DNA from: Hyaloraphidium curvatum SAG 235-1
Taxonomy: Eukaryota; Fungi; Monoblepharomycota
DNA: 64,000 nt
Direction: 5' to 3'
Assembly: GCA_025558095.1 (NCBI GenBank)
Contig: JAIVFI010000009.1
Span: 496,001-560,000 of the forward strand
Part shown: positions 1-64,000 of the stretch, in pieces
Numbering within the stretch: the first letter of the stretch is position 1
Layout of the letters: every line of letters begins with the position of its first letter
The notes under the pieces: model-generated
What the model saw: only the letters and a program-made list of their open reading frames with translations
Database searches by the model: none
What the model was told of the DNA's origin: nothing
Position numbers and translations under genes: made by a program

Positions 1-2547
1 ATGAGACCGAGTCGGTACGCGGACGTCGCGGCGCCGATCTTGATCCGCCGCGCGAGGGTCGCGGAGAGCGCGGCCTTCATCTCCCGCAGGCGCGCCTCCT
101 GAGCAGCTTCCGGCAGAGCGTCGTAGTCCGGGAAGGCCTCGAATGCCATGTACCGGAGACGTGTCCGCGACGCGCGCTCGGCCCGATCGGCGGCCTTTTC
201 CACCGCCTCGCGCACCTCCTTTGCCTCGGCTTTCTTTTCTCCGACGAACGTCATCTTCTTGACCGCTTCTTTGTCGCCGAAACGAAGCTGGGTCAGGATC
301 TCGGCGGCCTCGATCGCCGCCTCGATCTGTGCAGGCGAGGCGTCACCGAGATCGTCCTCCTCGCTCTCCGCCGTCCGGCTCGCGCTCTCGGCCTCGGCCG
401 TGATCGCATCGCAGCGGTGGTACTGCTTCCAGTCCGCAAATGTCGACTCGAATTCCGGCCGCAGAGAGGAGAGGTTGACCTTGTAGTCGGGCAGGCCGTG
501 GGGAGCGACGGACTCGTCGGCCGACAAGCCTTGGTGGAGCTCTGCGAATGGCGCGGCGATCAGCCGAGCTCCTCGAGGCATCGATCGCGATGTGCTCACC
601 GGCACCGCCTCCCTTGGGAACGTTCCACCAGGGCCTGAGCTCCTCGGCGCGCTCGAGCATCCGGGGCCCAAGCGACTCGTCCCACATCGTGCGGGCCTTC
701 TTGAGCACCTCTTCGATGCCGAGGAGCTTCCGCATGCGCAGGATGTAGTCCGTGAGCTCGATCGTGCACCTGTCCAACTCGAAGAAGTAATCAAGCGCAA
801 GGACGCGAGCCGCGCCTTGGGCGTAGCCGACGATCGCCGTGTCGAGGAAAGCGGCGGCAAAGAACGAGCGATTCTGCAGCTCGTCCAGCGTCACGGTGGC
901 GAACCGGGGCTTGCCCATCCAGCTCTCGTTGCCCCACCCCGGAGCCGAGACGATTGAAAAGATCTCGGTCGGGCGGTCGCCGTAGAAGAGGAGGCCCAAG
1001 ACGTCTGGGTACGGCTCGAGCTTGGCGAAAAAGTCGCGCTTCGCGGCTTTCTGGTCGGCAATGGAGATATGCGCCGTTGGGAGCTGGGGGCAGGGAATCT
1101 TAGGGTACTCGTCCAGCGCGAGCGGAGGCTGGTGCCCCATGAGCTCATTGTTCGTGGCGAAGGAACGGCTCAGGTAGCTCTCGTGAGGCTGTCCGGGGTT
1201 TCGCACGGCCGAGCAGTCGGCGCCGCTGTTGAGCGCGAGGAAAGGCGGGGAGTTGTACGCGGATACAAAGAGCTTGGCACGCATCGTCCGCAGAATGTCC
1301 AGTTCGGCATTCTTCGCCGGGCGCGGAAAAAACGGAATCTTGGAGTAGGGGCTGGAGTTGCCGGCGTGAGAACCGCCCATCAGCTTGACGATGAAGATGA
1401 GCGCCTCCTCGGCCGGGTTGCTGAGCGCGGGCGAGGCGATGCCGTGCCCGAGGCAGCGGCACTCGGCCATCTCGCCGTACATCTTGAGCTTGCCGTGAGG
1501 GGGGTACGCGTTGCGCCGCACAAGGTCGTCCGTGACCCCCATGTAGGGGTGCAGGCGGTCGTCCGAGGGGAAGCGGAGGTCGTCCCCGGACGGCTTCAGC
1601 ACCGCGAACTGCACGCCTTGATCGAAGAAGCTCTTGCCGTAGAGGCACATAACGCATTGGACACCGGCTTCGTGGACCTTGGCCCGGTCCAGGACGAGGT
1701 GCTCGTTCCCGGGCGTCAGGTCGACGTACTTGATGGCCCTGAGCTCGGCGAGAACGCAGATGCCGGCCTGCAGCCGCGCAAGAGGGATTGCTGCCTCCTT
1801 GGCGTACTGCTCCAGCTTCGCGAGGAAGTACTGGTAGATGTTGATCTCAAGACCGGCTGCAGTACGTGGTAGCGTCAGTTGCGGCCGAGAGCGCCGATCG
1901 CGGCAAACACGAACTGGGAGAGGAATCGTCGCCAGATCCAAAGAGATTCTTGGGCAAAGAACTCGAGCCGTAAGTAGGAAGACGCGCGGTATCAGTCCGC
2001 GGCTGGAGAGGGACAGCGATCAGCTCGGGCTGCGGAGGCAAATAAAGTGGAGGCGTTCCTCGACCAACCTTTTTCGAGTTGGGAGAGCTGCCTCCCAGCT
2101 GGACATCCGGCGATGACTTCGAAATCCTGCCGTTGCTCGTTTCTGCGTTGGGTGATCAGCGTGTTAAGAGCGCGACGGCGGGCCACCCACCAGCCAAGGC
2201 GTTTTCGCTCTTCCGCTTTGCGGGGGCCGAGACGTCATTCTGGGCAGCCTGAACATGAAGAAAGAAGCTGTCAGCAACGCAGCTCGACCGGCGCGGGCAG
2301 GAAAACGAACCGCAGGGCGAGGATCGACGGCGTCGCTGGAGGACCGACGGACTTGACCAGATCCCGGCGCGGTGACGGCGTCCCCGTCGTCGTCGCTGTC
2401 CAGGCTGAGATCGATGGCTTGAAGAGAGCCGCATCCCGTCAGGGATTCGTCCGGGAAGAGGGAGCAAGGGCACCTACTGAACATGGGGACCTTCCGCGGT
2501 GGGACGCCTCCGCCGGGCGACCCGGCGCCATCTCCCGACGCCCGCAT
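1..2547 (-). CDS. Duplicate of the orphan GIY-YIG-like/zinc-finger protein; 3' part runs off the window
   Basis: Matches 7615-10161. Confidence 0.75.
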
Positions 2548-3965
2548 AGTCTTCCCGACTTCTAAAGTGCTTTTGGCACCGCCCAACGCGCGCAGGAGGC
2601 CGCGGCCAGCGCGCTGCGAGACCCAGGTCCAGGTCGCCGCTGGGGCGCCGAAAAGCCTGAGCGGGGAGCGAGGGCCGTGAAAAGGGCCGCCGCCTCGAGA
2701 TGCGCGTCCGCGGGGATTTTCAGAGCCGCAGAGCGGCGGCCAGCAGGTCGCCCCGGGACCGGTGTAGAGCCAGTCTTCGAAGTGTCTGCGTGCGACGATC
2801 GCGATCGTCGCACAAGTCATACTCCACACACCCTTCCGCCCGAGGGCGGTGCCGCCGTGCCTCCGGCTGCCGCCATGGTGATTCTCGGTGCTCAAAACGC
2901 CCCTGGCCGGCGGGAGGCGCCGAGTTCGCCGCCGGGGGCCGGGCCTCGGGGCCTTCGGGGCGACCCAATTCGCGGCCCTGCTGCGCCGCCCACGGAGAGC
3001 GACGGGGCCCAGGCGGGGCGCGGAAACGACAGCATCATGTGCCATCGCCGCCACCGAGTGCTCCGTTTGCGTCCGACCGCGTCGCTGGCCGAGTTGCTCG
3101 GCGCCACCCGCACAGTCATCGCGGGCCCGAGGTGGATGGCATTCCCGCCGCCGGGAGGTGGCTCCCGTCGCGCGAGACTGTTTGATTCGGTGCTTTTGCT
3201 GATGCTGCTGGCGATGGAGGAGCTTTCCCGACGCGCATGGGCGTCCTTCGACAAGGGGAATCCGGAAACCGTTGGACGGGCTCATGAAGCGCGAAGCATC
3301 TCTGGGAGCTCATCTCTGGTTTCGAGGCACATTTCATGGGCGCTGGAAGGTCCTCATTGAGGCTCTGATGGCTCGCCGGACGAGTTACCATCGGGGTCCA
3401 GCACACGCTCCCTCAAAGGCGGAACAGAACGAATCGGGTCCCTCCAGCGCGTCTCCGAGGGCGTCAGCGAGCGAAGAAGAGGCGATTGATCGCGATTCAG
3501 GTCGGCGTTCGTCGATCGACCGCTCAGCGGGTCCCGGCCTCGTCCACGTTGGGCGGTTCCGCGCTCCTTTCCAACGAGGCGGCGGGCAGACCGCATCCTG
3601 CCCCGGATGTGCGAGTGGAGCTTCCAACGTGCTTCTGGGCTTTTCATTGGTCCGTGGGAAGTGTCCTCGGCGGAGCTGCGGTGCAGACATGGAGTTTGCC
3701 AACGGCCGGGGGAACGCTCCCGAGGCAACGTCGGGAGTTGCATCATGAGCGGTAAACAGCCCCCAGCTCCGATCCGCACAATCCTACACCGACTATGCAT
3801 CGCGCTAGGCATCGGCAGATCCGAGATCTTACTGATTAAGTGCACGAATGGATTGGAGGCCAAAGACTCTCTCCTCGTCCTCTGGGAAGCAATCTTTGAC
3901 TCCATCTGTGTTGACTTCCCACTCTATATCATTGCAACGCTAGCGTATCTCGGGCGGCAGCTGCG

Positions 3966-5028
3966 CTAACCAAGTCGGGCTTCAGGAAGCCGAGCTTCCT
4001 TGATGAGCGCATCGAGCACCCTACGCCAGCCAGGAACGTAGCGATCCGGCGACTCGAAAGGCGTGCGGATGTTGTGCTGCTGCTTCAGCAGCCACTCTTT
4101 CGTCAGCTCGGGCCAGCCGGAGGAAGCTGATGCGCCCGACAAAGTCGACCACCCGGTCCGCGGCGATGTCGGGAAAGCGCACGTGGACGACGACTCTGGG
4201 TCAGAAGACGCTGTGCATGTTCGGGCCAGAGCTGGGCCTCGTGAACGACATCGGCCGCCTGCATGTGCAGGTTCCTGGGCCAGGCGGATTCCGAGAACAT
4301 CAGGGGCAGGAAGGCCTTGATGCAGAAGTCGTTGTAGGCCTCCAGCATTCTGAAGAAGAACGCAAGTGCCTCGTCGCGAGACATTGCGGCAGCCAAAGTG
4401 ACGGCGGCAGAGGCCCGAAGGAGGCTTTCGATTTGCCATCCTCGTCCTGGGGACCCACATCCGAGTCCAAGAAGCACGCAGCAGCTAAACAGCCATCCGC
4501 GCTTGCCGCTGGGCCAGCGGCACAGCGCGAGCATGTCCAGGGCGGTTCCCTCGGGCATGATCTCCATCATCCCCTCGAAAATGCGGATCGCATCGTCCCT
4601 GCCATCGTTTTCCGGCTCCTCGCAATCCGCAAAGAATGCCGCCGAGTCGGCCGCCGTGATTTCCCGAAGTCCCGCTATGCACTTCCAACGGTACTCGTAC
4701 CAGACATTCCGCGCGTTTTGGAGGGCCTCCTCCAGGTCTGCCGCGTCCAGTCCTGTACACCGGAGCATTTGCAAGCACCGGTCGTACTTGTCCAAATGGT
4801 TCCACAGCTCCAAGTGGTCCAAGAAGGCCGTAGAGAGCGGACCGACACCCCCAGCGCGCGGAGCGCGAGCCCGGCGTCCGCTCCGGTCTCGTACAGCTCG
4901 GCGAGGATCTTCTGGGCGGCGAAGGAGTTGCACGGAACGCCCGCGCGGCGGAGGAGGCTGCCGACGCCCTGCGGGCCGAGAGCCTGGTCCCCTCCGCGTG
5001 CGCGTCGCGATTCATCCATGGCTGTCAT
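3966..5028 (-). pseudogene. Degenerate hypothetical helical protein (copy 1)
   Basis: Protein-like segments (AFLDHLELWNHLDKYDRCLQML...EALAFFFRMLEAYNDF) lie in different frames with no usable intron at the frame switch. Confidence 0.4.
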
Positions 5029-5280
5029 GACATTGTGTGAAGCACCTGCAAGCTGCCAGGCTGCCCCGCGGTCGCCGCCGAGCCGAGCACATGCGATGGA
5101 TTACATGTCTCTCCTTTTTCTTCTTCGGTCAAGTTCCACTCTCCTGCCGAGCCGAGTCGGACTGGCCAAATCGAGCGAATTGGTGGGCTGTGCTCCTGGC
5201 GGGCTGGGGGGGTCGACGTCCCCATTCCGCTCTTTTTCGCACAACGCCTTTGCGTCTCTCCGTCCGGCCCCGGCATCACG

Positions 5281-5445
5281 ATGGGCGGCAGCGTGCGCGG
5301 CGTGCGGGTTGCGGCGGTTGCGGCGGCGCTGCTTTCGGGGCTCGCGGCGGCGGCCGGCCAGCGCGCCGACTGCCCCGTGGCGCCGGGCACGTTCAGCGCG
5401 GACGCCGACTACTCTTCCGTGTTCAACACGTCTTTGTGGGATTGA
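5281..5445 (+). pseudogene. 5' stub of the CBA1-like gene created by the duplication breakpoint
   Basis: Same ATG and signal peptide as 12895; reads ...SVFNTSLWD* across the junction (54 aa). Confidence 0.85.
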
Positions 5446-6716
5446 AAACGGATGCCGGGGCGCGGTGGGCTCCAGAGCTGGGAGGTCTCGGTGGGGGACG
5501 TTTCAAGCCGGGCCACCGGGAGACGACGCCGAACGCGGAGGATAAGCGGCCGTTGGAGCCAATTGTTGACCGGTTACGGAAAGCTCTGATTGAATTCGGC
5601 GAGGAATGGACCCCTGTTGCCCCCGATGACCGCGCTGTTCAGCTTGGGAACCAGTCCTGCTGCCGTCGCCGGAGCAGCTGTCTGCAACCTCTTCTTCGGG
5701 ACCTGGGTGTAACGGTGCACTGGAGCCGGTGGCAGTGACGTATATCTTCCCTCCAGAGAGGTGTATTGCGTCATGCTGGCCACCGTTGGAACATTATGGC
5801 ATTCGACATGTGTCGGCACTTTCGGACTTCTCATTGACGCTGCTGACTAGCTGGAAGACCGTTTGGACATTGTGAACTTCATTTGCCGAGTCAGACGGAT
5901 GGATCGAGGCCTTGCATCGTCAACTTTCGCGGCCATCAATGTTGTAGGGCCGGAGGATCAAATCGTGGGCTCACTTCCTGGTGGCTGTTGGCCAGAAGCA
6001 CTGCCTCGGCGTTCTTACGGTGATCTTGAGAACATGTACAGTCTCATGATCAACGTCTTCGCTTCGTTGCGGGCGAGTTCAATGCTAAGAAGCCCCGACG
6101 AAGCTTCCATGACGTTTCCTTGCTGGTTCGATCTGTTCCGACCCAGCGGAGGCACTGCTTGGTCCTTCACATCGCAGACATGAGCCACGCGTTTGGTCTT
6201 CTTCAGCTCCAAGAACCGGGCCTCGAGATCGATCGTACAATCTGCTGATCTCGTTCTCGCATGGCAACCACAGCGATCCGACTCTCGTTGACGCTTAGAA
6301 GACAAAAGTAATTGCATGTAGCGGAAACCGATCGGCTCAGGGAGTTGCATTATAGATTTGTGCCTGTGCCAACTTTCGGGCGGCGGTGCCCGGTCGAATG
6401 GATCCCCTGCTCATCCGACCCTCTTCAGCTCTTCTTCCATCATTTCTCTACTCTATTCCTTTCATTTCGGAAGCTTTGCGGCCTGGCGGCCGCCAGAGTT
6501 TTGAAAAACGCCGCTTCAGTTTTGAATACGGACATGGCATTAGTGCCCTCGCGAGGGCACGACCGTCGTCACAACCCCCGAATCTCGACCCCGCACGGTC
6601 CCCGCGAAAGGATCCGGGTATCTTTCGATCTGATTAACACGAACGCGGGTATCGTTTACAGTAGCCCGATGGGCATCCCATAGCATTCCGGCCATATTCT
6701 CTCCCCGATCCCCACC

Positions 6717-9700
6717 TCACGGCTTCTTCTGGAAGAAGTCGCTGACCGAGAGCTGCGAGGGGTCCTTCTTGCCTGCCGCTTTTTTCGCCTTGCCCTCGGC
6801 TTGCCTCTTGCGCGAGCGCTGCATGCTGATGGTTCCGTCCGCGACGGTGCGGGCGTCGACGATGGTCTGGTAGCCGAGGTAGTCGAGGTTCTCCAGCTCG
6901 AGGTACGTCTCCTCCCCGAGGTTGCGCGCGATCGACCCGAAGGCAAAGATGGTCAGAAAGTCTTTGTCCGCCTCGAAGCGTCGGGGCTTCCGCTTCGCGA
7001 CGAAGCGCCCAGCCCGCGCGAGGCCTTCGACCATGCCCTTGCCGAAACCCGACTTGAGCGCGTGCTTGACCTCGACGACCTCGTCCGTGTCACCAATCTC
7101 GTCGGCGAGGCACTTGATTTTGATGAAGAAATCTATGACCGGCTCGTAGATGTCGACGAGGTAGAGGGCCTGGAGGTGGCCGGCGGCCTGCAGTTCGCGC
7201 AGAAGGGAGCCGAAAGTGCTCGCGACCTGCGCAAAGTTGATGACCAGGATGCCGTCGTGGTTCGCCTCGGCCTCGTCGTCCAGCGCGGCGGCGAGGAGGT
7301 CGGTGACTGGCACGAAGTCAAAGCGCACGCCGGGGATGGAAGGCAGGCACGTCCACCCCTTGGTGAACTTCTTGATCGCGCAATTGGACCCGCCGCCCTG
7401 CGGATGCGGCGAATGGCCGTTCTCGAGCGAGCCCGGCTTGTCCTTGCGCATGGTCCGGCAGAAGTCCTTGTTGCACGTGAGGCACTGAACCAGCTCCGCC
7501 GTGGGCGAGTACGGCCGGAGCTGGTTGTGCCGATCGAGCTTCATGACGGCCGTCGAGACGATGCGCTGCGCCTCTGCTTCGTCGAGCGCGGTAAAGTCAG
7601 GCTCCGGCCCCGACATGAGACCGAGTCGGTACGCGGACGTCGCGGCGCCGATCTTGATCCGCCGCGCGAGGGTCGCGGAGAGCGCGGCCTTCATCTCCCG
7701 CAGGCGCGCCTCCTGAGCAGCTTCCGGCAGAGCGTCGTAGTCCGGGAAGGCCTCGAATGCCATGTACCGGAGACGTGTCCGCGACGCGCGCTCGGCCCGA
7801 TCGGCGGCCTTTTCCACCGCCTCGCGCACCTCCTTTGCCTCGGCTTTCTTTTCTCCGACGAACGTCATCTTCTTGACCGCTTCTTTGTCGCCGAAACGAA
7901 GCTGGGTCAGGATCTCGGCGGCCTCGATCGCCGCCTCGATCTGTGCAGGCGAGGCGTCACCGAGATCGTCCTCCTCGCTCTCCGCCGTCCGGCTCGCGCT
8001 CTCGGCCTCGGCCGTGATCGCATCGCAGCGGTGGTACTGCTTCCAGTCCGCAAATGTCGACTCGAATTCCGGCCGCAGAGAGGAGAGGTTGACCTTGTAG
8101 TCGGGCAGGCCGTGGGGAGCGACGGACTCGTCGGCCGACAAGCCTTGGTGGAGCTCTGCGAATGGCGCGGCGATCAGCCGAGCTCCTCGAGGCATCGATC
8201 GCGATGTGCTCACCGGCACCGCCTCCCTTGGGAACGTTCCACCAGGGCCTGAGCTCCTCGGCGCGCTCGAGCATCCGGGGCCCAAGCGACTCGTCCCACA
8301 TCGTGCGGGCCTTCTTGAGCACCTCTTCGATGCCGAGGAGCTTCCGCATGCGCAGGATGTAGTCCGTGAGCTCGATCGTGCACCTGTCCAACTCGAAGAA
8401 GTAATCAAGCGCAAGGACGCGAGCCGCGCCTTGGGCGTAGCCGACGATCGCCGTGTCGAGGAAAGCGGCGGCAAAGAACGAGCGATTCTGCAGCTCGTCC
8501 AGCGTCACGGTGGCGAACCGGGGCTTGCCCATCCAGCTCTCGTTGCCCCACCCCGGAGCCGAGACGATTGAAAAGATCTCGGTCGGGCGGTCGCCGTAGA
8601 AGAGGAGGCCCAAGACGTCTGGGTACGGCTCGAGCTTGGCGAAAAAGTCGCGCTTCGCGGCTTTCTGGTCGGCAATGGAGATATGCGCCGTTGGGAGCTG
8701 GGGGCAGGGAATCTTAGGGTACTCGTCCAGCGCGAGCGGAGGCTGGTGCCCCATGAGCTCATTGTTCGTGGCGAAGGAACGGCTCAGGTAGCTCTCGTGA
8801 GGCTGTCCGGGGTTTCGCACGGCCGAGCAGTCGGCGCCGCTGTTGAGCGCGAGGAAAGGCGGGGAGTTGTACGCGGATACAAAGAGCTTGGCACGCATCG
8901 TCCGCAGAATGTCCAGTTCGGCATTCTTCGCCGGGCGCGGAAAAAACGGAATCTTGGAGTAGGGGCTGGAGTTGCCGGCGTGAGAACCGCCCATCAGCTT
9001 GACGATGAAGATGAGCGCCTCCTCGGCCGGGTTGCTGAGCGCGGGCGAGGCGATGCCGTGCCCGAGGCAGCGGCACTCGGCCATCTCGCCGTACATCTTG
9101 AGCTTGCCGTGAGGGGGGTACGCGTTGCGCCGCACAAGGTCGTCCGTGACCCCCATGTAGGGGTGCAGGCGGTCGTCCGAGGGGAAGCGGAGGTCGTCCC
9201 CGGACGGCTTCAGCACCGCGAACTGCACGCCTTGATCGAAGAAGCTCTTGCCGTAGAGGCACATAACGCATTGGACACCGGCTTCGTGGACCTTGGCCCG
9301 GTCCAGGACGAGGTGCTCGTTCCCGGGCGTCAGGTCGACGTACTTGATGGCCCTGAGCTCGGCGAGAACGCAGATGCCGGCCTGCAGCCGCGCAAGAGGG
9401 ATTGCTGCCTCCTTGGCGTACTGCTCCAGCTTCGCGAGGAAGTACTGGTAGATGTTGATCTCAAGACCGGCTGCAGTACGTGGTAGCGTCAGTTGCGGCC
9501 GAGAGCGCCGATCGCGGCAAACACGAACTGGGAGAGGAATCGTCGCCAGATCCAAAGAGATTCTTGGGCAAAGAACTCGAGCCGTAAGTAGGAAGACGCG
9601 CGGTATCAGTCCGCGGCTGGAGAGGGACAGCGATCAGCTCGGGCTGCGGAGGCAAATAAAGTGGAGGCGTTCCTCGACCAACCTTTTTCGAGTTGGGAGA

Positions 9701-10161
9701 GCTGCCTCCCAGCTGGACATCCGGCGATGACTTCGAAATCCTGCCGTTGCTCGTTTCTGCGTTGGGTGATCAGCGTGTTAAGAGCGCGACGGCGGGCCAC
9801 CCACCAGCCAAGGCGTTTTCGCTCTTCCGCTTTGCGGGGGCCGAGACGTCATTCTGGGCAGCCTGAACATGAAGAAAGAAGCTGTCAGCAACGCAGCTCG
9901 ACCGGCGCGGGCAGGAAAACGAACCGCAGGGCGAGGATCGACGGCGTCGCTGGAGGACCGACGGACTTGACCAGATCCCGGCGCGGTGACGGCGTCCCCG
10001 TCGTCGTCGCTGTCCAGGCTGAGATCGATGGCTTGAAGAGAGCCGCATCCCGTCAGGGATTCGTCCGGGAAGAGGGAGCAAGGGCACCTACTGAACATGG
10101 GGACCTTCCGCGGTGGGACGCCTCCGCCGGGCGACCCGGCGCCATCTCCCGACGCCCGCAT
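6717..10161 (-). CDS. Large orphan protein (about 1000 aa, 6 predicted introns) with GIY-YIG-like motif, coiled-coil, CxxC-H-C zinc-finger-like motif and basic tail
   Basis: ORFs 7957..9555 and 6717..8474 join through intron 8213-8156 (GTGAGC..CTGAT..CGCAG). Five further GT..CTGAY..AG introns give a continuous frame from ATG 10161. Motifs HPYMGVTDDLVRR, AEEALI, GNSS, CLTC..H..C. Confidence 0.75.
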
Positions 10162-11579
10162 AGTCTTCCCGACTTCTAAAGTGCTTTTGGCACCGCCCAA
10201 CGCGCGCAGGAGGCCGCGGCCAGCGCGCTGCGAGACCCAGGTCCAGGTCGCCGCTGGGGCGCCGAAAAGCCTGAGCGGGGAGCGAGGGCCGTGAAAAGGG
10301 CCGCCGCCTCGAGATGCGCGTCCGCGGGGATTTTCAGAGCCGCAGAGCGGCGGCCAGCAGGTCGCCCCGGGACCGGTGTAGAGCCAGTCTTCGAAGTGTC
10401 TGCGTGCGACGATCGCGATCGTCGCACAAGTCATACTCCACACACCCTTCCGCCCGAGGGCGGTGCCGCCGTGCCTCCGGCTGCCGCCATGGTGATTCTC
10501 GGTGCTCAAAACGCCCCTGGCCGGCGGGAGGCGCCGAGTTCGCCGCCGGGGGCCGGGCCTCGGGGCCTTCGGGGCGACCCAATTCGCGGCCCTGCTGCGC
10601 CGCCCACGGAGAGCGACGGGGCCCAGGCGGGGCGCGGAAACGACAGCATCATGTGCCATCGCCGCCACCGAGTGCTCCGTTTGCGTCCGACCGCGTCGCT
10701 GGCCGAGTTGCTCGGCGCCACCCGCACAGTCATCGCGGGCCCGAGGTGGATGGCATTCCCGCCGCCGGGAGGTGGCTCCCGTCGCGCGAGACTGTTTGAT
10801 TCGGTGCTTTTGCTGATGCTGCTGGCGATGGAGGAGCTTTCCCGACGCGCATGGGCGTCCTTCGACAAGGGGAATCCGGAAACCGTTGGACGGGCTCATG
10901 AAGCGCGAAGCATCTCTGGGAGCTCATCTCTGGTTTCGAGGCACATTTCATGGGCGCTGGAAGGTCCTCATTGAGGCTCTGATGGCTCGCCGGACGAGTT
11001 ACCATCGGGGTCCAGCACACGCTCCCTCAAAGGCGGAACAGAACGAATCGGGTCCCTCCAGCGCGTCTCCGAGGGCGTCAGCGAGCGAAGAAGAGGCGAT
11101 TGATCGCGATTCAGGTCGGCGTTCGTCGATCGACCGCTCAGCGGGTCCCGGCCTCGTCCACGTTGGGCGGTTCCGCGCTCCTTTCCAACGAGGCGGCGGG
11201 CAGACCGCATCCTGCCCCGGATGTGCGAGTGGAGCTTCCAACGTGCTTCTGGGCTTTTCATTGGTCCGTGGGAAGTGTCCTCGGCGGAGCTGCGGTGCAG
11301 ACATGGAGTTTGCCAACGGCCGGGGGAACGCTCCCGAGGCAACGTCGGGAGTTGCATCATGAGCGGTAAACAGCCCCCAGCTCCGATCCGCACAATCCTA
11401 CACCGACTATGCATCGCGCTAGGCATCGGCAGATCCGAGATCTTACTGATTAAGTGCACGAATGGATTGGAGGCCAAAGACTCTCTCCTCGTCCTCTGGG
11501 AAGCAATCTTTGACTCCATCTGTGTTGACTTCCCACTCTATATCATTGCAACGCTAGCGTATCTCGGGCGGCAGCTGCG

Positions 11580-12642
11580 CTAACCAAGTCGGGCTTCAGG
11601 AAGCCGAGCTTCCTTGATGAGCGCATCGAGCACCCTACGCCAGCCAGGAACGTAGCGATCCGGCGACTCGAAAGGCGTGCGGATGTTGTGCTGCTGCTTC
11701 AGCAGCCACTCTTTCGTCAGCTCGGGCCAGCCGGAGGAAGCTGATGCGCCCGACAAAGTCGACCACCCGGTCCGCGGCGATGTCGGGAAAGCGCACGTGG
11801 ACGACGACTCTGGGTCAGAAGACGCTGTGCATGTTCGGGCCAGAGCTGGGCCTCGTGAACGACATCGGCCGCCTGCATGTGCAGGTTCCTGGGCCAGGCG
11901 GATTCCGAGAACATCAGGGGCAGGAAGGCCTTGATGCAGAAGTCGTTGTAGGCCTCCAGCATTCTGAAGAAGAACGCAAGTGCCTCGTCGCGAGACATTG
12001 CGGCAGCCAAAGTGACGGCGGCAGAGGCCCGAAGGAGGCTTTCGATTTGCCATCCTCGTCCTGGGGACCCACATCCGAGTCCAAGAAGCACGCAGCAGCT
12101 AAACAGCCATCCGCGCTTGCCGCTGGGCCAGCGGCACAGCGCGAGCATGTCCAGGGCGGTTCCCTCGGGCATGATCTCCATCATCCCCTCGAAAATGCGG
12201 ATCGCATCGTCCCTGCCATCGTTTTCCGGCTCCTCGCAATCCGCAAAGAATGCCGCCGAGTCGGCCGCCGTGATTTCCCGAAGTCCCGCTATGCACTTCC
12301 AACGGTACTCGTACCAGACATTCCGCGCGTTTTGGAGGGCCTCCTCCAGGTCTGCCGCGTCCAGTCCTGTACACCGGAGCATTTGCAAGCACCGGTCGTA
12401 CTTGTCCAAATGGTTCCACAGCTCCAAGTGGTCCAAGAAGGCCGTAGAGAGCGGACCGACACCCCCAGCGCGCGGAGCGCGAGCCCGGCGTCCGCTCCGG
12501 TCTCGTACAGCTCGGCGAGGATCTTCTGGGCGGCGAAGGAGTTGCACGGAACGCCCGCGCGGCGGAGGAGGCTGCCGACGCCCTGCGGGCCGAGAGCCTG
12601 GTCCCCTCCGCGTGCGCGTCGCGATTCATCCATGGCTGTCAT
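11580..12642 (-). pseudogene. Degenerate hypothetical helical protein (copy 2)
   Basis: As 3966-5028. Confidence 0.4.
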
Positions 12643-12894
12643 GACATTGTGTGAAGCACCTGCAAGCTGCCAGGCTGCCCCGCGGTCGCCGCCGAGCCGA
12701 GCACATGCGATGGATTACATGTCTCTCCTTTTTCTTCTTCGGTCAAGTTCCACTCTCCTGCCGAGCCGAGTCGGACTGGCCAAATCGAGCGAATTGGTGG
12801 GCTGTGCTCCTGGCGGGCTGGGGGGGTCGACGTCCCCATTCCGCTCTTTTTCGCACAACGCCTTTGCGTCTCTCCGTCCAGCCCCGGCATCACG

Positions 12895-14848
12895 ATGGGC
12901 GGCAGCGTGCGCGGCGTGCGGGTTGCGGCGGTTGCGGCGGCGCTGCTTTCGGGGCTCGCGGCGGCGGCCGGCCAGCGCGCCGACTGCCCCGTGGCGCCGG
13001 GCACGTTCAGCGCGGACGCCGACTACTCTTCCGTGTTCAACACGTCCGCGATGGCGATGGGCGGCTTCAAAATCGAGCGCGGGCCGGCGCACGCCGTGCT
13101 GACCGACCGCGCCGGCGCCGTCTCCGTCGTCTATCTGTGCAACACGCCGCGGCCAGACGTGGCCGGCGCGCGCTTCTTCGAGGCGCCCGTGCGCGCCGCG
13201 GCGCTCGCCGACAACGCGCTGGCGCCCTTTGTGCAGCGCGCGGGCGGCGCATCGGCGCTGGCAAACGTCGCAAACGCCGCCGCAGTCGTCGACCCGTGCG
13301 TGCAGCGCAGGGTGGTCGAGGGATCGATCAACGGCTCCGTCACCGGCATCGACGTCGTCTTCACCACCTCGGCACGCTCGGCCGCCGGCTGGGACGAGAA
13401 CCTGGTCGTGACCGTGTCGGCGGACGCGGAGGACGACCCCCTCGACGTGGGTGGCCGATCCCTCCCGCCTTGCTTCCCAACCTTACCCGCTCCTCCCAAA
13501 ACAATCAGCGCCTGCAATGGCTGCACTTTATAGCCCCCTTCTTCCTCGGCTCCGAGGCCGCCGCAGAGGCCGTCGACGAGGCCGAGGCCGCCTACAACTG
13601 CTCCATGGCCGCCCTCATGGTGGCCCGCCCGAAGCCCGAGGTCGCCTGGCTGCGCAAACTGCCCGACGGCACCGTGCTGGTCGACGACGCCGAGTGGAAG
13701 CAGAAGCTGGTCAGGGACGCCGGTGGGTAGCCACAACGGGGCGGGCAGACCGGCTGGATCACTGGATCAGCGGTCGCTGCTGGCCTCGGGGCCGGGATCA
13801 GCTCCGCGCCTCCTACCGATCGCTCATCCCCGTCTCTCCAGGTATGAACCCCGCGCACAACTACTCGCAGCCCCTGGACGCCGACGGCCTCGTCACCGTG
13901 CTCACCAACGCCGACATCATCATCGACTCGACCAACTCGACCCCGCTCTTTGCCGACTTCCTCGCCGCCTACGGCATCGACGACGGCGGCACCACGTCGC
14001 CGTACCCCGCCATCAAGAACAAGATGGTGTGGAAGACGGACCGCATCGTCAATGCGCAGCGCGCGCCCGAGTGGGACACGGAGATCTGGGCGAGGCCTGA
14101 GGAGGCGCTCTTGGGTAAACATCCTGCGACCGCCGAACGTCGTGCGTCGCTGACGTTTGTGCCAGACCTCGCCGACGCCGCGTGGGAGACGTACAAGTCG
14201 GGCCAGGCGAAGCGCTACTTCCGCAACATCGCGAAATGTTGGTGAACGACACGCATCTAGCCTTCTCCCTCTCACCTTCTTTTCCACGCAGCCGATGAGC
14301 AGTTCACCTTCACGGCGAGCGACTGCGCCGACCCCGCCAACCCCCCCGCCCGCCCCGACGCCTCGTGCCCCGACACGCCCTTTGGCGGCAACGCCCCCGT
14401 CCCCGCGTGGACCACCTCCGCCCCCTCGGGCGGCGGCACCCCCGACGGTGGCGACGGCGACGGCTCGGGCGACGGCTCGGGCGACGGTTCGGGCGACGGT
14501 TCGGGCGACGGCAACGACGGCGAGAGCGACGCCTCGTCGGCCGCCCCACCCTCGTCGGGCCAGCTCGCCGGCATTGTCGTCGGCACCTCGGTCGGCGTGA
14601 TCGCCGTGGCCGGCGCCGCGCTGCTGATCCTCAAGTGGCGCGGGAGGGACGTGCTCCCCCGCCTGTCCCCTCCCAGGGGAACCCGCTCGTCCGGGCTCGA
14701 CACGCCGCTGCCGCTCAACAGCTCGTCGTACAAGGAGATGCGCGACGGCGAGGTGGTGTTGCCCGCCGGGGCCAGGGACCCCGAGACGCCGTCGAGTCCG
14801 GACAACTACGCCAACCTGGAGCTTTACACGCTCGACCCCGAGGACTGA
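12895..14848 (+). CDS. Type I membrane protein with periplasmic-binding (BtuF/TroA-like) fold; CBA1-like cobalamin-binding candidate
   Basis: Signal peptide; motifs VYLCNTP, DPC, EDDPL-RLQWLHFIAPFF, YNC, W..EIWARPE..L.DL, YFRNIA; Gly-Asp-Gly-Ser repeat linker at about 14450-14520; TM segment LAGIVVGTSVGVIAVAGAALLIL; several introns. Confidence 0.7.
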
Positions 14849-15024
14849 GCGTGCCGTGGGGGCGGGCCGCGGGTCGGTGCGCGCCGGTCGGTGTTGGATC
14901 CGGTGTATGTCGTAACGTTTGCGCCCGGAACATTTGAATCATTACCGATTATCCGTAGAGAGTGAGGGATGCCACACGTGTCCGAACCCAATGCCGAAGC
15001 CGAATCCCCGACCCCACGCCCGCG

Positions 15025-17941
15025 CTACATCTCCGCCGCCTCGGACGATGCCATGGGCAGTATCAACCTGTTGTCAAAGTGCACCGCGCTGCGGATCACG
15101 TCCTCCCCGATCTCGCCGTGCTCGATGGGCACCAGCGGCACCGCGGGCTTCCTCCCTGCGCGAAAGCGGTCAGCTCTCGCCGGACGCCTCACTCCCGCGC
15201 AACGGGGCAACCCACCGGCCTTGGTCGCCCGCACCAGCGAATCCACCCACTGCACCATGGCCACCTGCGTCTCGGCGCAGAACGCGTAGGTCCGCGCGGC
15301 GGGGTTGTGCGCGCGGAAGCGGTGCGGCGTGCGACCGCGGTCCAGCAAGCCGGTGGGGGCGTCGGGCTCGATCGCGTAGCGCTGGTGCAGCGGGATCGTG
15401 GCCTGCACTCGCGTGTCCTGCGCAAAACGGAGGGCGGTCAGCTCGTCGTCGCAAACGTGCGGTGCGGGCAACTCACCCCGGGACCGCCCGTCATGTGCAT
15501 CGTCGAGCCCATGAGCACGCACCACCGCTTCCTCCACCCCGAATCCTGCGGCCCGCGCACGTACAGCCACCCCTCCCTGTCCGGCGGGCCCCCCGAAAAG
15601 TCGATGCGGACCTCGGGCGGGGTGATCTTGGGCGCGGCGGGGAGGCCGATCAGGCCCGCGAGCGAGCGGCTGCGGCGGGGTGGAGGCGTCAGCGGGAGCC
15701 GACCTGCGCGCAACGAACGGACGCACCTCTTCCACTCCCTGGTGTCCTTGGGCGGCGCCTCGTACCCGTAGCCCGACGCGATCGAACCGTTAACCGACGC
15801 GACCGACGCCCTGCTCCCCTCCCTCGGCGGCGCCCCGACCAGTCCTCCCGCCCTAGTCTCTGAGTCCCGCCTCACCGGCACCGCACCTTGCACGGGCACC
15901 GGAAGTTGCGCGGGCAGCTGCACGGGCGCCGGCCCGACGTCCAGCTCCAGCCCCTTGCCGATCCCGTCGATGTCCAGCAGGTCCGGCGTGAGCCACCCCG
16001 TGCCCAGGGACTCGATCGCCGCCAGCACCTCGCTCATCAGCGTGTCCGTCCCCGCGGACCCGGCGTCGGGGAGCTCCGCTTTGGATGCGCCGGCATCCGA
16101 AGGGACGTACAACGTGTCGGAGGAGAACGAGGGGTGGTCGGCGAGGGAGGAGGCGTAGTACCCGATCGCCGAGAGCTCGTCGAGCTCCTTGGGGGGTTCG
16201 AGGTCCATGGAGCGCACGGGTGCGATGCTGAGGGAGCGGACGGGGCGAGGTTGGGGCGGGCGGGGCTGCGCGGTCGAGAGGGAGCGCAGCACGGGGTGCG
16301 ATTTCGGGGGCGGCTGCGCGGCGGCGGGGATGGAGGCGGCGGGCAGGCGGTGCACTGCCAGCGCCGGCGGTGCCGGGGCAGGCTTGGCCTGCGTTGGTGC
16401 CGGTGCCGGTGCTGGTGCCGGTGCTGGAGTCGGGGCCGGCTCGATCTTGGGTGGCTGCTCCTGCGGCGCCGGTGCGTGATCGAGGACAGGCTGGGCCTCC
16501 GCGGCCTGCATCACGAACGCAAACTCCGGCCCGATCGACAGCTCGAGTTCGGGCGGGGCTGTGGGCTCCGGTGCGACCTCCTGCTCCGGCTCGGGCTCGG
16601 GCTCCGGAGCCTGCTCCGGCGCGACCGCAGGCTCGGGCGGCGCGGCTTTCGCGTCCGAGATCGGCGCCTCCTCCTCCCGCACGACCTCCTCCGCAACTTG
16701 CTCCTTCCCCGCCGGCACCGTCTTCCCCTCGCTCCGCGGCATCCGCGCCGCCCGTTCCCTGAGCGCCATCACCGCGTGCATCGCACCCATCCTGCTCCCC
16801 AGGTTCTCGACGCCGTACTCGGCCCGCAGCGCCGACAGGTTGGCCGAGAGCAGCTCCGGCCCCGCGACGCCTCGTGCTGCATCCGGAGGGGGTCGATCAG
16901 CCGCATGCGATCGCGGGCGGCACACGGGCAGACGCACCGAGGAAGGCGTCCGCGACGTCCGGGAGGCGGGAAGCCCGCAGCCACGTCGCCACCTCCTCCG
17001 GGGTCCACTCGGCGGGGTGCTTCCCGAACGCCTCGTCGCCGTGCCGCGGGCGGTGCGGCGGGACTTCGGCGGGCTTGGGCTGCCGCGCCTGCGGGGCGGG
17101 GCGCGAGGCGGGCGCCGAGTCGCCGTACAGCGCGCGGAGGCGGGAGACGCTGGAGGAGGGGTTGGTGGGGTTGGAAGGGCGGGAGGGGGCGGGAGGTTGG
17201 GCGAAGCGGGAGGCGAGGGCGGCGACGCCGGGGGCGACGGCGCGGGGCTTGGAGGCGGGCCTGGGCTTGGAGGCGTCGGCGGCGGGCTGCGTGGCGGGTT
17301 CCTGCGCGGCGGGCTTGGAGTGCTGGGCTGGCTGGGGGGAGGAGGGTTGCTTGACGGGCGCGGGGGCCGGCGGATCGGCGTCCTTGGCCGGCTTGACGGT
17401 GACAGGTGCATCGCCCGTGATCAACGGCGCCCCGGCCAGCTGCACGTCCGCTGCCCGCTCGGCGACCGGCGTCGGCGACGGCGTGGGGTTCTGCTTGGCC
17501 GGCTGCGGGGCGGTTTGGGGCTGATCTGCTTCCCCGTCTTCGGGGGCGTCCCCGTAGTCCGAGCCCGGGCCGGGCGACGGCGGCAGCGACACGGGCGGCG
17601 ACGGGTGCGCGAACGGGGCGTGCGGCGGGGCCAGCTGGGCCTTCGCACCACCAGCAGCCGGTGGAGGGAGGCCAAAGGCGCGGGCGGTCTCGGGGTCGGG
17701 CGTGGGGGCGGGCGCGACAAAGGTCGACGGGAACAGCCCCGTGCGGCCGTCCTTTGTGCGGCCGCGCCACCAGCCGTCGCCGAACGCGTCGTCGGTCTCG
17801 AGGACGAGCACGGGCTCGCCGGCGCGCAGGGCCAGCTCGTCGGGCTCGGCCTGTCACGTCGGGAATTCAGCGCACAGAAAAGGGCAGCCCGAGGAGGCGG
17901 CCCACCGGCGCGTACGCGTGCTTGGCAACGTGCAGCGCCAT
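15025..17941 (-). CDS. SH3-SAM-PH polarity scaffold (Boi1/Boi2/Pob1-like)
   Basis: SH3 (FGDGWWRGRTKDGRTGLFPSTFV), SAM (WTPEEVATWLR; V.G.ELL), PH (REGWLYVRG..SGWRKRWCVL; RTYAFCAET..M.QWVDSL). Confidence 0.85.
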
Positions 17942-18424
17942 GGCGGCGGGGGCGGCGCACGGCGGCTGCTGAGAGCTCCCGGCGGAGGGAGAGGGGACGG
18001 TTGGGACCGCGGGAACCACGGGGGGAGGAGGTGGACCGAGCGCGGAACCGTCGATCACACACACCCGAATCATTCGCAGCAGGCCGGACAGACGGGCAGG
18101 AAAAGGGTCGGATCGCATTAAGACATGTCAGACAACCTCGGGAGTGGAATTGGACCCGCGTCTGCCGGCCCCCGCCCGCCGCTCGGGCCACCCACCCGTC
18201 CCCCATCCCGGCCACCGCCCGCCGGGCAATCCGACGCGACGCCAACGATCCGACCTAGCTCGTATGTACAGGAGTCCAAGGTGTCGCCGTGTGTCTGTGC
18301 CGAATGCAGTCCGTGGATCCGAGAAACGCGTCCGCGACCCGTCCCGGCCTCGCAGCCGCCTTCCATGCCTGCCGCGCCGAGTCCCGAGTCCGTCCCCGGT
18401 CCATGGCCGCCCCCTCATTCTGCT

Positions 18425-18670
18425 TCACCGCCTGGCCTGGCCGGTGTGCCCCGCCTGCCCCGCCTGCCCGCCGCGCCCCTGCTGCCCCGCCCCCCCGGCC
18501 GCCTTCATTGCCCGCACGACGACGGCCAGCCCCTCGGGGTTCACGCCGCACTGGCACAGCTGCGCGCAGGTTGCGAGCGTCGCGCGGTCCAGGCCGCAGC
18601 CGAGCAGCTCCGAGATGTCGAACAGCGCGGCGAGCGTCTGCTGCTCCAGCTGCGCGGACGTCGTGGCCAT
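18425..18670 (-). CDS. MZT1: Mitotic-spindle organizing protein 1 (MOZART1)
   Basis: LFDISELLGCGLDRATLATCAQLCQCGVNPEGLAVVVR is the MOZART1 signature. Confidence 0.93.
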   Translation of the reverse strand: MATTSAQLEQQTLAALFDISELLGCGLDRATLATCAQLCQCGVNPEGLAVVVRAMKAAGGAGQQGRGGQAGQAGHTGQARR

Positions 18671-18833
18671 GCCGCCGGCGCGCGACATTCTCCACCGGCT
18701 GTCTGCTGCCCGTCCCTCTGTCTGCGCAGGTTCCTTGCGGGTCCGGTCCGCTGCTTGCTGCACACGTCCCGCAAAGATCCCGTCACTCACTCGGCACCTC
18801 CACTCCCCGCACTTCCCCCCTTCCCGCCCTCCA

Positions 18834-19289
18834 ATGGCGCGCGCGGCCGACGGCGACGGCACGCTGCTCCCGCCCCCCCGCCCCGGCGTGGTCCACAAGG
18901 GCAAGCAGTCGCACGCGCCGTCGCCCACGCTCCCGCCGTCCCCCCCGCCGCCCGCCGCCGAACGCGACGACTTGGACGACTGCCGCGAGGACGGGCCGTG
19001 CCTGCCGTGCGACCCCGCTGAGGCGCGCCTGCCCTATTGCACGTCGGGCTACAAGCAGCCCCTCGCGTGCCCCGCGCGGAACGCGACGCTCTTGCCCTCG
19101 GACACATTCCGCGCGTGCGCCGAAGCGCAGGGCGATCCGGGCGGGCTGCTCGCATTCTTCCTTGCGAATTTATTCCTGCTGCTGGCGGCCGCCGCGGCGA
19201 TCAGGTGGCGGAGGAGGGTGCAGCTGGGCGAGAGGGGGCCGCCCCCCGCGGGGGACGTCCTGCGCGCGCTGTGGAGGGGGAGACTATGA
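18834..19289 (+). CDS. JTB-like cysteine-rich single-pass membrane protein
   Basis: Six-Cys pattern (GPCLPC..E...YC.SGYK..L.C...FRAC), then TM segment and RWRRR. Start uncertain. Confidence 0.65.
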   Translation: MARAADGDGTLLPPPRPGVVHKGKQSHAPSPTLPPSPPPPAAERDDLDDCREDGPCLPCDPAEARLPYCTSGYKQPLACPARNATLLPSDTFRACAEAQGDPGGLLAFFLANLFLLLAAAAAIRWRRRVQLGERGPPPAGDVLRALWRGRL

Positions 19290-19482
19290 TGAGGTGGTGG
19301 AGGGGGGCACAGTTACACTCGGAAGGACATGGACGCGGTCGGGAGGGGCACGGACGCGTTTCGGAGGGCTCGCGGGCAGGGAGTTCCGTTCCATACCACG
19401 GCGCCGGCCTAGGCGCCGGCCTGGGCGCCGAATACAGACGATACCACCGCCGCTCGGCAGCCGCCCGGCAGCCGCCCGGCAG

Positions 19483-21192
19483 CTAGGACGCCCCCCGCAG
19501 GTGCGACGGCGACCCCAGGAACAGGCTCTTCCACATGTACGCCTCGCTCAGCAGGAGCTCCACGTCCCGCGCCGTCCAGCCCTCGGTGGGCGGGCGCTGC
19601 AGGAACACGACGGCGTCCTGGAAGTCCATGGCACGCAGGCGCTCGCTCCACTTGACGAGGAACGCGGCGCAGACGTAGAGGTGGAACTCGGAGAACCCGT
19701 CGGGTTCGGACTGAACGGGGCGCCGGCACCGTCAGCGGAAGCCGGCACCGTCCCCGGGACGTCACCCACCAAATAAGTGTCCCACATCCGCACGATGCAC
19801 GCCAGCGGCACCTCCCTCATCAGCAGGCAGTTCATCCACCTGAACGCAAACTGCACGAACTCGACCCCCTCGTTCCTGAGGTGCGCCCCCAACGGGGCGT
19901 CGATCCGCCCCACCAGCTCGCGCAGCCGCACGATGCCGCGCTGGATACCCGGCTGCGCGAACGTGTAGTTGTCCTGGATGCCGTCGAGAAGCAGGCTGAG
20001 GCACCAGAAGGAGTCGGCCTCGACGGCGGGCAGCACCGACGGGTCGAGGGAGGGAAAGTCGACCGCGTTGGCGTCCGCCACGCCTGTAGAGCCCGCGCCG
20101 CGTTAGCGAGCACATGGCTCTCCACCCTGCGGGCCCCACTTACCGGCCATCGAAGCGAGGAACACCGAGTAGAACGGCGCCGCGAGGTCGTGTATCCCCT
20201 GCACGTACCCGCTTGCGGGGTGCCTCACCGCCCAGCAGTACAGCATCCTCTCCATGCCCTTTCTGACCTCCTCCCTCTCGAGCCAGGGCACGCCGCCGCC
20301 GGAGCGCTCGAGGTCGATCCGGATCTGGTGCAGCGTGCGGGAATCGGGGCCGCGCAGCGCTTGGGCGGCCAGGTCCGAGTACTCCCGGCGCTTGCGCGCC
20401 AAAACCGCGGGGCGCCGGTCGGCGTTGGCGGGGAGGTACGCCGTCAGGAGCTGCCAGCACCGCGCGCGCAAGGGGTCGGGGATGCCGGACCAGGAGAGGT
20501 TGCGGAGGGCGTCTGCCGGTGCCGCGGTCAGCGAAACGCGCTCCGGGCGCCGCAGCCGGACGGGCCCACCCATGTCGACGTTGGGGGCGTCCAGCACGGC
20601 CAGGAACTTGGCCTGCCGCGGGTCCGGCGGCGCCGGTTTGGCCGGAACCTCGCCCGGCCGCCCCTCGGCGGGCTGCCCCTCCGCCGCCCGCCCGTCCGCC
20701 ACCACCGTCGCCTCGGACCCCGCCCTCCCCGGGGACTTGTCCGCCACGGGGTCCGTTGGCAAGCCCGCCGGCCTGCTCGTCCGCGGGCTGCCCGTCCGCG
20801 GCGACCGGGTGCTCCCGAGGTCCACCTCGTCCTCGACGTACGCGTCCTGCTGCTCCTCCGGCTGCGGCGCGTCCAATACGGTGCCCAGCGCGCGTGCGGG
20901 TGTCTGCAGCGGCTGGGGTTTGAGCGCCGGGTCGGCGAGGGGGGGATACTGCGCGCCGAAGATGCCGAGCGGGGACGCGGCCGCGTTGACGATGCGGACG
21001 CTTCGTTGGGGGCCGGCCGCGGAGAACGGTGAGTCAGCAACTCGGCAGTTGCCAAGGCAGGGAAACGCACTGGCCGGGCGTCGACGTCGGCGTGCGCTTC
21101 CAGAACCCGCGCGACGGGCTCGGCGGGCGCGACGCGGGCGACGGCGGCCGCGTGCCCGGCGCCGCGGCCGTCGGCGACGCGTTTTTGGACAT
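19483..21192 (-). CDS. GYP1: Rab GTPase-activating protein (Gyp1/TBC1D22)
   Basis: LSWSGIP..LR..CWQLL, QIRIDLER, HPASGYVQGIHDL, QDNYTFAQPGIQ, QFAFRWMNCLLMRE; multi-intron. Confidence 0.93.
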
Positions 21193-21629
21193 GCAGGGGC
21201 GGCACGCGCGGGGAGGAGGCGGTGCCGCGCGGGGAGAGGGACGGGGCCGGGTGACGTGAGGACGCTCGAGAAAGTCAAGCAGAGCGAGTGACTTTTGGCC
21301 CGATCGCGAGTCCACACACCGATCCGCGGCCGTGCGTGCTCGTTCAGGCCGGAAACGGAGCTCATGCCTCTCTAGCGAGTCTGGGAAAGGAACAGGGACG
21401 GTGTTTGGCCGCGATTCCGAGCTGCTGTTGCATCGTGTGCCCGTCCGAGCCTGGAACCGGGCTGGCATCAAGCGAATCGCGCGCGCCGTTGTACTCTCGG
21501 AGCTGCAATGACCTTGTTCTGTTGCTAAAGACGAGATGGAGCGGAGGTATCGAGCTATGCCAACGGTTCTCGTGGACGCGAACGCCTCATCACCGCTCCA
21601 ACGTATAGGACACTTCCACACATCGCGCG

Positions 21630-22661
21630 ATGGAGACCCCCGGCTCCCCCCTTTCCGAGCTGCCGCCCGAAATTATCTACCACGTCGCGTCGTTCCTCCC
21701 GCGCCGGACCCAGCTGGAGCTCGCATGGGCGTCGCGCGCCGCGTTCGAGCTGGTCGCGCCGCTGGCCTTCGCGGTCCTCGAACCGCTGCCGAGCGAAGAA
21801 ATGGACCGAACGCGTGTCGAGCAGTGGAGGCGGAACGGTTGGCTCGGATACGTTCGCCGCGTCGTCGAGGATGACGAGGGTTGGTGGGAGACGGAACTGC
21901 TCCTCGAACTTTTTGTCACCCTGCCGCGGCTGGTCTTCGTGCGGATCGATTTCGAAACCTTGGAATACGCCAACACTCTCCTGGGGGCCGTGCCCGGCCC
22001 AGTCGAAGAGATGGACGTTCACGACAGCGCGTATCGCCGTACCCAAGCAGAAGGAGACTATGGACCGTCCAACTTCCCCCGCCTGCGTCGCCTGAGCTAC
22101 AGTTGCACCGAGCGTTTAGCGGATGGTGACCGCATGCTGGCCAATATCGTGTCTAAAAGCCCAGACCTGCATGACCTGTCGCTGAAGGTGTACACTTCGG
22201 ACGCCTTCGACTTCAAGGCTTACCTGGGACGGGACTTGATCCCCAAGGTCAAAAGCTTCTCGGTTATCAGTCAGCAGGCCTTCCGCGCTCTGTGTTCCGC
22301 TCCCGCCTTCCAGCCTCGCAGAATCAACATTGCGCCTGACGAGTTCGACGAGGAGTTCTTTGATTTCGACTACTTCACCACCAAGCCGCAGACAGTTGCC
22401 GCAATCGCGCGACTGCAATCGGTGCGGGTGCTGGATCTCGACTCGGTGAACTCGACCGACATCGCGGAGCACGGGCTTCCCCCTCACCTCGAGCAGCTCA
22501 TGGTTCCCTCTCTCCCGATCAGTGCCTGCTGGCGGAAGGGCGGCGTGGACAGGATCACAGCCATTCTCGAGTCGCTGCCGCACTTGCGGATCACGGCATC
22601 GTACGGCTCGAAAGGAGAGGTTGACAACTACGCGATGGCCGACGACCAGGATGCCGATTAA
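21630..22661 (+). CDS. F-box-like/LRR-like lineage-expanded protein, probably with a premature stop
   Basis: LSELPPEIIYHVASFL at the N-terminus and RNI-like repeats; the family C-terminal motif (EREVALW) lies in frame after TAA 22659-22661. Confidence 0.75.
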   Translation: METPGSPLSELPPEIIYHVASFLPRRTQLELAWASRAAFELVAPLAFAVLEPLPSEEMDRTRVEQWRRNGWLGYVRRVVEDDEGWWETELLLELFVTLPRLVFVRIDFETLEYANTLLGAVPGPVEEMDVHDSAYRRTQAEGDYGPSNFPRLRRLSYSCTERLADGDRMLANIVSKSPDLHDLSLKVYTSDAFDFKAYLGRDLIPKVKSFSVISQQAFRALCSAPAFQPRRINIAPDEFDEEFFDFDYFTTKPQTVAAIARLQSVRVLDLDSVNSTDIAEHGLPPHLEQLMVPSLPISACWRKGGVDRITAILESLPHLRITASYGSKGEVDNYAMADDQDAD

Positions 22662-22913
22662 GAACGGGAGGTCGCCTTGTGGACGCAGCGCACATCTCGT
22701 TAGCTGCGAGGCTGCCTAGAATCGCCGAAGCTTCATGATCTGGCACTGGTTTCCTTGATAGAGGTCTTCTGCGTTTTGAACGAGGGCCGAAACGCGGAAG
22801 AAGCCTGGCGTCGCTGTCAACAAGGGGTTGCGGCGTCGAACGCCGAACGCCGAACTCCTCGCCTCGAAAGGCGGCATCCGACCTCTCTCCCTCCTCTTCC
22901 CGACCTCCTCGCC

Positions 22914-23172
22914 ATGTCCGGCCGCGGCAAGCCCCGCGGCATCGCCCCTCCCGCGCCCTCGCTCGCCGACGCCCTCATGGCCGAGCTCGCGCACCCGGGC
23001 AACCTGAAGCTGGCGTTCCACGCCGGCGTGTTCCTGCTCTCGATCTACGTGTTCCGGGAGGTGGGTTGGCGCGGTCGTTTGCCGGCAGACAGGGGCGGCA
23101 GGCTGACGAGAATCCGCGGCTTGCGTTTCGCGCGGCGCGGCATCGCAGTACGGCGACCTGCTCGTCATGTGA
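22914..23172 (+). CDS. Small tail-anchored protein, TOM6-like
   Basis: Exons 22914-23060 and 23149-23172 give ...GNLKLAFHAGVFLLSIYVFREYGDLLVM*, resembling the Tom6 C-terminus. Confidence 0.55.
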
Positions 23173-23492
23173 GGCGATTCGGACAGAGGTGCTCTTCGGC
23201 ACCATTTGCGGTCGCGGCCCGCGTCGGCAGGCGACGGAGGCGGCACCGGTGCTGAGCATGGGCGCGCCCGGATTTCGAATCGGACTCTTTCCTCGGTCCT
23301 CCGCCATCGGCCGGGATTTCATGCTGCGAATGTATCTCTTTCAACATACAGCGGATCTTGGCCGAGCAATTTCGAGCGGGTCCTTTCCCTGCTGCGTTAA
23401 AGGCCCATCAGTTCCCGCCCTTCCGTCAACTTCATTTCTCCTCACTCCGGCCGGTCTCCAGACGCCTTAACGGCCGTGCCCGGAACGGTCCT

Positions 23493-24679
23493 TCACTTCT
23501 TCTTGGGAGACGCGCGCTTGCCCCTGGCCTTGGACGCGGCGGCCTTCTGCGGTTCAGCTCAGGGTTCAATGGGTGCCTGCAGCGTGGCGCAGCGCCAGCG
23601 CACCTTGGTGACCTTCCCGGCGCCGCGCTTGGGAACCGTTTTCTTGCTGGTGGCGACCTTGGCGGGTTTTTTCTTAGCGGCGGCGGTCTTCTTGGCGGGG
23701 GCAGCGCGGGCGGGCTTGGCGGCCGTCTGCAGAGGGCCAGGCGGCCGATCAGCGATGATCGGCTGCGGAAACCGGCTACAAACACCTACCTTGCCCTTGG
23801 CGGGGGTCGATCTCTTAGCGGCCGTGGTCGCTTGCTTCTTGGGTGCGGCCTGGGGAGCAAATATGCGTCCGATCAGATCCCCGCCGCACGGGGAACGAGA
23901 ACATCCAGCTGACCTTCTTGGCGGGTGCCTTCTTCGCTTTTCCGGCAGGTTTAACCGCTTGCTTGGGAGCCGCCTTCTTCTTGGACGCGGCGGGTGCCTT
24001 GTCCGAGGCAGGCGACGACTTGGCCGTCGATGCCTTGGATCTGGTCCTGGTCGCCCCCGACTGCTTCTTGGATTCCGAGTCCGAAGCCTGCTTTGGCAAG
24101 GTCGAGCGAAAAGGTCGCGGATCAGTGAGGAGGAACGGAAGCCGGCGATCAATCGCGATCGCGCACCTCCTTCGCGACCTTGACCGGGCCGGCGGGGCCC
24201 TTGGGCTGCTCCAAAAGACCCGAGGCGACCTCGCGCTTCAGAGCGTTGTTGAACCTTGCGTCGAATCCTCCTCTCGAACCGTGGACGTCGTAGCTGCCAG
24301 AGTGCGTCAGCGGTCCACAAGAGACGGACTTCAAAAGCGACCCGGCGTCGTCGACGCGGTCCCTTACTTTAATTCGATGTACTTCTTGAGTGCCTGTCGC
24401 GAGGTCCCGTTTCGCTCCTTGAGAGCGCTTAGTGCCTCTAGGAACATTGTGCGGAAAGGCGGGTGCGACGGTTTCGACCTCTGAACCTGCCGGGACCCGC
24501 GGTCAGCTGACTGCGGAGAGCATAAACGTCGCCGCGATCGAGTGGCCGGGGTGTTTGGGGACGCAAGGCGAAGCGGAACGGGATTCCCGTCGCGACGGTT
24601 CCCGCGTCACGGGGCGCGGGGAGCGGCAACGCAGAGCGGCGGAGGGGCGTCGACCACGGAAGCGCACCTTCTCAGCCAT
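23493..24679 (-). CDS. Linker histone H1
   Basis: Globular domain HPPFRTMFLEALSALKERNGTSRQALKKYI...LEQPKGPAGPVKV and Lys/Ala/Pro-rich tail; multi-intron. Confidence 0.92.
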
Positions 24680-25155
24680 GCCTTTACGAATCTGGAGCGG
24701 GGGAGGGGTGAACGGGCCGGCCTGGGAGTAGCGAGCTTGGGCTGAATGAGGTGCGGTTTTGGGTGACGGTTCGCAGGCGACTGCTCCGGATCAGTCACTC
24801 GAACAATCCGGTCGGAGTTCATCGTCCAGCTATATTTTACGTTCCACTAAAGGCAACCTCAAAATTCTCACGGCAAGATTGGGTTTCGCGCGCTCTGGAT
24901 GCCTTTGTAAACCATCAAAGCACCGTCATCGATCGTCGTGTCTCTGACGTTCGGGGAAGCTGGATCCCAGTTCAGGACATCACGTGTCCTTGTATTTGCT
25001 TAATGCATCGGCAAGGTAGCAGTATTCCGGGGTAGATCTCCTTTCCGCCGTAACACGCCCGTCAGCGGGGTCCCTCAACGGAAGTTGATCACGTCAGCTT
25101 GCGCAACCAACCACGACGTCCACCTTCGTCCTCAGGGGGCCTCGTTTCCATCGAG

Positions 25156-25730
25156 ATGTCGTACTGGGAAGACCACAACGTCGAGCACCCCGAGACGGGC
25201 TCCAAGACGGCCTCAGGAGCCGATTTGCGCGACTTCATGGCCCCCGCTCCCCGGCGCCGGAGTCAGGATGATACGGACCGTCTCCTGGGGTACGTGCTGC
25301 CAATTCGACACCTTGAACGCAACCTGACCACATTTCTACCTCATGCAGTATGTTTGCGGGCCTTGGTGGCTCCGATTCGGAGCGGGACCGCGACCGGCTG
25401 CTGGACGGAGTTGTCTCGCGAATCCTCTCGGACGTTTCACCCCAATCGCGGGAGGCGGGCGCTTCCCAGGCCTTCATCGACTCTCTTCCCGCCGTCGATG
25501 TTCCCGCGGATTCGCGGGGCGACTCTTGCGGGATCTGCATGGACCCTCTGCCGGCTGTTGTCCGTGGACTGCCCTGTCGGCACCTGTTCCACGCCGGCTG
25601 CCTCGTCCATTGGCTCAAGGTCAGCCACAAATGTCCTGCGTGCAGGAGGGAGTTTCCGACAGAGGACAAAGCTCGCTCGAGGCCCATAGTGGTTGCGGAC
25701 GAGGAAGAGGATGACTCGATGTACGGATGA
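25156..25730 (+). CDS. RING-H2 E3 ubiquitin ligase (RNF181-like)
   Basis: MSYWEDH start; ASQAFIDSLP; CGIC..LPCRHLFHAGCLVHWLKVSHKCPACR; DDSMYG end. Confidence 0.88.
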
Positions 25731-25872
25731 TGTCCCGGGATCGCGGTGGACAAGGATTCAGATGGCAGAGATTGACAATGTCGATGCACTGTTGGCGACG
25801 AATTGATAGATAAAGGGAAACAACTCTCGCCAATGGCATTCAACTGCCCACGTCCATTGACGTTGAAACTGG

Positions 25873-26700
25873 TCACTCCGACAACCTCTTCCGCTTCCTC
25901 TCCCTGTCGTCATTCGCATGGAGGTCCGTGCGCATGCCGGCGGAAGGGGGAATCGGCACCGCAAACTCCGCAGGCGGAGCACCAGGCCAGGCATTCTGCC
26001 CCTGTTCGTCCGGGCTGCGGCCTCCAAGATGCAGTCCTCCGACAATCTTGCGCATCAAGGGTGAGAATCCAACGGACCTCCGCGGGGATTTCATAACCAT
26101 CGAAGGTTCCTGGGCCGGCCTGCTCGGCGACCCGACCGGCTGCTCCGCATCTGCGCGGCTCGAGCGGCGGGGCAGCTTGGAACCCAGCATTTTGAACAAG
26201 TCCATCGGAGATCCTTTGCGAGGAGACGAAGTAGCTTCGTGGGGAGGAGAGCGGAACGGAGAGCGGTGAGGGTTCTTGAGTGCGAAGCCCGTTGGAACAG
26301 CGAAGCCGTCGTCGTCGTCTTCGACGAGGAACACGGAACGAGGTCTGAAACAGACATGAATTAGTTTCATTTCATTGCTTCTCGTTCCCGCTGGCTCCCA
26401 CCTGTTGTCTTCGGTCCTGTATTCGGGCATCTTTGCGACTGCGATTTCGCCCAGCACGCGCCGACCCGTGGCATTGACCAGCGGCAGCACGGGGCCGGGC
26501 GACTTGTACGCATAGCGAAATCCGGCGACCGGTGGCGGGCTCGCATTCTCCTGGTCGCTCGCATTCGGCGACGAGGAGACGCCGAAAGGGGACGGGGGTA
26601 CCGAGAGCCTGCCGGCCGCAGTCGGCGACGGGGAAGCGCAGAGCGGCATTTTCGGCGCTCGCGCGGGGCTGCGCAGCGGGGACGGCTCCGTTCCGAGCAT
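25873..26700 (-). CDS. Hypothetical Ser/Pro-rich disordered protein
   Basis: Long ORF with coding-like composition, many SP sites and a basic C-terminus (RERKRKR). Confidence 0.55.
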   Translation of the reverse strand: MLGTEPSPLRSPARAPKMPLCASPSPTAAGRLSVPPSPFGVSSSPNASDQENASPPPVAGFRYAYKSPGPVLPLVNATGRRVLGEIAVAKMPEYRTEDNRWEPAGTRSNEMKLIHVCFRPRSVFLVEDDDDGFAVPTGFALKNPHRSPFRSPPHEATSSPRKGSPMDLFKMLGSKLPRRSSRADAEQPVGSPSRPAQEPSMVMKSPRRSVGFSPLMRKIVGGLHLGGRSPDEQGQNAWPGAPPAEFAVPIPPSAGMRTDLHANDDRERKRKRLSE

Positions 26701-26856
26701 GGTTCGCGCCGTCTTGGGGGTTGATTCGGAGGGCGCCGCAAAGACACGGCGGGCGGCGATCAAAGCCGTCCGTGGCTGCAGGCGCACAGGACCTTGACGG
26801 AAACTTCGATCACGGTATAGCTTTCGGACTCTGCCTTTTGAATAGGCGCAAGTACA

Positions 26857-28265
26857 TCACCAGAAACATCCAGCGGCCTTGGCCTCGATGCGCGCGGCCC
26901 AGCGATCATCGCAGAAACCGTCGCACACCCTGATGTCACGGCCGACGATCTGGTCCCACGTTTTCTTCTCTTCGGCCCACAATGCGCGGTGGGCATCCTC
27001 CTCATGCTGGCCTTGATCGCCGCAACCAAGGTTGTGAATGGTGTCTATCCGAAGAGTAAGACTTGGTTTGCCGAAAAGCTGTTCAATCAGGTGCAATTTC
27101 TCACGTTTGGTGGCTCCCAAGCGCAGATGATGGGCATGAAGGTGTCGAAGATTGGGAGGGGCAGTTCCATGCTCGTAGATCTTCCGGGCATTGATCTCGT
27201 CCGCTTCGAAGACCTCGACAGAATCCAGCTTGCATAGGTCAGCCCACTCAACGTGGGCCGCCAAAAAAGGGTCGTCGAAAAGAATGCGATCTACCAGGTC
27301 CTTCACCACCTTCGGTCGAAAGAAGTCGTGTCTAGCGCCTTCAACAAAGAGACCTGTTGGGTCCCCCGAGTCTCTGACAATGAAGGTCTTGATCTTCGAG
27401 ACGAATCCCTCCGAAACCTCGTCGAAAAGCGTATCCCTCACGGTGTAACTTGTATCGTAGCAATGATAGCCAAAGGTTATGTCTTCAAGATTTTCAAGTG
27501 AACCAAAATAGTCCAACAAATAAGTGCTGCACGAACCCAGAGTTGTAAGCGTCCGGATGCTTCTCCAGCCATCGATCTCATGCACAATAACGTCGGGCAA
27601 GGCCAGATTCAACACTTCAATGCCGCTGCTAATGTTCCCTATGGCCCCCAACACCTCACCGTCAAGGACTTCAACGGATAGCTCGCGGATGTTGTCGCAC
27701 CGTTGAAGAAGGTGCACTGCACGGCCTACACTTGCCATGTCCAAAGGTCCCAGATGTAGCCGAAGCACGTGTTGAAACTTGCCCACACGCTGCGAGTCCC
27801 GAGCGAAGTTCCAGAAGGAGATCTCGGAGCCAATAGCACGGTCCATGGCTTCATCACTTCCAAAAGCATTCTCTTCACTAAAGATATGCCTTGAACAGCC
27901 CCAACCGTGCGGAGCTACTCGTTTCAAGTCCACGGCTTCCATAATCTGGGGATCAAGAGGCGGTAGTTGCCGCGGGAAGTGGCCATGAGGTGAAACAGGG
28001 TCCGCGAGCCGGGTTCCAGGAACGACGCGACCGCAAGGAGCAGCTCCGGTGGTAATCGCGGGCCATCTTCGTCGTCGCGAGGATTCGTTTGGTTCGGCGC
28101 GTTCGATTCGGCGTCCACCGGGGCGTTGTTTTCGAGCTGGCGTCGGCTCGTCCTGGTGCCCCGAGCCGCGACCCGTCCACGAGTACGAGGTGCTTCGAGC
28201 GAAGCGGAATGCTCGCTGCTAAGTCCAGCAACAGCGGTTCTTCGAGCTTGGCGCGGAGCGGACAT
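26857..28265 (-). pseudogene. F-box-like/LRR-like gene with a 1-bp frameshift near 27940
   Basis: F-box-like part (LPPELLLAVASFL..LIPRLW) and LRR body (EAVDL...) are in different frames; one extra G restores LW-EAVDL. Start uncertain. Confidence 0.7.
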
Positions 28266-28469
28266 AATCGTCGAACTTCTTAGGAGTGCCTCCCGCAGTC
28301 CTGACGAGGGATTCGCGCCGCCGTCATCACCATCACCCTTGGAAATGGCGACGTGGCCCAGCAGCTGCCAGCAACGGACTGCAGAAGGTGTACAACAGTA
28401 AGGAAATCACAATTCATCTAGTGTGCCCATGACGAAGACCATGCCGAGGTTCAGGCTCATACACGCCAT

Positions 28470-29291
28470 TCATTTCGGCGCATACAGCCGCGCCTGCTCC
28501 TTGATCTTCTTCTCATAGGCATTTCTGTCCTTCTTCATGAGCGCGTAGGCTTCCGCCTGCGCCGGCGAGTCGAGGTTCGCGTTGTCGAGAAGGTCCTGGA
28601 TCCCGAGCAGGATCTGCTTCACCGTGATTGCGGGCTTCCAGTCCTGTGAAAGACCGACGTCAACCCAGCGAGCTCCATGAGATGATGAGGCTAACCCACC
28701 TGATCCTCGTTGAGAATGCTGAGGCAGATCGTGCCCGAAGGGTAAACGTTGGGGTGGAAAATCGGCGGGGTGAAGCGGCACTTTGGCGGCTTCTGGGGGT
28801 AATCCTCGGGAAAGACCATGACGAGCTTGTAAAGTCCGCCTTCCCAGGATGTTCCCCTGCCAGCAGCCCTCCAGTGAGCCCATGTCGTGTCGGCCCGACG
28901 CGCTACCCACGCTTTCCCGGGGATTCCAACGTGCCACTCTGCGACGGGCCGGGCCCCATGTGAGAAAAGGCGATGCCTCTCCATGCTACCGAGCAATTCC
29001 CACCCATGAGGTTTTGGCTCCCGTCCGCGGCCTTTGCCGGCTTCGCCCAGAACCCGTACGGCTGATCTGTGGGGAAGCGTCAGAGGCATCGTTGGCGTGC
29101 GCTCCCCGGTCCGCAGCGCTCGTCCAGCGCCTCCAATGCTTACCCTTCCTCCACTGCTTCCGCTCCTCGGAGAGCCGCGCTTTGCAGAGCGCCGACTGGG
29201 AGTTGGGACGTCGGATTCAGCATCGATTTTGGGAGGGCGTGCCGGCCGTCAGACGACGCGAGCTCGACGCTGCCGGCGCCGCTCTCACCAT
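28470..29291 (-). CDS. UBC9: SUMO-conjugating enzyme Ubc9
   Basis: [54 protein letters not shown]; the first coding exon appears to be the ATG alone. Confidence 0.95.
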
Positions 29292-29443
29292 TTTCGTTCT
29301 CGAGAGCAAGTCTGGAGCACGGTGGAGCGGCCGTGCGCCGGAGGATGGGGTTTCGTGTGGGATGCAGCTCGCTCGCGGACCGAGACGACTCGCTCCGCAA
29401 TCGATCAACGCGCCGCACGCCGGGGGACGACGGTCCCCGAGCA

Positions 29444-30595
29444 ATGTCCTCGCCTTCGCCGCCGCCATTTGACGACGGGCTGGACGATGCGCTTCTCGCG
29501 CTCCCCGACGCGCTGCCGCTGCCGGTGCCTCCGAAGCGGGCGCTCCTCTCGGTCACGAACCTCGCGGACACGCGACACTGCGAGCTGCAGGCGCTTTATG
29601 TCTGCACGCTCCGCGGAGGACGACGGCGCCGGACCCAGGCCATGCGCGACGGCGAGGCGGCCCACGCGGCGTTGGAGCGGGAGGCAAACGGGCCGGCATT
29701 GGAGATCGAGGTGGTTTCCAGGGAGGACTCTTTTGCGGTCGTGGTCCTCAACGCGATCGGACTGCTGGAAGCGCTGGCAGCGGGCATCCTCGACCGAGTG
29801 CGCGAGATACCGGTGTGGGGCCGTATTGCAGGGCAGCTCGTGTGGGGCTACTTGGATCAGCTCGAGCGTCGACAGGGGGTCGACGGACTCGTGATTTCCG
29901 ACACCAAGACGGTGGCCGGCATTCCCCGCGATCCCGACAGAAAGGCAGCGGGACCGGGCGGGCTGCAGATCTCGGTGTACAAGCACCTCTTCGACCGCTT
30001 GGTTACGGGCGGGGACGAGCGGTTTTCGGATGCCAAAGAGCTACTTGCGGCGCTTGGACTGGACGCCGAGGCGAACCTTTCTACCGCGATCGTCGGACGC
30101 ATATCGGCAATGGGCTTGATTGTGCAGCAAGACCGGCCGGTCACGCCCGACCCTCCGCTCCCGTCGACTTTCGCCACCAATCCTGACGGCACCATCGTCA
30201 TCGGGAGCGACGCCGAGCCCGAGCCTTCCAGCAGCCAGTCGACGCCCAACAGGCCGCAAACCAGCGCTCCCGAAACCCTCTCCGCCCTCCTCCCGCATTT
30301 GCTCCTCCGCTTCTCGCTGCTGCCCACGAGCACCGACCGCCCCGAACTCTGCCTCGTCCCGCGCGACCCCGGCAAAACGGGCCACACGGTCGCCGTACCC
30401 TTTTCCCCCGCCGAGTTCGATGCCGCCGCCCGCCGCGCCGTCGAAGTGTGGACGGGGGCGAGGGAGCCGTGCGGGCCCGACGTCGAGGAGGCGTGGAAGT
30501 GCGCGGAGTGCGAGTTCGCGGAAGGGTGCGGTTTCCGGATACGCAGGGCGGAGGAGATGGCGGCGAGGGGAATGAGAAAGGCCTGGACGGCCTGA
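29444..30595 (+). CDS. EXO5: Exonuclease V (Exo5/Dem1), Fe-S PD-(D/E)xK nuclease
   Basis: LSVTNL...CELQ, G..AH..LE, REIPVWG, GYLDQL, ISDTKT, LQISVYK, WKC..CEF...C. Confidence 0.92.
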   Translation: MSSPSPPPFDDGLDDALLALPDALPLPVPPKRALLSVTNLADTRHCELQALYVCTLRGGRRRRTQAMRDGEAAHAALEREANGPALEIEVVSREDSFAVVVLNAIGLLEALAAGILDRVREIPVWGRIAGQLVWGYLDQLERRQGVDGLVISDTKTVAGIPRDPDRKAAGPGGLQISVYKHLFDRLVTGGDERFSDAKELLAALGLDAEANLSTAIVGRISAMGLIVQQDRPVTPDPPLPSTFATNPDGTIVIGSDAEPEPSSSQSTPNRPQTSAPETLSALLPHLLLRFSLLPTSTDRPELCLVPRDPGKTGHTVAVPFSPAEFDAAARRAVEVWTGAREPCGPDVEEAWKCAECEFAEGCGFRIRRAEEMAARGMRKAWTA

Positions 30596-30616
30596 AGGGC
30601 GAATAGACGGGCGAGT

Positions 30617-31967
30617 TCAGACGTCGCTGATTCGGACCTTCTTCTTGGGCTTGATTTCCGAGTCCGGGCCGTCCTTGCGCTTGTGGAGGATGCCTTTCGG
30701 CGCGGCAGGGGCAGGCGAGGGTTCGGGTGAAAGCGTCTTTGATCGCTTGTCCTTCTTAGATCCGTCCTTGTCCTTTTTCGAGGACTTGTCCTTCTTCGAG
30801 GACCGCTCGTCGTCCTTGGAAGAGACCTCCTTGCTTTTCGCAGGCGTCTCCTGGGCGCCGTCAGCCTCAACGTTGCGGTGTTTGTCCTTTTTCCGCTTCC
30901 CGGGGCTGCCAGGCGCCTCCCAACCGGCAGCGGGGACGGCGATCGCTCCCCTCGCCACTTCACGCTCCAAGCTCTCTTCCAGGTCCTTTCCCGACGCTGA
31001 AGCACCGAATGGCAGCACGATGCGGGCGCCCATGCCCGAGGGATGGTTCCTTCCACGCGGCGGCGGCAGCGCTGCAGGCCCGTCCTTTTCTTTTGCCGGC
31101 GCCGGAACCACGGAGAGGAAGCGCGAAAACGGAACGGGTGCTGCCACACAAAGAAAGGTATCGGCTTCGAGGACAAGCAACCAAATGAGGAGACGACCCA
31201 CCTAGCACCATGGCCCCGCCATCGTCCTCGCCAGCATCGAAGCTCGGCACGAGGCACTCAAGCTGCGCCATGTCAGCGGCATCGCCCTCCGCCACCTCCT
31301 CGACCGTGTACCGCGTCCCATGGGCCTCGAATGCCGCCCCGGGTTCCAGCTTCACCCCGTCCAGGTCGGCCGCTTCCAGGTGGGGAGGCACCCTCAGGAT
31401 CCAGAGCTGTTTTGGCTTGCCCTCCTCCGGAGCAACCAAACGCGGGTCGAAGGGCGACAGCTCCGCCTCGGAACGAACGCGGGAGGGGTACGCGGGGGCG
31501 AATGCGAAGCCGGGCGGGGTGGGTTGTGAGGTGTTGGGTTTGCGCGGAGCCGGGCGGTCCGGCGCCGCAGGCTGGCCGCCCTTGGCCTTTTCAGAGTCCT
31601 TCGCCTTTTCCTTTTCCTCCCTCCGCTTCTCCTTGTCGGATTTGTCCTTTGCTTTGTCCGCTCCGTCTGACGATTTGTCCGGTCGCTCCTTCGACGACTT
31701 GTCCGGCCTGGGTTTCTCCTTATCCGTTCCGCTTTCGCGGGAATCGTCCTTCTTCTGACCGTCCTTACCGCCCTCTGGACGTGCCAATAGCGTTGCCGCC
31801 GCCGGTTTGACCCCAGAAGGCGGCGGCTTCTGCTTGTCGCCAGGTCCCGCGGGCGTCGCGAGCTTCGACGACCCGGGCTTAGCCAGCGACCCCGCAGGCC
31901 GGCCGAAACCCGGGCGGGCGGCAGCTACGGGCGTTTTCGACGCTCGAGCGGGGGATGCCGAGGCCAT
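30617..31967 (-). CDS. RNA polymerase I subunit RPA34-like
   Basis: PPGF...KQLWILRVP...L.GVKL, CLVP, RF.PFG and a Lys-rich C-terminus; one intron near 31150-31200. Confidence 0.75.
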
Positions 31968-32204
31968 CCCTGTGCGCAGGAGTCGGAATCGGGGCGGGTT
32001 TCTGTGTACTTGTTTTCAACGACATCACCTTCGCACATTCAGCTCGAAGGCGTCAAGGAGAACGGAGGCCGGATCCTTGCACAGGCCGCAAAACACAAAA
32101 CGTGGTCGGACACTTCGCGCAGGCGCATCCTTGCCGTTCCATCTATCCATCCGTTCCGTTGCCTTGACCGGAACCCCATGCCGCCCCGGACGCCTCGGGC
32201 CGCC

Positions 32205-33755
32205 TCACTCCTGCGCCGCCTGCGCGCCCTGCGCCTTCCTCCACCCCTGCATCTCCCCGTCCGTCCGCTCCGCCAGCGCCTCCTTGTCCGCCGCGTCCTG
32301 CTCGTTCAGCGCCCGCGGGTCCGCGTCCGCGTTCGGGTCCGCCGGCTGCGGGGGCAGCGCCACGGGCATCATCATCGGGACCTGGTACACGGGGTAGGCC
32401 GGGATGCCGTAGGGCATGCCGACGCCCATGCCGACGCCCATGGGGGGGTAGGCGGGGATGGGGGGGAGCATGGGCGGGGAGTAGCCCGCGCGGGAGGCGG
32501 TATGGGAGCGGCCCCAGGAAAGCCGGATGCGCGAGCCGCCTGGCAACGGAGAGCCGATGAAAAAACGCACGAGACATGCGAGATGCAGGCGGGTGGGAGC
32601 GAAAGTCAGGCCGGGGACTCGCAGGTGAGCAAGCGCGACGCACCGAGGTTGTACCCGTTCAGCATCTGTATCGCCATCTCGGCGCTGGGCCGGTCCGCGT
32701 ACTGCACGAAGCCGCAGCCCTTGCCCGGCGGGATCTTGACGTAGGTTATGATTCCGTACGGCGCAAAGAAGCTGCGAGCCGCACGCGTGAGCGACGCGAA
32801 CGGGGCCCGAGCCGGCCGCTGGACGACCCACCTCCTCAGCTCATCCTCTGTCACGAACGCGCTCAGCCCGCCCACGAACACGGTGGTGTTTGTCGGGTCC
32901 GTGAACTGGTTCAGCGGGCTCGCGCCCCCGTACCCCGTCGGCCCCTGCGGGCTGGCCACCCTGTTCTTGGGGGTCGCCAGCGAGATGCGCATGGGGCGCG
33001 AGCCGCAGTACTGCCCCTGCATCTCGGCGATGGCGCGGACCTGCTCCGACTCGTCGGTGAAGCGGACGAAGCCGTACCCACGCGACACGTTGGTCACGGG
33101 GTCGGTGACGACCTTGGCGGTCTTGAAGGAGGGGTAGTGGGTGAAGAGGCTCTGTGGTGCCGGGCGGTCAGGCGTGTCGGAGGCGAGGACGGGTGCGGCA
33201 GAGAACTCACGGCGAGCATGTAGTCGGTGACCTCGGGCGCCAGGTCCCCGACAAACACCGAGAATTCCGGACCTCCGCGGTCCATTCTTGTGTGATGACA
33301 ACGCGTCAGAATGCGGGCAGAGTGAGCGGCGTCCGCGCGACCCACCCTATTGCGCCGCCGGCCCACGGCCGCGGTGCCACCGCCGGCTGGGCGCCGGCCC
33401 CCGACGCCCAGTTGAGCCTGAATGCGCGCGGCGTGCCGGGGATCGGCTGGCCGTTGAGCCCGAGCGCCATCTGGCACGCCTGCTGGGACGTAAACTCGAC
33501 GAAGCAGTAGCCCGGGTTGGCCCTTTCGTTTTCCGGGGAGTCAGCGCGCCGCCACCGGCCCGTGCCCGGAGCCACCCACCCCGTCGTCCTGTCGCGCACC
33601 ATCTTGACGCCGACCTGGTGCCCGTAGCCCGCCCACAGCTGCGTCACCCAGGCCTCGTCCATCCAGGGCTCGAGATCCGACTGGTACAGCGTGAACGGGC
33701 TCGCGGGCGCGTCGCCGCCGAACTGGCCGCCGGCGGCCGCGTAGTCCCACGCCAT
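32205..33755 (-). CDS. Three-RRM RNA-binding protein (Nam8/Ngr1/TRNAU1AP family)
   Basis: LEPWMDE, GYCFVEF, FRLNWASG, EFSVFVGDLAPEVTD, SRGYGFVRF, DPTNTTVFVGGL, VKIPPGKGCGFVQY, IRLSWGRS. Confidence 0.93.
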
Positions 33756-34514
33756 TGCTGCCCGCCGGTCGTTTTACGGTGGGATTTGGGGCGTTGTTTT
33801 GGGAAAGGGTCCGAAGGGCGGGCGGGGGCGTCCGCCGCGTCGGCCGGGGAGTGCGCGCCGCGGCCCGCGGAATCAGTCGCGCGCGCAGGCCATGCCGCCG
33901 TGCAGCGGCCGCGGTATTGCTGCGCGGGCCGGCGGTTAGGTTAGGGCGGGAGTCGAGGGGACGGAGGGGCCGTGGGGCGGCGGGTGGGCCCTGAATCTCG
34001 CAATGAATCTCGACACGAATATCCCCCGGGGGGTCCTCGAACACAACGGCCGTCCGCTCTGCCGGGCGGAAGGCGCGGCCCGGCGAGCCTGCAAGGCTCG
34101 GTCGCGCCCGCCCGGGCGATCGGACGCCGATCGGACGCGCTGCGGGAGGCGGCCGGCCAACGGAACCAGGGACGCGGCGGAAGGGTGCCGCCCCGCCGGC
34201 CGACCTAACAAACACAGGTGCAGGCAGCGCGGGATCAGCGTGCCACTTCGTATGCAGGCAAATGAATGCAACCCGAGGCGCCGCGCTCGCTCCTGCGGCC
34301 TGTCCGGCACCATTTGCCGGAAGGGTCGGAGCGGCGGGAAACACTCGGCCTTCAAAACCGTGCTCGAATCCGTAGCTACAAATGGCAAAGCACCTTCCGT
34401 ACCGTCATCCATGCATGCTCGACGTTTTCCGGGCCCGCGTTCGGCTGCCACGCACCGCCGTCCAGTAACCCCAGATAGTCCACTCCCTGAAGAGAAGTCC
34501 GCCCCGTCTACCGA

Positions 34515-35573
34515 TCACGCCCTTCTCGGCGCCTCCTCCACCCTCTGCGCCGACCCGCCCCTCGGCAACGAGTCCGCTCTCCTGGACACGTGCGCGCCGT
34601 ACATGCTCCTCAGCGGCAGGCTCTTTAGCTCCGCCGCCTCGGGCGCCTCCTTGGCCGGCCTCGTCATGCCGTCGAGCGACAGCCTGACGCCGGCGACGAC
34701 GGCCTTGCCCAGGCTGCGCACGGAGCCGAAGCTCCCCGCCAGCTCGTCCGTGCGGGTCGCGCGCAGCGGGGAGCCGGGCGCCGTGCGCGGCAGGGAGCCC
34801 GAGTGCCGGCGGGGCGACTCGTCGTCGAAGTAGTCCGCGGGCCTGCGGCCCTCGAGCATCTCCGAGGGCGGGCGCCGCAGCCGCCTGCCGCCGCCGTTGA
34901 GCGACTCGAGCGACGGCGCGACGCGCACCGTGCGCGGCTGCGTGCCGGGCCAGGGCACGTCGACGGCGTACTTTTGCAGGCGCTTCAGGCTGGGCCTGTG
35001 CGGGTCGTCAGCCTCCTCGGCCTGCCGCGCGATGTCGCGGCCGTAGTCCTCGAACAGCCTGCCCAGCAGCGCGGTGACGTCGCCGTCGATGCGGTCGAAG
35101 AAGCCGCGCGGGTCGTCGCTGGCCTGGTCTGCGCGCGGCGTCGAGGGCGCGCGGGGCAGCTGCGACTTTGACACGCGGCGCGGGAATTGCATCGTCCTGC
35201 CGCGCGGGGGGTCGAGCGACGGGGGCGCGGCGTTGGCGGCGCGCGGGCCGTCCAGCTTCAGCAGCGCGGCGGGCGACAGCGGGGCGGGCTCCAGCAGCCA
35301 GCCGTCGTCGTCCGCCCACGGGTCCGCGTCTGAGACGGGCGAGCCGGGCAGCGCGGGCGGCGAGGCCGGCGCGGGGGGTGCGGGGGGCGCGGGGGCGGGG
35401 GTCGCGGCTGCCGGCCCGGGGACGGCCGGCGCGGGGATGGCCAGCTGCCTGCGCGCGTGGATCGAGTCGCGCGACCACAGCCCGTTGGCGCGCAGGATGG
35501 CGTCGGCCGGCACGCCGTACAGCAGCGACAGCCCCGCGAGGGTGTCGGTGCGCGACACCGCGTGCACCCGCAT
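34515..35573 (-). CDS. Intracellular LysM-domain protein (5' end may extend upstream)
   Basis: VHAVSRTDTLAGLSLLYGV...I.RANGLWSRDSIHARRQLAIP. Confidence 0.8.
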   Translation of the reverse strand: MRVHAVSRTDTLAGLSLLYGVPADAILRANGLWSRDSIHARRQLAIPAPAVPGPAAATPAPAPPAPPAPASPPALPGSPVSDADPWADDDGWLLEPAPLSPAALLKLDGPRAANAAPPSLDPPRGRTMQFPRRVSKSQLPRAPSTPRADQASDDPRGFFDRIDGDVTALLGRLFEDYGRDIARQAEEADDPHRPSLKRLQKYAVDVPWPGTQPRTVRVAPSLESLNGGGRRLRRPPSEMLEGRRPADYFDDESPRRHSGSLPRTAPGSPLRATRTDELAGSFGSVRSLGKAVVAGVRLSLDGMTRPAKEAPEAAELKSLPLRSMYGAHVSRRADSLPRGGSAQRVEEAPRRA

Positions 35574-36290
35574 GCCGCCGCCCGGCGCCGCTAGCGAAGT
35601 CCCGTCGACCGCCAGCTTGGCTGACTTCCTCCTAGCAAGGGGTAGGCGTTTGGCTGGCTAGGGCCGAATGGTGAGCTGGGTTTGCCTCTTCGTCATGGCC
35701 ATCTTGGCTGAAGTTTGACGGCGATCGGGAGGGCATCAAATCCTGCGCGATCGGTTGTCGCAACACAACGCTGTCCCGGCGCTCGGGTTCCTCAGATTGC
35801 CCATATCTGGATATGGCAAACCCGTTGGCCTTCCTCCCGTGGTGCTCCCCAACGTGGCTGCTCGCCGGTGCGTCCGCCAACTCCCCCGGAACGCCCCTGC
35901 CTGACACCTCCTCCTCCCGGACGCTAGCACCCGTCATCGGCCTCGGGATCGCAGCGCACAGGCGCTACGAGCGCCGGAGACAGCGGGAGGTCGAGAGAGT
36001 GATGTCGAAGCCGGACTTACCGACGCTTTCACCGCCTGGAGACGCTCGCTGATGCTTCGGCATCGTCAACCTCCCCTGCGCCCCAGCTGGACTCGCGGCG
36101 CGCATCGCTGGACTCTGCGCCGTGTCAGCAGACACGATACCCCTTTCAAATCACCAACGCCCAATCGGCCGTGTACATTCCTACCATTCCTCAAATCGAC
36201 TCGTTCCGCACCGTGCTTCAGCTTCCAATCCATCCTCCGAGCGCCGCCCCGTAGGGCAACCGAATGTCCCGTGCCGCCGTTGCAGCGATT

Positions 36291-37480
36291 TTACCCCATT
36301 TCTTCGTCCATTTCGTCGTCCCCGTCCTCCTCCGGCGCCGCCCGCCTGCGCTCGCCCTGCCGCAGGATCATGTCCGGCGTGTAGTTGAGCGCCTGGATGT
36401 GTTCCCGCGCCCGGAAGATGGGCTCGTACTCCTGGACGGCGGGGCGCGCGGTCAGCCTTCCGCCCGACACCGCGCTGCCGTCCGACCCACCTTCAGCTGG
36501 CTCTTGAACCCCTCGTTCGGGTTCATGCAGAACCTCCTGTTCTGCACGTAGTTGAACGCCGTCTGGAAGTCCGTCCGCTGGCTCTCCATCACGTACGCGA
36601 CGACAAACGCCGGGCTCCGCGAGATTCCGCCGTTGCAGTGCACGAACACGCGGCCGCCCGAGCCGCGCGCAGAGTCGATGAACTTGCGGGCGGCGGGGAA
36701 GTGCGGGATGAGGTTCTCCAGGGGGTGGTCCGAGACCTCGCTGAAGACGGGGGGAAAGGGTGGGAGAAGGGAGAACCGGCATCCAGAAGCCGAGGAAGAG
36801 CATCGGAGAAAGGCAGGAGCGGGCATCCAGGGTCCAGAATGAGCACCCAAGCGAAGCAATAGACAGCCAGCGAGCAGATCAAGGCGACCACAGATCCCCA
36901 AAGCGACCGAGACGAGTGCCAAGAACGAACGAGCGAGGCACCGTCAGCCTCCCCTCCCTTCCACCCCGCAGAACCCTACCCACATCTCGTGGTACCGTAT
37001 CTCCTCCGGAAAATGGCACTTGACGATGTACTTCTCCGTCGCGTCCCGCAGGCACAGGATGTGGGTGATGCCCCGCTGCCGGAGCAGCTCCCGGTTCTTG
37101 CTGCACACGTACGGGCCCAGCCACAGGCCGGGGAGGATCTCCTGCATGTCGCGGCGCATTTCGTACCGCCATTCGAAGGGCCGGCTGGGTAGGTTGGGGG
37201 GTGAGGAGGTGCGGGGGGCGGGGGAGGCAACGAGCGGCCCACTCTATCCGTTCGAAGGTCTGGCGGACCGGCGGGGCCTCCTGTGGGGGAAGAGGAGGAT
37301 GTGTCAGATCCGCATCGCCGTTTTGGGCGGTCCGACGCGCGGCAGGGAAGGCAAGGCGGGGCCCGGTTGGGGCGGGAAGTCCGCGTCCCGACGGGGCCGA
37401 GCGGTCGGCCCTTGGGGCTCCGCGGCCGCAGATCCGGCGGGACGGAAAGAAGGGCAATGTACCTGTACTGGAGCGGCCAT
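36291..37480 (-). CDS. STYX-like dual-specificity phosphatase
   Basis: EWRYEMRRDMQEILPGLWLGPY, VFVHCNGGISRSPAFVVAYVM, VQNRRFCMNPNEGF..QL.EYEPI. Confidence 0.9.
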
Positions 37481-37623
37481 GGCAGCGCGGTCAGGCGCGG
37501 AACAGGGCAGGGGAGAGGACGCGGTCAGGAGCAGTCCGGTTGCTCGAAATAACTGAATCACCCCCGCAGCTCTACCTTTCCGCTCCGCGGCTCGCGGGGC
37601 CGCCGATCGCCGTACAACTCACC

Positions 37624-39925
37624 CTACCAGAGCTGGATCCGAGCGTTGATCATCTGCCGCCAAAAGACCTCCTCTTCGAGATCTGCCTTGCCCAGCTCCT
37701 CCCTTTCGGGACGGATGATGACCTCGCGGATCGTAGGAAGCGCGTCGGCGATGGCGGAGTAGATCTCGGCCGCTGTCCATTCGTGGGACAGATAGGCGAA
37801 CTGCTCGATATCGAGCCTAGCCAGATCCAACGAGAGGCTGTCGAGCGAGGAATGCACGTTAAGATCCCTCAGGGAAGAAGTGCAGGGTTCGATGAGGATG
37901 AGCTCCCTGATGAATGCCGCGCGGGCAAATGCAGCGAGCCCGGGCATCGAGTCGCTATTCGAGCAAAACAACGACACCTCGAGGTTGCGCGGGCCGGGCA
38001 GGCGGGCAAAGTCGGTGATCCTCGCCGTTTCACACAGGGCGATGCGCCGCAACTTGCTCCCGACGTCGGGGTGGGATCGCAGCGGGTCCATCCATGCACA
38101 GGGCTGCCGCACACGAGAGTCGAAATACAATGACTCGAAGCCCGGTGCCCGGGCAAGCATGCGAATTAGGCCCCCGACGGCCTCTTCGTCGTTGTAACAG
38201 CCGTCCGGAACTTCGACGTGCCGCACCGAACTGGGAAGCCAGGCATAGTGGGGGAACGAGCTTTCCGACGGGGACCAAAACTCCACGCGAGTTAGCAACG
38301 GTCCAGCGAGCTCCAGCATGTCCCAAGGGAAAGGAAAATCTTCGTCGCACGACGTCAGGTCGACCTCCAAGAGTCGGAGAGTAGGTAGAGCAGCTCCGAG
38401 AAGCTTCATCAGCAGCGGTTCGCTAAAGCCGCGGACTACAAACAAAAGTTCTTCGACGTGCGCGAACCTTTGCTCCCTGCTTAGGTATCCTCCCAAGGAG
38501 CACAAGTGGCGGACAGCGTCGTCCCTTTCCGAGAACTCATTGAACTCATTGGTGTTCATCGTATAGAATGAAAGCCGGCGCATCAGCACTGGAAGGACAG
38601 CGATATAGCAGGCTCGGCTGCAGAGCAAGACATGAAGTGCCGAACGGTAGTTCAATGCCCCCGTAAGATGCGCAGCGACGAGCTTCAGAATCTCGGGCGG
38701 GAGGTGTGGCGCGGACGTTGCAGGCGTAAAGCTCTTCAGAACCCGAAGACCCGTGTCGTACCATGTCTTCCTAGCGAGCGAAAGCTCAAGTGCAGTCCTT
38801 TTCATGCCCCGTCTTGCAAGATGCCCGACGACCAGGGAGATCGCTCGGAGCGGAATAGCGGGCCTGCTCGTAGGCACGAACCTTCAATTCGGCAGCGAAA
38901 GCCAGAAGCGGTCCTCGTCCGTTCCTTCGTCCCGCCACCCGTCTCCGCGCAGAACAGTGATGCTGTCGAGCCATTCCAAATCGTAGGCGAGGGAACGAAA
39001 GAAGGTTTCGGGCAAGATGCGGGGATTCCGACGGAGAAAGGCAGCGATTGTGGGGCGAGCGTGGCTCAAAATCAGCTTCTCGGAACAGTCAGGCAGAAAA
39101 AAGAAGCGCAAATCCTCCGTCGGGACGTGCGAAAGCGTGAAACAATTGATCCAGACGGTATCTCGATCGCGCAGGCGCAGACTGGAATCAGTCGTTCTCG
39201 TATCCCACGTCGAGTTGTTGCCCTTTCTCGAAGCCCGGAATGCGCAGGATGTTGTCCAAATCCTCGCCAGCGTCGGTACACACCTCTTTCAGCTTTGAAA
39301 GCAGACCGGGGCACCGGCTTAGGGGATGCCCGGCAAAGTCCGCCACGTTCAGCCCTTCTCTGTGTGCCCATTCCTCCAAGCCGGGCGACCTGTTCTCCAA
39401 AAGATCAAAGATGATTCCGTCAGGGTCCAAAGAGTTCTTCCATCGCAAAACTACGCGGCGAACCGATTTGGGCAGGCTGACGCTTTCCAGATACTCCGGG
39501 GCTCTCGTACGAAGAGAGAGGAAAAGCTCCGAAGGCCCCGAGTCCACAAGTCCCGGAAGACAATCAAATGCCTGGCGTGCGAAGTCCCCGTAGCACACCA
39601 CGAGATCCAGTCTCTGGAGATGAGGCAACACGGTCTGCAGCAGTCGGTTCCACGGCCAAGTTGGCGGGTTCTTCAGGTTGCATTCCACCTCCTTCACGTA
39701 TCGGAGGCCCGAAAACCGCGGCAAAGCTTCCGAGAATGTCGATGCGGCGACCGCCTCCATTTGCGTTTCCAGCTTTTGGACAAAACGAAGGCGGCGGTAC
39801 AGGTTGGGCAAAGATGCGTGGAAGCACTCGCGGTTCGCGAGGGCCAGCTCCAGCGCGGAACGCATCAGCTCCATCGAAGCGAGCTCGGCGACCAATGATG
39901 CGATGATTTCGGACGGAAGCTCCAT
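37624..39925 (-). pseudogene. Tandem-module F-box-like/LRR-like gene with a frameshift (about 39190) and an in-frame TGA (38884-38886)
   Basis: ORFs 39188..39925, 38884..39111 and 37624..38877 are collinear pieces; the last two are in frame across one TGA; three F-box-like motifs. Confidence 0.7.
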
Positions 39926-40131
39926 TGGGCGCTGGTGCGCTTTGAAGCGTAGTCGTCCAACGCGCGCGTTTTCGCGCGCGGGATCAATGATCGCACTCCA
40001 GACCTGGGCCCGCCCGCTGGACTAGACTGGCACCGTTTGCTCGGTTCCAGAGTCGGCTGAACTCGCTCGCATCGTTCTTGCCGACCGCTTGAAGGGTAGC
40101 GCCGTCCGGTTTCCCCCGCCGTACCGCAGCC

Positions 40132-41802
40132 ATGGGTGTAGGATTCCGCGTTCCCCGGCACTCTGGCGCCCCGCTGACCTTTCCTTCGAACATCAGGGCG
40201 GAGACCTCAACTTGAAGAGTGAGTCTCGCTCGGTCTCCGTGGCCTGGGACCTTCTCTGACCACGGTGTCCCGCAGAGAGCTGGCATCCTGCCACGCTTCG
40301 CAACATCGAGAAAGTATGGCAGACGGAGCAGAAGGCCGCGGCCGAGAAGCGCAAGGTGGACCAGCTGCGCAAGGAACTGGAGGAAGAGAGGCAGAAGGAG
40401 GAGCTGAAGAAGCTCCACGCGGCAGCCAGCGGAAAGTGCGTTCCCCGTTGCTGCGCACCGCCCCCACCGTACTAACCCGCTTCCGGCCTTCAGAAAATAC
40501 CAAGAAAAAGTCGACTGGATGTATTCTTCGGGGCCGATGGGGTCCGGAGCTACGCTGGCGGATGAGCGCGAGGAGTTCCTGCTCGGCCGCAAGAAGGTGG
40601 ACAAGATTGTGGAGCAGGGGACCAAGGTCGAGGAGCTGAACCCGACGACGTCGACGGCGCACGCGCGGACGGGCAACTCTGTTTACGGTGCCACCGCCAA
40701 TACCCTGCGCGACATGCAGTCCAAGATCCGGGACGACCCTCTGCTGATGATCAAGAAGCGCGAGCAGCAGGCCATCGAAACGACGCTGGCCAACCCGCTG
40801 CGCGTCAAGGAGATCAAGGAAAAGGTGGAAAAGACCAAAAAGGAGAAGAAGGAGAAGAAGAAGCGCCGGAAGGACTCGGACTCGGATTCTGACGACGGCA
40901 AGCGCCGCCGCAAGCGATCTCGATCTCGCTCGAGATCGAGATCGCCTGACAGGAGGCGGGAGCGGAGTCTTGACAGGCGGGACAGCGACCGCAGGCGGGA
41001 GCGGTCGCCCGAACGGGATCGCAGGCGCGAACGGTCGCCTTACGGCCGGGACGGACGGCGGGACAGGGAAAGATCCCCGATTGACAAGCGGCGCCGCTCT
41101 CCCGAAGATCGAAGGCGCTCGCCGGACGATCTGCGCCGCCCCTCGCCGCATGATGCGCGGAGGCGTTCGCCGGACGATGCACGGAGGCGGTCGCCCGAGG
41201 ACTGGCGCCGCAGGTCGCGTTCGCCGAGACGCGACGGTCGTCGTTCTCCGGTTCGCCGCGGTCCGAGCCCCGGTGGCTCGGGAGACAGCGGCGGCGACAG
41301 GCGCGACAGCTATCGGCGTATGGAAGGCTCTCGCGTGGAGAGGGACGGCTTTCGTGGAGAGCGCGAGAGGGATTTCGGCCGCCGAAGCCCCCCTCGTTCG
41401 GACTACCGCGCAAACGGATACGCAAACGGACGCGAACGGCCCGTCAACGGACACGGGGCGCAGAACGGGCATCGCGATCCGCCCCGGGACCCCGAAGCGG
41501 AGAAGAAGGCCAGGGAGGAGAAGCTGAGGCAGATGATGGAGGATGCCGAGGAAATGGACACGCAACGCGAAGTGCGCGTGCAGGAGATGGCCAAGGAACG
41601 GGCCGCCGAGGAGGCACGGGACGCGGCGGAGAGGTCCAAGAGGCTCAAGGAGAGCTCGGGCTTTGCGGGCACCTCGGGCAGCGATGCGGGCTTCCTCAAG
41701 GGCATCCAGTCCAACATTGTCTCCGGCGGTGCACACTCTGCCGCCGATCTCATCCAGCGGCGCCGCAACAATCGCCAAAGGGACGATAGTGACTTCCTCT
41801 GA
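40132..41802 (+). CDS. CWC25: Pre-mRNA splicing factor Cwc25
   Basis: Spliced N-terminus MGGGDLNLKKSWHPATLRNIEKVW; DWMY, EEFLLG, KIRDDPL.MIK; RS-rich region. Confidence 0.93.
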
Positions 41803-43089
41803 TGATCGAAGGTCGGTTGGCGAGCGCATCGAGATGCCCGGCACCAGCGGAGAGACATTATTTCTGTTGTGCAATTGTATGCATTGGTCGATCTAGATTT
41901 TCCACGTCGCCTTGGCCTCGATCGCGGTAGCCTGTTGGCGCCCGCCCCCTTTTTGGCCAGCGCTGGCCGGAGCGCGCCCACGGGCGACTTTTGTTTTTGA
42001 TTACCTGGGGATTGAAAAATCTATTAAGGAGAATAATGTTTACTGACCCGAATCCGGAGCCCGTTTCCACGCCATTTTGCGCGATTCTGGCCCATTCCCG
42101 GCTCTCCTGGCGCGTCTCGAGACCTCCCGATTGCCTCCCTGGTGCTCGATGTGGAGTTCTGCGGCGCCGGGGTCCAGGACTTGGTGCTCTTCCCGGACCT
42201 TGCGCGGAGTCGCCTCGCGGGCTGCAGTCCTCCTGGAAACACGGTTATCCGATGATTTTATCTTTTCTATGGAGCAGTTGGCCAGTGGAACCTGAAGCAA
42301 CGCGTTCCCGGACTCTTGGGGCACGGAAAACCATGCACATCTCCTCGCTGTGACGCAACGCGGGTGCCTTCGAGCACCGCGCGCCGAGAGCACGTTTGGG
42401 AACCTTTAGAAACCTCAGGTACGGGCGGAATGGGCCGCGTCGCTCGTGTGCTGCAGGATTTGGCCGGCTCGAAGTTTGTCGCGCTCGCCCTTCGAATGTG
42501 CTCATTTCTTGGCTCTTCGCTCCGTCGGATGTTCGTTGGAGGAAGCTCTTTCAGCGTGTCACGTGGATCTTATGGCGGGCTCGCTGCTCACGGACTGTCG
42601 ACGCTCGAGACGCGCTACGCGCCGTTGGCGCGATCTACCTGTTGGAATCAAGCGCAACGGGTTCTTTGGTGAAGAGAGCAAATGTCGTTTTGATTGCTTT
42701 TGTTTGGGGCTTCACGCGAGGGACGCTTGGTCCCCTGGTCACCTCAGATGTGGCCAACTTTGCGCCCACACTTCAGAACCCCCTCCCGAGAAGCGGCTGG
42801 TTGCCGAAGATGGAGAACACAACATGCAGGATTGCCGATGCCATGTGGACGAGCAGCTCCGTGGCCGATGGTGACCTGTCTGCCTCCTCGTGTACGTTTC
42901 CCGCAAGACCATCTCGATTTCGCGGGCTTGGCATCAAAGACGGAATCAAATGAATGGAAATGACTGCTTGAAACGCAGATAAGGATGCAGTAATGTCGAG
43001 GAAAGGATTACAAGAGGATATGGTCTATCTTGGCATCTGCCCCGTCCTCCGCGCCTCCCCACCCCTGGCACAGATCGTGAACGCCCCGT

Positions 43090-44143
43090 TCACGTTTCCA
43101 GTCTTGCCATTTGCTCCGCAACCGCCGCTTCGAAGCTACCGCCGTCCCTGGAGGAGAAAAACTTGATCGACTTGATCGTCGCCTTGACCAAGTTCCCGTT
43201 GGTTCTCAGCTTTCCTGGGTTCCGATGATTGACGTTCACGGAGTGCTTGGAAAGCAGATCCGCGTACTTCCGCGGCTCCCGTTTTTGCCCTTTCCGAAGA
43301 GCTGACAGGTGGAAGGCGGCAAGCAAGAGGAACTGCTCTCTCTCAGCCGGATGGTCCACGATATTCAACGGTGAAGCTTTCCCGTTCGAACGGGCGCGTC
43401 CGACGAGGTCACTGGAGCTGAACGAAAGGCGTCGCGTGCCGTCAGGCATGGTCGCCTCGAACTGCGTCCCGAACGGGGAGTGGAGCGAGACACCGATGCC
43501 GCGGCGCACTCGCTGAGCAACGGAAGTCTTGGTCCGTTCGCGAACCTAAAATGAACAATGATTAGAGGTGCTACGTCTTCAAAAGACGGGGAAAGCTCGC
43601 CTGTTCGCGCTCAAACTGTGCCATGAGCGAGTTCATCGCGAGTGACAGCCACGAAGTAGCCGACGGCGCCGAGCCGCTCCAGAAGAAGGTCAGCTCGGGC
43701 TGGTTGACGCAAACGAAGGATTTTCGGGCCTGGGTGAGCTCCTGAATGTAGCTGTGGGTCGCAACCATGTCGCGAGACAACCGGTCCAGCCGGACGACGA
43801 CCAGGCCGGCGTAGTCGTTCGAGGCGAGCAAGGAGACGAATGCAGCATGCAATTCCTTCCGTTCGAACGCCCCAGGCCCCTTGGGCAGTGCCCCGCTGGC
43901 CAGTTCTTCGTGCACCGCGACGACAATGTCCCCGCGCGCGGTTGCCCAGTCCCGGATGATCCCGATCTGATCCACGAGCGACAGATTGTCGCTCCCGTCG
44001 TCCAGCGACTTTCTGACGTAGGCAATCCAGCGCAGGCCTCGCCCAGATCCGAGCTGGGCCGCCGAGGCATAGGTTCCGAACTTTCCAACGAGCGAAACGA
44101 GGTGGGACACGTCCAGCGCGTTGGAAGCATGCTGGGGCTCCAT
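43090..44143 (-). CDS. Serine recombinase (resolvase catalytic domain plus recombinase-like DNA-binding domain), 332 aa, one GC-AG intron
   Basis: AYVRKS (nucleophile Ser), SL..Q, E.ASG, ER.EL, VVRLDRLSR; helix E AQFEREQ|VRERTK restored by intron 43600-43546; SPFG, P.ERE, ADLL, TIKSI in exon 2. Confidence 0.9.
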
Positions 44144-45962
44144 CTCCGCCCAGAAGGACAATCAGCGGCCCGCAATGAAGCAGGAGAGGGCCAAATGCAA
44201 GCTCGATCGGGATGAGGAGACGGTGGCGGGTCGGTTTCGGTCCCTGAAGCGCGACAGACGTTCCGCACGAGAGACAGGGGTACCAGAGCGTCACACACAC
44301 GAACTGAGCCCGCAACCGGCTTGAACATGAGCGCGAGCGACCATAGACGGGCCGGAAAGTGAGGAGGAAGGGGTTCAAAGACGTCAGACAAGGGGTTCGA
44401 ACAGGAGCTTCGCGGCACCTACATCGCGAGGCCCCCAAGCACTGTACAGCCGTTGGCTGCCCCAACGGAGGCACCGAGGATCTTTTTCCGGTCCAGATAG
44501 GAGCGAGAATGGGGGAGAACACGGCCGTTGGTCAGGATTCGTGCCACGAAACGGCGGAGCACGAACCGACGGGGAAGGAATGTTCCGATGCGCCGCCGTC
44601 CAGAGGCAGCAGGAAGCAGACGACACGGCCGCTGGACGTCCGGCTTGGTGCTCTCTCGTGGCACCGGTCGGGTCTCCAGCCATCGCTATCGGAAACCGAG
44701 CGGAGTTCGGGGGAGTCTATCCAAGGGCTCCCTTGGATAGACTATCTGAGACCCGCCGCCGAACCGCGATCTTGGAACTTCACTACACGCTATGCTAGTG
44801 CTCGGATCTCCTTCCCGAGACCAACTAGGATAGAAGAGATGTTGTACTGCCCTCCCTGGGGAACTCAAGGCCAGTCATTTGCTATTCAGGTCGCAGGACC
44901 GCCGAACGTGAGCGAGCGTCTCGAATTCACGTCCCGTCGAGCCTGGTGGGGAAGGGACGATATGGAGGAAACGCCCAAATCCCGACAAGTGCTAATCACA
45001 TTTACATGCGTGGTTTGGGAGCGCAAGAAGAGCTCCGCAGGTCTCATTCACTCTGGGCCGGGCTTGACAGCTGCACACTTGAATGGACGTCCGGCATCTC
45101 GTCAATGCCGAGCAGCAAGATGCTCGAGGGTTCTAACGTACCATACATTGTTTAATAAAGTCATTTCGATGGATGATGGCTTTCTTCCATCCTCTACTGG
45201 TAAGCGAGCGCCGCCGGAGCTCCATGCATGGCATGCTCAAGTTTGGGACCTCGCGGACCCTCCGCATGAGTACGTGAAGTTGTCCAGAGCTGTGAGGCAT
45301 TAGAACTGCATAAGAATACGCGATCTGTTGCAAGGCCGCGTCGATTGAGCTGCCTGTGCGTGAACGCGGGCGGTCGGCGCGGACCCATTTTGGCCGATTT
45401 TGAGCCGTTCCCGAGCCATCCCGCTCACAAAACGCTCTGCAGCACTGCGAGGCGTGCCGATTTCTCAAGTAGTAGTATGAAAGCGTCGAATTCGGCCTGC
45501 ATCTCAATTTCGGTCCGGAGCACCTCGGGGACCCAGACCCCCCCCCTCGTCGGTGCAAATCGACGCCGATGGCGCGCAACCACGCACCAAACCCGGTCTG
45601 CTCCGCGTAATGCGCTGACTCGATGTATATAAGTGCGTAGAAGCTAGAACGGCTACCGGCCAGCGATTTTCGCTTGGTGTAGGTGGTCCAGCAGGTCAAG
45701 ACTAGCCGGTCCGACGCCCTCCCCCGATGTAGTGCCACTTTGCGCCGGTGTGTCGAGCTCCTCAATCCTGGCATCAAGCACATGCCTTTCTGTGCATCGC
45801 ATCACCTCTACGATGGCCGCTGGAGCCGATCCAATCACATCTCTGGCCACATCCGAGCACGTACGATCGCCTTCCGGGTCCGTGTTCACCAGGACGGTCA
45901 ATGGGGACTTCAGATGAGTTGCCCTGCTTCAATTCCACAATCAGATACATGAAACCGATCTA

Positions 45963-48900
45963 TTACTTTGGGAACTCCGTCACAAGAACCACCTTCAACG
46001 CCTCGTAGGCTTTCAGACGGGGGCCACGCAGCGTGGCATCCTTGGCATCAAGGAGGTCGAGAAACTCTCCCTCCAGGTAGGCCCAGTCGGGACCTCCATC
46101 TTCCGCGCGGCGCGTGCCGTAAGCGGGGATGGTAATCTTGCGCTGCGTGTCGTCGCTACGGCGAAATCCATCATCGCAAAGGCCCAGCCGATGGACATGA
46201 GCAGCCCGGCATTTCTCCTCCTTGAGCTGCCCGCAGCGCCGACATAGCTGAGCTTCATCCTTTGGGGCATGCCCTCGCACCTTGGGCTTCGCGGGTTCCA
46301 TGGCCGAAACAGCAACTTCCTGCAGGGTCAACGAAGGAGCGACCTGTCGGGCCAACTGACGTTAAACCACCAGCGCGACAGCAGAGAGAAGCCGGTATGC
46401 CGCTCACCAAAACAGTCGAAGCACCTTGGACGGGCTTCTGGGCCACATGAGCGAAGGCAGCGAGGAGGGCCTCGGCCCAAGCCTCTTTCGAGATCTCGGG
46501 CGGCAAGTGCAGGGGCCTCGGCACGTGCTCGAGCAAAGCGGGCCCAGCTGCCAATGTGGAAGCATCGGGTAGAGCCAGAGACGATGTTGTCCCAGGCGCG
46601 GGCGGCATGGCCCGCTTCTTAGCGGCCGGAACCGACGTCGAGGCCGGCCGCGGTGCCACCGGCGAATCTGCCCGTCCCTGAACCAAATCCTCACGTTTCC
46701 GCTTGCCGCTCAAGGCCATTGCACCGCTTGACGGCTGAAAGGCGACGGGCAAGGGCGCCGGCGTCCTGCAAAAGACGAGGGATGAGCTCAGAAGCCGAGA
46801 TCCGAAAATGGCGTCCACCCACTCCAATACAGGCTCCACAGGCCGGTTTAGAGCCTGCACGGGCGCGGAAGAGAGAGAAGGAACAACGGGAACCTCCAGC
46901 ATGTCTTCCTCCATAGGAGACGAAAGAGGCTGGCTTGCAGCGGCAGTAGAGGCAGCCTTCGGCGACATTTGGCTCGAAGGTCGGGATGGAGACAAAATGA
47001 CCGGCGAGAACAAGCCTGAGGTGGCTACAACGGCGGACCCGAGCTAAAGAACGCCGACATGTTGAGTAAACCATGAATCCACGCTATCGCAATAACCAAC
47101 CTCGGCAAGAGTGCGCTGAAAGTCGGCCTTGATGCCGTAGTTCGGCGCGGCTCTACCACGAGCTTTCGGAGACGGCGACGGCTTGTGCGAAGGACGACTT
47201 TTCGGAGTGAATCCGCGAGGCGAGGCGGGCCGCGCCTTCGGGACAGCCGGATCCTTTTCCCTTTCGGCGACGTAGGCCTGCTGGTCCCGGATCGCCTTCC
47301 CGGCTTGCCGTGCTTCCGCCGAGGTGACGGCACGAATCTCAAAACACTCGTGATCCTCCAGAAGCGGGTTGCATTGTGCAGGGTGACCATTCTGGCGAGC
47401 CAAGCGGTTCCGAGCTTCCAGCATCTGGCAAAGAGCCGGATTCCTGCCCAACTGCTGGGCGTAAAAGTCGCCGAATTTGATGCGCAACACGGTCAGCATG
47501 TAATCGAGATCGAAATGGTCAATCTCCTGCAGGATGGTGTCCTCGAGCTTCGCGTGGCGGCCGAGCCAGTCCTGCAGAAGCCGAAAATAGCCCTCGAGAC
47601 GATTGCTTCCCCTAGCAACCATCACTGAGCCGTCTGCCGCGATGTAGAACAAAATCTCTGGATCGTCCAAACACCCCCTTTCCAGGTGCACTCGAGCGTT
47701 TGCCCAGTTCTTCTCGAACACCTCGACCTTCTTTGGAGGAAGACCGCCGAGGTACCGAAGAGCTTCGTTCTTAGCGGCGTCGAAGGCCTTGACGGCTTCC
47801 TCGCGCGGCAGCATCGGCTGCGGCGTCTTCTCGCCGCTGGGGAGCTCAACTCCCGGGAACTGAATGGAACTCCAAACGATGCCGATGATCTTGTCCTTGA
47901 CAAAATCCGTGACCCCGACGTCCTCGCAAATCCGTTGCACCCAGTGGAAATGGTCGAGACGTACGACCACGAGATCGCCAAACACAGCCTTCACGAGTGG
48001 GGCTAAAGAACCCGGCGAGCCACAGCACCGGTCCACTTGGAGCACGATGACCAGAGTCCCCGGCTCCTCAAAGGCGCCGACAGATTTCCCCGAATCGAGC
48101 TTCTTTCCGTCGATTCCACGGCCCGCAGCCTTCTGAGCCCGCAAAGAGTTACGAAGAACCTCTAGGCCGTGCTTGGCTGCGTCGTCGCCCTTGTTCCGGG
48201 CCATGTACTGCGAACGTCGTCAGAAGTCCCGCTGCATGGGCAGCGCCGAGCGGCTCACCGCGCCAAGAGGAGTACCAGTCGCGGTGATGTACTTGATCAG
48301 CTGAGGTTTGCTGCTCATGGACTCGGCCGCCACGCGGCCGCCGTTCGCCTTTGCAGCCGCATCCTTCTCGGCATCCGCGGCAGCACCGCCGTCAGCATGC
48401 TTGCTGGAGTTGAGGGCCTTGTGGCCCCCATTCTCCTCGTCGTGCACGTAAGCTTGGTGCAGTGCGGTCTTTTCCAGTCCGTCCTGCGCAATGTTCCGGC
48501 CTGCGCGGCGGAGATGAGCCAAGCAGCGAAACCAAATCCGTTCCGCCAGAACCCACAGTCAGCCTGGTACTGATACGAGTGGAAAAGAAGGTCGCCGTAT
48601 CGGTTCCAAACTGCTTCGTGTAGACGAGCCACAAAGGCGGCGTCGATCACATCCCCGGCCATTCTGACGCCAAGTCAACACGCAGGCGAAGGCGCAGCCC
48701 GAATCGCGGCCCAACTCACGAGAATTCGTCCTCCATTGACTCCTGGATCGACTGCGGCTTCTTCCCGCTCTGCCGGAAGAGGCCGGCGAACGTCGGTACG
48801 GTCGTGCCGTCGGAGGGCCCCGCCTGAGAAGGTGCCGAGTCGTTTTCGGCCGAGTCTGATCTCACGACAAAGGAATCCATGCTCGTTTGTTTGGATCCCG

Positions 48901-49979
48901 AAGAGTCTATGGGAACGGAGTCACAGCGTGTCCTCACGATGCCACACAAAAGGTTACCTGAAGAGAAGAATGCGCTGGTCGTCTCCGCATCCGGCATGGG
49001 GCCATGCTTCCCGTGGTGTTGAAGGTGCAGCGCGACGACGTGATGTTCGGCCTCCAGGTCGGCTGGAACCGAGATGTCACGAAAGGGCAAGAACCAGTTC
49101 AGAAAGAGCCGTACCGTTCAGGATCTTGGCCGCCATGCCCGGCCCGCACTCGTTCACCAGGTTGTAGACCTTCGAGAGGAACGACATGTGCACGTACGAG
49201 TGGCCGACCCGTTCGTAAGGGAACACTGCCGACGAATGATTAGCAAGGTCGACAAGATCGATCAGGGAGCGGTTCCTACCGACGTAGCGCAGGTCCGCGG
49301 GAATTCTGTCGAGCAGGTTGTGGGCACCAATCTGGAAGGTGCACTTCCCCGCCTTGGCTTCCCCAAAGTTCTCGCAAACGTATCGCCGGGGGCAAAGAAG
49401 TTCCAACTCTCCATGGGGCCCACGCATGAGGAAGAGATCTTGAACCCAAGCACTGGGCTTCAGCTTCAATCCGCACGTCGGACAAATGAGCCGCGCCAAG
49501 TCCGGGTAGCCCTCCCAGGGAGAAAGGATGAAGGTCGGCCGAAGCGTCACGAGAGAATCCATTTCCGGGGTTCCCGGCCCGTTGAGGACCTTGAAAATCG
49601 GATCCCCTCCATCCCGGAGGACGAAGCGCTCCGGATGACGTCGTAGATCGAAGGGAAAAGGCTGGAGACCATGGGTGAACGGGGTAACCTTCTTCCCCGG
49701 CAACCTCCTCTTTTGGGCGGCCGAGAACTCGAGCTGGAAGGCCGTTCCGTGCTGAGGACGCCCTTCTGGAGGTGCCTCGCCCGCCGAAGCTTGTGGCTGC
49801 TGTCCGGCGGGCTCCCCTCCGCTTTCCGGCTGCCCGGCCGGCGGCGCTGCGGTCTTTGGCGGGCGACCGCGCTTCTTCGTCTGCTTTGGTGCGTCCGAAG
49901 CCTTCATCGCGGGGACCTTAGCCTTCTTCACGCCGCCAGAGACCTTCTTCGCGCCGCCCGTGTTCCGGTTCCGACCCAT
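45963..49979 (-). CDS. DUF6729-type DDE transposase-like protein (about 8 introns)
   Basis: AT-hook KKRGRPPK; F.LSP..CPTC..L...Y.C..C.F...L...P..LR..FP; putative catalytic NIAQDG (48481), QVDRCCG (48031), VRLDHFHW, RGSNRLEGYF (47593); C-terminal CRRC..H..C. Confidence 0.78.
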
Positions 49980-50295
49980 GCCTCCGCTGGCCCGAGAAGT
50001 CGCGTCGAGACGCGACGGTTCGGATCAGTTGGCCTCGTCTTCGGCGCCAGAGTCCTTCCTAGAGCTCAGACTGCCCTGCTTGCAGTCATTCCCGTCCAGA
50101 ATGTCCCCAGGGGATGCTTCAACAGAGGCCTCGTCTCCTCCCGGGGAGAGGAAGCTATAAACCGTCGCGACACGCGGGAAGGCGAGGCTCCTCGCGACAG
50201 TAGCGTTGATTCGAGGGCAGAGAAGGCTACGCCGACGCGCGTCTGGGACGGGGCCGGCGCGCAGGTGGCCTCTCAGGGGGTTTGGCCCGGTGGGG

Positions 50296-50362
50296 GAGGG
50301 TTGGGGAGGGTTGAAAGAGGGTTGAAGAGGGTTGAAGGAGGGTTGAACCGGGTTGAAGGGTT
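50296..50362. repeat. Seven GGGTT(GAA) units at about 10.5-bp spacing
   Basis: GGGTT starts at 50298, 50308, 50319, 50329, 50340, 50350 and 50358. Confidence 0.85.
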
Positions 50363-50699
50363 TGGTCTAGTAAACAGATCTATATCACGCCGCCCACGCC
50401 TATCAAAGCCTGTCATCTCCTCGGGCATCCCCCGCCCAAACTACCGGCGCCTGCGGCACGGGTTAGTTTCCTCCCGCCTTTTTGCGACAGGCGCCACCAC
50501 TTCCCGCGGCGGCCGTTGTTGCCGGAAGGGCACACGGCCGGGAGGTCGTGACGCCTATCGCGACGCCACTCTGTCCTCCCCACGCTTCAACCTCTCACAC
50601 ATATCTGTGCTGCTGCCCAATCAGGTCCCGTGCTGCCGTCGGCCATCCCTACCATCACCGGCTGCTTCGTAACCCGATCCGGGTGAGGACGCCGCCGCG

Positions 50700-53600
50700 A
50701 TGGCGTCCATATTTCGGAGCGAGGACATGAGGTCGGTGCCTGCCGCTAGAGCGTGCCGCTCCCGACCGCCATCTGTGGTCATACGACTGACATTCTTGCG
50801 CACTTCTTCAGCCTCGTGCAGGTCTACATCCCGTCCGAAATCGCCCAGGCCACGGTGGCGGGTGGGTCTTCGATACCAGGGCCCGTCCCTCGCAAACGAT
50901 TCGATGAATCTGACGCTTCCCCCGCCATGCAGAGCTCGGCGAGACGGGCCTGATGCAGTTCAAGGACGTGGGTGGTCGACGGGGATTCCCGGGTCGATGT
51001 GGCGCTGACCGTTTCGCCTGCAGCTCAATGGCGACGAGAACGCGTTCAACAGGGCTTTCGTCGGCGAGATCCGCCGTCTCGAGGAAATGGAGAGGAAGCT
51101 CCGTGAGTTGCGCGGCGCTTGCAAGGCTTTGGGAGTGTGCCTGACCCTTTTCCTCGTACCAGGGTTCCTCGAGTCGCAGGTGGACAAGGAAAAGCTGGAC
51201 AAGAAGCCGAACGACGATTCGGTTCCGTACGGCCGTGTCCGCTCGCAGCAGATGGTCGACGAGCTCGAGGCCACCGTCAACGACTACGACGCCCGCATCA
51301 ACCAGATGAACACGTACCAGGAGGGGCTGAACAAGCGCATGCTCGAGCTCACGGAGCTGCGCCACGTCCTCAAGGAGGCCAGCGGATTTTTTGCCGACGT
51401 GAGTTTACATCGCCAGAAGGATGTTGCGGAGGCCGCTTGCTCATCGCTTTTTCCCAGGCCGAGGCGAACCCGGACCTGATCGAGGCGCAAACCCAGGCCA
51501 ACGCCGCGCTCGCTGCCGGCGGCGCCGGGATCGTTCCGCTCCGCTCCGAAACTTCGGTCAACCCGCTGCTGTCCGCCGAGGAGGCCGGCGCCGCCGCCGA
51601 GTCGAGCAAGCTCGAGTTCGTCGCCGGCGTCATCCCCTCGGCAAAGATGGGCGTGTTCGAGCGCATCCTGTGGCGTGTGCTCCGCGGCAACCTGTACATG
51701 AACTCGGCGCCGATCGAGGAGCAGATCCGCGACCCCGTCACGGACGAGCTGGTGCAGAAGAACGTCTTCGTCATCTTCGCGCACGGCAAGGAGGTGCTCA
51801 CCAAGATCCGCAAGATCTCGGAGTCGCTCGGCGCCACGCTGTACCCGGTTGACGAGAACGCCGCCAAGCGCCGCGAGGACGCCCTCGAGTGCCAGGCCAG
51901 GATCGACGATCTCAACAGCGTGCGTATTCGATCCGCTGCCCCTGTTTTGTACTGGCACGTGCTCACGCGCTGCTGCTCCAGGTCCTGTACAACACCAACC
52001 AGACCAGGCGCGCGGAGCTCCTCAAGCTCGCCGACAACATCCAGACCTGGAACACGATGGTCAAGAAGGAGAAGGCGATCTACGCGGCCATGAACACCTT
52101 CAACTACGACGGAAACCGCAAGACCCTCATCGCCGAGGGCTGGGTGCCCGACTACGGCATCCCGGTGCTGCAGCAGTCGCTCCGCGACGTCGCCGAGCGC
52201 ACCACGGCGACCGTCCCGCCCTTCCTCTCGGTCATCGAGACCTCGGAGCGCCCGCCGACGCACTTCCGGCTCAACAAGTTCACCAAGGGCTTCCACCAGA
52301 TCATCGCCGCCTACGGCATCGCGCGCTACAAGGAAGTCAACCCCGGCCTCTTCACCATCATCACCTTCCCCTTCCTCTTCGCGATCATGTTCGGCGATAT
52401 CGGCCACGGCATCTTCATGGCCCTCATCGCCGTGCTCATCTGCTGGTACGAGAAGCCGCTCAAGAAGTACGCCGCGGACGAGATGTTCGGCATGATCTAC
52501 GCGGGTCGGTACATCATCCTCCTCATGGCCTTCTTCTCCATCTACGTCGGCATGGTCTACAACGATATCCTCTCCCTCGGCCTCGAGTTCTACGGCTCGG
52601 GCTGGGAGTTTTGGCCGCCGTACCCGCCGGAGCACAACGCCACCGAGACCCGCCGCCTGTTTGCCCGCGCCGAAACCAACTACCCGCAGCGCGGCTTCCA
52701 GGTACGAACGTTTACGCTGCCCTGCCTTCGCGGTTTCTAACGCCGTCGCTCTTGACAGACCAAGGTGTACCCGTTCGGTGTCGACCCCGCCTGGGTGTGG
52801 GCCTCGAACAAGCTGCTCTTCCTCAACTCGTACAAGATGAAGCAGGCCATCCTGCTCGGCGTCATCCACATGTCGTTCGGCACGTGCCTGCAGGTCGCGA
52901 ACCACATCAAGTTCAAGAACTGGGTCTCGATCGTCTTCGAGTTCATCCCGCAGATCCTCTTCTTCTGGCTCATCTTCGGCTACCTCGGCTTCATGATCGT
53001 CTACAAGTGGTGCACGGACTGGTACTCGCAGGGCCTGCCCCCGCCCAACCTGCTCAACACCCTGATCTACATGTTCCTGTCGCCCGGCCGCGTGGACGAG
53101 CCTCTGTACGCCCAGGGGGTGCGTTGCAGATCTCGTCGTTGTATCCAACTGTCGCGCTGACTGCCATTTCGCAGACCAAGCTCCAGTCGACCCTGCAGGT
53201 CGCCTTCCTCATCATCGCCCTTGTCTCGGTGCCCATCATGCTTCTGCCCAAGCCCTTCATCCTCAAGGCCCAGCACGACAGGAAGGTCAAGGCCGCCAAG
53301 GCCGCGGGCGGTGCCGCCCACGCGCCCGTGTCGATCGAGGACGGCAACGGCGCCGTCGCCGAGGCCGCGCAGGACGTCGACGCCGTCACGCAGGCGCACC
53401 CGACGGTCGACGCTGCCGCGCCCCCGCTCAACGAGGTCGTGGTCAACGGCGAGTCGTCGACCAAGGACGCCCTGGCCAAGGCGGAGCCGCCGCGCCTGTC
53501 CAAGGACCTCACGGGCGTCAAGGCTGCGCCGACGGACACGGAGCTCATGGAGAACTCGGAGACGGCGCTGGTCCAGGCGCACCACGAGGACCACGTGGAC

Positions 53601-54139
53601 CACTTCGACTTTGGCGAGGTCATGATCTACCAGGTCATCCACACGATCGAGTACTGCCTGGGATGCGTGTCCAACACCGCATCGTACCTGCGTCTCTGGG
53701 CTCTGTCGCTCGCCCACGCCCGTACGTTGCTTTCGTCGCATGCGGTGCAGCCGTTCGCTCACTCGCCTGTCCTCCGCAGAGCTTTCCGAAGTGCTGTACA
53801 ACATGACGCTGCAGACCATGTTCAAGCTGGACCCTGGCTTCCTGCAGGTCATCGCCATCTTTGGCGGGTTCGTCGCCTGGTTCACGCTCACCATCGGCAT
53901 CCTGCTCATCATGGAGGGCCTGTCGGCCTTCCTGCACGCGCTGCGTCTGCACTGGGTCGAGTTCAACAACAAATGTGGGTATACCGCGGCTATGCAAACG
54001 GCGATGGATGCTGACCTTGGGGCACGCAGTCTACGAGGGCAGCGGCCGCGAATTCATCCCCTTCGCCTTCTCTCGCATCAACAAGATGGACGACATCGTC
54101 GTGCCCGACACCCCGGGCTTCGCCATCGGCGGGCACTAG
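50700..54139 (+). CDS. VPH1: V-ATPase V0 subunit a
   Basis: [92 protein letters not shown]. Confidence 0.97.
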
Positions 54140-54502
54140 ATGCGCCGGATGCGCAGTTCGATTGGATTTTCGACAATAGAGTTCCCATGTGCGGACATGA
54201 CTCATCTCCGATCCGAAGTAGCTGAATGGCCGCGGTTCCGGACAGCAACTGCGTGTGTTTCATTCTGTGACGGGGATTGATTTTGCTCGCAGAAGAGGCG
54301 ATGTATTTGTCAGCGCTGGAGGAAGAAAGGCTGGGGCCCAGGCCTGGCCGGCGGCGGCGGGGCCGGTGGCGGGCGCGCGGGAGCGGAGACCACCGAGTGT
54401 CTCGCGAAACTCCTTGCCCCGCCGTGCAGACACCCCCGGCCGCGACATCGGCCGGCTCATCCGCCCGCCGAGTGGCCGAGCACTGTTTGGCGGCGTCGCG
54501 CG

Positions 54503-55975
54503 ATGTCGGACAGCGAGGCGAAGGGCCGCAAGCGCGCCCCCGGCCGCAAGGCCTCCGCGGCCGACCCCGCCGAGCGCAAGCAGCGGCGCAAGGAGCAGAA
54601 CCGCCGCGCGCAGGTCGCATTCCGCCAGCGCCAGGAGGACCACCTGCGCGGGCTGGAGAACGCCGCCGCCGCCAACAAGCAGGTCGGCGTCGAGAACTCG
54701 CGGCGCCTCCGCGAGCACGCGACCTACCTCCGAGGCGTCGTGGCCACGCTGCTCGACGACAACCGCGTGCTGCTCGAGGCGCTGCGCCGCCACCCCGGGG
54801 TGCGCGTGGACGACTTGAACCGAATCATCAATGGCGAGCACCTGCTGGCCGCAGGCTTGGCGCCTGAGCCCGAGCTGCTGGACTATCCGCCGCCGGTCGA
54901 GCCCGTGCATGCAAGCAAGTCGGTCGCACGGTCGTCGCCGTACCCCGAGTCGCCGCCGGCCAGTGACGGCACCTCGCCGCCGATGGGCAACGGGTCCGTG
55001 GTCAAGACCGAGAACATCTTCGGCAATGGCTACGGCGGCTATCCGAGCGCGCAGCCCCCGGCCATGCAGCAGTTGCCGTTTGCTGCCGCCCCCCAGACCT
55101 CGTACATGCAGCCGCTGGCCGACGCGGCGTCGATGGCCAGCCTGCACAGCGGCCAGTCGGTGCAGGGCTACAGCGTGCCCGCCCAGCCCTTTGCCGGCAG
55201 CCCCGGCCCCTACTTCACCCAGCAACTGCAACCCCAGGGCCAGAATGTCATGTTTGGTGGTGCGGTCGGCGGCCTCCAGGATTCCGGCAGCCTGATGAAC
55301 TTCGGCCTCAAGGGCATGAACGGCCTGAGCAATTTGGGCGTCCAGCAAGACGTACTCGGCGCTCCCGCCCTCGATGCTGCCTACGTCGATGACCCCATCT
55401 TCCTGAACTTCCCAGAGAATGACCCGTTGTTTGGCTCGCTGATGAATGTGCCGGTGCCGGACGACGAGGCCCCGCAGGGTGTCGCGCCCTCGATCGAGCG
55501 CCCCCCCGCCGCTGTCTTCAAGGAGTTTGCCGACCGCCTGCTCGCCAGCTACGGCATCTTCCTCGACGCCGGCACGGACGCCGACGGCAACCCGACGCTG
55601 GACCTGAACGAGCTGCGCATCAACCAGTCCGAGCTCCCCATGATGCCTGTCGTCAACGTACCCTCCCCGGTCCAATCGAACCCCTCGCCCCCGCAGACCG
55701 GCGCCCCCGAAGTCTGCGTCGTGGACCCCCTGGCGCAGGTCGTCGACGACGACAAGCTCTCGCGGTGCATCCAGGCGCTGCCGAACCTCACCATGCGGGA
55801 AAAGATCAAGGCCCTCCGCCGCAGCGGCTTCGTCAACGTCGACAAGCTGTGCGAGGACGTGCGCGGGCTGGCGAGGTGCCACGGGAACCCGAAGGACATC
55901 AGGGACTGGAGCCTGCCCAGCGGGTTCTTCGACAGGTGGCCGGTGCTGCGGGGGATCCCTATTCGGGTGCGGTGA
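54503..55975 (+). CDS. bZIP transcription factor (YAP-like basic region, DUF3425-like C-terminus)
   Basis: RRKEQNRRAQVAFRQRQE plus leucine zipper; C-terminal LC......CHG.P.D...W.LP..FF.RW. Confidence 0.88.
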   Translation: MSDSEAKGRKRAPGRKASAADPAERKQRRKEQNRRAQVAFRQRQEDHLRGLENAAAANKQVGVENSRRLREHATYLRGVVATLLDDNRVLLEALRRHPGVRVDDLNRIINGEHLLAAGLAPEPELLDYPPPVEPVHASKSVARSSPYPESPPASDGTSPPMGNGSVVKTENIFGNGYGGYPSAQPPAMQQLPFAAAPQTSYMQPLADAASMASLHSGQSVQGYSVPAQPFAGSPGPYFTQQLQPQGQNVMFGGAVGGLQDSGSLMNFGLKGMNGLSNLGVQQDVLGAPALDAAYVDDPIFLNFPENDPLFGSLMNVPVPDDEAPQGVAPSIERPPAAVFKEFADRLLASYGIFLDAGTDADGNPTLDLNELRINQSELPMMPVVNVPSPVQSNPSPPQTGAPEVCVVDPLAQVVDDDKLSRCIQALPNLTMREKIKALRRSGFVNVDKLCEDVRGLARCHGNPKDIRDWSLPSGFFDRWPVLRGIPIRVR

Positions 55976-56066
55976 GGACTCTTTGTGCGGAAGAAAATGT
56001 TGTTTGTCGTCGGTTGGCTTTGTCTTGTTCATGTGGGTATCGGACAAAAGTGAAATCTGTACAATG

Positions 56067-58993
56067 CTACCGGTTGGTCACCCGGGTGAAGATGGACGAC
56101 ATCCTGCTTCCCGCGTCCTTCGTGGGAGAGTCGCCCGCGACCTCCCGCCTGAGCCGCTCCAGGAGCTGGTCCAGGTTGCGCCGCTTCTGCTCCTGCTGCG
56201 CGTCCTTGCGCTTGAACATGCCCGAGTCGGGCGGTTGCAATCTGCGCGCGCTGTCAGCCGCGAATCCACGCTTCGGCAGAGCATGATACCCACTTTTCGA
56301 AGAGCGAAATGGCGTCCGTGACCCGCACCCGCGGATACGACTTGGACCGGCCCTGGGGCGTCGCAAAATCCTCGGGCTTCTCCGACTGTGCGAGGTTGAT
56401 GAGCTGTCGCACCTCGGCGAAGCATTCCACCACGTTGGCGTCGCCGAGCGTCGCGAGGAAGCCTTCGACGTACGAGACGTCGGCGTTGAGGGTTTCGACA
56501 AAGGCGGGGGTGATTTGGAAGATGTTGGGGTCGAGGAGGATTTTCTGGGCGAGCATGCGATGCGTCAGGTTAGGAGCGAGCACCGCAGTCAAGTCCACGC
56601 ACCTTAAAGTTGTTGTTGAGGTGGTCGAAGATGTCAAAGTACACGAAGGACTTCATCCCCGCGGGCAGCGCCGACAGCGTCGACGAGATGGTGGTCGACA
56701 GCCAACCGACCATGTCCTGCAGCCACGCGCTCGGCCGCTGTGCCGCATAGGGCGCCACGAAATCGTAGTCCACGAGCTCCATGAAGTTGTCCAGCTTGTC
56801 GTTGATGATCTGGAATATCCGCTTCTCGGCCGTCTTGTGCGTGTCGCGGAAGGTCTGCACCGCGTGCAGCGTGACCTTGCCGCTGCGGTAGGCCGCGCGC
56901 TGCTCCTGCACCAGGCGCTCGAACTCGCCGCACGCGAGCTCGTAGTACGTCAGGTTGGTCACGATCTGGACGACCTGGGTCAGGTTGTTGCCCTTGAGCC
57001 GCTGGAGCAGGGCGCCGTTGACGTTGCGCGACAGCAGCGCCTCGAGCGCCTTCTTGAAGATGTCGTCCATCTCGCCGTACTGCTGCGAGAACCCCTCGGT
57101 GAACTTGTAGAAGCCCGTAATGAAACGCTTGATGGTCGTGCAGGTCTGCGGGAAACCGCGCGAGAAGGGGAGCGTCCGAGGGAAGCCCTTGGCGGCCGTT
57201 TCCATGTCCTCCTCGATGTTGAAGGCCTTTTGGACCCCGTGGAACTCGTCCTGGCTTCGGACGGTCATGGGCGTGTAATCGTCGTCGTCCAAGATCTGTA
57301 AAGGCGGCATGTGAGCAACAACCTGGAATGGAAAGGCGCGGCGGCCCACCTTTTGGACCTTTTCTCCGGCGGTCAGTCGGAGCAGGTCCGAGTAGCGGTT
57401 GAAGAGGGAAAGAAGGAGCTCGTACAGGCGAGTGACGGGGTAGTCGTACGTCTCCATGGTGTGGATGAAGACAACAACGAGCACCTTGATCTCGAGGAAG
57501 ATCTCGGGATCGTAGCAATTCAGCAGGCTGTCCCCAACGATCTTGAGGATCTTCTCGACGGCAATGTCCCACAGCGTTTCCGCGGCCGCGCGGGTCCGCA
57601 GGTTCTCGGTGGTATCGCACACCACGGATTCGATGACGAAGAAACCGACAATATCCTGGAGGTAGGTGGCAAAGGTGCCGATCTGCGCCCGGCTCGCGAG
57701 GTGGAAGGCCCCGGTGAGGACGAGGTTCAGCTGCGCCTTGCGGTTCTCGTCGTACTGCTTCTTGAACTCGTCGTCCCGCCCGAGTGTGGTATAGATATGA
57801 TGGGCCTGGTATAGGGGAATAAAGTCGACCTTGAGCTGGTCGTTGTCCACGACGTTGACTGCATGATGCGGTTCCTCAGTAAGCTATGCGCAACGCAGCG
57901 AAACGCTCGCTCACAGTCGTTCTCCTCATTCAGGGCCAGCTCCACGCTGAGGCTCATTTGCGCGAGCTGGGCCTTCTCCTCCGGGTTCCGCCCGCCCGTG
58001 CCCGACATGTTGACCGCGCCTTGGGAGCCAACCCGGCCGAGGCTGATCACTGAGCCGGCACGCCGCCGCAGGTTCTCGAACTTGGACTTCTGGCGCGCCA
58101 GGGTCGCGTCCATCGCGAGTTTGCCGACCTTCCGGTGCATTTCGCGGATTTGGAACAGCCAGGTCTTCATCTGGCCGTCCACGTCGGCCATGACCTTGCT
58201 CCGCAGTGCCGGAAAGCTCTCCTTCATGTGCTTGGCCCATTCGTAGTGGATAACATCGGGGAGGTAGTTCGTTTCCAGGTCCTCAAGCAGCTGGTAAATG
58301 GGCAATCAAGCACCGTACCCAAGAAGGCAAGCCGCCGGATGTACCTTAAGCGCGCTGTAGTACTTTTTGGCCTCCACCTGTGTGTACATCCGGTTTGATA
58401 ACCGGAGCACCTCCAGGCACGTGTTGACGCCGTCCATGGTGGTTTCCAAGTTCTCCAGCACTTTTCGCTGCTTGAGGAGCTCCCGTTTCTTTCCGTGCCC
58501 GTCAGTCTAACAGTTTCAAAAATCCTTCCAGCGCGATGGTCACCTTGTTCAAGAGTCGCTGTCCTGAAGCTTGTCTCTCCTCGTTCAGCCGAACAACGCG
58601 GTTCTTCAAGTCCGCGGCCGTCTGCCGGACCCTCAGCATCTGGTCCACCGCCTGCACGAACTCCTAGACGATATCCCGTGGTATGAGCAGTCCACACACG
58701 CGACGAATTGCGTCGGAACGCGCCTGGTAGTTATAGCTGCAGAGGCGTTCGATCTCCTCTTGCTTCGCCCTGGCAAACTTGCCCAGCTCCTCCGCGAACG
58801 ACCGCTGACGCCCCGTCCGAAAGATATTCTTCAGAGTAGGAATCATGGCCTCAAACTCCGCGTCCGTCGACCCCCGAAAGTCTCCAGTGCGGTCCTGGTC
58901 AACTGTCGTTGACAGCAGCTGCGACACGAGGCCCTTCATTTCCGCGGATAGCGCCTCGGCCGCGCCCTGGGAGCCGGCCGAGATCTCCGCCAT
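56067..58993 (-). CDS. SEC15: Exocyst subunit Sec15
   Basis: EIERLCSYNYQ, VDFIPLYQAHHIY, YLQDIVGFFVIE, LPFSRGFP, F.EVRQL.NL; multi-intron. Confidence 0.93.
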
Positions 58994-59171
58994 TGACGCG
59001 TTCCCAAAAGGCCCAATGTCAATCGATCATCGCCGTTTCCGCTCGCTCGAGACGACCGTCAGGGACCTGGCGCGGCGGGCCGATCGCGTCGATCGCGCAC
59101 CGCCGCCCGTCACAACGTTCCACCGTCCGCGCGCGCTTATCTGTTTCCTGGGCAGGCGGTGGGCCTCCGCG

Positions 59172-61282
59172 ATGGCCACGCTCGAAGTCAAATCGCCGGG
59201 GGATGGGAGCACCGTGGCAAAGGTCAAGCTGACCACGAAGGATGAGCTCGAGGGCCTCGGCAAGCGGGCGAGGGAGGCCTTCAAGACTTGGAGGAAGACA
59301 CCATTGAAACAGCGCCAGGAGATCTGCAGCAAGTGGTGCGATGTTATGATGTCCAAGCGGGAGGAGATTGGCAAGGAGCTAGCACGGCAGATGGGACGGT
59401 GTGCTTCCACCAACAGCTTCAGTGCCAGCACGGTCTCATCTTCCATGTGGCCAGGCCGATTCGATATGCGCCGAACGAAGTCAATACCGGGGTTACACGG
59501 GCCAAGTACATGATTCATATCAGCTCCAAGTATTTGGCAGATCAAGACGTCTCCCAGGACGACCCGGAACCTCAAACGGGCTTCAAGCGCTTCCTCCGGC
59601 GGGAGCCTGTTGGCGTGTGCTTCGTTCTCTCGCCCTTTAACTACCCGATCCTCGTCGCCGTCAACGCCGTCATTCCTGTAGGCGTCCTCCTTCCTTGGCC
59701 ATGGAACCAGCTTACCACTCGTGCACTTAACCAGGCTCTCCTTGCGGGCAACGCCGTGGTGCTGAAACACTCTCCATTCACGGCTCTTGTCGGCGAACGG
59801 TTCGCGAGCACGTTTCTCGAGGCTGGCCTCCCGAAAGACGTCCTGCAAGCGGTGCAGATGGAGCCCGATGTGGCCGATGCCTTTGTTCGCTCCCCGTACG
59901 TGGACTTCATCAGCTTCACCGGATCGGTTCGGACGGGGCAGATCGTGAACCGAGCTGCCGCCGAATCCGGCAAGCTCGTGAACGTCGTCCTGGAGCTCGG
60001 AGGAAAGGATCCGGCCTACGTCATGCCGGACGCGGACGTGGACTTTGCGGTCGAGAACCTCGTCGACGGTTTGCCTTGTCCTCGTCCGAAACGAAGGAGG
60101 AGGAAGGTAACCTGGCCCGTCTTCTTCAGGCGCCATGTTCAACTCGGGCCAATGCTGCTGCGGCATTGAGCGGATCTACGTCCACGAGAAGATTTACGAC
60201 GAGTTCGTGAAAAAATTCGTGGACCTCACAAACACCTACAAGCTAGGGGACCCGCTGGATCCGGAGACGACAATCGGGCCCATGGTCAACTCGATGATGG
60301 CCAAAAAGGTGCGGGAGCACGTGAAGGATGCCCGTAAGCTTCGTTCTGGTACCGCTAGCCCCGTCCCCTGATTTCCATGTCATCCAGTTGCTTGCGGCGC
60401 GAAGCAGCTCGTCGACCTGAAGAAGTTCCCGCTCGACAAGGACGGCACGCCGTACGTTGCTCCTATGGTGTTCACCGAGGTCGATCACACTATGAAGATT
60501 ATGAATGAGGTACGATTTGCGATATGGCGCGCATTGGGCTTTTATATTGACCGTCGTGAGCAGGAGACCTTCGGACCGACCGTCGGCATAATGAAGGTAA
60601 AGAGCGACGAGGAGGCAATCAAGCTCATGAACGACAGCGAGTACGGCCTCACCGCATCGATTTGGACGGTGGGTGGTGCAAATCATTGCACCGGCGTGTC
60701 TCAAACTTCGGCCTTAGTCCGACGTCGAGAAGGGCCAGGCCATCGGCGACGAGATCGAAACCGGCACGGTTTACCTTAATCGGTGTGACTATGGCGATCC
60801 CGGTCTCGCCTGGACGGGCGCCAAGTACTCGGGCCGCGGCGCCTCTATGAGCAAATACGGCTGGGACTTGATGACACGAATCAAGTCGTACCACATTCGC
60901 ATTCCTCCCAAGCCCCAGGTGGCGGAAGGCGAGGCGACAGTCAAGGCAGCGGCGGCGCCTGTTGCTGCGAACGGCAAGGCCGAGGAGAAGGGCAGCTACA
61001 TCGTCGTGTTCAAGAAGGGCACGACGAAGGCGGACGTGGAGAAGGCGATTAAGAACGTGGAGGCGTCGGGAGGGACTATTCGGCACCGCTACGACTCTGT
61101 GTTTACTGGTTTTGCCGCCGACGTGCCCGACAGTGTCCTCAGTGAGTGCTTTTGGGCAGCGAGGCGTGGATCGAGGACTGATTCTGTTGTGCCATGAAGC
61201 CGCTATGACAAACCATCCCCAAGTGGACTACATCGAGGCCGACGGGGTCGTGTCTACGCTGGGCAAGAAACTCGGGATCTGA
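59172..61282 (+). CDS. NAD(P)-dependent aldehyde dehydrogenase with C-terminal I9 peptidase-inhibitor domain
   Basis: [46 protein letters not shown]; the frame continues without a stop into [29 protein letters not shown]. Confidence 0.88.
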
Positions 61283-61393
61283 CTTCGCACTCGTCTATAA
61301 AGCTGGCTAGTGTCCTGGGTATAGAGCGATGATTCTGAAATGGCAGGCGCCGACATGGCGTTGAGCTTCTTCGTCCGTTTGGGCATCCTCCGA

Positions 61394-62242
61394 TCACGCC
61401 AGCTTGCTCATCAGGAACGCCTTGATGCTCTGCCAGTCGTGCGCTCGAATGACGTTGGGCGGTAGCGGCCGGCAACGCTCCGTCAGATGGTTCCAACGAT
61501 ACTCGCCGCGGAGATCAAACAGCACAACGTGGGGAAGGTGGTCCGCAACATCGCGAGCTACGGGGGCAGAATCAGCGAATCAGAGCCCGCTCCTCTGGTC
61601 CGCCAGAGGCCACTAACCGTGGTCCAGCGAGTCGTCAATCAGCGCAACTGCTTCGATGAGCCTGCAAAGCTGGCTCTTGCTCCGCTGCTTCAACCCGGCG
61701 GCCTTTTCCTCGGCCGTCAGGAACGAGTTGCCGTACAAGACGCGGTGGGCGGTCCCGTCATGGAACATCCCCGGGAAATGCGTGTCCAACCAGCGTTCCG
61801 TCAGGGCCCGCGACGTCTCGGGGCGCGAGGTCACAATGTACAGCTCAAAGTGGTTGGCGAGGTCGGCGAGAGACTCCTGCGACATGGCGACCGGAGGCAC
61901 CGCCTCGTAGTGGTGCGACTCGCAAAACTGCCTCACGATACGGATGGATTCCTCCATGGAACACTGCCACACGTCGCAGTAGTTGTAGGAGCGATAATCC
62001 GAGAGCTGCGTGCGCCTTCCCGACACAAGCTCGAAGAATCGGATGATGCCTTCGTGCGTTGCGGCCAGAGTCTCGTCCAAGTCGATGGCCAGGGCAGGTT
62101 TCGGCCGCGAGACCGGGAGGTTCCGAGGAACGGTTCCGCTGTCGTCGTCGACGGCGTTCCCATGGCTGCCGTGGTAGTGGCCCGCGAAAGAGTGCGGCAG
62201 AAACACCGACGAGGGTTGCGCGGCTGCCGTCGCGGTCGCCAT
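61394..62242 (-). CDS. HAD-family 5'(3')-nucleotidase (NT5C-like)
   Basis: LAIDLDETLA, LYIVTSR, T..WL..HFP, K, LIDDS, Y.WN, V.RA.DW; one intron near 61560-61617. Confidence 0.88.
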
Positions 62243-62747
62243 GCGGAGACTGCCTTGGCCCAGGGTGTGCGTGCGCAGGAACCAGCGACGATGGATCGCG
62301 ACCTGCGAACCTGGCTGAGTGGCTCCGGGGATCGAACGCCTCGTCCGCATACAACCTACGCCCCGATCGAGGCATGGAATGCTTTGATTTGACGTAACCA
62401 TCGGAAGAGAGGATGCGCAGTAATATAACGTTCTGATTGCCCTCGGTGGAGCTGGCCGTTCGATGGTGGAGACCAGATTGGAGAACCTCAACGTCTTGAT
62501 CGCCAGCCTTACCGACCAGATCGCTGCGGGTGCAATGGAGCTGCAGTGCTTAAGAAGGCTCAGAACGGCTTTCTATCTTCGGAAGGGACGATACGGCCGC
62601 GTGCCGCGCCGCCTATTCCCGCTCAGCTCCAGGAAGCAGACATCAAACAAAACAACAATCTGTCGAGCCGAACAGGATCCGCATCTGAGCCCACAGGGGC
62701 ACTCGCCTTGACGACTGTGAAGGCCCGAGCGCGGGCGGTCTTTCGCG

Positions 62748-64000
62748 ATGATCCCCACGAGCGCGTCGACGGCCCGCGAGGTCGCCGCGGTCTTCTTTTC
62801 GTTCTACTCGCACGAGGAACTCCGGAAGGTGTCTGTCAAGCAGATCACGAACCCGCAGATTTTCGACACTCTGGGCCACCCGATGCCCGGCGGCTTGTAC
62901 GATGGCGCGCTGGGCCCGTTCGAACGGTCGGACACTTGCGCGACGTGCGGGCTGTCGTACTTTTCGTGCCCGGGGCACTTTGGGCACATCGAGCTCGTCG
63001 CGCCGTGCTTCAATCCGACGACTTTTGCCACGATGTACAGGCTGCTCAAGTCCAAGTGCCTGTACTGCCATCACTTCCGGACTTCGCGCGTCCTGGTGGG
63101 TTCAAGCCGTGACGCTCCGTTACCGAGTGACCGCTGACACCGGGCAGATCCATCACTTTGCCGCCAAGTACCGCCTCCTCCAAGCGGGACTATACCTGGA
63201 AGCCATTGAGCTGGATGATTTCATGGACAAAAAGACCCTGGCTCCGGGTGCCAAGGGTCTCGGCGGCGAGAAGGATCAGAAGCGCGGCAAGAACCGCGAC
63301 GAGGAAGAGGGCGGCGAGGAGGACGTTGCGGAAGCCGGCCCGCCACGGACGGCCGAGGAGATCATCCAGGCCATCGAAGGCTACGTCGAGGAGTGCCTCA
63401 CTCGTTCTGCGTCTGGCTTCAAGGGCAAGACGACGGCGTCCGCGGGGATGCTCCGGGCGCTGGAGAGGGACTTCTACCGGGCGGTCCCCCAGAACTGCCA
63501 GAACTGCCGCGCTTCCAACCCCGGATTCCGGAAGGAGGGTTACCTGAAGGTGTTCGAGAAGAAGGAGAGCGACAAGATGCGGAGGAAGAACGAGGGCAAA
63601 GGGCTCACCCGGACCAGCATCCTCGACTTTGTCAATGCTGCGACCAAGGAGCAGCAGGCCGCGAAAGCTGTCCTTGCTACGGAAGGGGCTGGCACTTCGG
63701 AAGCTTCGCCTTCGGCTCTGGTGGACGACGAAGCGGAGGAAAGCTCCGAAGCCGAGGAGGATGACGAGATGATGGACCAGGATTCGGAGGACGAGGACAT
63801 GGAGAGCACCAGCGAGGCGCCCGCGCGGGCAACGGTCTCGAAAGTGGGACGGCGGGCAGAGGCAGAAGCCGCAGAATCTGGCGCTCTCGTGGATGCGGCG
63901 CAGACGGCCCGCAAACCGACCGGAGACCGCTACCTGACGCCGCTCGAGATCAAGGCGCACATGGAGCTGCTTTGGTCCAAGGAGACCATGATCCTGGACC
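62748..64000 (+). CDS. RPA190: RNA polymerase I largest subunit, 5' part (runs off the window)
   Basis: SVKQITNP..FD.LGHP..GGLYD.ALGP, CATC, CPGHFGHIEL, CLYCHHF, then acidic insertion and YLTP.E. Confidence 0.95.

Follow-up and report, generated by a model that had tools for sequence, protein, structure and literature searches.

An 8.4-kb mobile DNA element of Hyaloraphidium curvatum carrying a serine recombinase gene and a large transposase-like gene

The locus was analysed in contig JAIVFI010000009.1 of the aquatic fungus Hyaloraphidium curvatum SAG 235-1 (GCA_025558095.1), and all coordinates are positions within the window, i.e., the whole stretch of 64,000 nt that was analysed (496,001-560,000 of the contig, forward strand). 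As originally predicted, a block of DNA was found inserted between CWC25 and the gene for the V-ATPase a subunit (VPH1). The block carries a serine recombinase gene on the minus strand and, co-oriented with it and upstream of it, a large transposase-like gene. The features are as follows.

40519-41802: CWC25 (PF12542), one neighbour of the inserted block
41976..41982: left 7-bp target-site duplication GCCCACG, identical to 50392-50398
41983..50391, minus strand: the whole element (8,409 bp), with both genes on this strand
41983..42070: left terminal region, beginning GGCG, which matches in inverted form the CGCC at the right tip
42037-42048: subterminal motif TGTTTACTGACC in the left terminal region, read from the sequence itself
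43090..44143, minus strand: serine recombinase CDS, 332 aa, exact match to the annotated protein P0001
44143-43601, minus strand: recombinase exon 1
43600-43546, minus strand: recombinase GC-AG intron
43545-43093, minus strand: recombinase exon 2, followed by the stop
44144..44800, minus strand: 5' leader of the recombinase transcript, based on splicing seen in the transcript contigs (run X2)
44320-44422 and 44482-44566, minus strand: two GT-AG introns of the leader, from spliced transcript contigs
44714..44743: perfect 14-2-14 palindrome of 30 bp, AGTCTATCCAAGGG-CT-CCCTTGGATAGACT, a candidate site of the recombinase, for recombination or as operator
44801..45962: variable spacer separating the genes; 44857-45134 is missing from the copy on contig C4
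45963..49979, minus strand: transposase-like gene, 10 exons, CDS of 3,519 nt, 1,172 codons
49979-49280, 49225-49115, 49062-48958, 48906-48720 and 48663-48557, minus strand: transposase-like exons 1-5
48500-48259, 48207-47101, 47043-46823, 46765-46408 and 46343-45966, minus strand: transposase-like exons 6-10, followed by the stop
50296..50358: tandem array, subterminal on the right side, with about six GAGGGTTGAA-like units
50392..50398: right 7-bp target-site duplication GCCCACG, identical to 41976-41982
From ~51119: V-ATPase a subunit (PF01496), the other neighbour of the inserted block

The limits of the element were determined by aligning its copies. Besides the copy in the window (contig C9), the H. 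curvatum genome contains two more full copies and two truncated ones. The full copies, on C9, C4 and C34/C46, all contain both genes within the same ends, and the other copies match 41983..50391 at 97.6-98.1% identity over the full length, while the flanks differ. Thus, the two genes, which had been proposed to form a single mobile element, occur together in every full copy. The true ends were found at 41983 (GGCGAYTTTTG...) and 50391 (...ATATCACGCC), slightly outside the 42037-50376 proposed earlier, with five left junctions aligned to define the left terminal region. The 8-bp inverted motif TGTTTACT/AGTAAACA, previously taken for the ends, is present at 42037-42044 and 50369-50376 but is subterminal, and the terminal inverted repeat is only 4 bp long (GGCG/CGCC at the tips). 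The repeat array noted at one end was kept in all right ends aligned.

The original prediction had also reported no target-site duplication; with the true ends, a perfect 7-bp duplication, GCCCACG, is found directly outside the limits common to all copies. The C4 copy is flanked by its own perfect 7-bp duplication (CCGGACC on both sides), and such duplications were accordingly present in both of the complete, uniquely placed copies (C9 and C4). In the copies that lack matching duplications, the unpaired left 7-mers (CCGGAGC and CAGCTCG) and right 7-mers (CCCAACA and CCATAGG) did not match as sets, and an exchange between two copies as the cause of the unmatched duplications was rejected because the sets disagree. 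Shared ends, different flanks and a fixed-length duplication are the general criteria for eukaryotic cut-and-paste (TIR) transposons, and all were observed here. Moreover, the C34 and C4 copies differ by 3 substitutions in 8.1 kb, indicating very recent transposition. The segment 41983-50391 is a DNA transposon that is autonomous and has been active recently, and it moves as one 8.4-kb unit.

Both genes of the element are transcribed and spliced, as determined from transcript contigs, which contained nine spliced joints of the transposase-like gene; coverage falls upstream of ~44800. The recombinase is intact in every copy, and each exon of the transposase-like gene has an open frame in C9, C34 and C4. 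Between subfamilies A and B, divergence was 0.70% in the recombinase CDS, 2.16% in the transposase CDS and 4.6-5.2% in the introns and the spacer, with the spacer at 44801..45962 showing the highest value in the element (5.16%). The pN/pS was 0.13 for the recombinase versus 0.46 for the transposase (Fisher p = 0.0013). Judged by these values, the recombinase is the best-conserved and most constrained part of the element, and the large gene is also under constraint.

In the case of the recombinase, the predicted assignment was borne out by PF00239, which matched exon 1 (E 2.9e-13) and P0001 (E 2.5e-17; 63.8 bits against a cut-off of 23.3), and the genome scan agreed. The catalytic domain of P0001 starts at residue 40, and R44, S46, D120, R121, R124 and E178 were invariant in an alignment of 26 family sequences. 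The family profile aligned to the catalytic domains of TP901-1, Gin and gamma-delta at 1e-33 to 1e-25. The AlphaFold model (pLDDT 85) aligned best to the Bxb1, SPbeta and PhiC31 integrases, over ~288 columns, whereas the small resolvases aligned over only 150-165. This alignment includes a recombinase domain after the E-helix; the zinc-ribbon/coiled-coil region is absent, as the protein ends at residue 332 with only short helices beyond the recombinase domain in the model. Accordingly, the modelled fold is that of a shortened phage integrase-like enzyme consisting of a catalytic domain and a recombinase domain. A search of viral contigs with the recombinase gave no match.

The large protein was searched for family membership as ORFs and as individual exons. 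Pfam hmmscan of the ORFs and each of the 10 exons gave no family at E<=5, with only a weak AT-hook, and NCBIfam gave no match to the exons. For DUF6729, which was named in the original prediction, membership is defined by a PF20499 match above 27 bits; no exon matched PF20499 at E<=5-10, and the six-frame genome gave nothing at E<=1, a weak scan in which the control genomes were equally silent. A PF10551 genome scan matched three other loci and not the element. No match was obtained in a word search with a 386-aa ORF of the gene, and no relative in a metagenome scan with exon 7; the single-sequence AlphaFold model of this exon was unusable (pLDDT 40). Only a language-model feature search pointed toward DUF6729: exon 1 was placed near DUF6729 clusters (0.89) and also CxC clusters, which is a lead only, and exon 7 near MULE fragment clusters (0.93-0.94). 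When read by eye against the Mutator/MULE D..D..E triad with C/DxxH after the second Asp, DVIDAAF in exon 5 and LQVDRCC, RLDHFHW and SNRLEGY in exon 7 were noted as motifs of no statistical support. As a lead, the large protein may thus comprise an AT-hook, a DUF6729-like Cys-rich N-terminal part and a core that is MULE-like in its features, and its identity as a DDE transposase of the DUF6729 type is weakly suggested. A literature search found no paper mentioning DUF6729.

The palindrome at 44714..44743 occurs exactly once per element copy and falls within the transcribed leader of the recombinase. Its core, CAAGGGNNCCCTTG (CAAGGG-NN-CCCTTG), occurs a single time, at 100-600 bp upstream of the recombinase gene, both in H. 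curvatum and at five loci of other organisms, namely, three loci of Chytridium lagenaria and two metagenome lineages, among which the central dinucleotide varies. The core was absent from 45 distant recombinase loci, and its genome-wide background was at control level. Since the core recurs once upstream of related recombinases, the palindrome is probably the site of the recombinase, for which it is a candidate. It could also be only a regulatory or RNA element, given its position in the transcribed leader. A site on contig C3 with the same core was dismissed as a chance match because it has no extension beyond the core. Further half-sites in the window and the genome were chance-level singles, with no accessory subsites, and the CAAGGG core is not present at the element ends (GGCG...CGCC). 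No cointegrate, circle or palindrome recombination product was seen, and the transcript data examined contained no joined-copy or circle junction.

Related recombinases were compared with regard to their neighbours. At two C. lagenaria loci, the recombinase follows a large co-oriented gene, and the order large gene, palindrome, recombinase is repeated at both. The upstream large gene of C. lagenaria gave a sub-threshold DUF6729 match. Homology was sought between the exons of the large gene and the large proteins that neighbour related recombinases on their upstream side; tblastn and blastp with all exons gave no matches, and phmmer gave nothing. A word search with residues 60-620 of P0021 returned only P0021 itself. 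The hhalign score against the small C. lagenaria family profile was 14.3, which is inside the range of 30 shuffles (10.6-23.7); a by-eye motif alignment, considered as a sign of homology to the C. lagenaria upstream protein, was therefore dropped. At another C. lagenaria locus (L019), the recombinase has no detectable large partner within 10 kb, and in H. curvatum a second recombinase family resides in a ~3.5-kb repeat beside an ORF with a GCR1_C domain, without this large gene.

The pairing of a transposase with a serine recombinase is known from bacterial Tn3-type transposons (TnpA, TnpR and res). Like the Tn3 family, the element carries an insertion enzyme of inferred DDE type together with a serine recombinase, has a single candidate recombination-type site by the recombinase gene between the two genes, and leaves a short target duplication. 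Unlike Tn3, it resides in a eukaryotic host, has spliceosomal introns in both genes and shows no Tn3-type transposase domain in its exons (Pfam, E<=5). The terminal inverted repeat is 4 bp versus ~38 bp, the duplication is 7 bp versus 5 bp, one palindrome stands against a three-subsite res, and the integrase-like recombinase of 332 aa contrasts with a 185-aa resolvase with a helix-turn-helix. Membership in the Tn3 family was accordingly rejected on the ends, the duplication length and the transposase family.

A 7-bp duplication is unusual for Mutator-like elements; this length, the 4-bp terminal inverted repeats and the lack of a profile match for the large protein are observations that speak against a DDE/MULE reading. 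The likeness to MULE and KDZ elements lies in the placement of exons 7 and 1 by the feature search, the large size, the big transposase with a Cys-rich, zinc-chelating N-terminal part, the similar duplication length, and the weak or absent terminal inverted repeats of some members (PMC11343200). KDZ (Kyakuja/Dileera/Zisupton) elements are fungal DNA transposons of 6-11 kb with extra ORFs (PMC11343200). Unlike these groups, no Pfam model (MULE, KDZ, DUF6729 or Transposase_mut) matches any exon, the duplication is 7 bp versus the 8 bp reported for KDZx1, and the accessory gene encodes a serine recombinase with a candidate cognate palindrome, which a literature search found reported for neither group.

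Large serine integrases have a zinc-ribbon domain with a coiled-coil motif and are 450-700 aa long. The recombinase resembles the large serine recombinases (Bxb1, PhiC31, TP901-1 and SPbeta; TnpX/TndX) in its catalytic residues, long E-helix and recombinase domain; it differs in its length of 332 aa without the zinc-ribbon/coiled-coil, in a candidate site that is a symmetric 30-bp palindrome and not an attP/attB pair, and in being encoded with introns in a eukaryotic transposon. In IS607 enzymes, in turn, a MerR-like DNA-binding domain at the N-terminus precedes the catalytic domain, and the recombinase acts as the sole transposase without a target duplication. In eukaryotes, IS607-family serine recombinases are represented by Lachancea kluyveri genes (PMC2715888) and Fanzor-associated elements (PMC3627910). 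The present enzyme is similar to these in being a bacterial-type serine recombinase with several copies in a fungal genome under purifying selection, but its catalytic domain is N-terminal, the IS607 model (NF033518) fails at 16.6 bits versus a cut-off of 110, and 7-bp duplications are left.

The 7-bp target duplication implies staggered cuts by a DDE-type transposase, and the enzyme making them would most likely be the 1,172-codon product of the 10-exon gene; the recombinase would not perform the insertion. A recombinase dimer would bind the 30-bp palindrome and recombine two copies of it, and the recombination would resolve joined element copies, namely, cointegrates, dimers or transposition-induced rearrangements, in the manner of Tn3 resolvase and res; the recombinase may also regulate its own promoter. 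Replicative transposition with cointegrate resolution by the recombinase is what we infer, by analogy, from the layout, in which each element has a single conserved palindromic site located between its genes. The explanation as a whole, a DDE-type transposon whose recombinase binds the palindrome and resolves joined copies, is considered moderately probable.

Alternatively, the recombinase and its palindrome may be a passenger that plays no part in transposition, either cargo or a selfish module that was captured or is nested. In favour of this, related recombinases are found without a partner or beside the GCR1_C ORF, so that the recombinase could be a self-interested module; no homology could be demonstrated among the large upstream proteins of different species; and additional ORFs whose function is unknown are reported from KDZ transposons (PMC11343200). 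However, this passenger would be the most constrained part of the element, intact in every copy and transcribed, the gene order recurs at the two C. lagenaria loci, and nothing seen within the element looks like a nested unit with ends or a target duplication of its own. The passenger reading is possible but rather on the unlikely side.

That the serine recombinase itself mobilises the element, as in IS607 or Tn4451/Tn5397, with the large protein being no transposase, would agree with the integrase-like fold, with the missing family match of the large protein and with the recombinase-bearing repeats that lack this large gene. Strand exchange by serine recombinases, however, takes place at a 2-bp overlap and produces no duplication of the 7-bp type, whereas two copies have perfect 7-bp duplications; the lack of the CAAGGG core at the ends, the N-terminal catalytic domain, the low IS607 score, and a large gene that is open, spliced and constrained also argue against it, leaving it very improbable. 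Two adjacent independent insertions, the alternative named in the original prediction, were rejected by the copy alignments, and these together with a segmental duplication in place of a transposon are extremely improbable. Over 8.7 kb of right flank, contig C46 and C9 are ~100% identical, as a segmental duplication would be. Against this, every full copy encloses both genes between the same ends, the left flanks bear no relation to each other, and each of two copies is flanked by a 7-bp duplication of its own. Moreover, the left flank of C46 equals that of C34 at 99.99%, and C46 is the sole A/B chimeric contig, changing from B-type to exact C9 sequence at ~48.9-49.0 kb and not at the palindrome; by these joins, it is explained as a contig overlap or chimera.

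Eukaryotic DNA transposons are normally described as single-enzyme elements. The original prediction knew of no eukaryotic equivalent, and the literature search likewise found no eukaryotic element with a DDE transposase plus a serine recombinase. If the proposed explanation is true, a two-enzyme design would be added to eukaryotic DNA transposons, the bacterial logic of a transposase plus a site-specific resolvase would exist in the nucleus, and how a replicative DDE transposon could be tolerated on linear chromosomes would become a testable question. A eukaryotic counterpart of Tn3, i.e., a replicative DDE family in zoosporic fungi (Monoblepharidomycetes and Chytridiomycetes) in which the compact, dedicated recombinase and the 30-bp palindrome resolve joined products, is considered unlikely; if it were true, unresolved joined products would wreck linear chromosomes. 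The element family also accounts for a number of chytrid gene models that are unannotated or mis-fused. Furthermore, it offers small (~330 aa) serine recombinases natively expressed from spliced nuclear genes, with a predicted, simple and symmetric 30-bp site that differs among family members in its central dinucleotide and outer arms. Such compact recombinases with their predicted sites would be appealing candidates where orthogonal recombination tools for eukaryotic cells are sought.

The transposase-like gene and the recombinase gene were found to lie in a repeated DNA element, whose ends were set by alignment of the junctions of its copies. The features of the window are as follows.

40519-41802: CWC25 (PF12542), left of the element
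41983-50391: element, 8,409 bp, beginning GGCGAYTTTTGTTTTTGATTACC... and ending ...AGATCYATATCACGCC
44143-43601 and 43545-43093, minus strand: coding exons of the recombinase, with a GC-AG intron
44714-44743: perfect 14-2-14 palindrome between the genes, within the recombinase leader
49979 to 45966, minus strand: large gene, 10 exons
Right of the element: V-ATPase a subunit (PF01496)

The matches to PF12542 and PF01496 identified the flanking genes and confirmed the position of the block between CWC25 and VPH1. GCCCACG was present directly outside both ends of the window copy (contig C9), and CCGGACC flanked the copy on contig C4 on both sides; these 7-bp duplications indicate staggered cuts. 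The original prediction had reported no such duplication, which was missed because the inverted pair TGTTTACT/AGTAAACA is subterminal. The pair itself is real, but its members lie 54 bp in from the left end and 15 bp in from the right, and only GGCG/CGCC is inverted at the element tips. The repeat array predicted at one end was recovered as about six GAGGGTTGAA-like units at the right end. A diverged V-ATPase a-subunit paralogue was also located at C9:573308-575958 (68-88% identity in pieces), approximately 13-16 kb past the window end and 27 kb downstream of the window's V-ATPase a-subunit copy.

Further copies, whose search had been proposed as a check, were obtained when the predicted 8,340-base block was searched against the 32-Mb genome: full-length matches on contigs C46, C34, and C4 at 97-98% and partial ones on C37 and C39. 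The 8 kb left of the block was unique in the genome except for the adjoining 54-57 bp, and since similarity ended there, the block is a repeat with defined limits rather than part of a duplicated region. Subfamily A comprised the C9 copy and the right 2.5 kb on C37 (100% identical to C9), and subfamily B comprised the C34 and C4 copies, with 97.6% identity between the subfamilies. As C34 and C4 differed by 3 substitutions in 8.1 kb, one of the two is a very recent insertion. In the case of C46 (C46:167224-184331; loci L002 and L022), the left flank equaled that of C34 (99.99%), the element was B-type up to approximately 48.9 kb of the window, and the sequence thereafter was exactly that of C9, including 8.7 kb of the right flank of C9 up to the contig end. 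C46 was judged from this pattern not to be an independent copy; the pattern fits overlapping contigs, a chimeric assembly, or an exchange that took place very recently. The full copy on C34 (C34:536620-545034; L003) was bordered by CCGGAGC at its left end and by CCCAACA at its right end, two 7-mers that differ, and a simple exchange between two duplicated copies did not account for them. The copies on C39 (C39:485037-485554; L015; left 350 bp of the element only) and C37 (C37:528968-531647; L014; window 47889 to the right end) broke off inside the element and passed there directly into (GGTTAG)n telomere repeats that close the contigs. In both cases, a chromosome end was healed within a copy of the element.

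The gene structures were determined by aligning contigs of three public runs to window 44000-49999 (6,000 letters). Contigs of run X2 left out stretches of 51-103 nt bounded by GT..AG on the minus strand. No joints of this type were present in the contigs of the two DNA runs; run X2 behaves as a transcriptome. Nine joints defined the 10 exons of the large gene, and what had seemed to be independent middle ORFs are exons of its C-terminal part. Its coding sequence of 3,519 nt (1,172 codons), with the frame followed per exon, was open in C9, C34, and C4, while C46 carried small indels. The recombinase exons exactly matched the annotated 332-aa protein P0001, and the transcript contained two further introns in a leader reaching approximately 44800. 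A DNA contig of run X1 matched the element from window 47213 on, preceded by 241 unrelated GC-rich letters, and may come from a further copy, truncated or rearranged, in this sample.

The recombinase was 100% identical to the NCBI protein 'Resolvase [Hyaloraphidium curvatum]' (P0001) and clearly matched PF00239. HMMER, run exhaustively against 1.84 billion representatives, returned only 331 proteins at E<=1e-3, and the top family consisted of zoosporic-fungus proteins (Chytridium lagenaria) and metagenome contigs, with C-terminal-domain matches in Batrachochytrium salamandrivorans and Homolaphlyctis polyrhiza. The catalytic residues R44, S46, D120, R121, R124, and E178 were invariant across a 26-sequence alignment. 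The family profile matched the TP901-1, Gin, and gamma-delta recombinases at 1e-33 to 1e-25 and reached into the recombinase domain of the Bxb1 and SPbeta integrases. Moreover, the AlphaFold model from the same alignment (pLDDT 85) best matched large serine integrases over approximately 288 columns, while small resolvases matched over 150-165 columns only. Because of these profile matches and the predicted fold, the recombinase was assigned as an integrase-like enzyme that lacks the zinc ribbon and coiled coil. The IS607 type, to which the serine recombinases known in eukaryotic mobile DNA belong (PMC2715888, PMC3627910), was rejected on model search. Longer chytrid proteins (P0013, P0016-P0018, P0020, P0022-P0024, P0026, and P0032-P0034) carried two copies of the C-terminal domain (recombinase residues ~199-302) with the catalytic domain absent, one example being a 768-aa 'DEP domain-containing protein' of B. 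salamandrivorans. The domain may here have been co-opted for binding DNA.

The large protein was searched exon by exon. No Pfam or NCBIfam model matched any exon, the PF20499 and PF10551 models run over the genome gave no match at the element locus, and a word search, a metagenome scan, and single-sequence fold prediction gave no identification. The closest language-model feature neighbours were 'MULE transposase (fragment)' clusters for exon 7 (0.93-0.94) and, for exon 1, DUF6729 clusters (0.89), then KDZ-type CxC clusters. DUF6729 membership was not confirmed, with PF20499 lacking a match at the locus. By eye, motifs in the exon translations resembled the Mutator D..D(xxH)..E pattern. Judging from the duplications, feature neighbours, and these motifs, the large protein is probably an unclassified DDE transposase.

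Each element copy contained one palindrome. In the C4 copy, its right half-site was triplicated (TTGGATAGACTCC x3; C4:372339-372400), and 278 bp (equivalent to window 44857-45134) were deleted approximately 115 bp away; this copy otherwise differed from C34 by the 3 substitutions. Short-spacer inverted repeats near related recombinase genes shared the core CAAGGG-NN-CCCTTG, which occurred exactly once, 100-340 bp upstream of the recombinase, at three C. lagenaria loci (L019, L020, and L021) and in two metagenome lineages (L028/29 and L030/31). The central dinucleotide (AT, GT, AG, GA, TT) and the outer arms varied. This pattern of 12 fixed bases was present 7 times in the 32-Mb genome (4 in element copies, 3 elsewhere), compared with 3 occurrences of a reversed control pattern, and in none of 45 distant recombinase loci fetched as controls. 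It was also not found in the distant family members L026, L032, and L034, nor in the second recombinase family of the genome. A serine-recombinase crossover site is symmetric and sized for a dimer; its inner core is conserved and its central pair varies. The palindrome looks like such a site and is a candidate; it could also be an operator. The closest longer relative, metagenome contig L026 (recombinase 45% identical, intron position shared), carried a different upstream palindrome at L026:715-738, GAGTTCAACC-nnnn-GGTTGAACTC, whose arm is similar to the GGGTTGAA units of the right-end array in the H. curvatum element.

The order of large gene, palindrome (CAAGGGNNCCCTTG), and recombinase, all co-oriented, recurred at two of the three C. 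lagenaria loci. At L020 (JAHLKC010000018.1, first 19 kb), the arrangement was tandem: the large gene came first, then a 250-aa N-terminal piece, the palindrome, and the recombinase, and these were followed by another large-gene paralogue and, where the contig stops, another 250-aa piece. Gene model P0021 fused a 1,100-aa upstream protein to the recombinase, and paralogues of this upstream protein flanked the P0010 locus. Residues 75-161 of P0021 matched DUF6729 below threshold (E 0.0016, 18.5 bits; cut-off 27). The shared layout is suggestive but not proven because hhalign scored the C. lagenaria upstream protein against the H. curvatum transposase no better than shuffles.

Divergence was compared between subfamilies A and B.

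Divergence between subfamilies A and B
Intergenic spacer: 5.2%
Introns of the transposase gene: 4.6%
Transposase CDS: 2.16%
Recombinase CDS: 0.70%

The transposase had a pN/pS of 0.46, from 31 synonymous and 44 non-synonymous changes, and the recombinase one of 0.13 (5 and 2), and the two coding sequences differed (Fisher p = 0.0013). Although the counts are small, both genes have been maintained in working order, the recombinase more strictly.

Two independent insertions side by side, the alternative in the original prediction, were excluded. Mobility driven by the recombinase itself is unlikely because of the 7-bp duplications and the unrelated element ends. The main rival, possible if rather doubtful, is that the recombinase and palindrome form a hitch-hiking module. 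It is favored by the C. lagenaria locus L019, which has no partner gene, and by the second H. curvatum serine recombinase family (37% identical), which lies in a ~3.5-kb repeat (4-6 copies at 87-97% identity) beside an ORF with a GCR1_C domain (upstream, L018:2870-4282). Crypton elements have this domain.

Loci of the second recombinase family
C22:420213-423740 (L017)
C2:638221-641904 (L018)
C9:336628-341290 (L016)

On C9, two copies were arranged head to head as an inverted pair around a 36-bp centre. Separately, a ~1.15-kb repeat (L017:6643-7773) and an associated 318-bp piece (L017:1-318) occupied at least 40 genomic places at 93-97% identity, often clustered on C5, C17, C36, and C42; this is taken to be an abundant, unrelated transposable element.

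A literature search for a eukaryotic element combining a DDE enzyme with a serine recombinase found none. The likeness to Tn3 originally proposed holds for the layout, but the element did not fit that family in its ends, its duplication length, or its transposase family. The closest eukaryotic elements are the Mutator-like and KDZ transposons, which are likewise large and carry extra ORFs (PMC11343200), but their profile models do not match the element. On balance, we lean toward a division of labor in which the DDE-type enzyme would insert the element and the recombinase would recombine two element copies at the single internal site. The role of the recombinase would then be of the resolution type, as in Tn3, and perhaps also autoregulatory.

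Follow-up and report, generated by a model that had tools for sequence, protein, structure and literature searches.

An intron-containing serine recombinase gene within a repeated mobile element of the fungus Hyaloraphidium curvatum

The locus and its mobile element

The window (the whole 64,000-nt stretch of DNA that was analysed, C9:496001-560000 of a 32-Mb, 55-contig assembly of the monoblepharid chytrid Hyaloraphidium curvatum) encodes a 332-aa serine recombinase (SR), with the coordinates and features given for it in the original prediction (Table 1). The gene model is already in the public NCBI annotation: protein P0001 ("Resolvase [Hyaloraphidium curvatum]", 332 aa) agrees with the spliced product in every residue, also across the junction, and served as the sequence for the full-length SR analyses. 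The gene had been presented as one of a eukaryotic chromosome, which holds, but it is not a lone gene. It sits in a repeated mobile element together with an upstream multi-exon gene.

Table 1. Features of the element and its immediate flanks, in window positions.
Feature	Position	Strand	Remarks
Left 7-bp target-site duplication, GCCCACG	41976..41982		Identical heptamer directly outside both ends of the element
Mobile element, repeated, 8,409 bp	41983..50391		Copies of 97-99% identity elsewhere
29-nt direct repeat	42072..42100	+	Partner at 45385-45413, the pair bracketing the SR gene; 23/29 identical
SR gene, 332 aa	43090-44143	-	ATG at 44143; two exons
SR exon 2	43090..43545	-	Second half of helix E and recombinase-domain-like DNA-binding domain; VRERTK first; coding 43545-43093, stop 43092-43090
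SR intron, 55 nt, phase 0, GC-AG	43546..43600	-	GCGAGC start, CTAAT branch-like motif, TTTTAG end
SR exon 1	43601..44143	-	Short N-terminal helix, catalytic domain and first half of helix E; 181 codons, FEREQ last
Spacer between SR and upstream gene	44144..45962		No recognisable gene
Upstream multi-exon gene, candidate DDE transposase	45963..49979	-	Chain of ORFs on the same strand as SR
386-aa ORF of upstream gene	47047..48204	-	VDRCCG...LDHFHW and GSNRLEGYF motifs
N-terminal ORF of upstream gene, 300 aa	49080..49979	-	AT-hook-like basic tract, Cys clusters; DUF6729 look-alike
GGGTTGAA repeats, five	50308..50357	+	Spacing 10-11 bp; 34-83 bp from the right end
Right 7-bp target-site duplication, GCCCACG	50392..50398		Matches the left heptamer

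The left end of the element reads GGCGA(C/T)TTTTTG and the right end ATATCACGCC. The terminal inverted match is 4 nt only (GGCG), and no long terminal inverted repeats were found in the element. Other full copies, with 97-99% identity, were identified at C4:366970-375128, C34:536627-545034 and C46:167224-175636. The last two overlap at 99.7% identity over 16.8 kb and are therefore one locus. A search of the genome for further copies, as proposed with the original prediction, thus gives four copies of the SR gene at three loci, 99% identical, all intact and all carried in the 8,409-bp element.

Target-site duplications of 7 bp are present at two of the three full loci (window and C4). The C4 copy is flanked by a perfect duplication of CCGGACC, unlike the GCCCACG of the window copy. 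No matching duplication was found at the C34 copy, the right flank of which is unique. Contig C46 carries the left flank of the C34 copy on one side of the element and the right flank of the window copy on the other, a join that reflects a chimera of the assembly or else a translocation. Contigs C37 and C39 each end in a truncated copy, which runs from an internal break straight into (TTAGG)n telomere repeats. In both, a chromosome end has been healed within the element, and such telomere-capped broken copies hint at the element as a site of chromosome breakage.

The C46 join, from the left flank of one copy to the right flank of another, indicates that the assembly is unreliable across the repeat, and it is the point in favour of an artefact, whether from contaminating bacteria, a chimera in the contig or an erroneous gene model. 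We nevertheless consider an artefact extremely improbable, given that the window copy is set in unique eukaryotic sequence to its left and right, with matching target duplications, that element copies end in TTAGG telomere repeats and that related intron-bearing genes occur in other chytrid genomes. The earlier argument against bacterial contamination, made from the intron, is strengthened by the 32-Mb eukaryotic assembly, by the host-like composition of the gene, by the copies on several contigs, two of them telomere-capped, and by the neighbouring gene for the splicing factor CWC25 (PF12542, E 3e-18), which lies 1.3 kb from the SR gene and stops 180 bp short of the element on its left side. 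Signals of bacterial-type promoters or terminators are not enriched.

The window has six matches to GGGTTGAA, against 1.7 expected, and five of them form the array near the right end; no counterpart of the array was found at the left end. With its helical spacing, the array is possibly a protein-binding one. The 29-nt direct repeats were considered as a recombination site and rejected, the same maximum being reached in three of 30 Markov shuffles of the element. No res-like or other recombination site for SR was found in the element. The spacer has diverged more than any other part of the element (~5%, or 25-28 substitutions per 500 bp, with a ~280-bp gap in the C4 copy), and its ORFs have no Pfam match and near-neutral substitution ratios.

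The serine recombinase: intron, architecture and relatives

Without splicing, the SR frame hits a stop and yields a 196-aa ORF (43571-44161); the intron is needed because this in-frame stop lies inside 43546-43600. Removal of the intron joins FEREQ to VRERTK and rebuilds helix E as predicted, with a gapless alignment across the helix to intronless homologues. Among the element copies, the intron has one substitution, and exon 2 has four synonymous substitutions versus one non-synonymous. A second, 38% identical paralogue family in Hyaloraphidium (family 2) has a 74-nt GT-AG intron (GTGAGT...AG) at the same codon position, so that in both families the phase 0 intron falls between ER-x-x and x-x-x-RT. 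Of the homologues in Chytridium lagenaria, one has its intron, of 41 nt, three codons past the Hyaloraphidium position, and another is intronless. Going by these sequence comparisons, the SR intron is probably spliced out in vivo.

The catalytic set YVRKS, ASG, R and DRLSR is complete, as had been read from the sequence. Invariant columns of the family alignments hold Y42, R44, S46 (the nucleophile), S83, D120, R121 and R124, and G84 occupies a nearly invariant column in family alignment A1. Two HMM searches of the product had been proposed along with the prediction. The first, with PF00239 (Resolvase), matches exon 1 (E 6e-13, 49.5 bits, Pfam cut-off 23.3), and the second, with PF07508, has no match in exon 2 at E up to 1. 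With exon 2 alone, neither Pfam nor NCBIfam gave a match. A profile of the C-terminal domain aligned to the recombinase domain of large serine recombinases with an hhalign probability of 0.6% and had no match among PDB sequences. Also lacking in SR are Pfam matches to the zinc-ribbon domain (PF13408) and to the resolvase-type C-terminal helix-turn-helix (HTH) domain (PF02796).

The evidence on the C-terminal part comes from structure. An AlphaFold model of SR, based on a 20-sequence alignment of which four rows look prokaryotic (P0027 is confirmed as a large serine recombinase), has a mean pLDDT of 80 and a long helix at 162-195. The C-terminal part, modelled only within the full-length protein, has ~135 residues of mixed strand and helix. 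The best Foldseek matches in the PDB are Bxb1, SPbeta SprA and PhiC31 (E 1e-9 to 1e-6, 278-320 columns), and these outrank structures of the catalytic domain only. In VIA comparisons, residues 37-332 of the model align to Bxb1 1-283 (Z 15.4, 244 residues), and the catalytic-domain fold aligns to TP901-1 and gamma-delta resolvase with Z of 14-16.6. The full-length model also aligns to SprA 8-298 and PhiC31 3-340. The ESM Atlas matches (TM 0.59-0.60, 249-260 residues, rmsd 4.4-4.7) are clusters that are 100% PF07508 and 98-100% PF00239. Among solved structures, the best profile match is the catalytic domain of TP901-1 integrase.

SR ends at residue 332, which is the end of the recombinase domain, where a zinc ribbon would start, and full-length homologues (294-372 aa) terminate at the same place. 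The structural model thus describes a catalytic domain, a long helix E and a recombinase domain, without the zinc-ribbon/coiled-coil domain, and places SR in the large-serine-recombinase lineage. The likeness of exon 2 to the recombinase domain of large serine integrases, without a zinc ribbon, had been noted from motifs, and the fold agrees in all three structural comparisons (Foldseek, VIA and Atlas). An IS607-type identity was rejected: NF033518 scores 18.3 bits versus a cut-off of 110, and no N-terminal HTH precedes the catalytic domain, where the AlphaFold model has only 36 low-confidence residues. The N-terminal HTH of IS607 TnpA had likewise not been evident in the original reading.

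An exhaustive HMMER search with P0001 returned 331 proteins at E <=0.001 and 30 at E <=1e-10. The named close matches are all from zoosporic fungi (Chytridium lagenaria, Obelidium mucronatum, Rhizoclosmatium, Quaeritorhiza, Phlyctochytrium and the aphelid Amoeboaphelidium). A branch with SH-aLRT of 99 in a quick, unrooted maximum-likelihood tree separates 11 chytrid/aphelid and seven metagenomic sequences from 55 other serine recombinases. Judging from these sequences, the named members of the clade appear to be confined to zoosporic fungi, with some metagenomic sequences within it. No relatives were found in IMG/VR viral contigs. The genes next to SR differ among the chytrid members of the clade. 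Family 2 occurs in ~2.3-kb repeats (4-7 copies, some of them broken) that lack the upstream partner gene. Longer proteins occur in Batrachochytrium, Globomyces and Homolaphlyctis, in which the C-terminal domain is present twice and the catalytic domain is absent. Full-text searches of the literature gave no paper about serine recombinases of chytrids or about DUF6729; as far as the literature found goes, the SR family seems to be annotated but undescribed.

The SR coding sequence differs among the element copies by seven substitutions (~0.7% divergence), five synonymous and two non-synonymous. A binomial estimate of two or fewer non-synonymous changes among seven gives P ~0.015 under neutrality. 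Outside SR the element is 2-6% diverged, including the upstream ORFs at 2-3% with a weaker synonymous bias, so SR is the least diverged part. These values bear on whether SR is a passenger or relic no longer in use as a recombinase, either captured cargo drifting to loss or a gene nearing host domestication. The two-repeat proteins without a catalytic domain in Batrachochytrium, Globomyces and Homolaphlyctis indicate that parts of the family have been recruited for other uses, and the broken family-2 copies are in line with decay. We consider a passenger improbable all the same, because the catalytic residues are intact in four of four copies, the substitutions argue against neutrality, SR is the least diverged part of the element, and it is multi-copy in a mobile element and not at a single syntenic host locus. 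The SR gene appears to encode an intact, eukaryote-adapted serine recombinase.

The upstream gene and the route of mobility

Ab initio joining of introns in the upstream gene gives many candidate joins, and the gene was analysed ORF by ORF. In the ESM Atlas (protein-language-model features), the N-terminal ORF resembles DUF6729 clusters with a feature score of 0.92 (183/256 shared), and the look-alikes of the 386-aa ORF are MULE and DUF6729 clusters (0.94-0.86). The motifs of the 386-aa ORF, read by eye, may correspond to the second Asp, the [C/D]xxH and the SNxxE of Mutator-type DDE transposases. None of the upstream ORFs has a Pfam match at E up to 10 (MULE PF10551, DUF6729 and Tn3 transposase included), and genome scans with PF20499 and PF10551 (the latter in six frames) have no match at the element locus. 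No homologues of the gene were found in large sequence databases. A single-sequence AlphaFold model of the 386-aa ORF has a pLDDT of 40.

Some support for the partnership comes from Chytridium lagenaria. One of its SR gene models (P0021) is a fusion whose upstream portion matches DUF6729 weakly. The Hyaloraphidium upstream gene has no BLAST match to this fusion protein. A second C. lagenaria SR adjoins a gene with the same E-motif block as the 386-aa ORF (0/300 shuffles); the D/DxFH block of that neighbour matches the 386-aa ORF weakly (p 0.04). No homologues of the partner gene were found beside the SRs of Obelidium and Rhizoclosmatium or at a third Chytridium locus. From its motifs and look-alikes, we infer that the upstream gene encodes a DDE-type protein.

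The two different, perfect 7-bp duplications point to a staggered-cut enzyme, for which the upstream DDE-like protein is the candidate. Serine recombinases exchange strands with a 2-nt stagger and without target duplication, and it is staggered DDE cuts that leave duplications. We therefore favour, at about an even chance, a DNA transposon served by two enzymes, with the duplications coming from the DDE-like protein and an accessory part in site-specific recombination left to SR. The upstream Mutator/DUF6729-like protein would cut and insert the element, with a 7-bp duplication as the result. SR would act on a site inside the element, in a role that is presumably accessory: resolution of cointegrates or dimers, excision of circles, or inversion (cf. 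Tn3 resolvase and phage Mu Gin).

Alternatively, mobility could be the work of SR itself, acting as a serine transposase or integrase (cf. TnpX/Tn4451 and IS607) on the whole element or on a small module of its own that is nested by chance in another transposon. It is true that family 2 is found in repeats without a DDE-like gene, that the clade persists across chytrids with different neighbours, that divergence is lower in the left 2.5 kb, where SR lies, than elsewhere in the element, and that clear inverted terminal repeats are lacking, as in IS607. This alternative is nonetheless unlikely in our view, given the perfect 7-bp duplications that differ at two loci, of a kind that serine recombinases do not leave. 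No module boundary is supported, with the 29-nt repeats at chance level, and SR is without the zinc-ribbon/coiled-coil domain by which known integrases control the synapsis of att sites.

A bolder version of the two-enzyme reading sees the element as the first transposon in a eukaryote to depend on two chemically different recombinases, with a DDE enzyme to insert it and a zinc-ribbon-less SR of integrase type to resolve or rearrange the products in the nucleus. We regard this as doubtful. If true, it would mean replicative, cointegrate-forming or circle-forming transposition in a fungus, and a compact SR that is naturally adapted to chromatin and conserved across zoosporic fungi. If SR is active, serine site-specific recombination would operate in fungal nuclei, the element would represent a new class of composite eukaryotic mobile element, and a short eukaryote-native recombinase would be available for study as a genome-engineering enzyme.

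Comparison with known systems

SR shares with the large serine recombinases (Bxb1, PhiC31, TP901-1, SPbeta SprA; TnpX, TndX) the N-terminal Ser catalytic domain, helix E and the recombinase fold. Unlike them, it stops at the point where their zinc-ribbon/coiled-coil domain begins, and neither PF07508 nor PF13408 is matched. It also differs in having a spliceosomal intron and in its location in a fungal nucleus.

The published eukaryotic serine recombinases are IS607-type (PMC2715888, PMC3627910) and of bacterial origin; they include genes of Lachancea kluyveri (PMC2715888) and Fanzor-associated elements (PMC3627910). SR is likewise resident and duplicated in a eukaryotic genome, with a synonymous bias. 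Its domain order is the opposite of that of IS607 TnpA, an enzyme that has its MerR-like HTH N-terminal to the catalytic domain and leaves the target unduplicated (PMC6188088); the IS607-type mechanism is described in PMC6188088 and PMC4058570. The significance of SR is that it appears to be of the integrase lineage, with spliceosomal introns and a chytrid/aphelid clade of its own, and that it is linked to a target-duplicating transposon.

MULE and DUF6729 transposons resemble the element in the look-alikes of the upstream gene, in the D...[C/D]xxH...SNxxE order and in the production of target duplications. They differ in that PF10551 and PF20499 are unmatched here and long inverted repeats are absent. 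The 7-bp duplications are short for a Mutator-type element; those of MULEs are usually 8-11 bp. To our knowledge, no MULE carries a serine recombinase.

Like the Tn3 family and phage Mu, the element has a two-enzyme layout, with a candidate DDE transposase gene followed by the SR gene, and target duplications. In Tn3 the inverted repeats measure 38 bp and the duplications 5 bp, a res site is present, and the resolvase is small and ends in an HTH. In contrast, the Hyaloraphidium element has no clear inverted repeats, 7-bp duplications and an integrase-type DNA-binding domain in its SR, and its transposase candidate is Mutator/DUF6729-like, not Tn3-like. The likeness to Tn3 and Mu would be one of function and not of membership.

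Element copies and their surroundings

The element's left end lies 180 bp from the end of a gene encoding the pre-mRNA splicing factor CWC25 (see the table of features), which appears intronless and encodes a long tail rich in Arg, Ser and Asp. The most diverged portion of the element is the spacer separating its two genes, and the copy on contig C4 (near C4:372226) lacks about 280 bp of this intergenic sequence, equivalent to 44857-45137 of the window.

On contig C46, positions 158860-184331 (loci L020/L026/L030/L031) share 99.7% identity with contig C34 (L019/L025) across 16.8 kb, element included. The right end of C46 is 100% identical to the right flank of the window's element copy as far as the contig end (compared with window 41983-59094). 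This join through the repeat reflects either a chimera in the assembly, variation between haplotypes or a translocation. The 386-aa DDE-like ORF of the C46 element copy contains frameshifts and a TGA.

Two further copies, on C37 and C39, are truncated, and each gives way directly to (TTAGG)n where its contig ends. One breaks within the DDE-like ORF, immediately past the DHFH motif, and the other 350 bp from the element's left end. These look like two chromosome ends healed within the element, and the healing events appear independent because the flanks of the two copies do not match.

Features located in the analysis
Feature	Location	Strand	Detail
CWC25 pre-mRNA splicing factor gene	window 40519-41802	+	PF12542, E 3e-18
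Truncated element copy (L032)	C37:531140-531647		runs into (TTAGG)n
Truncated element copy (L033)	C39:485037-485554		runs into (TTAGG)n
Family 2 locus	C22:421396-423738 (L014:684-3026)
Family 2 locus	C9:336628-341290
Family 2 locus	C2:639917-641904
Chytridium lagenaria SR loci compared for introns	L034:15853-15893; L035:10001-10987

A second serine recombinase family

The genome encodes a second family of serine recombinases (SRs; family 2, annotated as P0011), 38% identical to the window SR and carried in a repeat of ~2.3 kb with 4-7 copies, some interrupted by stops. Two copies form a head-to-head inverted pair on C9, the window's own contig. Two large ORFs upstream in the C22 and C2 copies (L021:6150-7451, 7968-8939) had no Pfam match. 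Adjoining the C22 copy is an unrelated, high-copy short repeat of 271 bp (L014:3031-3301; C22:423743-424012), found in at least 35 genomic places at 94-97% identity.

Serine recombinases and related proteins of other chytrids

Four proteins from Batrachochytrium, Homolaphlyctis and Globomyces (P0013, P0016, P0020 and P0024; 600-1150 aa) carry two tandem SR C-terminal domains and lack the catalytic domain. They look like regular host genes in the annotation, and the predicted DNA-binding module may therefore have been domesticated. Of two SR copies compared in Chytridium lagenaria, one is intronless and the other is interrupted by a 41-nt intron lying three codons downstream of the position used in Hyaloraphidium; the SR family has therefore acquired helix E introns or seen them change position.
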